From Chthonomonadaceae bacterium (GTDB taxonomy: Bacteria; Armatimonadota; Chthonomonadetes; Chthonomonadales; Chthonomonadaceae): 48,168 bases of DNA. This document shows positions 1-48,168 of the stretch, one piece after another. The stretch's first letter is position 1, and each line of letters opens with the position of its first letter. The notes beneath the pieces are model-generated. The model was not told where the DNA came from. It was given only the letters and a program-made list of their open reading frames with translations, and searched no databases. The position numbers and the translations under genes were made by a program. The DNA is taken from positions 1 through 48,168 of the forward strand of contig DASRGZ010000210.1 of the NCBI GenBank assembly GCA_035650735.1, in the 5' to 3' direction.

Positions 1-54
1 CCTCTTCTCCTCAATATCCTGTTCTGCCTGGCTCCGAGGCATCGTGTCGGGCAT
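1..54 (-). CDS. Possible N-terminus of a divergent gene running off the window (MPDTMPRSQAEQDIEEKR...)
   Basis: ATG at 54, open frame to the window edge, purine-rich upstream sequence; too short to assign. Confidence 0.3.
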   Translation of the reverse strand, partial: MPDTMPRSQAEQDIEEKR

Positions 55-136
55 AGAATCGGCTTCTTCCGGCTTCTCCCTCCCTTCTCCCCCGCCGACC
101 GAAAAATTTTATAAAAATCCTCCGTTGCAGCCCGAA

Positions 137-175
137 TCAACGTGATTCAAACGGTCTACAAACGCTCCACAAACG
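137..175. promoter_or_regulatory. Four direct repeats with 11-bp period (TCAACG, CAAACG x3); candidate regulator binding site
   Basis: Repeats start at 137, 148, 159 and 170 in an intergenic region. Confidence 0.45.
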
Positions 176-378
176 GCCGCGTGTTAGAGTAAGGCTGCTG
201 CTACCGCACGACGGCACGTTGACCGCGCCATCGCAGACTTCCAGGGGGAATGCCATAAATTGTCGCCCCCTCCCCCGCGCCTAGAACGGACGCTGGGGGC
301 GTTGCCGTCGGGCCGCAAAAATGCGGCCCTAACATTTCGCCGCGGGCCTGGAAGGCTCCGCAGGCATGAGGAGGACTT

Positions 379-1602
379 ATGACACGCAAGTTTCACAGCT
401 ATCTACTGGCGAGCGGGGGAGTACTGCTGCTCGCCGGGGTTCTCAGCCTAACCGGTATCGGTACCGGTTCGGCGCAAGGACAGGCAGGGACAAACTCCCT
501 GGAGGCCAGAGTCTCAGCACTGGAGACAAAAGTCGCCGACCTACAAGCGGCCCTCAACAACGAGATTGCCGCCCGCCAGGCCGCAGATAACCAGCTTCGC
601 TCTGATCTGACTGCCGAGACAGCGGCCCGCCAACAAGGAGATTCGGACACGCTGGCAGCATCGAAGGCCTACACGGATCAGAAGGTTGCTAACGTGGATG
701 CCGTGAAGCTGGGCGGCGTGCCGGCCTCTGCCTATGCGCTGAAAACCGATGTGGACAGCGAGGCGAGCGCCCGCCAGGCGGCGGATACCGCGTTGAGCGG
801 GCGCATCAGCCCCCTGGAAGCTAAGACGGAGTTCATCAGCATCAACAACGGCAATCAGATGTTCATCCGTCCCGGTTTCCTGCAACTCAATACCGGGTCC
901 ATGTACATAGAGCTCTCTAACGACCGCCTGGTTTGCCTCAATGGGAGTACGGGGGCCAATCTGGTCATGCTGGGCTCCGACGTAATGGTCCGCTCCGCTA
1001 ATCTGCGCTTGCAGAACGGAACGGAAGCGACCTCCATCGCCAACGGACTAGGCAATCTGATCCTCGGCTACAACGAGTCGCGAACGGGCGGGGCTGACGG
1101 CACGGACAACCGCATCGGCTCACACAACCTGATCCTCGGCAGGAAGAACAACTACGACGGTTACGGTGGCATCGTAGCCGGGTATCACAACTCCATTTCA
1201 GGCGAACTCAACAGCGTGCTCGGAGGCACCTTCAACATCGCCAACGGCTTGGCGGCGGTGGTGTGCGGCGGAGGCACCAACCAGGCCTCCGGCAGCCAGG
1301 CCGTGGTCTCCGGCGGTCGGGAGAACGTTGCGCTGGAGGACTCCTCCGCAGTCTCCGGGGGGTTCCACAACCTGGCGTCCAACAGCTTTGCGTCGGTGAC
1401 CGGAGGGGCGTTCAACACCGCTGCGGGTTTGGGTTCCTCCGTTGCCGGCGGCGACAACAACACTGCCAACGGGTTTAAATCGGTTATCAGCGGTGGGCAG
1501 TTCAATATCGTCAATGGCAAGTGGTCGGCCATCAGCGGATGGCAGTCTGTTACCCTGGGCACGGACAACGCCTGGTCGGTGGGTGGATACCATGTGCCGT
1601 AG
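379..1602 (+). CDS. Secreted fibre/adhesin-like protein: coiled-coil stalk plus C-terminal GGxxN beta-solenoid repeats
   Basis: GAGGAGG RBS; signal peptide; EIAARQAAD-type coiled-coil repeats; DAVKLGGVPASAY motif; ~14-aa N-x-A-x-G-x-x-S-x-V-x-GG repeats. Confidence 0.7.
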   Translation: MTRKFHSYLLASGGVLLLAGVLSLTGIGTGSAQGQAGTNSLEARVSALETKVADLQAALNNEIAARQAADNQLRSDLTAETAARQQGDSDTLAASKAYTDQKVANVDAVKLGGVPASAYALKTDVDSEASARQAADTALSGRISPLEAKTEFISINNGNQMFIRPGFLQLNTGSMYIELSNDRLVCLNGSTGANLVMLGSDVMVRSANLRLQNGTEATSIANGLGNLILGYNESRTGGADGTDNRIGSHNLILGRKNNYDGYGGIVAGYHNSISGELNSVLGGTFNIANGLAAVVCGGGTNQASGSQAVVSGGRENVALEDSSAVSGGFHNLASNSFASVTGGAFNTAAGLGSSVAGGDNNTANGFKSVISGGQFNIVNGKWSAISGWQSVTLGTDNAWSVGGYHVP

Positions 1603-1815
1603 GCCCATCGCTGCAAGCTCCTATGGGCCTACGCCCCAAGGAGCGAGGCATCCGGTGTCCCCGAAAGGCCCGTTCGTCTTGACCCGTCGCGCGCAAATGC
1701 CGTAACTGCCGCGTCCCTCTGGCCGGCGGCACCATCTTCTCTGCCGCCGGCCCAATGACAGGAAGACCCATCCGCCATCCCTACAGACGGTTGGATGGGC
1801 AAGGAAACTTCTACC

Positions 1816-2970
1816 ATGCTGCGTTATCCATCTTGTTTCACTGCGGCTTGCCTCGCCGCCAGCTCGAAGCGCATAGCGCTTGCCCTTATCGCGATTATCT
1901 GCCTTGCTGTCGGCATCGGCAGGCCCGCGTGCGCGCAGGAAGAGGCCGACCTCTGGGACATAAGCCAGGGGGTCCGCGTCCTCCGGGATTCCGGCACGCT
2001 GGACCTGAGAAACGTCTACGGCCCGTATTCGGCCTACTACTCGGACATCCTGAATATGTTCGGCGGGACCTTCGGCGGGCTTGAGCCGGACGCCTGGCCC
2101 CATCAGGGCACGCTGTTCCAGGACTTCAAGCCTGCCGGGTTCATTCACTTCGTTGAGTGGCGCACGCCTGCCCCCATGCGCCTGACGCGCTTCCGGCTCT
2201 ACGCGAACGGCGATGGGCCGGACCTGGACAACCAGCGCGACTTCGCCAGGTTCACGCTGAAGATCAAGGGCTCGTCGGGCGCGTGGCAGACGATCTACGA
2301 CGACACGCCCACTCATCCGGAGTATGCGTGGACCTCGTTTCCGGCTCCCCTGCTCGATGTCACCCTGCCCTCCGCTGTAGACGCGCAGGACTTCCGCGCG
2401 GAGTTCGTCCAGTACGGCTCAGCGAACCTCTACGGGCCGCGCATCGAGCGCCTACAGGGATTCGGCACATTCCTTGGCTCCCCGTGGCCCCGCGCTCCCA
2501 GGGTGACGGTGCAGAAGATCATCCCGTGGGTGGATTGGTTCCATCTGCCCCTGGACTCCGCCGTGCTCAAGCCGGCAGGCTGGTGGCTGAACCAGTACGT
2601 CGTAGTCAGAAATGAGGGCAACGCGCCGGCCTATGACGTGAACCTGGATGGAGCAGAGACATTTGGCATCCATCCGGGTTACCTGGCTTATGCCCAGAGC
2701 AGCCCGCTGGGCATCTGGAAGCCGATCCACTGGGACAATCTCCTCTACGTCCCCACGCCGTGGTATGGGCTTCAGCCCGGAGAGCAGGTGGTCGTGCGTC
2801 TGGAGTATTCGCTGGACTTCTGGAGCTATGCGGCACCTCCGGTCAAAAGCGGCGACCGCTTCCCGACGCGCATCTCCGGCTCGTACTATTCGGAACCGGC
2901 GAACATCTTCCGGTCGCCCTTTAGTCTTCTGGAATTCAAGGCCATCTTCCCCACGAATCGCATCCCGTAG
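1816..2970 (+). CDS. Secreted hypothetical protein, probably beta-sandwich domains
   Basis: AAGGA RBS before ATG 1816; signal peptide ending ACA-Q; aromatic-rich; VVVRNEGNAPA resembles CARDB/Ig-like strand. Confidence 0.65.
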   Translation: MLRYPSCFTAACLAASSKRIALALIAIICLAVGIGRPACAQEEADLWDISQGVRVLRDSGTLDLRNVYGPYSAYYSDILNMFGGTFGGLEPDAWPHQGTLFQDFKPAGFIHFVEWRTPAPMRLTRFRLYANGDGPDLDNQRDFARFTLKIKGSSGAWQTIYDDTPTHPEYAWTSFPAPLLDVTLPSAVDAQDFRAEFVQYGSANLYGPRIERLQGFGTFLGSPWPRAPRVTVQKIIPWVDWFHLPLDSAVLKPAGWWLNQYVVVRNEGNAPAYDVNLDGAETFGIHPGYLAYAQSSPLGIWKPIHWDNLLYVPTPWYGLQPGEQVVVRLEYSLDFWSYAAPPVKSGDRFPTRISGSYYSEPANIFRSPFSLLEFKAIFPTNRIP

Positions 2971-3003
2971 GGTGCGGTCTGGGCGGTGTGCACAGCCGCT
3001 CGG

Positions 3004-3048
3004 CCAGGCCCCTGCCGCAAACTATGCCCGGATGGGGCAGGGGCCTGG
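3004..3048. terminator. Intergenic GC hairpin (CCAGGCCCCTGCC...GGCAGGGGCCTGG)
   Basis: 13-bp inverted repeat just after stop at 2970; no U-tract. Confidence 0.4.
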
Positions 3049-3053
3049 CGCCG

Positions 3054-3089
3054 CTCTAATTTCGGTTACCACTCTAACTTCGGTTACCA
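3054..3089 (+). repeat. Tandem 18-bp duplication CTCTAA(T/C)TTCGGTTACCA abutting the RBS
   Basis: 3054-3071 vs 3072-3089, one mismatch. Confidence 0.85.
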
Positions 3090-3105
3090 AAAGGAGACAC
3101 GTACC

Positions 3106-4515
3106 ATGTTTCGTCGTTTCGGCAGTATCTTGCGTCCCGCACTGCTGGGCGGCTTCATGGCCCTCAGCGGCCTGGCCGGGCCCGCCGCTGCCTCTGCACA
3201 GGGGCCAGCTTACAGTTTCACCTCCGCGCCGGTCAGCAGCGATACACCGCTTAGCCTGGGCTTCGTCTTCACTACCAATACGGCGGTGACGGTAAGCACG
3301 CTGGGCTACTATGATGATGGACAAGACGGATTCGCCGCCCCGCACGAAGTCGGCATTTTTGACGGCTCCGGGACGCTGTTGACCTCGACGCTCCTGCCGG
3401 CAGGCACCGGGGCAACGCTGGACGGTCTGTTCCGTTACCAGACCATCCCCTCCCTGACGCTGCCCGCAGGACAGACCTTTACGCTGGCGGCCACCACCTA
3501 CGGCCCAGCAGACCTATGGGCCTACGGCTCTAGCTTAGCAGGCACGGGCTTCTCCATCGTCGGACTTACGGTCAATCCAGACATAACGATTGCCTCCGAC
3601 GCGAGTCGGTATCTGTACCAAAACGATAACGTGCTGCGCCTGCCAACCAATAGCTTCGGGTATACGCTCTACGCGGGTCCGAACTTCAATGGGGCGCTTG
3701 GGCCTGTTGTCACTCCGCCTCCCGGAGCCGTTCCCGAACCCGGCGCTCTCGCCCTCCTGCTAGGCTGCGGCCTCTGCGGGGCCGGCTTTGCCGTGCGCCG
3801 ATTGTCTGTACCGCCGCGGATTGCTTCGCCAGGATATGTGCCCGAACCGCCTCTTTCTCACTCTCAACGCAAGGAAAAGCCCATGCATATCTATGTCAAG
3901 CCTGGCGCTCTCTCCATTGCCCGGCCTGCTCTGAGCAAAATGGCCCGATGCACTGCTGTAACTGCGGCAAGCCTTTCCCTGCTGGCTCTCGCCGTTACGG
4001 CCCGTGCCCAGGAAGCCTCTCCGGAAAAGTTAAAACCGTTCTATCCTATGCTCGGATCGTGGGTCCCCGGCAAGAACAAGACTTGCGTCATCGTCGGCGA
4101 GAAATACACTCTTTTAGGAGTGGACATCAAACTATGTGGTGACAAAGACCACATGCTTTTCGATGTGTTCGTTAAAGAACGCAAAGAACCCTACGAATGC
4201 TACGTGGGCTTCTGCAACAAACATCAGAGGTGGGAATTCGAGGGCAAGGGCGACTATACCCTGGTTCAAGAAGGAAAAAACGTCCTGTTCCGGCTATCAG
4301 GCGCTCAGGGGAATCCTATAGACCCTTCCAACTTAAAGGAGACAGACTCCCCTACTCTCGTTGAGAAGAAGCGCTCTTTCGAGATGGGCGGGGGAAAAAC
4401 GCTGTCCCTTAAATTCACGGACACCGATTTTGAGGGAGATAAGCCGCTCAACATTGACGCCCCTAACATGAGGAAGCTGACTTCAAAGAGGAAGCTAACT
4501 TCAAAATCGAAGTAA
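3106..4515 (+). CDS. DUF4082-like PEP-CTERM protein, reading in frame into a second secreted protein
   Basis: AAGGAG RBS; signal peptide; LGFVFT...LGYYDDGQDG...HEVGIFD pattern; VPEP-hydrophobic-RR sorting signal near 3730-3801 with no stop after it. Confidence 0.7.
   Translation: MFRRFGSILRPALLGGFMALSGLAGPAAASAQGPAYSFTSAPVSSDTPLSLGFVFTTNTAVTVSTLGYYDDGQDGFAAPHEVGIFDGSGTLLTSTLLPAGTGATLDGLFRYQTIPSLTLPAGQTFTLAATTYGPADLWAYGSSLAGTGFSIVGLTVNPDITIASDASRYLYQNDNVLRLPTNSFGYTLYAGPNFNGALGPVVTPPPGAVPEPGALALLLGCGLCGAGFAVRRLSVPPRIASPGYVPEPPLSHSQRKEKPMHIYVKPGALSIARPALSKMARCTAVTAASLSLLALAVTARAQEASPEKLKPFYPMLGSWVPGKNKTCVIVGEKYTLLGVDIKLCGDKDHMLFDVFVKERKEPYECYVGFCNKHQRWEFEGKGDYTLVQEGKNVLFRLSGAQGNPIDPSNLKETDSPTLVEKKRSFEMGGGKTLSLKFTDTDFEGDKPLNIDAPNMRKLTSKRKLTSKSK
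3883..4515 (+). CDS. Secreted hypothetical protein with own start (MHIYVKPG...), Lys-rich, lower GC
   Basis: AAGGA RBS at 3871, ATG 3883, signal peptide ending TARA-Q; ends with an 18-bp duplication (RKLTSK x2). Confidence 0.6.
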   Translation: MHIYVKPGALSIARPALSKMARCTAVTAASLSLLALAVTARAQEASPEKLKPFYPMLGSWVPGKNKTCVIVGEKYTLLGVDIKLCGDKDHMLFDVFVKERKEPYECYVGFCNKHQRWEFEGKGDYTLVQEGKNVLFRLSGAQGNPIDPSNLKETDSPTLVEKKRSFEMGGGKTLSLKFTDTDFEGDKPLNIDAPNMRKLTSKRKLTSKSK

Positions 4516-4569
4516 TAGCGACAACAAAGGAGCGGCGACCACGCTAACTGCGGATGGCCCCTCTGCTGC

Positions 4570-4600
4570 AAGCCTCCTGCCGCCTGGCGGGAGGCTTTTG
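4570..4600 (+). terminator. Rho-independent terminator between convergent genes
   Basis: AAGCCTCCTGCC-GCCT-GGCGGGAGGCTT followed by T-rich sequence. Confidence 0.7.
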
Positions 4601-4608
4601 CTGTTTGG

Positions 4609-6042
4609 TTAACGGGCGCGGCGGCGGCCGCCGAGGAGGCGGGCCAGGCCGGAAGGTTGGAGGTCAGAAACGAGGAGGCGCTGCTGGATGCCCTCCCGTG
4701 CCAGCAGGTACTCGGCAGCCCGGTAGCCGCTGCGGGCCGCGCCCTCCATCGTGGAGGGCCAGCCGGTCTGGGTCCACTCTCCGGCGACGTAGAGGTTGGC
4801 AAGGGGGCTGCGCTGGTCAGGACGGAGGGCTTCCACGCCGGGTTGCGGGGAGATCGTCGCTTTGGGCCACTTCACGACATAGGACTTGACGACGTTGGCC
4901 TGCCGCGCGTCCGGCACGCAGGCGCGCACATCCTCCAGCACCTGCGCGATCAGGGCCTCTTTGGGCGTGCTTGCATACCGATGCGAGGCGCTGATGACCA
5001 TGCTCAGGTACGTCCCCTCCGTCTCCGGCAGGCCGAAGGTCTTTGTCTTGTTGAAAATCCACTCCGTCTCCCGGTCAAGCAGGGCCAGGACCTCCGGACA
5101 GTCCAGCAGGCGGTCGAACCACAGATGCACGCCCACGAGAGGCGCAAGCTCGATCCGCTTCAGGTTCTCCCAGTAGGGCACGCCCGCCGTCACCTCCGGC
5201 GGCAGGAGCTTAAGCAGCAGGTCAAACTGCAATGCGCTGATGTAGTAGTCCGCCGTGATGCGCTCGCCGTCCCGCAGAGAAATCCCCGTCACGCGCCCGC
5301 TCGCGCCCCCCTCAATATGTATCTTATCCACAATCGTACGCGTATGAACACAGCCGCCGCGCTGCTTGAGATAGGCGAGGGTCGGCTCCGTGTAGAGCGT
5401 GCCCAGCGGCACCGTCGGGATGCCGAAGTGGAACGCCTGCGGATGCAGCAGGAAGCCGTCACGGAAAATCTGGAAGGCGTGCGCGCAGGAGATGCGCTCT
5501 AAATCCTCGTTGCACGCGCTGACCAGGATGGGACGCCAGAACCGCTTGATGGCCCGCTCGGTCTGTCCCATCTGCCGAAACCAGGCGGCGATGTCCAGGG
5601 CGTCGTACCTGGGATCACGCCGAGAGACGAGCATAGCCATAAGCCCACGCGCGATGGCGAGCTTGTCGCGGATGCCGAGCGAGCGGAAGCATAGGAAGGA
5701 GAGAGCAGTATGCATCGGCGCGGGCAGTCCGCAGCCGGCGATGACCGAACGCTTGCCCTCGCCATCGAGGAAGGGAATCGCGTCGAAGTAGCGGATTTTG
5801 TCATGGACGCCCAGGCGCTCCAGCAGGTCGGCGAGGTTGGTGCAGCAGCGCATCGTGCCGTGCTGGCACTCATCCACCCGCTCGCCGGTCTGGTGGTCGA
5901 AGAACGAGGAGGCACGTCCGCCCAGCAGGGGCCGCTTCTCGAAGAGCGCGACATGGAACCCGGCATCGGCCAGGGGAAGCGCGGCGGCAATGCCCGCTAC
6001 GCCCCCACCGATGATGATAATCGACTTGCCGACAGAGTTCAT
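4609..6042 (-). CDS. hpnE: Hydroxysqualene dehydroxylase HpnE (FAD oxidoreductase)
   Basis: IIGGGVAGIAAA Rossmann motif, LGGRASSF, C-terminal GWPSTMEGAARSG; follows hpnC/hpnD. Confidence 0.9.
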   Translation of the reverse strand: MNSVGKSIIIIGGGVAGIAAALPLADAGFHVALFEKRPLLGGRASSFFDHQTGERVDECQHGTMRCCTNLADLLERLGVHDKIRYFDAIPFLDGEGKRSVIAGCGLPAPMHTALSFLCFRSLGIRDKLAIARGLMAMLVSRRDPRYDALDIAAWFRQMGQTERAIKRFWRPILVSACNEDLERISCAHAFQIFRDGFLLHPQAFHFGIPTVPLGTLYTEPTLAYLKQRGGCVHTRTIVDKIHIEGGASGRVTGISLRDGERITADYYISALQFDLLLKLLPPEVTAGVPYWENLKRIELAPLVGVHLWFDRLLDCPEVLALLDRETEWIFNKTKTFGLPETEGTYLSMVISASHRYASTPKEALIAQVLEDVRACVPDARQANVVKSYVVKWPKATISPQPGVEALRPDQRSPLANLYVAGEWTQTGWPSTMEGAARSGYRAAEYLLAREGIQQRLLVSDLQPSGLARLLGGRRRAR

Positions 6043-6063
6043 TGCGAGCCCAATCCTCAACGC

Positions 6064-7005
6064 CTACCGGAACTGGAAGCCTGGAATGCCGGAACGGAGG
6101 TTCAACCGGCTGGCAAGCCAGGCCCGCGCGACAATGCCCAGCTTTTTGGGCGTGCTGACGCGGGCGCGGCGGCTAAAGACGTCGTAGTCGTTGCGCTCGA
6201 TGCTGTCGAGAATGCCCCGATAGATCTGGAACATAATGGCAAACGTGGGACGACCGGGCGCGTGGATAAGCGGGAGGAGGGCCTGCGCCTGGTCGTAATA
6301 GCCCTGGGCGCGCTCCACCTCGAAGCGCATCAGGGCGCGGAACGGAGAGTTTGCCAAGCCGCGCTTCAGGTTCTCCTCGGCCACGCCGAACCGACGCAGA
6401 TCCTCCTGCGGCAGATAGATCCGGTCGCGCTCGGCGTCCTCTTTCACGTCGCGCAGGATGTTGGTCAGTTGGAAAGCCAGCCCGCACGCCTCCGCGTACT
6501 CCAGGGCCTTTCCCTCCGCCGCGTCGAATCCCCACACATGAAGGCAGACGAACCCGACCACGCTCGCTACGCGATAGCAATACTGATACAGCTCATCAAA
6601 GGTTTCATAGCGCTTCTTGCTCAGGTCCATCTCCGTACCATCGATCAGGGCATGAAAGTAGCGGGCCGGAATACCATAGCGCTGCACCGTATCGTGAAAG
6701 GCGGGCAAGATCAGGCTCTGGCCGTAGTCGCCGTCCAGCGCCCTGTCCAGAGCAGCACGCCAGGCGCGCATCTGCGCCGCTTTGGAGTGATCGGCGGCGG
6801 CCTCGTCGGAGACGTCGTCGCTATAGCGCATGAAGGCGTAGATAGCGCACATGGCCGCCTTGCGCTCCGGCGGCAGCGTCACGAAGGAGTAGTAGAAGTT
6901 GCGCGCCTGCGTCCGGGCCACCTGCTCGCAATGGCGATAGGACTCGGCCAGGCGCTCCGGCGTGATGGACGGCACGGCAGGTTGTGAGAGTGTCTCAGAC
7001 TTCAT
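6064..7005 (-). CDS. hpnD: Presqualene diphosphate synthase HpnD (squalene/phytoene synthase family)
   Basis: NFYYSF, DDVSDE, YCYRVASVVG, FQLTNILRDVKED motifs. Confidence 0.88.
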   Translation of the reverse strand: MKSETLSQPAVPSITPERLAESYRHCEQVARTQARNFYYSFVTLPPERKAAMCAIYAFMRYSDDVSDEAAADHSKAAQMRAWRAALDRALDGDYGQSLILPAFHDTVQRYGIPARYFHALIDGTEMDLSKKRYETFDELYQYCYRVASVVGFVCLHVWGFDAAEGKALEYAEACGLAFQLTNILRDVKEDAERDRIYLPQEDLRRFGVAEENLKRGLANSPFRALMRFEVERAQGYYDQAQALLPLIHAPGRPTFAIMFQIYRGILDSIERNDYDVFSRRARVSTPKKLGIVARAWLASRLNLRSGIPGFQFR

Positions 7006-7028
7006 TGGGTAGCGGGTGGTTTAGATAA

Positions 7029-7129
7029 CCCAAGTTGCTACCTAGGAACACGTTTGAGAGAGAATCGCTCTGGAAACCGGCTTTTGCATCACCGTTTGCC
7101 TTCTCGAAGAGGCAAGGTAGCAACTTGAG
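7029..7129. mobile_element. 101-bp MITE between hpnC and hpnD
   Basis: TIRs CCCAAGTTGCTACCT / AGGTAGCAACTTGAG; 8-bp direct repeat TTAGATAA at 7021-7028 and 7130-7137. Confidence 0.8.
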
Positions 7130-8032
7130 TTAGATAATTTTCAGCAGGCGTTGGAGCAGGAGGGCGAGTTGGCGGCGCTTGGGGATGGCAGGCCGATGGG
7201 TCAGGACGTCGTAGCCCTGGCCTTCGATCAGGCGCAGCACCTCCAGCCCGCCCCGGTTAAACATCTCGATGTCGAGACGCACCCGCTTGTTCACCAGCGC
7301 GCAGAGCTTTATGCCCTCCGCAAAGAGCGCGCGCGTTCGCTCCACTTCAAACTGCATCAGGGCAGCAAACTCAGGCGTGAAGCGGCGCGCAAACAGCAAC
7401 GCCTCAGTATACCCGAAATGCTCCATATCCTCTAAGGGAATATAGATGCGGTTCTTCTCCAGGTCGCGCGTCACGTCCTGCCAGAAGTTGGCCAATTGCA
7501 GGGCGGTGCAGGTCTTATCGGAGAGGGCCAAGCGCTCGGCATCGTTGTAGCCGCACAGGTACAGCACCAGCCGCCCGACAGGGTTCGCGGAGTTCCGGCA
7601 GTAGCCGAGCAGATCGGCATAGGTCGGGTAGCGAGTGGTGGTCTGATCCTGCCGGAAGGCCGTCAGCAGGTCGCGGAAGGGGTCAGGCGGGATGGCGAAC
7701 TTCTCCACCGTCTCGGCGAGGGCGACAAAGACCGGATGGCGCGGCTCACCCCGGTACATCGCGTTTAGTTCGTCTCCCCACCAGTCCAGCAGGACGAGCG
7801 ATTTCTGCGGATCGCCGATCTCGTCGCCCAGGTCGTCACTGATGCGGCAGTAGGCGTAGACGTTATAAAAGTGCTGCCGCAGCGGGCGCGGGCAGAAGAG
7901 GGTCGCCACCAGGAAGTTCTCGTAGTGCGATTTGGCGAGATGTTCACAATAACGCCGCGCCTCCTCCATTGTGACCGGCCCGGCGACGCGGTAGGGATGT
8001 TCAATTTCCGACGCTGTAGGAATGATGCTCAT
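7130..8032 (-). CDS. hpnC: Squalene synthase HpnC
   Basis: HYENFLVA, DDLGDE, YCRNSANPVGRLVL, LQLANFWQD motifs. Confidence 0.92.
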   Translation of the reverse strand: MSIIPTASEIEHPYRVAGPVTMEEARRYCEHLAKSHYENFLVATLFCPRPLRQHFYNVYAYCRISDDLGDEIGDPQKSLVLLDWWGDELNAMYRGEPRHPVFVALAETVEKFAIPPDPFRDLLTAFRQDQTTTRYPTYADLLGYCRNSANPVGRLVLYLCGYNDAERLALSDKTCTALQLANFWQDVTRDLEKNRIYIPLEDMEHFGYTEALLFARRFTPEFAALMQFEVERTRALFAEGIKLCALVNKRVRLDIEMFNRGGLEVLRLIEGQGYDVLTHRPAIPKRRQLALLLQRLLKII

Positions 8033-8150
8033 AAGCTTTCTGTTGGGATCAAAGACGGCGTTCCGGCTCGTGCTTTCAGGCGCACGATTAGTATAGTTTA
8101 TTTACCGGGTTTTGACAACCGTTGCTGAGAGTGTTTACGGTACCTGCCGG

Positions 8151-8346
8151 GCAGCCCACCCGTAAACGAGTGGGCTGCGGATGGCAAGCCCCATCAATGG
8201 GGCTACGCAGTGTGGATCCGTTCCTGCCAGAGGCAAAAGCGGCCAATCGCTCCGCCGGGAAAAGCTCCCTTACAGGGGGCTTACCTGCCTCTGGTAGCCC
8301 CATTCCGGGAGCTTGCCGTCACAGCCCGGTCCTTTAGGGCCGGGCA
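8151..8346. repeat. Cluster of AGCCC...GGGCT short palindromes (REP/BIME-like)
   Basis: About five hairpins (e.g. AGCCCCATCAATGGGGCT) plus nested pairings. Confidence 0.6.
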
Positions 8347-8356
8347 GCAAATCGCT

Positions 8357-9688
8357 TCAGGGCGCGGCGTAGCGGCGCATCTCGCGCTCGATGCGGGCCT
8401 GGACGGCGGCAAGCGCCTGCTCCGGCGTCTTTTCGTGGTAGAGGGCGCGGTCGAAGGCATCGCGCAGGGCGTTCTCGTAAAGCTGCATCACGGGCAGCGG
8501 CGGGAAGAAGCGGGCGTTGTGGGTGTTGCTGGCGATGTGGCTCAGGACGTAGCCGAGGGCGCGCTTGCTGCGCGAGCCGTGCGCAAATTGCCGCGCGTTA
8601 CGTAGGGACATGATGGTCGGCAGGTTGTTCATCGCCGAAGCGTATTCCAACTGCTGCCGGGGCTGCTGAAGCCAGCGCATGAACTCCCAGGCCAGATCGG
8701 GGTGGCGCGAACCGACCGGAATGACCATCACGTCGCCATCCTGCCAGGCCATGTTCCTGAGGTCGGGATGGGCGGCAGGGTGTGGCAGTTCACCGAGCGC
8801 GTAGTCGGTGCCGGGCGCGAACTTCTCCAGATACATCGCGGCCCACTCGCCGTCTATCCGCATGGCGACCTTGCCGAGCGCCAGAGGGTTCTGGCCGCTA
8901 TCGTCCCTGCCGAACCCGGCGCTAAAGGCGGCAATCTGCTGATACCCCCCCTGCGCATCCGAAAGAGTCACCAGCCAGCGCAGCGCCACGATGTTCTCCG
9001 GACGGTCGGCAGTGATACGTCCCGTGCGCTCGTCCCACACGCCGCCGTCGAACAGGCCGAACAGCAGCGCCGGATAGTCGGGAAGCTGCATGCCGAGGCG
9101 TGTCAGCGCGCCGCTGGCATCGCGTCGTGTCAAGCGCTTTGCCAGTTCCAGCGTCTCTTCCAGCGTTTGCGGCGGGCGTTCGGGGGCTAGGCCAGCCTCG
9201 CGGAAGCACTGCCGATTCCAGTAGAAGGCGCGCGAGTCGCGGGTGACGGGCATGGCGTAGAGATGGCCCCGATATCGGCCCTGCGCGATGGCTCCGGGCA
9301 GGAAATCGGCCTCATGGAACCTGGAGCGCGCAAAGTCGGCGTCCAGCATGCGGATCGCGCCGTTGGCTGCTAGCGGGCCGACCGAGTTGGTGCCGTAGAG
9401 GTAGGAGAGGTCGGGGGGCACGCCGGCGACGATGGCGCGGATCAGCCGCACCGCATCCACGCCGCCCGTGTTGCGGATCTGGATGCCGGGATGCTCCTGC
9501 TCAAAGCGGCGGCACAGGCGCTTAAAAGCCTTCTCCTCCACGCCTGTCGGATTCGACCAGATGACCAGCGTGGAGGACGCGCTCTCTTGGGCGACATGGC
9601 GGCAGCCGCTGAGGACAAGGGCGCTTCCGGGCACCGCCAGCATCCAGACGAAAACGGCTTTCCGCCGCTGAGAGATTCCCAATCGCAA
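8357..9688 (-). CDS. ABC transporter sugar-binding lipoprotein; no permease genes adjacent
   Basis: AAGGAGGAG RBS before TTG 9688; LSGC lipobox; FEQEHPGI, GVPPDL, LYAMP...YWN, GKVAMRIDGEW, AWEFMRW motifs. Confidence 0.88.
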   Translation of the reverse strand: MRLGISQRRKAVFVWMLAVPGSALVLSGCRHVAQESASSTLVIWSNPTGVEEKAFKRLCRRFEQEHPGIQIRNTGGVDAVRLIRAIVAGVPPDLSYLYGTNSVGPLAANGAIRMLDADFARSRFHEADFLPGAIAQGRYRGHLYAMPVTRDSRAFYWNRQCFREAGLAPERPPQTLEETLELAKRLTRRDASGALTRLGMQLPDYPALLFGLFDGGVWDERTGRITADRPENIVALRWLVTLSDAQGGYQQIAAFSAGFGRDDSGQNPLALGKVAMRIDGEWAAMYLEKFAPGTDYALGELPHPAAHPDLRNMAWQDGDVMVIPVGSRHPDLAWEFMRWLQQPRQQLEYASAMNNLPTIMSLRNARQFAHGSRSKRALGYVLSHIASNTHNARFFPPLPVMQLYENALRDAFDRALYHEKTPEQALAAVQARIEREMRRYAAP

Positions 9689-9962
9689 CGTTTCCCGACT
9701 CCTCCTTCTTGTGCCCTCATTGTATCGGGGAAGGCGTGTTTCCGCAAGAGCGTTTTTCCTCAAGAGGCAACGGGCCAGAAAGGGGAGTATCGAATCCGAT
9801 GCTGGCGCGTTGGAGCGCCAATGGATAGAAATGGATTTACCTGCAAGAGGAAACGGATCAGAAAGCGATCTGTGAAGGTATCTGAGGAACTATGGTATAC
9901 TATCTTGGCGTAAAGAGAATAGGGGTAAAATGCTCCCATAGCTTTGCGGTGAAAGAAGACGA

Positions 9963-10457
9963 ATGCGGCGGCTGACTCTGCTAGTACTGGTATTCTTGTT
10001 TGCGGCCTCGGCCAATTTCGGCGAGGCCGGCACATGGCGCTGCGCCAACGGCACGCCCTGCGTCTTCACGCCCGGCATCGGCTTCCATTGTCCGGGCGCT
10101 TCTCCCGCGAGGCATCCACGCGTCGCCGCTCCGGGGCCGGCGAGCCGTTCCTGCTGCGCCGCGCATGGGGCGCGGGCACTAGCGGCTGCATCGCGTTCCT
10201 GCGGTGTGGATTGCCTGGCGTGCCAGTGCCGCTTTGAGGTCACCTCCCTGCGCGCTCCCGCCATCACGGCGCAGGCGTCCGGCATCGCCGTCTCTGTCGT
10301 CGCCGAGCAGCCGATTCTCTTTGCCGCCGCCCCGGCTCCGACCGCCGGTTTTGTTGTCGGGCCTGTCATTTTCACGACGGGGCCGCCGGCTGCGCTTCGC
10401 TCGCATCCCTTCCTTCCCACGCCCTCCCGCGCGCCTCCGCGCCTCCTTGCTGCCTGA
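9963..10457 (+). CDS. Cys/His-rich exported protein with C-terminal RAPP motif (DUF2946/CutF/CruR-like)
   Basis: Signal peptide; nine Cys including CLAC; ends PTPSRAPPRLLAA; precedes metal-efflux genes. Confidence 0.7.
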   Translation: MRRLTLLVLVFLFAASANFGEAGTWRCANGTPCVFTPGIGFHCPGASPARHPRVAAPGPASRSCCAAHGARALAAASRSCGVDCLACQCRFEVTSLRAPAITAQASGIAVSVVAEQPILFAAAPAPTAGFVVGPVIFTTGPPAALRSHPFLPTPSRAPPRLLAA

Positions 10458-10868
10458 ACCCCTCTCTTCCAGGCCGTCCCACGCTCTCGTCCGGGCTTCT
10501 TCGCGTGCTTGCGTCTGTTTGACGTGAGGAATACGCTCCCCTGGAAGTAAAAGAGGCGCTCCTTTCCGACCTTTACCCGTATTCCGAATGCTATCCCGCC
10601 GTCAACGGCGATTTGCTTGCTGCCCCTGATCAAGCAAGAAGGATGCGGCAAGCCTATCTATAATTGCATCCGAAATTGGCTTTACTTGCCCGTTTTCGGG
10701 TGATGTGGCTGCGGCTATCGCCTGTCAGGACGCGCCTGTGCGCTCTCGGCCCTGACCAGGCTCCAGGGCCGGACATACGCTAACGCTCCGGGTTGCCGGG
10801 CGCGCTGCGAGCGCGCCGCCAAACGGTTCGCCAGCGAAGACGAACCTATGCCGAAGGAGGCAAACGCG

Positions 10869-11300
10869 ATGAAAACGCAATGGCTCTCCCTTCCTCTGTT
10901 GGGAATGGGACTGATAGTGGCTCTTCCTGCCGTCGCGCAGGACACGTCGAAGTACGATCCGATTATGGAAAAGCGGGCGGGCTTGCGGGTGCAGTACCTC
11001 CGCGCGCAACGCGAGGCGGCTCACCAGGCCGCGATGCAGCAGGCCACCGAAGGGCAAAACCGTTCCGGGCTGCGCCAGCATCGCGCCCACCGGAAAGATA
11101 CGGGCACTTCCGGGGTGACGATCATCCCGGCGCAGGACAACCCGTACCTGGTCGCTTTTCAGGCCCTGAGCAATAAACGGGCTGACTTGCGCATGAATAT
11201 CACGCGAAAAGGACTGAACGCCGCCTTTTCTGAATGGCTGCGTTACGAGCGCCCGCGCGCCTACCAAAACTACATCATGGACACCGGTGCCAATCGCTAA
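10869..11300 (+). CDS. Secreted hypothetical protein
   Basis: AAGGAGG RBS; signal peptide ending AVA-Q; helical. Confidence 0.7.
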   Translation: MKTQWLSLPLLGMGLIVALPAVAQDTSKYDPIMEKRAGLRVQYLRAQREAAHQAAMQQATEGQNRSGLRQHRAHRKDTGTSGVTIIPAQDNPYLVAFQALSNKRADLRMNITRKGLNAAFSEWLRYERPRAYQNYIMDTGANR

Positions 11301-11313
11301 CGAGGAGAACACC

Positions 11314-11604
11314 ATGAAACATAACGCATCGAGCTTCACGGCTCTGTCTCTCGCGGTAATCCTGTTTGGAACCGCCGGGCTAACGACCTTCGCTCAAACG
11401 ACGGCGAAAAAGCCGTCCACAAAGACGACCACGAAGGCGAGAGCCAAGAAAACGAACGCCGAGGTCAAGTACAAGGCCCACTGCGGCATGATCTATTCCG
11501 CCGCAGACGCCAAGAAATACCATTACATCTGCCCGATGGATCACAAGCCGCTGGTCAAAATCACCAGCGCCATCAAGATCGGGCAGCACGGCGCGAAGAA
11601 ATAG
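11314..11604 (+). CDS. Small secreted Lys-rich protein with heavy-metal-binding-like motif
   Basis: GAGGAG RBS; signal peptide; HCGM...YICPMDHKPL. Confidence 0.7.
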   Translation: MKHNASSFTALSLAVILFGTAGLTTFAQTTAKKPSTKTTTKARAKKTNAEVKYKAHCGMIYSAADAKKYHYICPMDHKPLVKITSAIKIGQHGAKK

Positions 11605-11614
11605 GTCATCGCGT

Positions 11615-11657
11615 CCTGTCCCAATGGGCAGAGCATCCTCCGGTCCATTGGGACAGG
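11615..11657. terminator. Intergenic hairpin
   Basis: CCTGTCCCAATGGGC...GTCCATTGGGACAGG. Confidence 0.45.
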
Positions 11658-11734
11658 GCCATGACTCCGGTAGGCTGAGGAGTAGACAGTTGGGTCTAGG
11701 GGCGTGAGGATACGCAGGTGATCTTGTCCTTGCG

Positions 11735-12187
11735 ATGGCGTTGGGGATTGTCGCTAATTTCCCGTGGGAGATGGCGCACTCGCTGCTCTATCGTGGCGCA
11801 ACGAAATGGACGATGGGACGGCATCTGCTCTGCGGCGGCCTGGCGGCGCTGACAGACGGGGCAGGCATCGCCGTAATCTTCGGATTCGGAATTGTTGTCT
11901 TCCGCGATGCGCGGTGGACGCGATTGCGATCCCTGGCCCGGCTTGGCTTCACAGCCCTGCTCGGCCTTGCCGGAGCGATTCTGAACGAGTGGCTGGCCCT
12001 TCGATTGGACTGGTGGGGCTACGGCCCGACCATGCCGCGAGTTCCGGGCGCCAATCTGGGCATCACGCCGTTGATACAGTTTATGGCAATGCCCCTCGGC
12101 GTGCTGTTCTGGGCCTTACCGCTTTGTTGGCATTATCCGGAGCGCCGCAGGCGTTCCGACGATCTGGAGGACACGCGCCCCGCCTAA
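11735..12187 (+). CDS. Multi-pass membrane hypothetical protein (start may be TTG 11690 across an in-frame TGA)
   Basis: Four hydrophobic segments; NFPWEMAH and WWGYGPTMP motifs. Confidence 0.65.
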   Translation: MALGIVANFPWEMAHSLLYRGATKWTMGRHLLCGGLAALTDGAGIAVIFGFGIVVFRDARWTRLRSLARLGFTALLGLAGAILNEWLALRLDWWGYGPTMPRVPGANLGITPLIQFMAMPLGVLFWALPLCWHYPERRRRSDDLEDTRPA

Positions 12188-12221
12188 AGAGGGCTGACCA
12201 GGCGGCCAGAGGAGATGTCCG

Positions 12222-13772
12222 ATGAAGCCTGAACACAGATCGCACGCACGCGACGCGGAGACACGGGAGCGCCCGGCAGAGACGCCCGCGCCGCGCACCG
12301 AACCAGCGCCGCGCTACACCTGCCCGATGCACCCGGAGGTCGTGCAAGACCAGCCGGGGCAGTGCCCGAAGTGCGGCATGGACTTGATGCCCATGCAAGA
12401 TGGCGAACATGAGAGGAGGATGCAAGAGCCTCACGACCCCGTGGAGATGACCCGGCAGATGCGAAAGCCCTGGCTCTGGACGAACTTCACGGTCATCACG
12501 CTGGGCGTATGGCTGATGGTCAGTCCGGCGACTTTCGGCTACCGGAGCGCCGCCCTGATCTGGAGCGACATCGGCAGCGGAGCCTTGCTCGTTCTCCTGG
12601 GTGCGATATCCCTGTCGCCGCGCTGGGATTTTATCGGGCGCTGGGGCGCGGCTCTGGTGGGCCTCTGGCTTCAGTTCGCGCCGCTGATCTTCTGGGCGCC
12701 CAGTCCGGTCGCCTATGTTACCGACACGCTCATCGGCGCGCTCACCATCGGCCTGACCATTCTCGTGCCGATGATGCCCGGCATGGCCCATCACATGGAA
12801 ATGATGAAGCCGGGGCCGGAGATACCGCCCGGCTGGACCTACAACCCATCGGCCTGGCTGCAACGCGCGCCGCTCATCGCCACCGGCTTCCTCGGCTGGT
12901 TCATCTCTCGCTACCTGGCCGCCGTGCAGTTGGGCTACACTCCGACCGTCTGGGACCCCTTCTTCGGGGCAGGAACGCAGCGGGTGCTGCACTCGAAGGT
13001 TTCGCAGATGTGGCCGATCTCGGACGCCGGGTTGGGGGCGCTGGCCTATACCATCGAGGCGCTGATGGGCTGGATGGGGGGCACGAACCGCTGGCGGACG
13101 ATGCCCTGGATGGTCACCTTCTTCGGCCTCCTGGTTATCCCGCTGGGCCTGGTGCACATCACGCTGGTCATCTTGCAGCCGGTGGTTGTGGGCTACTGGT
13201 GTACGCTGTGCCTGGCCGCTGCCGCCGTGATGCTGGTGATGATCCCGCTGACGGTGGATGAGGTCGTGGCGATGGTGCAGTTCCTCCAGCGTAGCGTCCG
13301 GGAGGGCAAACCGTTCTGGCGCACCTTCTGGGTGGGCGGCACGTTGGAGGGGGAGGAGAACCAGGACACCCGTTCGCCCCAGTATGGCGCGTCGGTGGCG
13401 GCTTACGGCCCGGCGATGGTCTGGGGCGTCTCCGTCCCCTGGAACCTGCTTCTCTCTGCGGCGCTGGGCCTGTGGCTGATGTTCGCGCCGTCCGTCCTGG
13501 GGACTCACGGAGCGATGGCGGATAGCGACCATCTGGTGGGGGCCGTAGTGCTCACCATTGCGGTCATCACAATGGCGGAGGTCGTCAGGGCCGGACGCTT
13601 CCTGAATGTGCTGCTGGGCCTCTGGATTGTGGCCGCGCCCTGGCTGCTTTCGGGCGCGCCGATGGCGGGTAGGCTGGCGGACGCAGCGGCGGGCATCGCG
13701 CTGATCCTCCTCAGCCTCCCACGGAGCGTTGTGCGCGAGCGCTATGGCGGCTGGGATCGCTACATCGTCTGA
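12222..13772 (+). CDS. Heavy-metal-binding domain + SPW repeats + VKOR-family membrane protein
   Basis: YTCPMHPEV...CPKCGMDL; GxWLxxSP/APW repeats at both ends; VKOR CxxC (WCTLC). Confidence 0.85.
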   Translation: MKPEHRSHARDAETRERPAETPAPRTEPAPRYTCPMHPEVVQDQPGQCPKCGMDLMPMQDGEHERRMQEPHDPVEMTRQMRKPWLWTNFTVITLGVWLMVSPATFGYRSAALIWSDIGSGALLVLLGAISLSPRWDFIGRWGAALVGLWLQFAPLIFWAPSPVAYVTDTLIGALTIGLTILVPMMPGMAHHMEMMKPGPEIPPGWTYNPSAWLQRAPLIATGFLGWFISRYLAAVQLGYTPTVWDPFFGAGTQRVLHSKVSQMWPISDAGLGALAYTIEALMGWMGGTNRWRTMPWMVTFFGLLVIPLGLVHITLVILQPVVVGYWCTLCLAAAAVMLVMIPLTVDEVVAMVQFLQRSVREGKPFWRTFWVGGTLEGEENQDTRSPQYGASVAAYGPAMVWGVSVPWNLLLSAALGLWLMFAPSVLGTHGAMADSDHLVGAVVLTIAVITMAEVVRAGRFLNVLLGLWIVAAPWLLSGAPMAGRLADAAAGIALILLSLPRSVVRERYGGWDRYIV

Positions 13773-13844
13773 ACGGAACGAACCACGCCTCCTGGTGTTG
13801 GCCGGGGGACCTGTGCGCCAACACCACTCATAAGGAGCACGACC

Positions 13845-13943
13845 ATGATGGCAGGGTGCTGGATGTGACTAGTGGGCTGGATAGCGGGGATCGGTCTGAT
13901 CGCCGTGCTCATTATCGTGATTATCAAGTTGCTGAAAAAGTAG
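13845..13943 (+). CDS. 32-aa single-TM microprotein with in-frame TGA, putative selenoprotein: MMAGCWM(U)LVGWIAGIGLIAVLIIVIIKLLKK
   Basis: AAGGAG RBS; CxxU; TGA 13866-13868; TM helix with basic tail; SECIS-like hairpin. Confidence 0.6.
13885..13905 (+). other. Putative bacterial SECIS element for TGA 13866
   Basis: CGGGGATC-GGTCT-GATCGCCG; 7 of 8 pairs; loop starts at +25 from UGA. Confidence 0.5.
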
Positions 13944-14053
13944 TCTCGCCGGGCGCTTCCCGGATGAGGACACTCCGGGCCGCGCGGCCCGGCGACGCGA
14001 TCTCGGTCATGGAGCGTATGGCGCTCGCATGGCCTTACCTAAGGGAACGTTGA

Positions 14054-16546
14054 ATGAGGTTTACAATTCAGAGACGGCTTGTTGCGTGGATTGCGATATC
14101 TCTCCTGTTCGCATTCGGAGCCACCTCTGCCGCTCTCGCTTCTCTGCGGGCTCAGGCCGGGCCTTATCGGGTCGAGATCGCCACCGATCCCGCCGTGATC
14201 CTGGTAGGCCAGCCGACAAAACTGGTCATCCAGATTACCGACTCCGAGGGCAAGCCGGTGGAGGGCGCGCAGGTGCGGGCCATCGCGCAGATGCCGGGGA
14301 TGCCCATGGGTGAACAGGAGGAGACGGCGCTCCCGCAGGCCGGGCAGCCTGGAGTCTATGTGGCTCCGGCGCAGTTTGCCATGGCTGGCAGGTACGAGGC
14401 GGCCATCCAGATTTCCGGGCCGCAGGGTGCCGCCACCGCCAAAATCCCCCTCAAGACAGGACAGAATACCGGCAGCATTGCGGGCGGTACTACCGGAGGG
14501 AGCGCCTATCTGCTCGCCTGGCTGCCCTGGATTCTGGGTGGCCTCGTCCTGGCCTTTATCCTCTACCGGATGCGGCGCACCGGGCAGCGCGTCAATCTGC
14601 GCCCGCTCCTTAACTGGCGGGTTATCGCGGGCATTCTGCTGCTGGTGGCGGTCTATCTCGGCTCGGCCTGGGCGGTGCGCACCTACACGAAGCCGGGCCA
14701 CATGAGCGTCATCGAGGCGCAGGCGATGGACATGACCGCCATGAAGCCGCCGGTGGGCGCATCGCCCGTCGCGGTCATGGCCGCCAAGCGCGAGCCGCTG
14801 GAGTCCACGGTGCAATATACGGGATCCGCCGTCGCGTTCCAGGATCAGGAGGTGACCCCGCGCGTTACCGGAACGATCTCCTGGATGCCTTTCTACCCTG
14901 GGGACCGCGTGCGCCAGGGGCAGATCGTGGCCCGGCTGGATACGAGCGAACTCGCTTCCAGGGCCAGGGAGCAGGCGGCAGGCGTCGCGATGGTCGAGCA
15001 CGCCACGATGATCGCCCAAAAGCAGTATCAGCAGGCGCTCGGAGTCAGGGCGCAGGCCCAAGCCCAGGTGCAGGAAGCCAAAAATGAGGTTGTCGGCGCG
15101 CGCAGTGAGCTGGCGGCGGCCCGGCAGGACGTGACGGCAGCCCAAGACGAGCGCGCCGGCGCGCTGGCCGATCTGGAAAGCGCGCAGACGGCCATTACCG
15201 ACGCTCAGGCCCAGCTTGCGGCGGCGCAGGCCGATCAGAATTACTGGCGGGAACAGCTCAAGCGCTCCCAGGAGCTAGTCCAGAGTGGAGCCCTTTCACG
15301 GCAGGCGTACCAGCAAGACCAGGCGCAGGCGGAGAACGCCAACGCCAAAGTGCGCCAGGCCCAGGCGCGCATCCAGCAGGCGAACGCCGCCGTGCGCGCC
15401 GCGCAATCCCGCATCAAGAAAGCGGAGGCTCTGATCGCCGGGGCGCAGGCGAAGGTGGCCCAGATGCAGGCGAAGGTCGAGTCCCGCCAGGCCAGAGTGG
15501 CGCAGGCGCAGGATAATGCGCGCGCGCTGGCCGCGGCGGCGGAGGCTGCCGAGCATGAAATTGCGCACACGCAGGCGGGCGTGCGGCAGGCCCAGGCGCA
15601 ATGGAATACCGCCCGCGTGATCGTCGGCTACACCGAGATTCGGGCCGAAGTGGACGGCGTTGTTACCCAGCGCCTTGTCAGCCCCGGCCAGCTTGTCCAG
15701 CCGGGCCAGGCGCTTCTGCGTATCTCCCAGATCCGCCCGATCCGGCTCCAGGCCAACGTCGCCGAAAGCGACCTCCCGAACATCCAGGTCGGCAGCCGCG
15801 TGCGCGCGTGGACGATGAAAGATTCAAAGCATCCGGTGGAGGCGCGGGTCAGCGCCGTCTTCCCGGCGGCGGACCCCCAATCGCGCACCTCCATCGTGGA
15901 GGCCATTCTGGCGAATACGGATCGCCGCTTCCTGCCCGGCGACTATATCACCATGAGCATCACCACAGGCCAGAGCCGGAACGCGCTCGTCGTGCCGGCC
16001 AGCGCCATTGTCTGGCAGCCCAAAGCCACCAGCGATGTGCTGGCGACCGCGCAGACGCCTTCCGTCTGGGTCATTACCGCCGGCCAGCCGGAAAAGACAG
16101 TCTACACCTGCACCATGCACCTGCAGGTCAAACAGGATAAGCCCGGCAAATGCCCCATATGAGGATGGGAGCTAACCCCGCAGGTCGCGGGAGGAAAGTG
16201 GCGGGCACACCTGGTTCCCGTCACAGTTGGATTGGTCAATGCTCAGTATGTGGAGATACGTAACGGGCTGGAGGAGGGGGCGCAGGTGATCTATGCCGGG
16301 CAGGAGTCGCTCCATGAGGGCGATCCGGTCGTCCCGGCGGAGTGGGGGCTGTCGGGGCCGCTCACGCTGCCGCCGGCGCCCGGCGCGGTGGCGCCCCGCA
16401 CAGAGGCGCCCGGCACGGTCTATACCTGCCCGATGCACCCGGAGGTGAGGTCGGACAAGCCCGGTAAATGCCCCAAGTGCGGCATGGATTTAGTCCCGAT
16501 GAAGCTGGGCAATACGGGCATGAGCGGCATGGGAGGCGCGCGATGA
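14054..16546 (+). CDS. RND periplasmic adaptor (830 aa) with YtkA/FixH-like N-domain, two metal-binding domains and putative Sec at TGA 16160-16162
   Basis: ORFs 14054-16162 and 16232-16546 share a frame with no other stop; YTCTMH...KCPI*GWEL aligns with the C-terminal YTCPMH...KCPKCGMDL; MFP motifs on both sides of the TGA. Confidence 0.85.
16177..16191 (+). other. Putative bacterial SECIS element for TGA 16160
   Basis: CCCGC-AGGTC-GCGGG; GCAGGTC at +18..+24, as in the E. coli fdhF SECIS apex (+16..+22). Confidence 0.7.
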
Positions 16547-19500
16547 GCAGCCCTTCGCCTCCCTCCCCACCGCCGGGCCGCCGAGCGCGCTTTGAGCAGC
16601 AGGCAGTCAACCCCCTGCACATGATCCATAAGTGGAGCATCGAGCACCCGTATGTGATCATAGCCTTCTACTTCGCGGTTGTGGCCCTGGCCGTCATCGG
16701 CATGACGTATGCCATTCCGCGCCGGTTCGCGCCCTACGTGCCCAGCCCGATGGTCGGCGTGGTGACGATGATGCCGGGGCTTTCCGCCCAGGAGATGGAG
16801 CTCTACGTCAGCAAGCCGATTGAGGAGCAGCTTATCAACGTCAAAGACCTGCATTACGTGCGCAGCACCTCCCAGGACGGCTTCTCCCTCGTCATCCTGG
16901 AGTTCAACTACGGCACGGACATTAAGAAGGCGGTCGTGGACGTGCAGGCGCTCCTCAATGTCGTGCAGGCCAACCTGCCCAGCACGGGCGCGAACCTCAA
17001 GCCCTCCTACGTCATTCCGGTGGACCCGCTCAACTTGCCCATCCTTGCGCTGTCGCTGACGGGCGACCCGGACAAAGGCTGGACGCCCGCCAAACTCCGA
17101 GAGTTCGCGGATAACACCGTCATCAACCGGATAAAGACCCTCTCGGCGGTCAACTCCGTGGTGGTGTTTGGCGGCTATCGGCGGCAGTTGCAGGTGATAG
17201 TGGACCGGAACAAGCTGGCGGCTTACGGCCTCTCTATTCTGGATGTCCGAAACGCGATTGACCGCTACAACGTGAGCCGTCCCGCCGGAACGCTCACCTC
17301 GGACACGCGGGAGGGCATCATCCGCATAGATACGCGGGCGCAGAGCGCCGAGGACGTGCTGAACTATCCCATCGCCAGCATCGGCGGCGCGGCCTCCGGT
17401 TCACCTTCTGCCGCATCAGGAAGCGGCATCGGGGCGGGCGGCATGGGCGGCGGAGGGATGAGCGGCGCACCCACTACTCTCCTCTCCCCTATTCTTGGGG
17501 GAGGGGCTGGGGATGGGGGACTGAACTTTCTCAACCATCCCCGCGTCGTCTACGTGCGCGATGTCGCCCGCGTGGTGGATGGCTACTGGGAGCGGCGCAG
17601 CGCCTACCACTTCCTGGATCACGCGCCGGGAACGGCAGGCCAGGTCGTTCCCTCCATCGAGGTCTCGGTCATCCAGGACCCGGCGGCAAGCTCCTACTAC
17701 GTCGTGCCCGCCGTCAACGGCGTGCTGCGCCAACTGGAGCGGGAGTATCCGGGCATCCATTTCCGGGCCGCCTACGACAACGCCCAGTTCGTCGAAATCT
17801 TGTTTCACAACGTCTGGCATGAACTAGGTATCGCCATTTTGCTGACCGCCATCACGGTGCTCTTCTTCCTGGGCGAGTGGCGAGGGACGCTCATCGCGCT
17901 CATCACCGTGCCTACCTCCCTGGCGATGGCAGTCCTCATGATGCTGCCGTTTCATATGACCTTCAACAGCGGCACGCTCATCGGCCTGCTGCTCGTCATC
18001 GGTCGCCTGGTGGATGACACGATCATAGACATCCACTCCGTAGAGCGGCACCTGCGGATGGGCAAAGATCCCAAGACCGCCACCATTGACGGCATCGCGG
18101 AAGTGCGCCTGGCGGTGCTGGCCTCTACCTTGATGCTGGTGCTGGCGCTCGTGCCGCTCCTGTTCTGCGGAGGCATCACGCAGTTGATGTTCGTGGAGCT
18201 GGTCTGGCCGATCATCTTCGGGCTGCTAGCCTCCATGCTCGTCTCGTTTACCCTGACGGCGCTGCTCTGCGCGAACTGGCTGCGGCACGAGGAGGCGCGC
18301 GAGGCCGACCGCCGCCATCCCCTCTTGCGCTGGATCTATGTGCTGGTGGACCCGTTCCAGCGGCTCCTCGCCCGGCTGGAGAGCGGCTACGCGCGCACGA
18401 TCCGGGGGATGCTCAAGAACCGGTTCTGGAACTTCGCGCGCATCGTCGCGACGGTCATCATCGGCTTCACCTTCTACAACTTCATCGGAAGCGAAATGAT
18501 GCCCCTTGCCGATGTGGGCCAGGCCAACGGCTTCCTGGAGATGCAGCCCGGCACCTCCTTTGCCCAGACGGAGCGCGCCGTCAAGCAACTCGAACAGATT
18601 ATGCTCAGGCACCCCGAGCTGGAGCGCGCCTCCATCGAGATCGGCACGGAGAGCATGCTCGAGACCTGGAACCCCTACTTCACCGGCTACCAGATGCCGC
18701 AGGTGAACGGGGCCTCGATGATGCTGACCTTCTCCGACAAGGACGCGCGCCGGCGCGACATCTGGCAGATAATGGATGCCATCCAACGGGAGGCGATGGC
18801 GACCATTCCGGGCATTCGCCGCCTCCAGATCAAGGAGATGGGCTCCGATGTCATGGCGACGGCGGCGGCCCCGATCCATCTGGTACTCTCCGGCCCGGAC
18901 CTCCACGTCCTCAATCAACTGGGCCAGCGCACCTTAGACATCGCCAACCACACCGACGGCATGGTGCAGGCGGCGACGACCTGGACGATGGGCGTGCCGG
19001 ACTACGAGATCCGGGTGGACCCGGCCAGGGCGCAGGAACTGGGCCTCTCGCCGGAGGAGATCTCCCAGCAAGCCTACTACGCGCTGCGCGGCGGCCTGAC
19101 CAACGAGTTCTATCGCCTGCCCAACCTGCGCCAGAACACGATCCTGGTGCGCTACGAGCCGGAGCAGCGCCGGAGCCTGCAAGACCTGGAGCAGCTCTAC
19201 ATCACGGGCGCCAATGGGCGGCAGGTGCCGTTAAAGAGCGTGGCGACGGTCGAGCCGCGCCTGGCCCCGACCGTGATCGAGCACGACGGGCTGCGGCGCG
19301 TCATCGGCGTCACCGGCTACTACCGGAAATGGGGACCGCCCTCGATGGACTTAGGCATGGAAGTGATGATGAAGGCAATGGACAGCCTGAACTTCCCGCC
19401 CGGCTATAACATCGAGATGCGCGGCGACATGACCCAGATGATGGATAGCTTCCGTCGCCTCCTGTACGGGCTGGTGCTGGCGCTTATCTTCATGTACCTG

Positions 19501-20097
19501 GTGCTGGTAGCCCAGTTCCGGGGTTTCCTCCAACCGTTCCAGATGATCGCCTCGCTTCCATTGGAGTTAGCGGGCGTGTTCACGGCGCTGTGGCTGGCGC
19601 ATCAGGCGTTCTCGACCGTCTCCATCATGGCGGTGATCGTGCTTACGGGCATGGACATCACGACCGCCATCCTGATGATAGACATGATTATGCGCTACCG
19701 CGACCGGGGCGTGCCGCGCGATCAGGCGGTGGAGGAAGCGGCGCCGCAGCGGCTGCGGCCTATCCTGATGACTGCGATGATTACGATCATCGTCATGGTG
19801 CCGGTGGCTTTCTTCCCAAAGACAGGGCTGGATGCCTATCAGCCGCTCGGCACGACCATCCTCGGCGGCTTGACCGTCGGGACGCTTCTGAGCCTGTTGG
19901 ACATCCCGATCATGCATACCTACGTGGACGATCTCATCCGCTGGCTGAACAAGACGTTCCTGGGGCGGGAGTGGCACTGGCCGGTGATCCGGCAGGGAGA
20001 AGGCGAGCCTGAGCCCGCGCACGTCGCGACAGTGGAGAGCAGCAACGGCGCCGGCGCTTCCATTTCAGAGAGGGAGGCGCGCCATGAGACGACTTGA
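16543..20097 (+). CDS. RND efflux permease (AcrB/CusA superfamily), divergent
   Basis: ATGA overlap with adaptor stop; MPGLSAQEMELYVSKPIEE, LVDD, RLRPILMT motifs; ~1184 aa. Confidence 0.93.
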   Translation: MSSPSPPSPPPGRRARFEQQAVNPLHMIHKWSIEHPYVIIAFYFAVVALAVIGMTYAIPRRFAPYVPSPMVGVVTMMPGLSAQEMELYVSKPIEEQLINVKDLHYVRSTSQDGFSLVILEFNYGTDIKKAVVDVQALLNVVQANLPSTGANLKPSYVIPVDPLNLPILALSLTGDPDKGWTPAKLREFADNTVINRIKTLSAVNSVVVFGGYRRQLQVIVDRNKLAAYGLSILDVRNAIDRYNVSRPAGTLTSDTREGIIRIDTRAQSAEDVLNYPIASIGGAASGSPSAASGSGIGAGGMGGGGMSGAPTTLLSPILGGGAGDGGLNFLNHPRVVYVRDVARVVDGYWERRSAYHFLDHAPGTAGQVVPSIEVSVIQDPAASSYYVVPAVNGVLRQLEREYPGIHFRAAYDNAQFVEILFHNVWHELGIAILLTAITVLFFLGEWRGTLIALITVPTSLAMAVLMMLPFHMTFNSGTLIGLLLVIGRLVDDTIIDIHSVERHLRMGKDPKTATIDGIAEVRLAVLASTLMLVLALVPLLFCGGITQLMFVELVWPIIFGLLASMLVSFTLTALLCANWLRHEEAREADRRHPLLRWIYVLVDPFQRLLARLESGYARTIRGMLKNRFWNFARIVATVIIGFTFYNFIGSEMMPLADVGQANGFLEMQPGTSFAQTERAVKQLEQIMLRHPELERASIEIGTESMLETWNPYFTGYQMPQVNGASMMLTFSDKDARRRDIWQIMDAIQREAMATIPGIRRLQIKEMGSDVMATAAAPIHLVLSGPDLHVLNQLGQRTLDIANHTDGMVQAATTWTMGVPDYEIRVDPARAQELGLSPEEISQQAYYALRGGLTNEFYRLPNLRQNTILVRYEPEQRRSLQDLEQLYITGANGRQVPLKSVATVEPRLAPTVIEHDGLRRVIGVTGYYRKWGPPSMDLGMEVMMKAMDSLNFPPGYNIEMRGDMTQMMDSFRRLLYGLVLALIFMYLVLVAQFRGFLQPFQMIASLPLELAGVFTALWLAHQAFSTVSIMAVIVLTGMDITTAILMIDMIMRYRDRGVPRDQAVEEAAPQRLRPILMTAMITIIVMVPVAFFPKTGLDAYQPLGTTILGGLTVGTLLSLLDIPIMHTYVDDLIRWLNKTFLGREWHWPVIRQGEGEPEPAHVATVESSNGAGASISEREARHETT

Positions 20098-20104
20098 CCC
20101 GCCA

Positions 20105-20295
20105 TTCCCACGCCTTCGCGGCGTGCGGGGAGAGGAGAAGCCCTCACCCCCTGCCCCCTACTGCCAGGGTCGCGCCTGCAACGGTTGGGCCCCTGCTCGG
20201 GTCGGCGCTGCAATGGCTCGCGCCTCCGCCTAGCCACACCTGGCCACAGCCCTCCGCCTGGCGATCCACGCTGCGGGAGAGGGGGAGCAGAAGCC
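20105..20295. repeat. CCCTC/GGGAGAGG palindromic repeat cluster
   Basis: Shares GGGAGAGGGGGAGCAGAAGCCAG-like and CCCTCACCCC segments with copies near 25.9 and 27.3 kb. Confidence 0.55.
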
Positions 20296-20391
20296 AGGGT
20301 TTCGCCTGCCGAGATGGAGTTAGGTGCTGAGGCAATCCGAGCAGGAAAAGAGGGCGGCTTTCATGAAAAGAGGCACAAAAAGGAGTCTGGA

Positions 20392-21516
20392 ATGACCGTA
20401 ACCGATTCGACGCCGAAAGTCAACGTGGGCATTGTGGGCTGCGGCAACATCAGCGGCATCTACTTTAGGAACCTCAAGAAGTTTCGCAATACCGAGGTAG
20501 TGGCGTGCGCGGACCTGATCCCGGAGCGCGCCAGGGCGAAAGCCGAGGAGCATGGCGTGCCCAAAGCGCTCACCGTCGAGCAACTGCTCAATGACCCGGA
20601 CGTGGAGCTTGTGGTGAACCTGACGATTCCGGTGGCCCATGCCGAAATTGCGCTGGCGTCTCTGGAGGCAGGGAAGCACACCTACGGCGAGAAGCCGTTT
20701 ACCGTCACGCGGGAGCAGGGGCGCAAGGTCCTGGAGCTGGCCCGGGCCAAGAACCTGCGCGTCGGGTGCGCGCCGGATACGTTTCTGGGCGGAGGGCATC
20801 AGACCTGCCGCAAGCTGATTGACGAGGGCGTCATCGGCGAGCCGATAGGCGCTACCGCCTTCATGCTCTGCCACGGGCATGAGTCGTGGCATCCCGACCC
20901 CGAGTTCTACTATGCCAGGACCGGCGGCGGGCCGTTGATGGACATGGGGCCCTATTATGTCACGGCGCTTGTCAACATGATCGCCGGCATTCAGCGGGTG
21001 ACGGGCTCGGCCCGCATCACGTTCCCCGAACGCACCATCACGAGCCAGCCCAAGCACGGCAAGAAGATCGAGGTAGAGACGCCCACGCACATCGCGGGCG
21101 TGCTGGATTTTGCCAACGGGGCTATCGGCACGCTGGTGACCAGCTTCGACGTGTGGGCGCACCAACTGCCCAATATCGAGGTCTACGGAACGGAGGGCTC
21201 CCTGCGCGTGCCCGACCCGAACGGCTTTGGCGGCACGGTGCTGGTCAAGCGAATGGATGAGAAGGAGTGGCGCGAGGTACCGCTGACGCACGGTTTTGCG
21301 GAAAACGCACGCGGACTGGGCGTAGCGGACATGGCAGCAGCCATTCGCACCGGCAGGCCGCATCGGGCCAGCGGCGATATGGCCTATCATACGCTAGACG
21401 TCATGCAGGGCATTCTGGATGCCTCTGAGAGCGGGACGCACTACCGGCCGGAAAGCCCGGTGGAGCGCCCAGCAGCCCTGCCGACCGATATGCCCAGCGA
21501 TGCCGTGCCCGCCTAG
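20392..21516 (+). CDS. Gfo/Idh/MocA family oxidoreductase
   Basis: [39 protein letters not shown]. Confidence 0.92.
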
Positions 21517-21528
21517 CGGCGCTTTTCC

Positions 21529-21669
21529 CGCCCACGTAGGTGGGCGGCGGGCTATAATATCCAATCCGGTGAATTTCTTCCCATATGCGCTGCACCTTGA
21601 GGTAGCCATACGATAAGTATTCCCTCGGACTGGATATAAGCCCCACAGCGGCAGGGTTTAGCCTGTCGC
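21529..21669 (+). repeat. REP-like element (family A), interrupted by a MITE
   Basis: CGCCCACGTAGGTGGGCG ... CCCACAGCGGCAGGGTTTAGCCTG; intact copies at 35570, 37161, 38140. Confidence 0.8.
21558..21636. mobile_element. 79-bp MITE with TAA target duplication
   Basis: TIR TATCCAATCCG / CGGACTGGATA; removing it restores the REP spacer. Confidence 0.7.
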
Positions 21670-21684
21670 TTAGCTCCAATACTA

Positions 21685-21725
21685 GAGCCGCCGCGCCTCG
21701 ATAGGAGGCGCGGCGGCTCCTTCTT
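21685..21725 (+). terminator. Terminator hairpin between convergent genes
   Basis: 15-bp perfect stem GAGCCGCCGCGCCTC / GAGGCGCGGCGGCTC then CTTCTT. Confidence 0.7.
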
Positions 21726-21800
21726 GCGCGTGGCAGTCAGAGGAAAGCTGGGGGCATTGAACAGCTAGAGCGATATCGAGCGTGCCAACCTCTGATGCCA

Positions 21801-23099
21801 TCACGCCTTCTTGCCTTTCCCTCCGGCCCTACTTTTGGGATTGGCCTTCTTATCGCTTTCGGCCCCCGGATTGGCGGGACGGGCCTGGCTTTTCAGCGCC
21901 CGCTGCTGAAGCTCCACCGGCGGGTAGCTGGCGCGAGGGACGTTCGTGTTGCCGTAGAAGAGCTGGAAGTCCGGGGTCGTGGTGACGAAAATCTTATCGC
22001 CAACCCATTTCCATTCCAGGCGCGCAATCGAAGTCAGGATGTTGAGCGCGTCCGGCAGGCTGCGCGCCGAAATACTGCCCTCAAGACGGAACTTGGGCCC
22101 GGCAGGCACTTTAGGATCGATCAGCACCGGAACGTTGGCCTGCGCCGCCAACTGCTCGATGGCATCGCGCACAGGCAGGCTTTGTCCGGGCTGGGTATAT
22201 AGCTCCACGTAGTTATATTGATTTTTGAGTTGGCGATAGGCATCCTGCTGGGCCGCAGCGTCCGGCACAATGGTAGGCTGGTTGGCGCCACCCAAGCGAT
22301 CGCGCCCATCGGCGCGGCGCGGCGCTGGGTGCGCGAGCCGCTCTTCGCCTTTGGTTTCCTTTTCGGACGACGGAGCGGATTTGACGCGCGCCTCCTGTCT
22401 CCGCGTGAGGGCATTGTCCACCGATTGCGGCGACGGCCCTGCCGGTCCTGCTGGGCCGGGTGGGCCCGTCTGTTGCAGGCGCTGCATGTTGAGCGTCGCC
22501 CCTCCTCCAAAGCCGCCGAAACCGCCCCCCAACTGTCCCGGGACGCCGAAATAGGCTGGCGGCGCGAAGCCGTTCTGTCCTAGATGGGGCAGGTCGAGGC
22601 CCAGGAAGCGAAGCTGCGCCTGTAGCTGAGCGTTCAGGGTGCGCAGTCGGGTGAAGGCAGCCCGGATAGCCTCGTCGTCACGGGTAAAGTGGTAGATGCC
22701 GGTGTCCTTGTCCTGGGTGTAACGCAGGAAGGTCTGCTGGCAGATGGCGTCCAGCACGGTCAGGAACGACTGCCGGCTGAGGCGCATCGTCACCTGGCCT
22801 GCCACGTTGTTGTCCAGCGTGAAGTCCTTCTCCGCCTGGTTGAACACGAGGCTCAGGAGGCTGCGCACGTCCGCATGGTCGGCAAGAATGGTGAAGCGGT
22901 CGGCGGTGCCGGTCACCTGTAACGTGGAGGCGACCGCCGCAGCGTTGCCGTATCCCTGCCCGGCATCGGGGTACTGTGCCACCAACTGCGGTTGCGGCTC
23001 GTCCTGCGTTTGCGCAGCGCGCCCGGTTACGCCCGGCCCGGCCAGAGCCGCGCTCACGGCCAGGGCCATGCCAAGATGACGGAAAGAGAGGAGGCGCAT
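21801..23099 (-). CDS. Secreted protein with two STN/secretin-N0-like domains, no beta-barrel
   Basis: Signal peptide; ADVRSLLSLVF...VAGQVTMRL...VLDAIC and PVRDAIEQLAAQANV...LPDALNIL patterns; GPPGPAGPAGP linker. Confidence 0.65.
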   Translation of the reverse strand: MRLLSFRHLGMALAVSAALAGPGVTGRAAQTQDEPQPQLVAQYPDAGQGYGNAAAVASTLQVTGTADRFTILADHADVRSLLSLVFNQAEKDFTLDNNVAGQVTMRLSRQSFLTVLDAICQQTFLRYTQDKDTGIYHFTRDDEAIRAAFTRLRTLNAQLQAQLRFLGLDLPHLGQNGFAPPAYFGVPGQLGGGFGGFGGGATLNMQRLQQTGPPGPAGPAGPSPQSVDNALTRRQEARVKSAPSSEKETKGEERLAHPAPRRADGRDRLGGANQPTIVPDAAAQQDAYRQLKNQYNYVELYTQPGQSLPVRDAIEQLAAQANVPVLIDPKVPAGPKFRLEGSISARSLPDALNILTSIARLEWKWVGDKIFVTTTPDFQLFYGNTNVPRASYPPVELQQRALKSQARPANPGAESDKKANPKSRAGGKGKKA

Positions 23100-23125
23100 T
23101 GTTGTTTTCCTCCAACCTGAGCCTT

Positions 23126-24199
23126 TTATTTCGTGTTCTGACCTTCCGATGCAGCGCCCAGAGGTTTTGAGGCGGGAACGGCCAGCGGCGTGCTGTCGGC
23201 TTCCACGGCGATTACCTGCTTGCCATGCTCCGAGTTGAGGCTGGAAACGTGCGTGCTGGCGACAAATCCCCGCTCCTCATCCACGACCCGCAGCGAGACC
23301 TCATCTGCGATAACAGCATTCCGATGCGCGTCCTTCAAATTCGCCAACTGTTGCGTAGCCGTGCCCAGTTGTTCCGACAGGACGCTCGGGGAGGCGCGCT
23401 CTACCCCTCCGCGCAGGGCGAACGTTTCCGGAGAGGAGGACGCCTCGGGCGGCTCCACATTAAGCCGAATATCCCCATCCGGCGCAAACGGCCTCTTCGG
23501 CTCATCTGCCCGGACAACCTTCCAGATCGGGCGGTAGCCTGTCTTTGGGCGTGGCGGCCGCTCTGGCTTAGAGGCAAGCATAATCGGCGCAGGGTGTGGG
23601 GCCGGCCAATGCCTCCGCCTATGCATACCGGATGACGCGACGCGCGTGGCTTTCGAGCCTGCCTCAACGGGGTTCCGCTTCACCGCCCTACTGCCTTGCC
23701 GTTTCTTCTCCGGCGCTGGGGTTTCCCTATCCGGTGCGCCCGGCTCTGGCGCTCGTACCAGAAGGCTAGGAGGTTTGCTTGGCACGACCGCTATCCGGGG
23801 TGGGGCCGGAGAGGGATGGGGCCGCAGCAGCAGGACCGCCAGCAGGCCGACGGCGAGCGCGGGCACGGCCAGGCTCCAGGACAGCCACCGTTGGCGGCGC
23901 GTGCGGCGGGCCTGGGAGGTGGCGAGTCGGGCGTAGAAGTCGGCGCGCAGGTCTCCGGCAGGCGGCACAGCGCTCAGCGCTGAGGTCAGGGCGCGCTCGG
24001 AGTCACGGAAGAGATCCGCTTCCTGCCGGCACGCCGCGCAGCGGTCCAGATGAGCTTGCACTTGCTGCATAGGGGCAGCAGGCAGTTCGCCATCCAGATA
24101 GTCCAGGATCTGCGCCTGCACCGCCGCGCAGGTGGCAGGCAGTGGAGCGCGTTTCCTATCGGGTTGTGCGCGGCGTTCAGCGCCGGGTACGGGCCGCAT
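23126..24199 (-). CDS. Zinc-binding anti-sigma factor (zf-HC2) with TM and Pro-rich outer tail
   Basis: YLDGEL...HLDRCAAC (HxxxCxxC); TM segment; overlaps sigma gene end; GAGGAGG RBS. Confidence 0.85.
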   Translation of the reverse strand: MRPVPGAERRAQPDRKRAPLPATCAAVQAQILDYLDGELPAAPMQQVQAHLDRCAACRQEADLFRDSERALTSALSAVPPAGDLRADFYARLATSQARRTRRQRWLSWSLAVPALAVGLLAVLLLRPHPSPAPPRIAVVPSKPPSLLVRAPEPGAPDRETPAPEKKRQGSRAVKRNPVEAGSKATRVASSGMHRRRHWPAPHPAPIMLASKPERPPRPKTGYRPIWKVVRADEPKRPFAPDGDIRLNVEPPEASSSPETFALRGGVERASPSVLSEQLGTATQQLANLKDAHRNAVIADEVSLRVVDEERGFVASTHVSSLNSEHGKQVIAVEADSTPLAVPASKPLGAASEGQNTK

Positions 24200-24860
24200 C
24201 GGCCTTTCCCTCCTCGGCAGGACAGGCGGCAGCCCTGTCCGTCCCATACGTAGCCACGTAATACTCCTTGAATACCTGGCGGGCGCGGTGCAGACGCACC
24301 TTCGCCGCCGCCAGGGAACATTCCAGCACGTCGGCGATCTCTTCCAGCGACAGGTCACGATAATAGCGCAGGGCCAGCACCTGCCGGTGCTGCATCGGGC
24401 AGCGTATCAGCACGCTCTGAACCGTTTCCCGCTCCAGGTCGCGGTCGAACGCACTCTCGGGCTCATCTTGCGGGTCGGCTGCGCGCTGCGCCAGCGACGG
24501 CTCATCAGAGAGCGCCAGGAAGCGCCAGCGGCGGGAGCCTCGCGCCGCGTCTACCGCCCGGTTGACGGCGATCCGATACAGCCAGGTGGCGAAGCGCGAA
24601 CCGTGCCGGAACTTGGGCAGAGAGCGGTAGACCTGTAGGAACACCTCTTGAGTCAGGTCGCGGGCCTCTTCGGCGCTGCCCACAATGCCATAGATAATGT
24701 GATATACGTAGTCCTGGTATTTGAGGAATAGCGAGTCGAAGGCCGCCGCATCGCCGCGCAGGAAGCGCGCGACAAGGCAGCCATCGTCGTCGGTTGTCAC
24801 CGTGCGCTCCCCGTTCATCGGTGCTTCCCAACCAAATACGCAGGCTTCCTGGCTCGTCAT
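24177..24860 (-). CDS. ECF sigma-70 family factor (start 24860 or 24818)
   Basis: DLTQEVF, FATWLYRIAVN, region 4 LSLEEIADVL...KVRLHRAR. Confidence 0.93.
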   Translation of the reverse strand: MTSQEACVFGWEAPMNGERTVTTDDDGCLVARFLRGDAAAFDSLFLKYQDYVYHIIYGIVGSAEEARDLTQEVFLQVYRSLPKFRHGSRFATWLYRIAVNRAVDAARGSRRWRFLALSDEPSLAQRAADPQDEPESAFDRDLERETVQSVLIRCPMQHRQVLALRYYRDLSLEEIADVLECSLAAAKVRLHRARQVFKEYYVATYGTDRAAACPAEEGKADAARTRR

Positions 24861-24996
24861 CGAGATAACCTGTATTTCGGTATCAAATCCAGCGCCATCC
24901 TGCCTCAGGGATGACCTCATCCTCGGCTCGCCTATCCCTCGTCCTGCTTTCCTGATTCGTCGTTAACACGGCAGGAAAGGGAGTGACCCGACTTCT

Positions 24997-25040
24997 CCTC
25001 TCCCCTCTCCTTAGGAAGGAGAGGGGCCGGGGGTGAGGTC
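24997..25040. repeat. CCCCTCTCC-N-GGAGAGGGG palindromic repeat (family B)
   Basis: CCCCTCTCCTTAGGAAGGAGAGGGGCCGGGGGTGAGG; related copies near 25970, 27215, 27342. Confidence 0.75.
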
Positions 25041-25079
25041 GGTTGAAGGTGAGGCTCCTAACTGATCCCCTGGCAATGG

Positions 25080-25108
25080 TTAGACGTCTGGCATGGAGAA
25101 GAGGTTAC
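25080..25108 (-). promoter_or_regulatory. ECF-type promoter, probably autoregulatory
   Basis: Minus strand GTAACC-N16-CGTCTAA (AAC/CGT signature) upstream of the ECF gene. Confidence 0.65.
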
Positions 25109-25117
25109 GCAATGACG

Positions 25118-25164
25118 AAAAAAGCGCCGCGTGAGAATCCCATTTGAGAATTCCGCGCGGCGCT
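25118..25164 (-). terminator. Terminator of the dnaK-dnaJ-hspR unit
   Basis: AGCGCCGCG stem followed by TTTTT on the minus strand. Confidence 0.6.
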
Positions 25165-25361
25165 AAGCAAGGATAGATGCCTCGTCACTCCGTTTTGATC
25201 GTATCCACCGCTTTCGGCGTTGCCCGCCGGTACGACCGGCGCTTGGGAGCCGGAAGCACAATCGGCGATTTCGGCAATTGCTTCATTGCCATGCTTTGGG
25301 GCGGCTCCGGCAGCGCCTCCGGGGTAGGCTCTCCCGCGGGCAGAGGCGGCAACTGCTCCAG

Positions 25362-25709
25362 TCACGTGAACGAGCCCCCGGTTTTCTCCAGGAATTCCCG
25401 CAGCCGCGCCTCCATCTCCGCGCACCGGTGAGCGATGGCGTCACGCTCGGCCTGGGTCCTTTCGAGCCGCTGCAACAGGTCGAGAATGATCTCGACCCCG
25501 GCCAGATTGACGCCCATATCCTGCGTGAAGCGGCGTATCTGGCGCAGACGCTCGACATCCGCCTCGGAGTAGAGCCGGTTCTTGCTTTTGCGTTTCGGCG
25601 TCACCAGCCCCAGCTTCTCGTAGAGGCGAATCGTCTGGGCATGCATCTTCGTCAGGTCGACCACGACTCCGATCATGTAGACGGGCTCATTTTTATCGTG
25701 CGCGGTCAT
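25362..25709 (-). CDS. hspR: MerR-family heat-shock repressor HspR
   Basis: PVYMIGVV...MHAQTIRLYEKLGLV...RLYSEADVERLRQI...GVNLAG; follows dnaJ. Confidence 0.85.
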   Translation of the reverse strand: MTAHDKNEPVYMIGVVVDLTKMHAQTIRLYEKLGLVTPKRKSKNRLYSEADVERLRQIRRFTQDMGVNLAGVEIILDLLQRLERTQAERDAIAHRCAEMEARLREFLEKTGGSFT

Positions 25710-25775
25710 GCTCCGTCTCTCCTCGATTCAATCCAATCACTATCTGGCCTCTGGGTTGTACCTAACCCCTCATTC

Positions 25776-25813
25776 CGGCAGGCTAAACCCTGCCGCTGGG
25801 GGGCCTACGGCCC
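25776..25813 (-). repeat. Partial REP family A copy
   Basis: CGGCAGGCTAAACCCTGCCGCTG...GGCCTACGGCC. Confidence 0.7.
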
Positions 25814-25891
25814 GCTGACTGCAAGGGTCGGCGCTGCGCTCGCTCGCGCCTCCGCCTAGCGAGGCCCGCTGCCTGCCTACGCAGGCAGAGA

Positions 25892-25952
25892 CAATGCTGG
25901 CTTCTGCTCTCCCTTCTCCCTTGCAGGGAGAAGGGACGGGGATGAGGGGAGA
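25892..25952 (+). repeat. 61-bp repeat, inverted partner of 27276-27336
   Basis: 60/61 identity to the reverse complement. Confidence 0.85.
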
Positions 25953-26018
25953 ACCTAACTTCCCCTCTCACCTCTCCTTACGAAGGAGAGGGGAAGGGGG
26001 TGAGGTCGCTCCGGCCTG

Positions 26019-27092
26019 CTATTTGGCGGCTTTGGCGCGCACCGGGTCGTTGCGCAGGCGCGCTAGCTCTTCCAGCAGCGTGCGCTCCCGCTCGGTCAGA
26101 TCCCGGGGCACCGTCATTTTGACTCGCGCATAGGCGTCTCCGGCTTTCCGGTCCCGCAGGGCGGGCATTCCCTGCCCGGCCAGGCGCAGCTTCTGTCCGG
26201 TCTGGATGCCAGCCGGAATGAGCAGCTGGCGGATCTGGCCGTCGAGCATCTGAACGGTCGCCTCACCGCCGAGCGCCGCCACCGTATAGGGCACGGCGAC
26301 ATCAAAGAGCAGATCCTGCCCTTCCCGCTCGAACTTCGGATGCGGCTTGATGTGCAGCTGCACATAGAGGTCACCGCGACGGCCCCGGGCGTCGGCGGCT
26401 CCCTGACCGCTCAGCTTCAGGCGTAATCCATCCCATGCGCCCGCCGGAACGGGGACCTGGCCGGTGCGCGGCGACGAGATGCGGCCACGCCCCCGGCAGC
26501 GCGGGCAGACTCCAGCACTGAGATCAAACTGGCCCCGGCTGGTGCGCTTCTGCCCCATCCCTTCGCACTCCGGGCAGACATCTTCCACGGTTACGTTGAT
26601 CCGCTGCGTCGTTCCCCGGTAAGCATCCTCCAGCGAAATATCCAGGCCGAACTCGATATCCTCGGCAGGCGCGGCGGATCGGGTCTCAAAGCCGGGCGTG
26701 GAGCCTGCTCCCTGCCGCCCGCTGCGCTTGCCCCCGCCGAACATCCGCTCCAGGAACTCTTCAAAGTTGATCCCTCCGCCGCCGGGATCAACATCCACGA
26801 ATGGAGAACCGCTGAAGCCGCCGGGCCGGGACGAATACTGCGGCCCGGTGCCCGCCCCGAACGGACCGCTGTGGAAGAGGTCACCGAACTGGTCGTACTT
26901 GGCCCGCTTCTCCGGCTCGGAAAGCACGTCGTAGGCTTCTTGAATACCTTTGAACGCTTCCTCGGCCTTTTTGTCGCCGGGGTTCAGGTCGGGGTGATGT
27001 TTGCGCGCGAGCGTTCGGTAGGCTTTCTTAATCTCCTCCTGCGTCGCGGTGCGTGGCACGCCCAGCACCTTATAGTAATCTTTACCGTTCAC
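26019..27092 (-). CDS. dnaJ: DnaJ/CbpA-type co-chaperone with two CxxCxGxG motifs
   Basis: [13 protein letters not shown] region, CPECEGMG and CPRCRGRG, C-terminal domain. Confidence 0.88.
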
Positions 27093-27275
27093 GCTGCCTC
27101 ACCCCCAAAACAAAATCAAGGGATCCAGAAAGCCAGGCATAGAATATACCCGGCTCCCAGACGCTCGGCGGAATGCCCCTGTTAAGGCCCTCACCCCAAT
27201 AGACCTCCCTCTCGGCCCCTCTCCTTAGCAAGGAGAGGGGAGAGCCTCACTGCCAGGTTCTTCTGTTCTCTCTTA

Positions 27276-27336
27276 TCTCCCCTCATCCCCGTCCCTTCTC
27301 CCTGCAAGGGAGAAGGGGGAGCAGAAGCCAGCATTG
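27276..27336 (-). repeat. 61-bp repeat, inverted partner of 25892-25952, inside a family B cluster (27187-27390)
   Basis: Direct sequence comparison. Confidence 0.85.
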
Positions 27337-27454
27337 ACGCACCCCTCTCCTTCTCAAGGAGAGGGGTGGCCGCAGGCCGGGGTGAGGTCTGGCCCCTCCC
27401 CGGTACTTGGGGCGCCAGCAGGGAGCCATTAGCCGGTTGATGGCGCTAAGGGCG

Positions 27455-29347
<1,893 letters not shown>

Positions 29348-29402
29348 TTAGGTTCTGAAAAACTCTGTACAGTCACGAATTGATTGCTGTTAGCGTCAAT
29401 GT

Positions 29403-29432
29403 ATTATACCAATTTAGTCCATCATTGTCAAG
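29403..29432 (-). promoter_or_regulatory. Consensus sigma-70 dnaK promoter overlapped by a HAIR-like HspR operator
   Basis: TTGACA-N17-TATAAT with extended TG; ATTTAGT-N7-TGTCAAG (29412-29432) matches 10/14 of CTTGAGT-N7-ACTCAAG. Confidence 0.8.
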
Positions 29433-29617
29433 TGGAATGCGAGAAGGATTTTGCGAGGAGTGGCACTGACCACCTATCCCCTCTCGTTCGTATCGCCGCC
29501 CCCATCTCTCGCGTGAAACAGCAAGACGATAGAAACAGGCAAAGAGGTTACAGGATACGCAGCAGTTGGGGATGCGGGGAAACGAAGGTGGCAGCGGTGA
29601 TTCCAGCAAATCAACGA

Positions 29618-29725
29618 ATACCATTGGCGAATTCAGAACCGGCTAGAATTGGACCTTACGCTTCCCCTCGGATCGAACAGCCGAATCTCACGTTGAGACG
29701 GCAATTACGAATTCGCCAACGGTAT
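29618..29725. mobile_element. ~108-bp MITE-like element
   Basis: 17-bp TIR ATACCATTGGCGAATTC / GAATTCGCCAACGGTAT (one mismatch); TCAACG on both sides. Confidence 0.65.
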
Positions 29726-29821
29726 CTCAACGTGAGTTGGAGATATAGATCTGGTTGTAGTGTGTAGCAAATGGAATATAGGGGAAATATCGCTAACTTC
29801 TTTTATTAATATCTGCCGATC

Positions 29822-29860
29822 AGCGCGGCACACTGTTCTTACTACAGTGTGCCGCGCTTT
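29822..29860 (+). terminator. Strong intergenic hairpin
   Basis: 15-bp perfect stem AGCGCGGCACACTGT / ACAGTGTGCCGCGCT then TT. Confidence 0.55.
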
Positions 29861-30054
29861 GAATTCGCCTCCCTGTTATTGGGGTGTCGGGTGCGGGGCG
29901 TAGGGGAAAGACAGTGGAATGCGGCGGGTTGACGATTAGACTGCAATCATATCGGGGACTGAAGGTCTGGCAGCATTTGGATGCGGATTGCCGAGTTGTT
30001 GACGTGCCAACATGTTATAACGTGGGTAGTCTTGCGTGGGAGGAGCAAACAGCA

Positions 30055-30339
30055 ATGGGACCATCTGGGCATACCGTCGAGGAAATTGCAGCCAGGGCAG
30101 AGGCGCTTTATGAACAGAAGATACGGAATAAGGTCGAAGCGGGGAACATTGGCAAATACCTCGTGATTGATGTTAAGACCGGCGATTACGAAATAGACGA
30201 GAGCGATATTGCCGCCATGAAGCGGGCGGCGGAAAAGCATCCCGGCGGTAGATTTCATATCCTGCGTATCATGCTCCTGCCCTCGTCGGGCGCGCCCCAA
30301 TCCGCCCTGCCGTCCGGTAGCCGATACGCAGGGAAGTGA
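30055..30339 (+). CDS. Small DUF5678-like protein, partner of retropepsin (copy 1)
   Basis: GGAGGAG RBS; EEIAARAEALYEQKIR...GKYLVIDVKTGDYEID; paralog of 42997-43269. Confidence 0.75.
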   Translation: MGPSGHTVEEIAARAEALYEQKIRNKVEAGNIGKYLVIDVKTGDYEIDESDIAAMKRAAEKHPGGRFHILRIMLLPSSGAPQSALPSGSRYAGK

Positions 30340-30689
30340 ATGCGAATAGGGGAGCCATCATCCCTTTGCAGCTTCGTACGTCCAGTGGACAGATTGAGGA
30401 CATAGACGCTCTCATTGATACCGGCTTTTCCGGCTATCTAACGCTTTCTCCCGGACGCATTGCTTCCCTGCAACTGCCATTCTTCGGCACTACCAGATAC
30501 GAACTTGGGGGCGGGAGTCAGGTTGTTTTCTCTGTTCATACAGCCAAAGTCATCTGGGAGGGACAGGACCGTGACATCTACGTTCAGGCGAGCGATGGTG
30601 GTGCGTTGGTCGGAATGCAGATGCTCTATGGCTATCGCCTTTTTGCAGATATTGTTGATGGCGGAGAAGTCCTGATTGAGCCGCACTGA
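30336..30689 (+). CDS. Clan AA aspartic protease (retropepsin-like)
   Basis: ALIDTGFSGYL and ALVGMQML motifs. Confidence 0.82.
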   Translation: MNANRGAIIPLQLRTSSGQIEDIDALIDTGFSGYLTLSPGRIASLQLPFFGTTRYELGGGSQVVFSVHTAKVIWEGQDRDIYVQASDGGALVGMQMLYGYRLFADIVDGGEVLIEPH

Positions 30690-30905
30690 CGGAAACCGCT
30701 CAACATCGTGCAAGGATAAAAAGCGTGCGCAAGTTGGCGTCCGACTATGGAAGAATAACTACCGGGCACAGCCGAATTTCGATATGAAAACCGCCAGATG
30801 CGAAAGGATGGGTAATCCCTCCCAACGGTGTGGACGTATCTCCTCAGCAGCAGGCTGCTTGAGATTGATCCACACGACTGGGAGTGTCTACCGAAAGGAT
30901 GCGCG

Positions 30906-33269
30906 ATGTTGGAAACCCAGGACGATCTGTTGGCCGCAAACGGGCCGCTGCCGGAGCCAGAACGCGTGGAAGACGCGCGCCGGGAGGCGCTGGAATGTCT
31001 GGTGGAGTGTCTGACGCAGGGGGAGCTAGCGCTGATCCTGCGCGCCGACGCGACCGTGCCGGCGTGCTGGCTCACGACCGAGCGTATCGAGCGGCACCTG
31101 GCCCAGATCCTGCGCGAACCGGCGCGACTCCAGGTCTGGGCCAGGAGCGGCCAGACCTGGGTCCTCTCCCTGCGCGCCGCCGACGAGACGACGCGACCGG
31201 ATAACGCGCTCTGGGGCCATTCGCTGCGGACTACGCTGGTGGAGAGCCTGGAGGCCGAGTGGCGAGCGGCGGAGGCCAGGAGGGCGCGAATGCAGCCCGG
31301 AAACCCGGCGGCCCCCTCCCTAACCGAAAGGGAGGCCGTCCGGGCGCTGCGCAGCGCCGCCGGCGAGAATGTGCCGACCGGCCTGAGCATCCTGGATATG
31401 TTTGCCCTGCCTACCGCTGCCGGCAGCGCCGCCTTCACCGTGACGCCGGTGGCGGCCATTCCCACTCAGGATAGCTTCCAGGAGCACCTCAGCGAGCTCA
31501 ACGAGCTGCTGGAGATCATTGTCAACCGCCAGCTGCATACCCAGTTCCAGCCGATAGTCCATCTACGCGACGGCCAGACGCTTGGATACGAGGCGCTGAT
31601 ACGGGGGCCGAAAGGGACGCTGCTGCGGCGCACCGGCGCGATGCTGCGCGCCGCCGACAAGGCCCGCCTGGTCGCCTGGTTGGATCTGGCCTGCCAGGAT
31701 CGGTGCTTTGCTCGCGCTGCCGAGCAAGGCATCCGGCACCTGCTTTTTATTAATATGGAGGCCGAAGGGCTGGCTTATCTGGATCAGCAGGAGCGCTCGC
31801 TGGCCGAGTGCGCCCGTGAGCACGGCCTCTCGCCAGCCAGCATCGTCGTCGAAATCACCGAGCGGCAGACCGTCGAAGACTTCCCCCGCCTGCTCCAGTA
31901 TATCGAGCGGCTGCGCGAGCAGGGGTTCAAGATCGCCATTGACGACGCGGGCGCCGGCTACAGCAGCCTGCACGCCATCGCCGAACTGCGCCCGGAGTTT
32001 ATCAAGGTGGATCGCAGCCTGGTAAACAGCATTGACGTCAACGGCACGCGCCGCGCCCTGCTTTCGGCGCTGGCACAGTACGCCCAGCATATCGGCTCGA
32101 CTGTGCTGGCCGAGGGGATAGAGACCCGCGAGGAGTTAGCCACGCTGATCGATCTGGGCATCGTCTACGGCCAGGGCTACCTGATGGGCAAGCCCGCCGA
32201 CGACCTGCGTGGAGTGCCCCGCGACCTGCGCGAGTTCATGCGGCTGCGTACTCGACAGCACAGCTTAACCCTGACGGGGCGGCAGCCGGCGGTGGGCGCC
32301 CTGGCCCGACCCGGCAAGGCGGTCGCGCCCGACACGCCGCTTTCTGAGGTGGCCCGGCGCTTTGCCAAAGACCCGAGACTGACGAGCGTGGTGGTCATGG
32401 AGGAGGGATACGCGCGGGGCCTGGTGATGCGCGAGCAGCTAAGCCACGTGCTGGGCCTGGCGAGCGCGGCGCACGTGGGCGAACTGCTGCCCGCCGAGAC
32501 GGTGGCGCAGTGGATGCGCACCAACGTGCTCACCGCCGAGGAGGACACGCCCATCCTGGAGGTGATGCGACAGGTGACGGCGCGCACCGACATCAGCCTG
32601 GAGACCGATATTGTGGTGGCGCGCGGCGATAACCAGTACCTGGGGGTGCTGCCTCCGCGCCTGCTGATGGAGGCGGCGACCGCCGTGCGGGAAAACCAGA
32701 TGCGCTACGCCGACCCGCTGACTGGGCTGCCGGGACGGGTGGCGCTGGAGGAGGCCCTGCAGGAGCGGATAGCGCAGCGCGCGCCGCTGGCCGTGATCCG
32801 CGCCGACATCAACGGGCTGTCCGCGTTTAACCGCTGCTACGGCCTGGTTAGCGGCGACAGCGTTCTTCTGGCGCTGGCCCGGCTGCTGCGCGAGACCTTG
32901 GAAGCCTGCGGACGTCCCGGCGATTTCCTGGCGCATCTGGGCGGCGACGATTTCGTCCTGCTGACCCACCCGGAGACGGCGATCCCGATCTGTCGGGCCC
33001 TGACGACCGGCTTCGACAGGCTGGTGCCGCAGTTCTACAGCGCCGAACACGTGCGCCAGAACTACACCCTGCTGGAAGACCGCGCCGGAAACCGTCAGCG
33101 CGTGCCCTTGTTCAGCCTCGCCGTCGCCGGGCAGACCAACCTGAAGCGCCGCCTGACCCACTACAATCAGGTGATGGAGCTCCTCGAGGAGCCGCTGCGC
33201 TATGCCAAAGCGCAGCCGGGAAGCTACTATATCGTGGATCAAGGAAAAAGCAACCACCCGCTGCGCTAG
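30906..33269 (+). CDS. EAL-CBS-GGDEF cyclic-di-GMP protein
   Basis: FQPIV...YEALIR, EITE, DDAGAGYSSL, IKVD, EGIET, QGY; CBS-like pair; DPLTGLPGR, GGDDF. Confidence 0.92.
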   Translation: MLETQDDLLAANGPLPEPERVEDARREALECLVECLTQGELALILRADATVPACWLTTERIERHLAQILREPARLQVWARSGQTWVLSLRAADETTRPDNALWGHSLRTTLVESLEAEWRAAEARRARMQPGNPAAPSLTEREAVRALRSAAGENVPTGLSILDMFALPTAAGSAAFTVTPVAAIPTQDSFQEHLSELNELLEIIVNRQLHTQFQPIVHLRDGQTLGYEALIRGPKGTLLRRTGAMLRAADKARLVAWLDLACQDRCFARAAEQGIRHLLFINMEAEGLAYLDQQERSLAECAREHGLSPASIVVEITERQTVEDFPRLLQYIERLREQGFKIAIDDAGAGYSSLHAIAELRPEFIKVDRSLVNSIDVNGTRRALLSALAQYAQHIGSTVLAEGIETREELATLIDLGIVYGQGYLMGKPADDLRGVPRDLREFMRLRTRQHSLTLTGRQPAVGALARPGKAVAPDTPLSEVARRFAKDPRLTSVVVMEEGYARGLVMREQLSHVLGLASAAHVGELLPAETVAQWMRTNVLTAEEDTPILEVMRQVTARTDISLETDIVVARGDNQYLGVLPPRLLMEAATAVRENQMRYADPLTGLPGRVALEEALQERIAQRAPLAVIRADINGLSAFNRCYGLVSGDSVLLALARLLRETLEACGRPGDFLAHLGGDDFVLLTHPETAIPICRALTTGFDRLVPQFYSAEHVRQNYTLLEDRAGNRQRVPLFSLAVAGQTNLKRRLTHYNQVMELLEEPLRYAKAQPGSYYIVDQGKSNHPLR

Positions 33270-34288
33270 AGGCTGAGGTTGCTGCTGTGACCGGGGAAGA
33301 CCTTCGCCGCCGGGTCAATGCGGTGCTTGGCGTAGTTGACGGCGATACAGATCTCCCCGACTCCGGTGGCGATCAGCTTGAGCTTGCCGTCATAAGAGGC
33401 AATATCCCCGGCGGCGTAGACGCCCGGCAGGTTCGTTTCCATATGCTGGTTGACCAGAATGCCGCCGCCCTGTAGCTCCAGGCCCCACTCCTTGACCGGG
33501 CCGATGTCGGCGGAGAAGCCGATATTGAGCAGCACCGCGTCCACATCCAGGCAGAAATCTTCGTCCGTTTGGTTATGGAAGACAATGGCGCGCTCCAGCC
33601 GACCATTGCCTTCTACGCGGCGCAGCTCGTGCCAGAGCCGCACGTCCACCCGGGAGCGGTTGAACAGCCAATCCACGCTCTCTTCATGGGCGCGGAATAC
33701 GTCGCGGCGGTGGATGAGCGTCACGCGGTCGGCGATGGGCTCCAGGTTCATAGCCCAGTCCAGCGCGGAGTCCCCGCCGCCGACGATGAGCAGCCGCTTG
33801 CCCTCAAACTGTGCCTTATCCCGCACGAAGTAGTGGATGCCCCGTCCCTCGAACTCTGCGATGCCCGGCGTGTTGAGCTTCTTGGGCGAGAAGGCGCCTG
33901 CGCCGATGGCGATGATGGCCGTCTTGGTGCGATGCGCGGCTTTGTTGGTCGTCAGGGTGATGGTGCCGTCGGGCTCGTGCCGTAGGCTCAGCACCTTCTC
34001 CGTCAGGCAGACGGTCGGCTGGAAACGCGTGCCCTGGACCGCCATCTCTTCGGCCAGGTCGCGGGCCAGCACTTTCGGGAAGCCCGGCATATCATAAACG
34101 AATTTCTCTGGGTAGAGCGCGGTCAATTGGCCGCCAAGCTCGGGCAGGCTATCAATGATCTTGGTCTTCATCTGGCGCATACCAGCGTAGAAGGCTCCGA
34201 AGAGCCCGACCGGGCCGCCGCCGATTATCGTCACATCAAAAAGCTCGTCAGGAGATGCCTGGGGAGCAGAATGCGTCAAATCTGTCAA
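33266..34288 (-). CDS. Ferredoxin-NADP+ reductase, TrxB/YumC type
   Basis: IIGGGPVGL, GGQLTALYPEK, GGGDSALDWA, C-terminal PGHSS; no CxxC. Confidence 0.88.
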   Translation of the reverse strand: MTDLTHSAPQASPDELFDVTIIGGGPVGLFGAFYAGMRQMKTKIIDSLPELGGQLTALYPEKFVYDMPGFPKVLARDLAEEMAVQGTRFQPTVCLTEKVLSLRHEPDGTITLTTNKAAHRTKTAIIAIGAGAFSPKKLNTPGIAEFEGRGIHYFVRDKAQFEGKRLLIVGGGDSALDWAMNLEPIADRVTLIHRRDVFRAHEESVDWLFNRSRVDVRLWHELRRVEGNGRLERAIVFHNQTDEDFCLDVDAVLLNIGFSADIGPVKEWGLELQGGGILVNQHMETNLPGVYAAGDIASYDGKLKLIATGVGEICIAVNYAKHRIDPAAKVFPGHSSNLSL

Positions 34289-34384
34289 CTCAGCTAAACC
34301 TCACTTAGTATTACGATCCTGGAACAGGAATTCGGTAGAAATGCGCGTAATCTATTGTACCCTAGGTTCACTTGGTACGGATGA

Positions 34385-34723
34385 ATGAAGAAGATAGAAG
34401 CGATAATCCGCCCGATGAAGCTTGACGAGGTCAAGATCGCGCTGGGCGAGATCGGCGTGACCGGCCTGTCGGTGTCCGACGTGCGCGGCAGCGGACGCCA
34501 GCGCGGCCATCGCGAAAGCTTTCGCGGGGCCGACTATGTAATTGACCTGCCGATGAAGGTCAAGATCGAAATTGTGGCCCGCGATGAAGACGTGGACGAG
34601 ATCGTCTCGACGATTGAAGTCCACGCGCGCACGGGCGAACCCGGCGACGGCAAAATCTTTGTGCTGCCGATGGACGAGGCCGTTCGCATCCGAACCGAAG
34701 AGCGCGGCGACGACGTTCTCTAG
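34385..34723 (+). CDS. glnB: P-II nitrogen regulator
   Basis: MKKIEAIIRP, GSGRQRG, RGADY, TGEPGDGKIFV. Confidence 0.93.
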   Translation: MKKIEAIIRPMKLDEVKIALGEIGVTGLSVSDVRGSGRQRGHRESFRGADYVIDLPMKVKIEIVARDEDVDEIVSTIEVHARTGEPGDGKIFVLPMDEAVRIRTEERGDDVL

Positions 34724-34895
34724 AGCGTGTTATGCACTTGGGAACCGTTTGACGCTCTGTTTGGCTCTGTGCGGCGCAGAAAGTGCTACATAGAGCAGCG
34801 GGCTATCCTCTAAAGCAAGCTGAACGGACTTGTTGCTCGCCTTATGGGTAGCTGTTGTCGCTAGAGGCTGGTGAAAAGTGCATAACACGCTCTAG
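34720..34895. mobile_element. IS5-family-derived MITE (~176 bp)
   Basis: Perfect 20-bp IR CTAGAGCGTGTTATGCACTT; same terminus as the IS end at 48057. Confidence 0.85.
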
Positions 34896-34986
34896 TAGCT
34901 GCGCGTCGGCCCGGTAAGATTCCGTGCGACGCATATCTCCGACATCTTATTTATTAACGGCGTAAGTTGCCGCTCAAGTCGAAGCT

Positions 34987-35523
34987 ATGGAACTGAACGA
35001 AACCGTTATCGGCTCTGAAACCATCTATTCGGGCAAGATCGTCCATTTGCGGGTGGATACGGTGCGCCTCCCGGACGGCAGCCAGTCGAAGCGCGAGATC
35101 GTCGCGCATAAGGGCGCCGTCTGTATCGTGCCCGTGCTGGAGGATGGCACGGTGCTGCTGGTGCGCCAGTTCCGGCTGGCGGCGGGCAAGGCGCTGCTCG
35201 AAATCCCGGCCGGGACGCTGGAGCCGGGCGAAGACCCGGATGCCTGCGCCGCCCGCGAACTGGAAGAGGAGACCGGATACCGGGCGGCTCACTTCCGCCC
35301 GCTATTCCAATCCTATCTGGCGCCGGGCTACTCGACGGAACTCATCCATGCCTATCTGGCTACCGGCCTGACGGAGAGCCAGGCCCGCACGGATGCCGAT
35401 GAGAACATCGAGCTTGTGCGCCTGCCATTGGTCGAAGCCGAACAGAAGGCGATAGACGGCGACCTTCAGGACGCCAAGACGATATCCGCCCTGCTCGTCG
35501 CGCGCCGCCTGCTGACCTCCTAA
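34987..35523 (+). CDS. nudF: NUDIX hydrolase, ADP-ribose pyrophosphatase
   Basis: EIPAGTLEPGEDPDACAARELEEETG Nudix box; VRQFR; DAKT. Confidence 0.88.
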   Translation: MELNETVIGSETIYSGKIVHLRVDTVRLPDGSQSKREIVAHKGAVCIVPVLEDGTVLLVRQFRLAAGKALLEIPAGTLEPGEDPDACAARELEEETGYRAAHFRPLFQSYLAPGYSTELIHAYLATGLTESQARTDADENIELVRLPLVEAEQKAIDGDLQDAKTISALLVARRLLTS

Positions 35524-35569
35524 GTGATGGCTCTGGCGCGTGGACTGCCCTTTCGCGGCGGGTCTCTTC

Positions 35570-35628
35570 CGCCCACGTAGGTGGGCGGCAGGCCATAGGT
35601 CCCACAGCGGCAGGGTTTAGCCTGCCGC
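35570..35628 (+). repeat. REP family A copy
   Basis: Two palindromes CGCCCACGTAGGTGGGCG and GCGGCAGGGTTTAGCCTGCCGC. Confidence 0.85.
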
Positions 35629-35684
35629 AAACAGGACGGACGGCGGACTTACCGGATGCCGCGCTGCCTCCCATGCTCCTGTGT

Positions 35685-36401
35685 TCATCGGGTGTGCAGG
35701 CCGCACTCCAGCTTGATGAAGTTCGACCAGCGGCCCGCGCGGTCGTCCTCGCCGGGCGCGACGGCCCGCGTGCAGGGCCAGCAGCCAATGCTGGGATAGC
35801 CCTTGTCGTGCAGGGGGTTGTAGGGCACCTCATTAATGCGGATATAGGCCCAGACGTCGCGTTTCGTCCAGTTTGCCAGCGGGTTGATCTTGACCAGGTT
35901 AAATTTGGGATCCCACTCTACGATGCCCGCCTTCGCCCGGTGGGGCGTCTGGTCACGGCGGATGGCGCTGATCCAGGCGTCGTATCCGGCGAGGGCGCGC
36001 CGAAGCGGCTCGATCTTGCGAATGCGGCAGCACTCGTCCGGATTGGTGCCATAGATCGGCCCGCCGAACCGCTTCTCCATCGCCTTCACCGTCTCGTCGG
36101 GCCGCACCAATTCGACCGCGATGCCATACTGCTCCCGGATGCGCTCGCGCAGCGCCAGGGTCTCCGGGAACTGGTAGCCGGTTTCCAGGTTAAAGACGCG
36201 CACCTCCTTGCCGTGCGGCTTAATTTCGGAAAGCATCGCCAGCAGCACGCAGCCTTCCGCGCCGAACGCCGTCGCCATCGTCAGCTTCGGGTGGTAGATC
36301 TCCACTGCCCAGCGCAGAATCTCTTCCGGCGATTTGTCTTCCAGCGAATCGCTGATCGCCTTCAGGGCTTCGGGCGTGGGCGCGTAGGTCTGCGGCAACA
36401 T
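35685..36401 (-). CDS. cysH: (Phospho)adenylyl-sulfate reductase, Fe-S type
   Basis: ETGYQFPET, ECCRIRK, SIGCWPCT, ECGLH. Confidence 0.93.
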   Translation of the reverse strand: MLPQTYAPTPEALKAISDSLEDKSPEEILRWAVEIYHPKLTMATAFGAEGCVLLAMLSEIKPHGKEVRVFNLETGYQFPETLALRERIREQYGIAVELVRPDETVKAMEKRFGGPIYGTNPDECCRIRKIEPLRRALAGYDAWISAIRRDQTPHRAKAGIVEWDPKFNLVKINPLANWTKRDVWAYIRINEVPYNPLHDKGYPSIGCWPCTRAVAPGEDDRAGRWSNFIKLECGLHTR

Positions 36402-36446
36402 CGTGTTATGGGCCTCCTGGTAAGTTTCGGGAATATACCGATAATC

Positions 36447-36493
36447 TTGACTATTCCGGTAAAATTATAGTACAATGCGGGCCTGTTAGTCAA
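36447..36493. promoter_or_regulatory. Overlapping divergent sigma-70 promoters for cysH and cysC
   Basis: Plus strand TTGACT-N18-TACAAT (36447-36476); minus strand TTGACT-N18-TATAAT (36493-36464). Confidence 0.6.
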
Positions 36494-36580
36494 TATACAA
36501 ACGGTTCGCCGGACAAGTTCCTATTTTATGGACATTTTTCCATGTGGGCCGTATGTTAGAATTGAGGGGAAAGGGAAAGC

Positions 36581-37135
36581 ATGAGCTGGCATAAAGGCTT
36601 TATTTTGTGGTTTACTGGACTCTCGGGCGCGGGCAAATCCACGCTTGCCGAAAATCTGGTGCGGGAGTTCCGCGAGCGCGGCTATAAGGTTGAACTACTC
36701 GACGGAGATGAGGTCCGCACCCATCTATCGAAGGGACTGGGATTTTCCAAGGAGGACCGTGACACCAATATTCGGCGCATCGGCTGGGTGGCGCGGGTGC
36801 TGGCCCGCAACGGCGTCATCGCCATTACCGCCGCCATCTCGCCCTATCGCGAGATCCGCGACGAGATCCGCTCCGAGACTGAGAAAGAGGGCCGTGCGGC
36901 GTTTGTGGAGGTCTTTGCCCATGCGCCGCTAGAGGCGCTGGTCGAGCGCGACGTCAAAGGGCTCTACAAGAAGGCCCTGGCCGGCGAGATCAAGAACTTC
37001 ACGGGCGTTTCCGACCCCTACGAACCGCCGCTCAACCCGGAAGTCGTCGCCTATACCAGTGAGGAATCCGTCGAGGATTCGGCGGCACGCATCCTCAACT
37101 ACCTGGCGCAGCACGCTCTGATCGATCACGCCTGA
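36581..37135 (+). CDS. cysC: Adenylyl-sulfate kinase
   Basis: [42 protein letters not shown]. Confidence 0.96.
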
Positions 37136-37160
37136 GACCGAAGAGACCTCCCGAGAATTT

Positions 37161-37219
37161 CGCCCACGCAGGTGGGCGACGGGCCGCAGGCCCCACAGCG
37201 GCAGGGTTCAGCCTGCCGC
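37161..37219 (+). repeat. REP family A copy
   Basis: Same two palindromes as 35570. Confidence 0.85.
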
Positions 37220-37243
37220 TGTGGGGCCAGGCAAAATGAAAAG

Positions 37244-38107
37244 ATGGACGACCGCTCGATTGACCTGCACGCGCACACGACAGCTTCTGACGGCGACCAC
37301 ACGCCGACGGAATTGGTGCGGCACGCCGCCGAGATCGGCCTGACCGCCATCGCCGTCACCGACCACGACACGACGGAGGGCATCGCGGAGGCGCAGGAGG
37401 CGGGCGCACGCTACGGCGTGGAGGTCGTGCCGGGCATCGAGCTGAGCGCCGCATTCGAAAACGGGCAGTGTCACCTGCTGGGCTTTTGTATTGATCCGGC
37501 GGCCCCGGCGCTGCTGGCGCGGCTGGAAGCCGTGCGGAAGAACCGGGCTGTGCGCAACGCGGGCATGGGCGAGAAGCTGCGGGCGCTCGGCATAGACATC
37601 ACGGAGCAAGATGTCGAGACGGCAGCCGGGGGCGAGGTCGTCGGGCGGCCTCACTTTGCACGCGTGCTGGTGGAGAAAGGCTATGTCGGCTCCGTGCGGG
37701 AGGCGTTCGAGCGCTACCTGGCAAAAGGCGCTGCCGCCTACGTGGAGCGGGATCGGCTCCAGCCCGACGAGGCCATCGCGCTGATCCACGACGCGGGCGG
37801 AGTCGCTATCCTGGCCCACCCTGGCTATCTCCGGCGCGATGCGGTCGGGACGGCGGCGGAGATAGCCCATCTGCAAACGCTCGGGCTGGACGGCATCGAG
37901 GCGCGCTATAGCCAGCATACGCCGGAAGAGACCGCCCGCTATCTGGAACTGGCCTATAGTCGGGGTCTGCTGACTTCCGGCGGCTCCGATTATCACGGCC
38001 CCACAGTCAAGCCTGACGTTCATCTCGGCCATGTGGAGGGGAACCTGCCCGCCCCCAATATTCTTCTCGATGCGCTGCGGCAAGCCGCCGAGAAGATTTC
38101 CCGCTAA
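37244..38107 (+). CDS. PHP domain metallo-phosphoesterase (TrpH/YciV-like)
   Basis: DLHAHTTASDG, TDHD, GIELS, RPHFA, LAHP, GGSDYHG. Confidence 0.92.
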   Translation: MDDRSIDLHAHTTASDGDHTPTELVRHAAEIGLTAIAVTDHDTTEGIAEAQEAGARYGVEVVPGIELSAAFENGQCHLLGFCIDPAAPALLARLEAVRKNRAVRNAGMGEKLRALGIDITEQDVETAAGGEVVGRPHFARVLVEKGYVGSVREAFERYLAKGAAAYVERDRLQPDEAIALIHDAGGVAILAHPGYLRRDAVGTAAEIAHLQTLGLDGIEARYSQHTPEETARYLELAYSRGLLTSGGSDYHGPTVKPDVHLGHVEGNLPAPNILLDALRQAAEKISR

Positions 38108-38139
38108 GTCGCGCCTCTAGTAAGTCTGCCGTCCTTTGT

Positions 38140-38198
38140 GCGGCAGGTTAAACCCTGCCGCTGTGGGGCCTACGGCCCTCCGCCCACCTGCGTGGGCG
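38140..38198 (-). repeat. REP family A copy (inverted)
   Basis: Reverse complement of the family A unit. Confidence 0.85.
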
Positions 38199-38271
38199 GG
38201 AAATGCCTCTCGACGAAAGGGCAGTCAATGAGTTGGAGGCGCTACTTAGAAGGCCCTCTGGAGGTGCGTCT

Positions 38272-39591
38272 GTGACCCCGCCGTCCTATCCTGATCTGCT
38301 TGCCGTTCGCCCGCTGGAAGCCCCGCCGGACGCCACTATTCCCGTTCCCGGCTCCAAAAGCCTGACCAACCGCGCCCTGATCCTGGCGGCGCTGGCGCAG
38401 GGAGTCTCCACGCTGCGCGGCGCGCTCGCCTCCGACGATACGCGCGTGATGGTCGAGTCGCTGCGGCGGCTGGGATTGGACGTGGAGGCGGACGAGGCGG
38501 CGGAGACGCTGCGGGTGATGGGACAGGGCGGGCGCATCCCAGCCCGGGAAGCCGAGCTGTTCCTCGGCAACTCCGGCACCTCCATGCGTTTTCTTATTGC
38601 GCTAACGGCGCTCGGCGCGGGCCGCTACCGGCTGGACGGGGTGGCGCGGATGCGCCAGCGCCCGCAGGGCGACCTGCTGGAGGCGCTGCAGGCGCTGGGC
38701 GTCGAAGTCCTCTCCGAGGCGGGGAATGGCTGCCCGCCCATCGTCGTGCGTGGGGGCGGAGGCTTGCGCGGCGGCACGGCCCATCTGCGCGCCGAGGCCA
38801 GCAGCCAATTCCTTTCGGCGCTGCTGATGGTCGTGCCCTATGCGCAAAACGAGGTCACCATCGAGATCGTCGGGCGTCTGCGCCCGTTCTACGTCGAGAT
38901 CACGCGGCGGATGATGGCGCAGTGGGGCGTACAGGTGGCGGTAGAAGGCGATTACGCGCGCTTCCGCGTGCCTGCCGGGCAGCGCTATAGCGCCCAGCCG
39001 GACTATCCGATTGAGCCGGACGCCTCCAGCGCCTCCTACTTCTTCGCGGCGGCGGCCCTCACGGGTGGGCGCGTCACCGTTCCGGGACTCGGCCCGCAGG
39101 CGCTTCAGGGCGACGTGCGCTTTGCCACTGAGGTGCTGGCGGAGATGGGCTGTACGGTCACGCACGACCGGAGCGGCCTGACGGTCATCGGCCCGCCGGA
39201 GGGAAAGCTGCACGGCATAGACCGCGATATGAGCGCCATCTCCGACACTAGCCTGACCCTTGCGGCCCTCGCGCCCTTCGCCGACTCGCCCACCACCGTC
39301 CGCAACATCGCCCACACCCGCCTCCAGGAGTGCGACCGCATCGCCGCCGTCTGCGCGGAACTGACCAGGCTCGGCGTGCGCGTCGAGGAGCGGCCCGACG
39401 GCTTCACGGTCTACCCGACAGAACGGATTACCCCCGCCGCCATCGCCACCTACCATGATCACCGCGTCGCGATGAGTTTTGCCCTCATCGGCCTCAAAGT
39501 CCCCGGCGTCGTCATTCAAGACCCCGGCTGCGTCGCCAAGACCTTTCCCGACTACTGGCAGCGTCTCGAACGCCTCCGCCAATCATCCTGA
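38272..39591 (+). CDS. aroA: EPSP synthase
   Basis: PGSKSLTNR, GNSGTSMR, SSQFLS, DASSA, ECDR, DHRVAM, KTFP; GGAGG RBS before GTG 38272. Confidence 0.96.
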   Translation: MTPPSYPDLLAVRPLEAPPDATIPVPGSKSLTNRALILAALAQGVSTLRGALASDDTRVMVESLRRLGLDVEADEAAETLRVMGQGGRIPAREAELFLGNSGTSMRFLIALTALGAGRYRLDGVARMRQRPQGDLLEALQALGVEVLSEAGNGCPPIVVRGGGGLRGGTAHLRAEASSQFLSALLMVVPYAQNEVTIEIVGRLRPFYVEITRRMMAQWGVQVAVEGDYARFRVPAGQRYSAQPDYPIEPDASSASYFFAAAALTGGRVTVPGLGPQALQGDVRFATEVLAEMGCTVTHDRSGLTVIGPPEGKLHGIDRDMSAISDTSLTLAALAPFADSPTTVRNIAHTRLQECDRIAAVCAELTRLGVRVEERPDGFTVYPTERITPAAIATYHDHRVAMSFALIGLKVPGVVIQDPGCVAKTFPDYWQRLERLRQSS

Positions 39592-39933
39592 CGGCCCAGA
39601 GCAACCCAACGCACAGCGCGAAACCGCGCAGATAACGCTTCTGCTGTCGGAACGCGGGCAGGCGGACGCTGCGCCCGTACTGCCTGGCCGGGTCAACCTT
39701 TGTGCGACATATTGGGCCTTTGTTAGACGGAGAGAAGCGGCCTTCGCGGCTTCAGCCGGGATAACGGGCGCACTCAAATCTCATAGTCCGTCGGAATGTC
39801 AGCCTCCCGAGCCGCCGCACGCTTCTGCTCTGTCCGGGCGATAAGCCGGGCCACCGCCACGCCCCAGGCCAGCGGCCCTATCAGGCATAGAATTACGTAG
39901 AGTACCAGACTCCTCTCCACGGCTCCGATCTCC

Positions 39934-40929
39934 TCACACGATATGCCGCCGGTGGAACCACCAGTAGGTAGCCGCGCCGATAGCTATCATCAGCCCCATC
40001 CAGAACCAGATATTGGTGTTATACCAGGGCTGATGCGCAAAGTTCATCCCGAAGACGCCGGTGAGGAACGTGATAGGCATGAACACGGTCGCCACGGCGG
40101 TCAGTTTTTGCATGACCAGGTTGAGCTGGTTGGAGACCTGCGAGAGATAGGCGTCGAGCATACTGGACATCAGGTCCCGGTAGTTATCCAACGTCTCATA
40201 GATGCGGAAGAGATGATCGGCTACGTCCCGGAAATAGGGCAACATACTGGATTGGATGCCGGGAATGTCGCGCGTCGTCAGGGTCTGGGTCACTTCACGC
40301 AGCGGCCCGGCATAGCGGCGCATGCGCGTCAGGTCTCGCTTCAGAGTAAATATCGTCTCCAGAACATCCTGCCTCGGCCTTGTAACGATACGATCCTCCA
40401 GATCGTCCAGGCGATCCGCCATAGCCTCCAGCAGCGGAAAATAGAGGTCTACCAATACGTCCAGCAGCATATAGAGCAGATAGCCCGGCCCCTTGTCGAA
40501 AATCCAGTGGCGGTGATCGCAACGGTCGCGAAACTGGCGCACCGTCTCCACCGGCTCAACATGCACCGTCACCAGATAGTTAGGGCCGAGAAAGGTGGCG
40601 ATCTGGCGGCCGCGCACGTTCTCCGTCTCCGCCGATTTGCCGGACGCGGTCTCGTCCGTCTCCGCCGGGCCCATCCGGATCTCATCGGCCACCACAAAGA
40701 CAAAGCCCTCGTACTCGTCCACTTTCGGGCGCTGGCGCGGGCGGGAAGCATCCTCAATGGCAAGCGGGTGGAAATGAAACGGCTCGCACAGCAGCGCATA
40801 CTCCTCCGACGTCGGGGATTCGAGATCCAGCCAGAAGCTGTGCTGACTGTCTGCCAGGAGTTTCGGCAGCAACGCTCCATCCTGGCTGTAGCGAATTGTA
40901 TTCCCTTCCGGATAGACAATGGTGATCAC
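39934..40929 (-). CDS. corA: Mg/Co transporter CorA
   Basis: FHPLAIED, QRPKVDEY, GVFGMNF, two C-terminal TMs. Confidence 0.95.
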   Translation of the reverse strand: MITIVYPEGNTIRYSQDGALLPKLLADSQHSFWLDLESPTSEEYALLCEPFHFHPLAIEDASRPRQRPKVDEYEGFVFVVADEIRMGPAETDETASGKSAETENVRGRQIATFLGPNYLVTVHVEPVETVRQFRDRCDHRHWIFDKGPGYLLYMLLDVLVDLYFPLLEAMADRLDDLEDRIVTRPRQDVLETIFTLKRDLTRMRRYAGPLREVTQTLTTRDIPGIQSSMLPYFRDVADHLFRIYETLDNYRDLMSSMLDAYLSQVSNQLNLVMQKLTAVATVFMPITFLTGVFGMNFAHQPWYNTNIWFWMGLMIAIGAATYWWFHRRHIV

Positions 40930-41253
40930 GGCAACCTTCGTCTCCTATTCTTGGGTCGGGCGATGATGCTTCGCTGCTTGCCTGCCCTGAATGCCAGTGG
41001 AGAGGCAGGAGTTATGGCGTAAAATACGGAAACTATCGCGACAGGATTTCAAGTACTAACGGAAGGAAACGGGTCAGGAGAGGGCCTGAAATCCGGTTCA
41101 TCTCCGCAGCCCTCTGGCCTTAAGTCCTCAGGGACAATCCGAATCCTAATCTCATCAAACCTACTTAGGCAAGATGGGTGTTAGATCCTGTCTCACCTAC
41201 TGCGTTTGCTGTTTCGTCCGAGGGAACAAACCTACTTCCAGGGGAGCTAATTG

Positions 41254-42549
41254 ATGCCCAAGATTACGATGATCGGTGCCGGAAGCACCGTGTTTGCCAA
41301 GAACCTGCTTGGCGACATTCTCTCTTTTCCTGAGTTGGCGGAGAGCCACATTGCGCTGATGGATATTGACAACGAGCGCCTGGCGACTTCGGAGGTCGTG
41401 GCGCATAAGGTTGCCAAAGCGGTGGACGCGCACCCGCGCATCACCACCCACACCGACCGCCGCGCCGCGCTCGATGGGGCCGACTACGCCATCAACATGA
41501 TCCAGGTCGGGGGCTACAAGCCCGGCACCGTGATTGATTTTGAAATTCCGAAAAAGTATGGCCTGCGCCAGACTATCGCCGACACGCTGGGTATCGGCGG
41601 CATCATGCGTGCGCTGCGCACGATCCCGGTCATGCTGGATATGTGCCGGGATATGGAAGAGGTGGCTCCCAACGTCACCTTCCTCAACTACGTCAACCCC
41701 ATGTGCATGAACACCTGGGCCGTTACCCGCGCTACTCGCGTCAAGACCGTCGGCCTCTGCCATAGCGTCCAGGGAACCGCCTGGCAGATCGCCCGGGATA
41801 TCGGCGTGCCCTACGAGGAGATCAACTACCTCTGCGCCGGCATTAACCACATGGCCTTCTATCTCAAGTTCGAGCGCAACGGCGAAGACCTCTATCCGCT
41901 GATCCGCAAGGTCGTGGAGGAGGGCCGCGTTCCGGACTGGAACCGTGTCCGCTACGAGATGTTTATGCGGCTGGGCTACTTCGTCACCGAATCCTCCGAG
42001 CACTTCGCCGAGTACTGCCCGTACTTCATCCGTCGCGACCGGCCCGACCTGATCGAGCGGTTCAACGTTCCGCTGGACGAGTACATTCGCCGCTGCGAAA
42101 ACCAGATCGCCGGCTGGCACGCGATGAAGGCGCGGTTTGAAAGCGATGAGCCGATGGAGGTTCACCGCAGCCACGAGTACGGCTCGCTTATCATCCACAG
42201 CATGGAGACGGACACGCCGCGCGTCATCTACGGCAACGTCGCCAACGACGGCCTGATCCCCAACCTGCCCCAGGGCTGCTGCGTCGAAGTGCCCGTCCTG
42301 GTGGATAAGAACGGTTTGCAGCCGACCCGGATCGGCGCGCTGCCTCCACAGCTTGCCGCTCTCATGCAGACCAACATCAACGTCCAGTCCCTGACCGTCG
42401 AGGCGGCCCTGACCGGCAAGCGGGAGCACGTCTATCACGCGGCCATGCTCGACCCGCACACCGCCGCCGAGTTGACCCTGGACGAGATCTGGGCGCTGGT
42501 GGACGAGCTGATCGAGGCGCACGGCGACTACATCCCGCCGCTGCACTAA
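41254..42549 (+). CDS. melA: Glycoside hydrolase family 4 alpha-galactosidase
   Basis: IGAGSTVF, QTIADTLGIGG, NYVNP, GLCHSVQG, GINH, TESSEH. Confidence 0.9.
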   Translation: MPKITMIGAGSTVFAKNLLGDILSFPELAESHIALMDIDNERLATSEVVAHKVAKAVDAHPRITTHTDRRAALDGADYAINMIQVGGYKPGTVIDFEIPKKYGLRQTIADTLGIGGIMRALRTIPVMLDMCRDMEEVAPNVTFLNYVNPMCMNTWAVTRATRVKTVGLCHSVQGTAWQIARDIGVPYEEINYLCAGINHMAFYLKFERNGEDLYPLIRKVVEEGRVPDWNRVRYEMFMRLGYFVTESSEHFAEYCPYFIRRDRPDLIERFNVPLDEYIRRCENQIAGWHAMKARFESDEPMEVHRSHEYGSLIIHSMETDTPRVIYGNVANDGLIPNLPQGCCVEVPVLVDKNGLQPTRIGALPPQLAALMQTNINVQSLTVEAALTGKREHVYHAAMLDPHTAAELTLDEIWALVDELIEAHGDYIPPLH

Positions 42550-42664
42550 GCAGCGATAGACTGGTGTCCCGGAGGGCGGCGACGGAATAGGATCCCTTCG
42601 CAACCATTCCGTCGCCGCCCGGTTGCCTGATTGCAAAATGCGCGTATCCTTACGGGAGAGGGTA

Positions 42665-42934
42665 ATGGACGAACAAGCATATAAAGCCTGGTGGTCCCTG
42701 CACTTACGGAAAGCCAGAGGAGAGACGCTGACACCGGAAGAGCAGGCCGTTTACGAGGCGGGGCGAGAGCAACTTTACGCGGAGGAGAGACTGAATGGAA
42801 GTATAGAAGAGTTGCGACGCCTCCGCGCAGAAATCAAGGCGATGGAAGAGGAACATAGCCAACTCCTGGAACGCCGTCACGAGATGCAGGAGCGGGCCGC
42901 ATCGTTAGAAGCCGCTTTGAGCGATTCAGTATAG
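42665..42934 (+). CDS. Small coiled-coil hypothetical protein
   Basis: GAGG RBS; MDEQAYKAWWSLHLRKARGE; heptad C-terminus. Confidence 0.6.
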   Translation: MDEQAYKAWWSLHLRKARGETLTPEEQAVYEAGREQLYAEERLNGSIEELRRLRAEIKAMEEEHSQLLERRHEMQERAASLEAALSDSV

Positions 42935-42996
42935 GACCGATTTGCCTATGGTAGAATGAAAGCACACTCCGAGTATATAAGGAGGCGATAATAACC

Positions 42997-43269
42997 ATGC
43001 CAGACATAGCACTGAATCGAGAAGAGATCGGACGACGCGCAAAGGCACTTTATGAACAGGGCATTCGTCAGAAAGTCGAAACGGCGGAAAATATCGGCAA
43101 GATGGTTATAATCGATACCGACACGGGCGACTATGAAATTGACGAGCTTGGGCTGGAAGCTGCGCGCAAACTTCGTTCCCGCCACCCGAATGCTCGCCTC
43201 TTCGGGATACGTATCGGCTACAATGTAGCCGAATCCTTCGGGGGCGTCATCGAACGGACTGCGCAGTGA
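42997..43269 (+). CDS. Small DUF5678-like protein, partner of retropepsin (copy 2)
   Basis: AAGGAGG RBS; paralog of 30055-30339. Confidence 0.78.
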   Translation: MPDIALNREEIGRRAKALYEQGIRQKVETAENIGKMVIIDTDTGDYEIDELGLEAARKLRSRHPNARLFGIRIGYNVAESFGGVIERTAQ

Positions 43270-43640
43270 TGACGGGGCGAGTTCTTAATCTTCATGCCCT
43301 GGTTCCAGTAACTTTCCGTCTTCCGAACCGATCTGATTTGGCGATTGAGTTCGTTGTAAATACCGGATATACGGGCTTTCTAACGCTACCTCCGGCGGCA
43401 ATCGCCGCGTTGGGTCTGCCGTTCGAGTATGATATTCCGGCAAACCTGGCGGATGATACTGAAGTCTTCGTGCCGGTCCACTCGGCGACCATCCTTTGGA
43501 ATGGTAAAGAGCGTGAAGTTCGCGTGCTGGCAATCGGCAAGCGTCCTTTGCTCGGTACGGCGTTCATGGGTGGCAAAGAACTGTTGGTGCAGTTTGCGGA
43601 TAACGGCCTGGTAACGCTTGATGATCTAGTATTCCCATAG
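43266..43640 (+). CDS. Clan AA aspartic protease homolog with catalytic D replaced by N
   Basis: EFVVNTGYTGFL, PLLGTAF; overlaps upstream stop. Confidence 0.8.
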   Translation: MMTGRVLNLHALVPVTFRLPNRSDLAIEFVVNTGYTGFLTLPPAAIAALGLPFEYDIPANLADDTEVFVPVHSATILWNGKEREVRVLAIGKRPLLGTAFMGGKELLVQFADNGLVTLDDLVFP

Positions 43641-43790
43641 GTAGCAGGAATTGAGCTTCCTGATGGCTGCGGCCTTAGCCGTCTGAGGCAGAACGAGGAG
43701 AAACCTTGTGGCGTGGTGAACTACACGGTGGCTGCGACTGGTGCCTCGAGGCGCGGCCTGAACATGCTAACAAAGGAGCAATCTGAAACG

Positions 43791-44024
43791 ATGGCAGATG
43801 TTACGATCACCGTGACAAACAACGGTCCTTATGAGGTCGTCGGGCCGATCACCCTCCAGGACGAGGACGGCAACCGGATTGAGATAGAGGAGGGCGAGCC
43901 GGTTTACCTGTGCCGCTGCGGCGGCTCGCTCACCAAGCCATTCTGCGATGGCACGCACGATGAGATCGGGTTCCAGGGAGCGATGCGGGCCGTTCAGGAG
44001 AGCGAGCAACAAAGCCAAGGCTAA
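43791..44024 (+). CDS. CDGSH iron-sulfur domain protein
   Basis: NGPY...LCRCGGSLTKPFCDGTH; AAGGAG RBS. Confidence 0.92.
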   Translation: MADVTITVTNNGPYEVVGPITLQDEDGNRIEIEEGEPVYLCRCGGSLTKPFCDGTHDEIGFQGAMRAVQESEQQSQG

Positions 44025-44041
44025 ACGCAAAACACTTTTTA

Positions 44042-44134
44042 GACAGGATTAACAGGATTTACAGGATTACACCAAGAGAGAGAAACAGAGCTTGTCTAGG
44101 TTGTTGAAATCCGGTTCATCCCGTTAATCCTGTC
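44042..44134. repeat. ACAGGATT(A/T) 9-bp tandem repeat with inverted counterpart
   Basis: Three units at 44043, 44052, 44061; inverted ATCCGGTTCATCCCGTTAATCCTGTC; related remnant at 41040-41192. Confidence 0.75.
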
Positions 44135-44259
44135 CAAAGGCTTTTGTCTTTCTCTCTTTCTCTTTGTTTTTCTCCGTTTTTGTTTTTCCTCTGTGTCTCC
44201 ATGTCTCTAGCGCAGCGGGTGGTTTATTCGGTTTTGCGCCGTGCGCCTCGTGGTCGGTT

Positions 44260-44946
44260 TCAGACCGTTCCAAAGCCCAGCGTGTAGAGCACGCTCAGCG
44301 CCATGACGAAGTTGCCAACCGGATTCATATGGACGCCGTCTGTCGTCAGCCGATAGTCGGGATTGGCGGCTTTGCCAGCGCGGATAGCGCGCACGCAATC
44401 CTCGTGGGTGGGGGCGAGATAGGTGCTGTGCGCCTCCGCCACGCGCCGCATCGCCTCGACATAGCCCTCCAGCTTCCTGTTGGCGATATTCTCCGGGTTA
44501 TCCACATCCTCGCCGATGACCGTCGGGGTCAGCAGAACGATCTGGGCGTCGGTCGCCTCTCGCAGCGCGTCCACCATCAGGGTAAGCGCCTGCGTATACT
44601 CCTCCAGCGAAACGCCGCCAGGGCCGTTGCCCTCGGGGCAGGCGCGCTCGGCGGCGAAGTCATAGAAGCCATGCCAGACGTCGTTGATGCCGACGTTGAT
44701 CGTGACCCAGTCCGGCTTGCGCGCGATCACGTCGCGCTGGAGACGGGCCAGCATGTCGGGCGCCTTATTGCCGCCGACTCCGGCGTTGACGATCTGGAGG
44801 TTGCGCTCCGGGTAGGCGGCGGCGAGCAGGTTCCGCATCACCGTGACGTAGCCCTCCGGGTATTCCGTAATGCTATCGCCCAGGCAGACGACGGTGGCGT
44901 TGCGCCCGATGAGAAAACCCTGTCCGGCGGCAGTAGCGATGGGCAT
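44260..44946 (-). CDS. SGNH/GDSL hydrolase
   Basis: LGDSIT, NAGVGG, GINDV, DGVH blocks. Confidence 0.92.
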   Translation of the reverse strand: MPIATAAGQGFLIGRNATVVCLGDSITEYPEGYVTVMRNLLAAAYPERNLQIVNAGVGGNKAPDMLARLQRDVIARKPDWVTINVGINDVWHGFYDFAAERACPEGNGPGGVSLEEYTQALTLMVDALREATDAQIVLLTPTVIGEDVDNPENIANRKLEGYVEAMRRVAEAHSTYLAPTHEDCVRAIRAGKAANPDYRLTTDGVHMNPVGNFVMALSVLYTLGFGTV

Positions 44947-45188
44947 GCGTGCTCTCCTCCTGCGGATAGAATGGTTCTCATAGTGTAGCGCATGGGGCGC
45001 AAAAGTCAATGCCTGCTCTCCCAAACATGCGATGAGCCCTTACGAAAAGGCGATGCTGCCACAGCGACAAGGGAGCCGTTTCTTCTCGGAAGGAGAAGAA
45101 ACGGCTCCCCAAAGCACCGTTTCCTAACCGCGCACCAAAAGGACAGAGACGGTGTGTCGGTCGCCCCCCCAGCACCGCGCCGAACCCG

Positions 45189-46246
45189 CTAGCGCGGCGG
45201 GCGCAGGAAGATGCGCTGCTGCCCTGCCGGGTTGTAGCCCCACCCGATAATTTGGCCGTAACCGTTGATTCCGAGGCCGTTCACGAGCACCCATCCGGTC
45301 GCCAGCGTGCCATCCGGGTTGTATAGGGTGAACTGCGTAGGATCGTTGCGGGCCCTGATACCGTCCACGCTATCCCACAGGAACGCGTGGGTGACATTGG
45401 TCGTCCAACTGCTCACATTCCCAACCACCTGTCCGACATTGTTAAGACCAAAGGCGCCCCGGAGTTGAAGCTGGCGATCATTCCGAGATCCGTAGTGACG
45501 CCGGTCGCGGCGTTATAGAGCAGGGGATCGGGAGATTGGGTGGACTCGGCGGCGACCTGGGCGGAGTCGTCGATCTCGTTGCCCTGGATGGGTATCTGAA
45601 GGCTCGCGCCGGATGTCCCGTTGGGCTTCGTCGGGGTCCAGATATAGCTATAGTTGTTGTTGGTCTGGGCCCAGCCAAGCACCTGTCCGATGGCGTTCAT
45701 GCCCGTAACGATCCAGCCCGCGCCTTGTGACGAGAGATTGTAGGTCGTGCCGTTGACCCACAGGAACGGATACCTCACGCTGCCGCCTGAACCGGTTGCG
45801 CGCCCAGCAACCTCGCCGGCGTCGTTGATGGCGAAACCATCCGCGTTTGACGTAAGAGCGGTGATGGTGCCGTCTGCCTCCCAGCGTTCGGCATTGATTT
45901 TTGACGCGTTGAATGCCGCGCCAGCTACCTGCCCAAAACTGTTGATGGCACGGGCATCGCTCCCGGTGGCTCCCTTTGGCAAGGCCAGGAGCGCAAGCGC
46001 GCCGCTGGCCGCGTTCGGGGAAGACGGCGTCCAGCGGAACGCGCGACTCGCTCCGGTGGCATCTGTGGTGGTCCCCGCGACCTGGCCGGAAGCGTTGATG
46101 CCGATCGTAGAGTTGCTAAAGTGGCTTCCCGACACCCAAGCAGCCACATCGGTGAGGGTATACGCCTGCTGGGCGAAGATCCTGGCAGCGGGGGCCGCGC
46201 TCAGAGCAACGGCGACGGCGAACATAAGAGTGAAACGGCGAGCCAT
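45189..46246 (-). pseudogene. Secreted HAF-repeat protein with a 1-nt frameshift near 45457-45460
   Basis: Signal peptide; AxxINxxGQVAG repeats continue in the other frame (AFGLNNVGQVVG...HAFLW). Confidence 0.8.
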
Positions 46247-46467
46247 GGTAGGTTCTCCTCTCCAAACCAGTTCCGAGCGTGGAAGCCGGAACCTTTGTAG
46301 TCGGGTGTAGGATCCATGCCTACTATCGCCGCCCGCTCTTACGGAACTCTTAAATCTCCATGGGCCCATAAAAAAGAGAGAATCCTGCCGTTTCTCTCAA
46401 GGCTCGTGCGAAGGGGCTATTCTCTGTTTGAGAGTATGTTATAATCAGGCGGAAAGGGGATAGACCC

Positions 46468-46821
46468 ATGACGGCAGCCACGATACGCATAGACACACTG
46501 GCAGCGGATAATGCAAGGTTCGTCGCCCGGTCCGGGAACCTGCGCGCGGTCGGGCGCACGATGGGCGAAGCGCTCGATGCCCTGGTGTCCCAGTGGGGAG
46601 AAATCCCCCAGACCGTGCCGGTGATCATCCAGCATTTCGGGCCGGACCGTTTTTTCACACAGGCGCAGTACGACCGGATGCAGGAACTCCGAACCCGCAT
46701 CGGAACTCTTTCCGCCGAGGAGCAGGCGGAACTGGACGCGCTGATTGATGCTGAACTGGCGGCCACTATCTCCCGCCTGGATGCGCTCGACCCATCATCC
46801 ACAAACACCGGCAAACGATGA
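46468..46821 (+). CDS. Small hypothetical protein coupled to the HNH gene (antitoxin-like)
   Basis: ATGA overlap with HNH; LSAEEQAELDALI helix. Confidence 0.65.
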   Translation: MTAATIRIDTLAADNARFVARSGNLRAVGRTMGEALDALVSQWGEIPQTVPVIIQHFGPDRFFTQAQYDRMQELRTRIGTLSAEEQAELDALIDAELAATISRLDALDPSSTNTGKR

Positions 46822-47219
46822 ACCCCTTTTATGCGGTGGTTGCCGAACGGGCCAACTACCGTTGTGAGTACTGTCACGCTCCTGAAGAGGTATTCAACTT
46901 TCCCTTTGAAGTGGAACATATTCTCCCGGTATCGCGTGGTGGTGCCGATAACACGGACAATCTGGCCCTTTCCTGCCGCGCCTGCAATGCCTATAAGGCT
47001 GCCTTTGAAGTGGGCCGTGATAGCCAAACCTAGGCGCCGACTCCTCTTTTCCACCCACGCCAGCAGGTTTGGGAAGAACACTTTCAGGTGGACCCGCAGA
47101 CTGCCAAGATTGTCGGCCTGACCGTAACAGGACGCGCTACCGTTGTGCGTTTGCAGATGAATCTTGCCCGGCAACGGGCGGCGCGTCTTCGCTGGATGCA
47201 GTTCGGTCTCTTTCCCTGA
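46818..47219 (+). pseudogene. HNH endonuclease with premature TAG at 47031-47033
   Basis: CEYC...EHI...NLALSCRACN; frame continues LFHPRQQVWEEHF...GRATV...LQMN to TGA 47219. Confidence 0.82.
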
Positions 47220-47244
47220 TAGGGCCGTGCCGACGGCCTGCAAT

Positions 47245-48057
47245 TCAGGCTTCGCTCTCTTCCAGCGCGTAGGTGACGGCCTGCTCCCAGGTCATCGCCC
47301 GGCCCGCTTCCCAGGCGACTGCAAATGCTTCTTCGTCTATGAGAGAGCGTGCCCTGGCGACATCTTGCTCGTATTGCCTCCTCATATAAAGTGGGAACAT
47401 TCCCATGCTTTCTCGCAGCACCTCGGTTGCTCCAAACAGGCGTCCTGCCCGTTCTATATAACCTTGCGCCGTCGCCAATCCGGCCAGACTTTTGAAGACC
47501 TCAGCAACCAAGGGTCTATAGCCAATCTCTCTGGCGAGCGTTAAGCTCTCCCGATACTCGGATAAAGCCCGTGCGTAGTCACCTTCAAGACGGGAGGCGT
47601 CGCCAAGAATGGCCAAAACCTCCGCCGCTCGAAACGGAGAATGGGCACGACGCGCCGCCAGTTGCTCTTCCACAAGCGTCCGGGCCGTCGTGTAATCCCC
47701 TTCCAGTAAAGCGGCCTGCGCCAGATACATATTACCCATCGCCCTATATCCTGGGCTGATTTCCATAGCCTGCTGCGCATACGCACGAACCAGCACGGGA
47801 TCCTCTTGAATGAGTGCCAGGGCCGCGAGTGTAATCAGGTTATTGGCGATCCCGCCTACATCTCCCACTTCTCGTGCCAGCGCCAGACTCTCTTCGTACA
47901 AGGCACGTGCTTTTACATCCTCCCCTTGCAATATAGCCAGAACACCTAATTTGCCAAGTATCCCAATCAGGCACGGCTTGTCATTTAACTGCCGGCTGAT
48001 CTGCAAACTTTCCGTATAAAGGGCGTGGGCCTGGCGCAAAAATACTTGCGGCTTACC
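47245..48057 (-). pseudogene. C-terminal TPR part of a large ATPase/TPR regulator-like gene, cut by an IS
   Basis: ARALYEESLALAREVGD repeats; AFAVAWEAGRAMTWEQAV terminus; no proper start, abuts IS end. Confidence 0.75.
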
Positions 48058-48168
48058 TAGAGCGTGTTATGAACTATTGAGCAGGACTGCCGCCCTGACG
48101 AGCATCAGGATAGCAAACACTACGAAGTGGTAAGCCGTTAAGGTCTCATCAAGACGTTCGTAGTCCCT
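48057..48168 (-). mobile_element. End of IS5-family element with transposase C-terminus (48067-48168)
   Basis: RDYERLDETLTAYHFVVFAILML...NSS*; TIR GAGCGTGTTATGAACT. Confidence 0.85.

Follow-up and report, generated by a model that had tools for sequence, protein, structure and literature searches.

Organization of the locus

The window, that is, the whole stretch of 48,168 nucleotides analyzed in this work, carries on its forward strand, together with the adjoining genes described next, a gene of only 32 codons (13845..13943) placed within a cluster of metal-related genes. A Shine-Dalgarno sequence, AAGGAG (13832..13837), lies 7 nt before the ATG at 13845, and a second in-frame ATG at 13848 represents a possible alternative start. 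The predicted product is MMAGCWM-U-LVGWIAGIGLIAVLIIVIIKLLKK, where U stands for the selenocysteine (Sec) that we infer from the TGA at 13866-13868; the 24 codons coding for LVGWIAGIGLIAVLIIVIIKLLKK separate this TGA from the TAG at 13941-13943. The CWMU sequence (13857..13868), a CxxU motif, is followed by a predicted transmembrane helix (13869..13925), supported by hydropathy and by the AlphaFold model of a homolog and embedding a conserved GxxxG (G11, G15), and then by a basic tail, KLLKK (13926..13940), predicted to be cytoplasmic. The best 19-residue segment downstream of the TGA has a mean Kyte-Doolittle value of 3.0. Folding reveals a candidate bacterial SECIS hairpin embedded in the coding sequence (13884..13906), whose invariant core spans 13887-13901. 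Having seven codons before the TGA and 24 after it, the gene is invisible to gene callers. The ribosome-binding site, the MMAGCWM-TGA head, the helix, and the basic tail noted in the preliminary description of this DNA were all confirmed.

The gene is flanked upstream by a membrane protein in which HMBD, VKOR, and SPW domains are fused (12222..13772) and downstream by a YtkA/HlyD/HMBD RND adaptor (14054..16546), which has 830 aa if its own TGA (16160-16162) is read as Sec; an AcrB/CusA-family RND pump (16468..20097; Pfam PF00873) follows. These assignments are based on Pfam. Further upstream, positions 10848-11604 encode two small proteins that are predicted to be secreted and do not match any Pfam family: a homolog of the first occurs upstream of a truncated copy of the short gene in another genome (G306, see below), and the second contains two Cys/His/Met motifs. 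A permease-start remnant that might have occupied positions 13944-14053 was rejected as not significant (512 of 2000 shuffles). The scan for promoters and terminators remained at chance level, and Rfam returned nothing relevant.

The 6.5-Mb genome was then screened for short frames with a Shine-Dalgarno sequence and an ATG, ended by a stop and followed by 19-59 open codons. Among 252 such frames ended by TGA, a transmembrane-grade helix follows the stop at a single locus (with two alternative starts), which is the window gene; the same-genome controls gave none among 76 TAA frames and none among 242 TAG frames. The arrangement of Shine-Dalgarno sequence, short frame, TGA, and helix is not due to chance. 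Nor does the TGA result from an assembly error: contigs from three of the four sequencing runs, two of which may be the source of the window DNA, cross it without difference (the fourth run has no coverage here), and L090, a separate contig from a metagenome, matches the window base for base over 6038 bases.

Distribution of the homologs and codon at the probable selenocysteine position

The six-frame search of 401 genomes of the phylum disclosed two true homologs, one in a genome of the same order and another family (G363) and one in a genome of another order (G110), sharing 44-75% identity with the window peptide and both having TGA at the same codon; four of the seven matches were dropped as unrelated, being long ORFs or lacking a matching frame. 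The family is rare, as it was found in three of the 401 genomes. A metagenome scan, performed with a pattern leaving the Sec codon free as TGN, gave nine matches: five contigs sharing one sequence (the L085 type), a further sequence (L088), the window copy, and two unrelated matches (L089 and L093), which were dropped because they have TGG at this column and no helix after it. Both the L085-type and the L088 sequences have TGA. The five distinct full-length DNA homologs (the window gene and the four further sequences in which it is conserved), which come from two families within a single order, from a second order, and from two types of metagenome contig, thus all exhibit TGA at the Sec codon. 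The same codon is found in the truncated G306 copy and in a paralog of G110 (L104 1-115, minus strand), which has the same head (MPMGGMCWM-TGA) and a different, longer tail, with a hydrophobic stretch after the TGA that runs off the contig and no GGUCU core; in the search that revealed it, the nine weakest of 12 places were dropped (E 0.02-0.05; not each was inspected). Neither TAA nor TAG occurs at this codon in any of the seven DNA copies.

Four homologs are available as database proteins, with CWMC (P0004), CPMC (P0003), YPMC (P0010), and CPMW (P0011) in place of CWMU; hence, the Sec column, read here from proteins and not from codons, is occupied by Cys in three of them and by Trp in one. 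The Cys homologs are single continuous proteins. Given the Trp of P0011 and the fact that P0010 does not have the first Cys of the motif, the two-ligand motif appears to be dispensable in some members. The idea, put forward in the preliminary description, of a CxxU micro-selenoprotein rather than a TGG codon changed to TGA is supported by this distribution (TGA in five of five DNA homologs, Cys in three and Trp in one of four proteins).

With wider profiles, neither the 401 genomes of the phylum nor the 68 genomes of the class yielded an additional clear member; the matches in G320, G003, and G335 were dropped as lying inside long ORFs (those in G320 and G335 were not looked at individually). 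All eight viral matches (two with TGA, four with Trp, and two with Cys) were discarded as devoid of a helix, and a pattern match in G019 as out of frame. The plasmid search and five genomes reached through named loci gave no match, the DNA search of 41 relatives matched only other parts of the query, and no fused form emerged among 8000 longer candidates, which is weak evidence. At least three further homolog-bearing contigs exist in soil and mine runs; the base at their Sec codon was not read, and they were left out of the TGA counts. The Atlas scores (0.82-0.84), all to unnamed clusters, are to be regarded as leads only.

The preliminary description had proposed, as a check, that the peptide be sought upstream of homologous adaptors and its codon 8 compared there. 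No similar small ORF was found at the 50 other adaptor loci screened, several of which are shortened by contig ends, and the only trace is the G306 copy, which the screen missed because it required a helix. The TGA is kept in the homologs found at other loci. The G306 genome harbors the closest relative of the window's adaptor, and its copy of the short gene (L127 10115-10137, minus strand) retains MMAGCWM-TGA, identical to the window at 23 of 24 bases, with a TAA two codons after the TGA and neither a helix nor a G-loop hairpin; a GTG overlapping its TGA may be where an ArsP permease starts. Since a frame led by a Shine-Dalgarno sequence just upstream is also cut short, after a signal-peptide-like stretch, the G306 copy is likely a deletion remnant, although an undatable one that a leader-peptide reading would fit too.

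Hairpin structure and selection on the reading frame

The hairpin with a GGUCU loop at +25, already noticed in the preliminary description, was recovered by folding, with eight pairs, one G-G mismatch, and the loop starting 25 nt after the TGA. In the bacterial SECIS model of PMC13188914, the loop has 3-9 nt with a G at loop position 1-2 and lies 16-37 nt after the UGA, with an energy of -7.5 or lower; the window hairpin (GGUCU, +25, -14.4) agrees with this model, and those of L085 and L088 (-7.0 and -7.3, respectively, when folded from +12) fall short of its energy cut-off. Taken alone, the window hairpin is unremarkable (z -1.6 to -1.8), and a loose bacterial SECIS rule is passed by 35% of 2000 random TGA sites.

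The 15-nt hairpin core, which codes for GIGLI, is identical in all five DNA homologs. Degenerate codons are identical in five of five cases within the core and in none of the three invariant-residue codons outside it (pairwise 50/0 vs. 36/48; Fisher p 0.018, a value that overstates the difference because the five sequences are related and not independent). Given the peptide and the codon use of the genome, the exact core has a probability of 0.005; when the peptide is kept fixed and synonymous codons are redrawn, 3-10% of the sequences satisfy the SECIS rule and 0.9-3% reach an equally good fold. The four core pairs reach probabilities of 0.79-0.99 when folded from +12 and never vary, with no compensatory change; the register of the lower stem differs from one homolog to another, and when the whole region is folded without constraints, the G110, L085, and L088 homologs prefer other registers.

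The frame itself is also maintained. Downstream of the TGA, it remains open for 24-28 codons in all five homologs, with a helix hydropathy of 2.5-3.1, and the changes in this part fall mostly at the third position (26, vs. 18 and 10 at the other two), the residues remaining hydrophobic. Purine-rich stretches resembling a Shine-Dalgarno sequence also occur 5' of the G363, G110, and L088 homologs.

Selenocysteine machinery and other likely selenoproteins of the genome

The genome to which the window belongs (G000) possesses selA, selB, a selD with an in-frame TGA, and a tRNA-Sec, which is its only tRNA with a TCA anticodon. TGA otherwise behaves as a normal stop, ending 977 of 2707 long ORFs, and RF2 is present. 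Similarly, selA, selB, and tRNA-Sec are present in G363, and selA and selB in G110, in whose genome (85% complete) a tRNA-Sec over the cut-off was not found. The co-occurrence of these genes with the family is uninformative, because selA is over the cut-off in 50 of the 68 genomes of the class.

A coding-potential screen of the window genome detected 29 TGA sites with a Cys-type motif, 13 of which were chosen by eye as likely selenoproteins; we take these to include a thioredoxin-like UxxC protein, an AhpD-like CxxU protein, an HMA UxxC protein, SelD, and others. The loose hairpin rule is passed by 11 of the 13, several of them having, like the short gene, G(G/U)U loops at +17 to +25. Outside the window, likely selenoprotein genes, about a dozen in all, lie on contigs C27, C64 (two), C79, C83, C142, C143, C151, C170, C220, and C224; for those of C143 (RTCPV-U-KYG) and C224 (ERC-U-VFAG), no resemblance to nameable families was seen.

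On the basis of the sequence comparisons, the interpretation of the TGA as a selenocysteine codon is strongly supported, and SelB very probably binds the GGUCU hairpin and inserts Sec.

Membrane topology

AlphaFold predicts the G110 peptide (entered as a 7-row alignment, with U replaced by C) to be a single helix spanning residues 6-33, with a mean pLDDT of 85.9 and the CxxU motif in its first turn. It is known that basic residues tend to lie on the cytoplasmic side of the membrane (the positive-inside rule). In the window peptide, the segment preceding the helix is uncharged and the one following it contains three lysines, and the two-helix homologs have a Met/Gly-rich loop, ending with CPMC, between the helices and basic residues at both ends. 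Following this rule, the motif is predicted to face the periplasm, in agreement with the earlier proposal that CWMU lies outside the membrane, and it is quite probable that the helix inserts with its N-terminus out and its C-terminus in. The GxxxG motif is present in eight of nine members and replaced by AxxxG in the ninth; GxxxG might drive dimerization, in which case two CxxU heads would be brought together.

Gene neighborhoods

The organization of the surrounding genes is heterogeneous. In the window, the micropeptide gene is preceded by the HMBD-VKOR-SPW protein and followed by the RND adaptor and the pump. In G363, the order is a methyltransferase-like protein, a small membrane ORF, the peptide, a CopZ-like protein, a double HMBD protein, MerR, and an RND pump. 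The small membrane ORF of G363 (L124 ~900-1060), just upstream of the micropeptide, is Met/Gly/Cys-rich and has a Met/Gly-rich tail with two GC(G)M motifs, and the CopZ-like protein directly after the micropeptide (L124 ~1475-2057), predicted to be secreted, has an in-frame GLH-TGA-GGC (UxxC) and a strong hairpin. The L085-type contigs carry a large Met-rich protein, a cytochrome c-like protein, the peptide, and an ArsP permease, and in L088 the peptide is followed by the same permease. The G110 paralog is preceded by a copper-type P1B-ATPase that combines cupredoxin, HMA, and YHS domains; the main G110 copy is placed among general stress genes, with no clear metal operon and with a plastocyanin-like gene ~1 kb away. 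On the whole, five of the six copies are found in metal clusters, no single partner is constant, and the gene after the micropeptide is a likely selenoprotein in two of five cases (G000 and G363).

The Sec-bearing adaptor of the window deserves a separate mention. Its TGA (16160-16162) corresponds to the last Cys of the HMBD motif (KCPI-U-GW) and is followed by a hairpin (16177-16191) with an AGGUC loop at +20; among 25 loci of the class, this codon is TGA in eight and TGC in 17. Its named relatives belong mostly to Armatimonadota.

Comparison with known families

No match over the cut-off was obtained in Pfam (six members scanned) or NCBIfam (nine members scanned), and the best PDB chain reached only E 0.049. 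Table 1 of PMC13188914 (2026), which lists 119 prokaryotic selenoprotein families without protein lengths, has no entry that could be matched to the micropeptide family or to the RND adaptor. A literature search, whose coverage excluded most subscription journals, gave no report of the micropeptide family.

The TGA aligned to Cys, the CxxU motif, the Sec machinery, and the hairpin within the coding sequence, with a G-first apical loop 16-37 nt downstream, are shared with the SelB-dependent CxxU selenoproteins, such as the SelW-like (PF10262) and AhpD-like ones (PMC13188914, Table 1), so that the micropeptide is best classified, by sequence, as an unnamed and minimal variant of this kind. Unlike SelW-like and AhpD-like proteins, the family has no predicted thioredoxin-like or globular fold, being made up of a head of 7-17 residues and one helix; the SelW of C. 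jejuni, with 80 aa according to bioRxiv 10.1101/2022.11.09.515450, is more than twice as long as the micropeptide. For several selenoproteins linked to transport, it has also been suggested that Sec serves as a ligand for metals (PMC13188914; bioRxiv 10.1101/2022.07.06.499078). The micropeptide resembles those described in Table 1 of the former and in the Haft and Gwadz preprint in having Sec at a Cys position of a probable soft-metal site and a location in metal transport clusters; it differs from them in that it does not match their models, is far smaller, and is not a transporter. According to PMC7558416, the ligands at sites of Cu(I) trafficking include CxxC and Met and, in some cases, Trp, and the clustering of Met, Cys, and Trp on the predicted extracytoplasmic side, in copper-type gene clusters, recalls CusF and the S2 site of CupA described there; the likeness concerns the ligand type only, since the micropeptide has neither a folded domain nor a sequence match to these proteins.

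Another very small membrane protein with a comparable (CxxC) motif is the CD1871A family CXXC motif protein (NF040920). Its HMM matched none of nine family members at E up to 10. In NF040920 the motif follows the helix, whereas in the micropeptide CxxU precedes it.

Putative function and alternative explanations

Taken together, these data lead us to propose that the locus is a real Sec gene coding for a single-helix, N-out microprotein whose Met-rich CxxU head binds a soft metal, most probably Cu(I); we assign to this reading as a whole a probability of roughly 0.52. In such a scenario, SelB acting on the GGUCU hairpin would direct Sec to the TGA, giving rise to the 32-residue product, whose single helix would enter the inner membrane and expose the head toward the periplasm. 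Here, Cys5, Sec8, and the nearby Met residues may hold Cu(I), either buffering the metal at the membrane surface or handing it over to neighboring exporters, such as the ArsP-type permease, the HMA/HMBD proteins, or the RND adaptor, with no fixed partner. That these residues form a putative Cu(I)/Ag(I)-type site with a buffering or delivering role is, in our opinion, somewhat better than an even bet.

Among the alternatives, a redox role fares best, even though we consider it unlikely. The CxxU motif might work as a selenenyl-sulfide couple exchanging electrons with a periplasmic disulfide system, e.g., the VKOR-domain neighbor, without acting as a metal ligand. Indeed, PMC13188914 describes CxxU/UxxC mostly as redox motifs, the motif is located at the first turn of the predicted helix, and the gene immediately upstream in the window encodes a VKOR domain. 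However, the genes listed around the other homologs (part of the neighbors having been scanned) included no VKOR gene; Met-rich flanks and metal-export neighbors recur instead, and P0010 does not have the first Cys.

A still less probable possibility is that the TGA really stops translation, or does so conditionally, and that a Met/Cys-rich leader of 7-17 residues regulates the gene behind it through translational coupling or polarity, read-through into the helix being secondary. This might explain why G306 keeps only MMAGCWM-TGA, overlapping the possible permease start, and it is compatible with the ATG or GTG found directly after the TGA in G110, L085, and L088 and with the likely selenoprotein nature of the next gene in G000 and G363. 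On the other hand, G363 has no ATG, GTG, or TTG from the TGA to mid-helix, the Cys homologs extend through the motif without interruption, none of the seven DNA copies has exchanged the TGA for another stop, and the G306 copy resembles, in our interpretation, a deletion remnant.

AcrZ is a small protein of E. coli bound to AcrB, and the preliminary description had suggested that the micropeptide might be a comparable accessory helix, docking on the neighboring RND pump and tuning it. The single helix with a basic tail and the pump genes downstream in G000 and G363 are in agreement with this suggestion, which nevertheless turned out to be weak and which we regard as improbable: an RND pump is present in the fetched DNA of only two of five homologs, no RND gene occurs around G110 (12.9 kb), the L085 type (~3 kb on each side), or L088 (a 2-kb contig), no similar small ORF was found upstream at the 50 other adaptor loci screened, some of them shortened by contig ends, and the members scanned against Pfam and NCBIfam did not match the AcrZ family. 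Unlike AcrZ, the micropeptide carries a metal/redox motif. Lastly, a TGG-to-TGA nonsense mutation, a sequencing error, or a Trp under a changed genetic code, for which the Trp of P0011 (codon unread) might speak, is largely refuted and very improbable, given a TGA common to five divergent intact homologs and confirmed by independent contigs, in a genome where TGA is a normal stop, RF2 is present, and the sole TCA-anticodon tRNA is tRNA-Sec.

Returning to the soft-metal reading, a broader version of it, which we consider doubtful, would have Sec read-through also gate the selenium-dependent metal-export genes that lie behind; the 32-residue selenoprotein would then possibly be the smallest in bacteria and the founder of a family of Cu(I)-capturing, Met-rich CxxU proteins. 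If this were true, the selenium supply would switch an entire metal-efflux unit containing several ligands of the Sec type. The micropeptide beside a Sec-bearing RND adaptor would connect metal efflux with selenium in these uncultured organisms. That Sec can apparently be used in a protein consisting of hardly more than a single helix suggests that a class of micro-selenoproteins has been hidden so far. Moreover, what Sec contributes to metal sites is a question for non-catalytic selenoproteins in general, and the natural Cys twin (CWMC), together with a length accessible to chemical synthesis, may make this family a minimal system for establishing what Sec adds to such a site.
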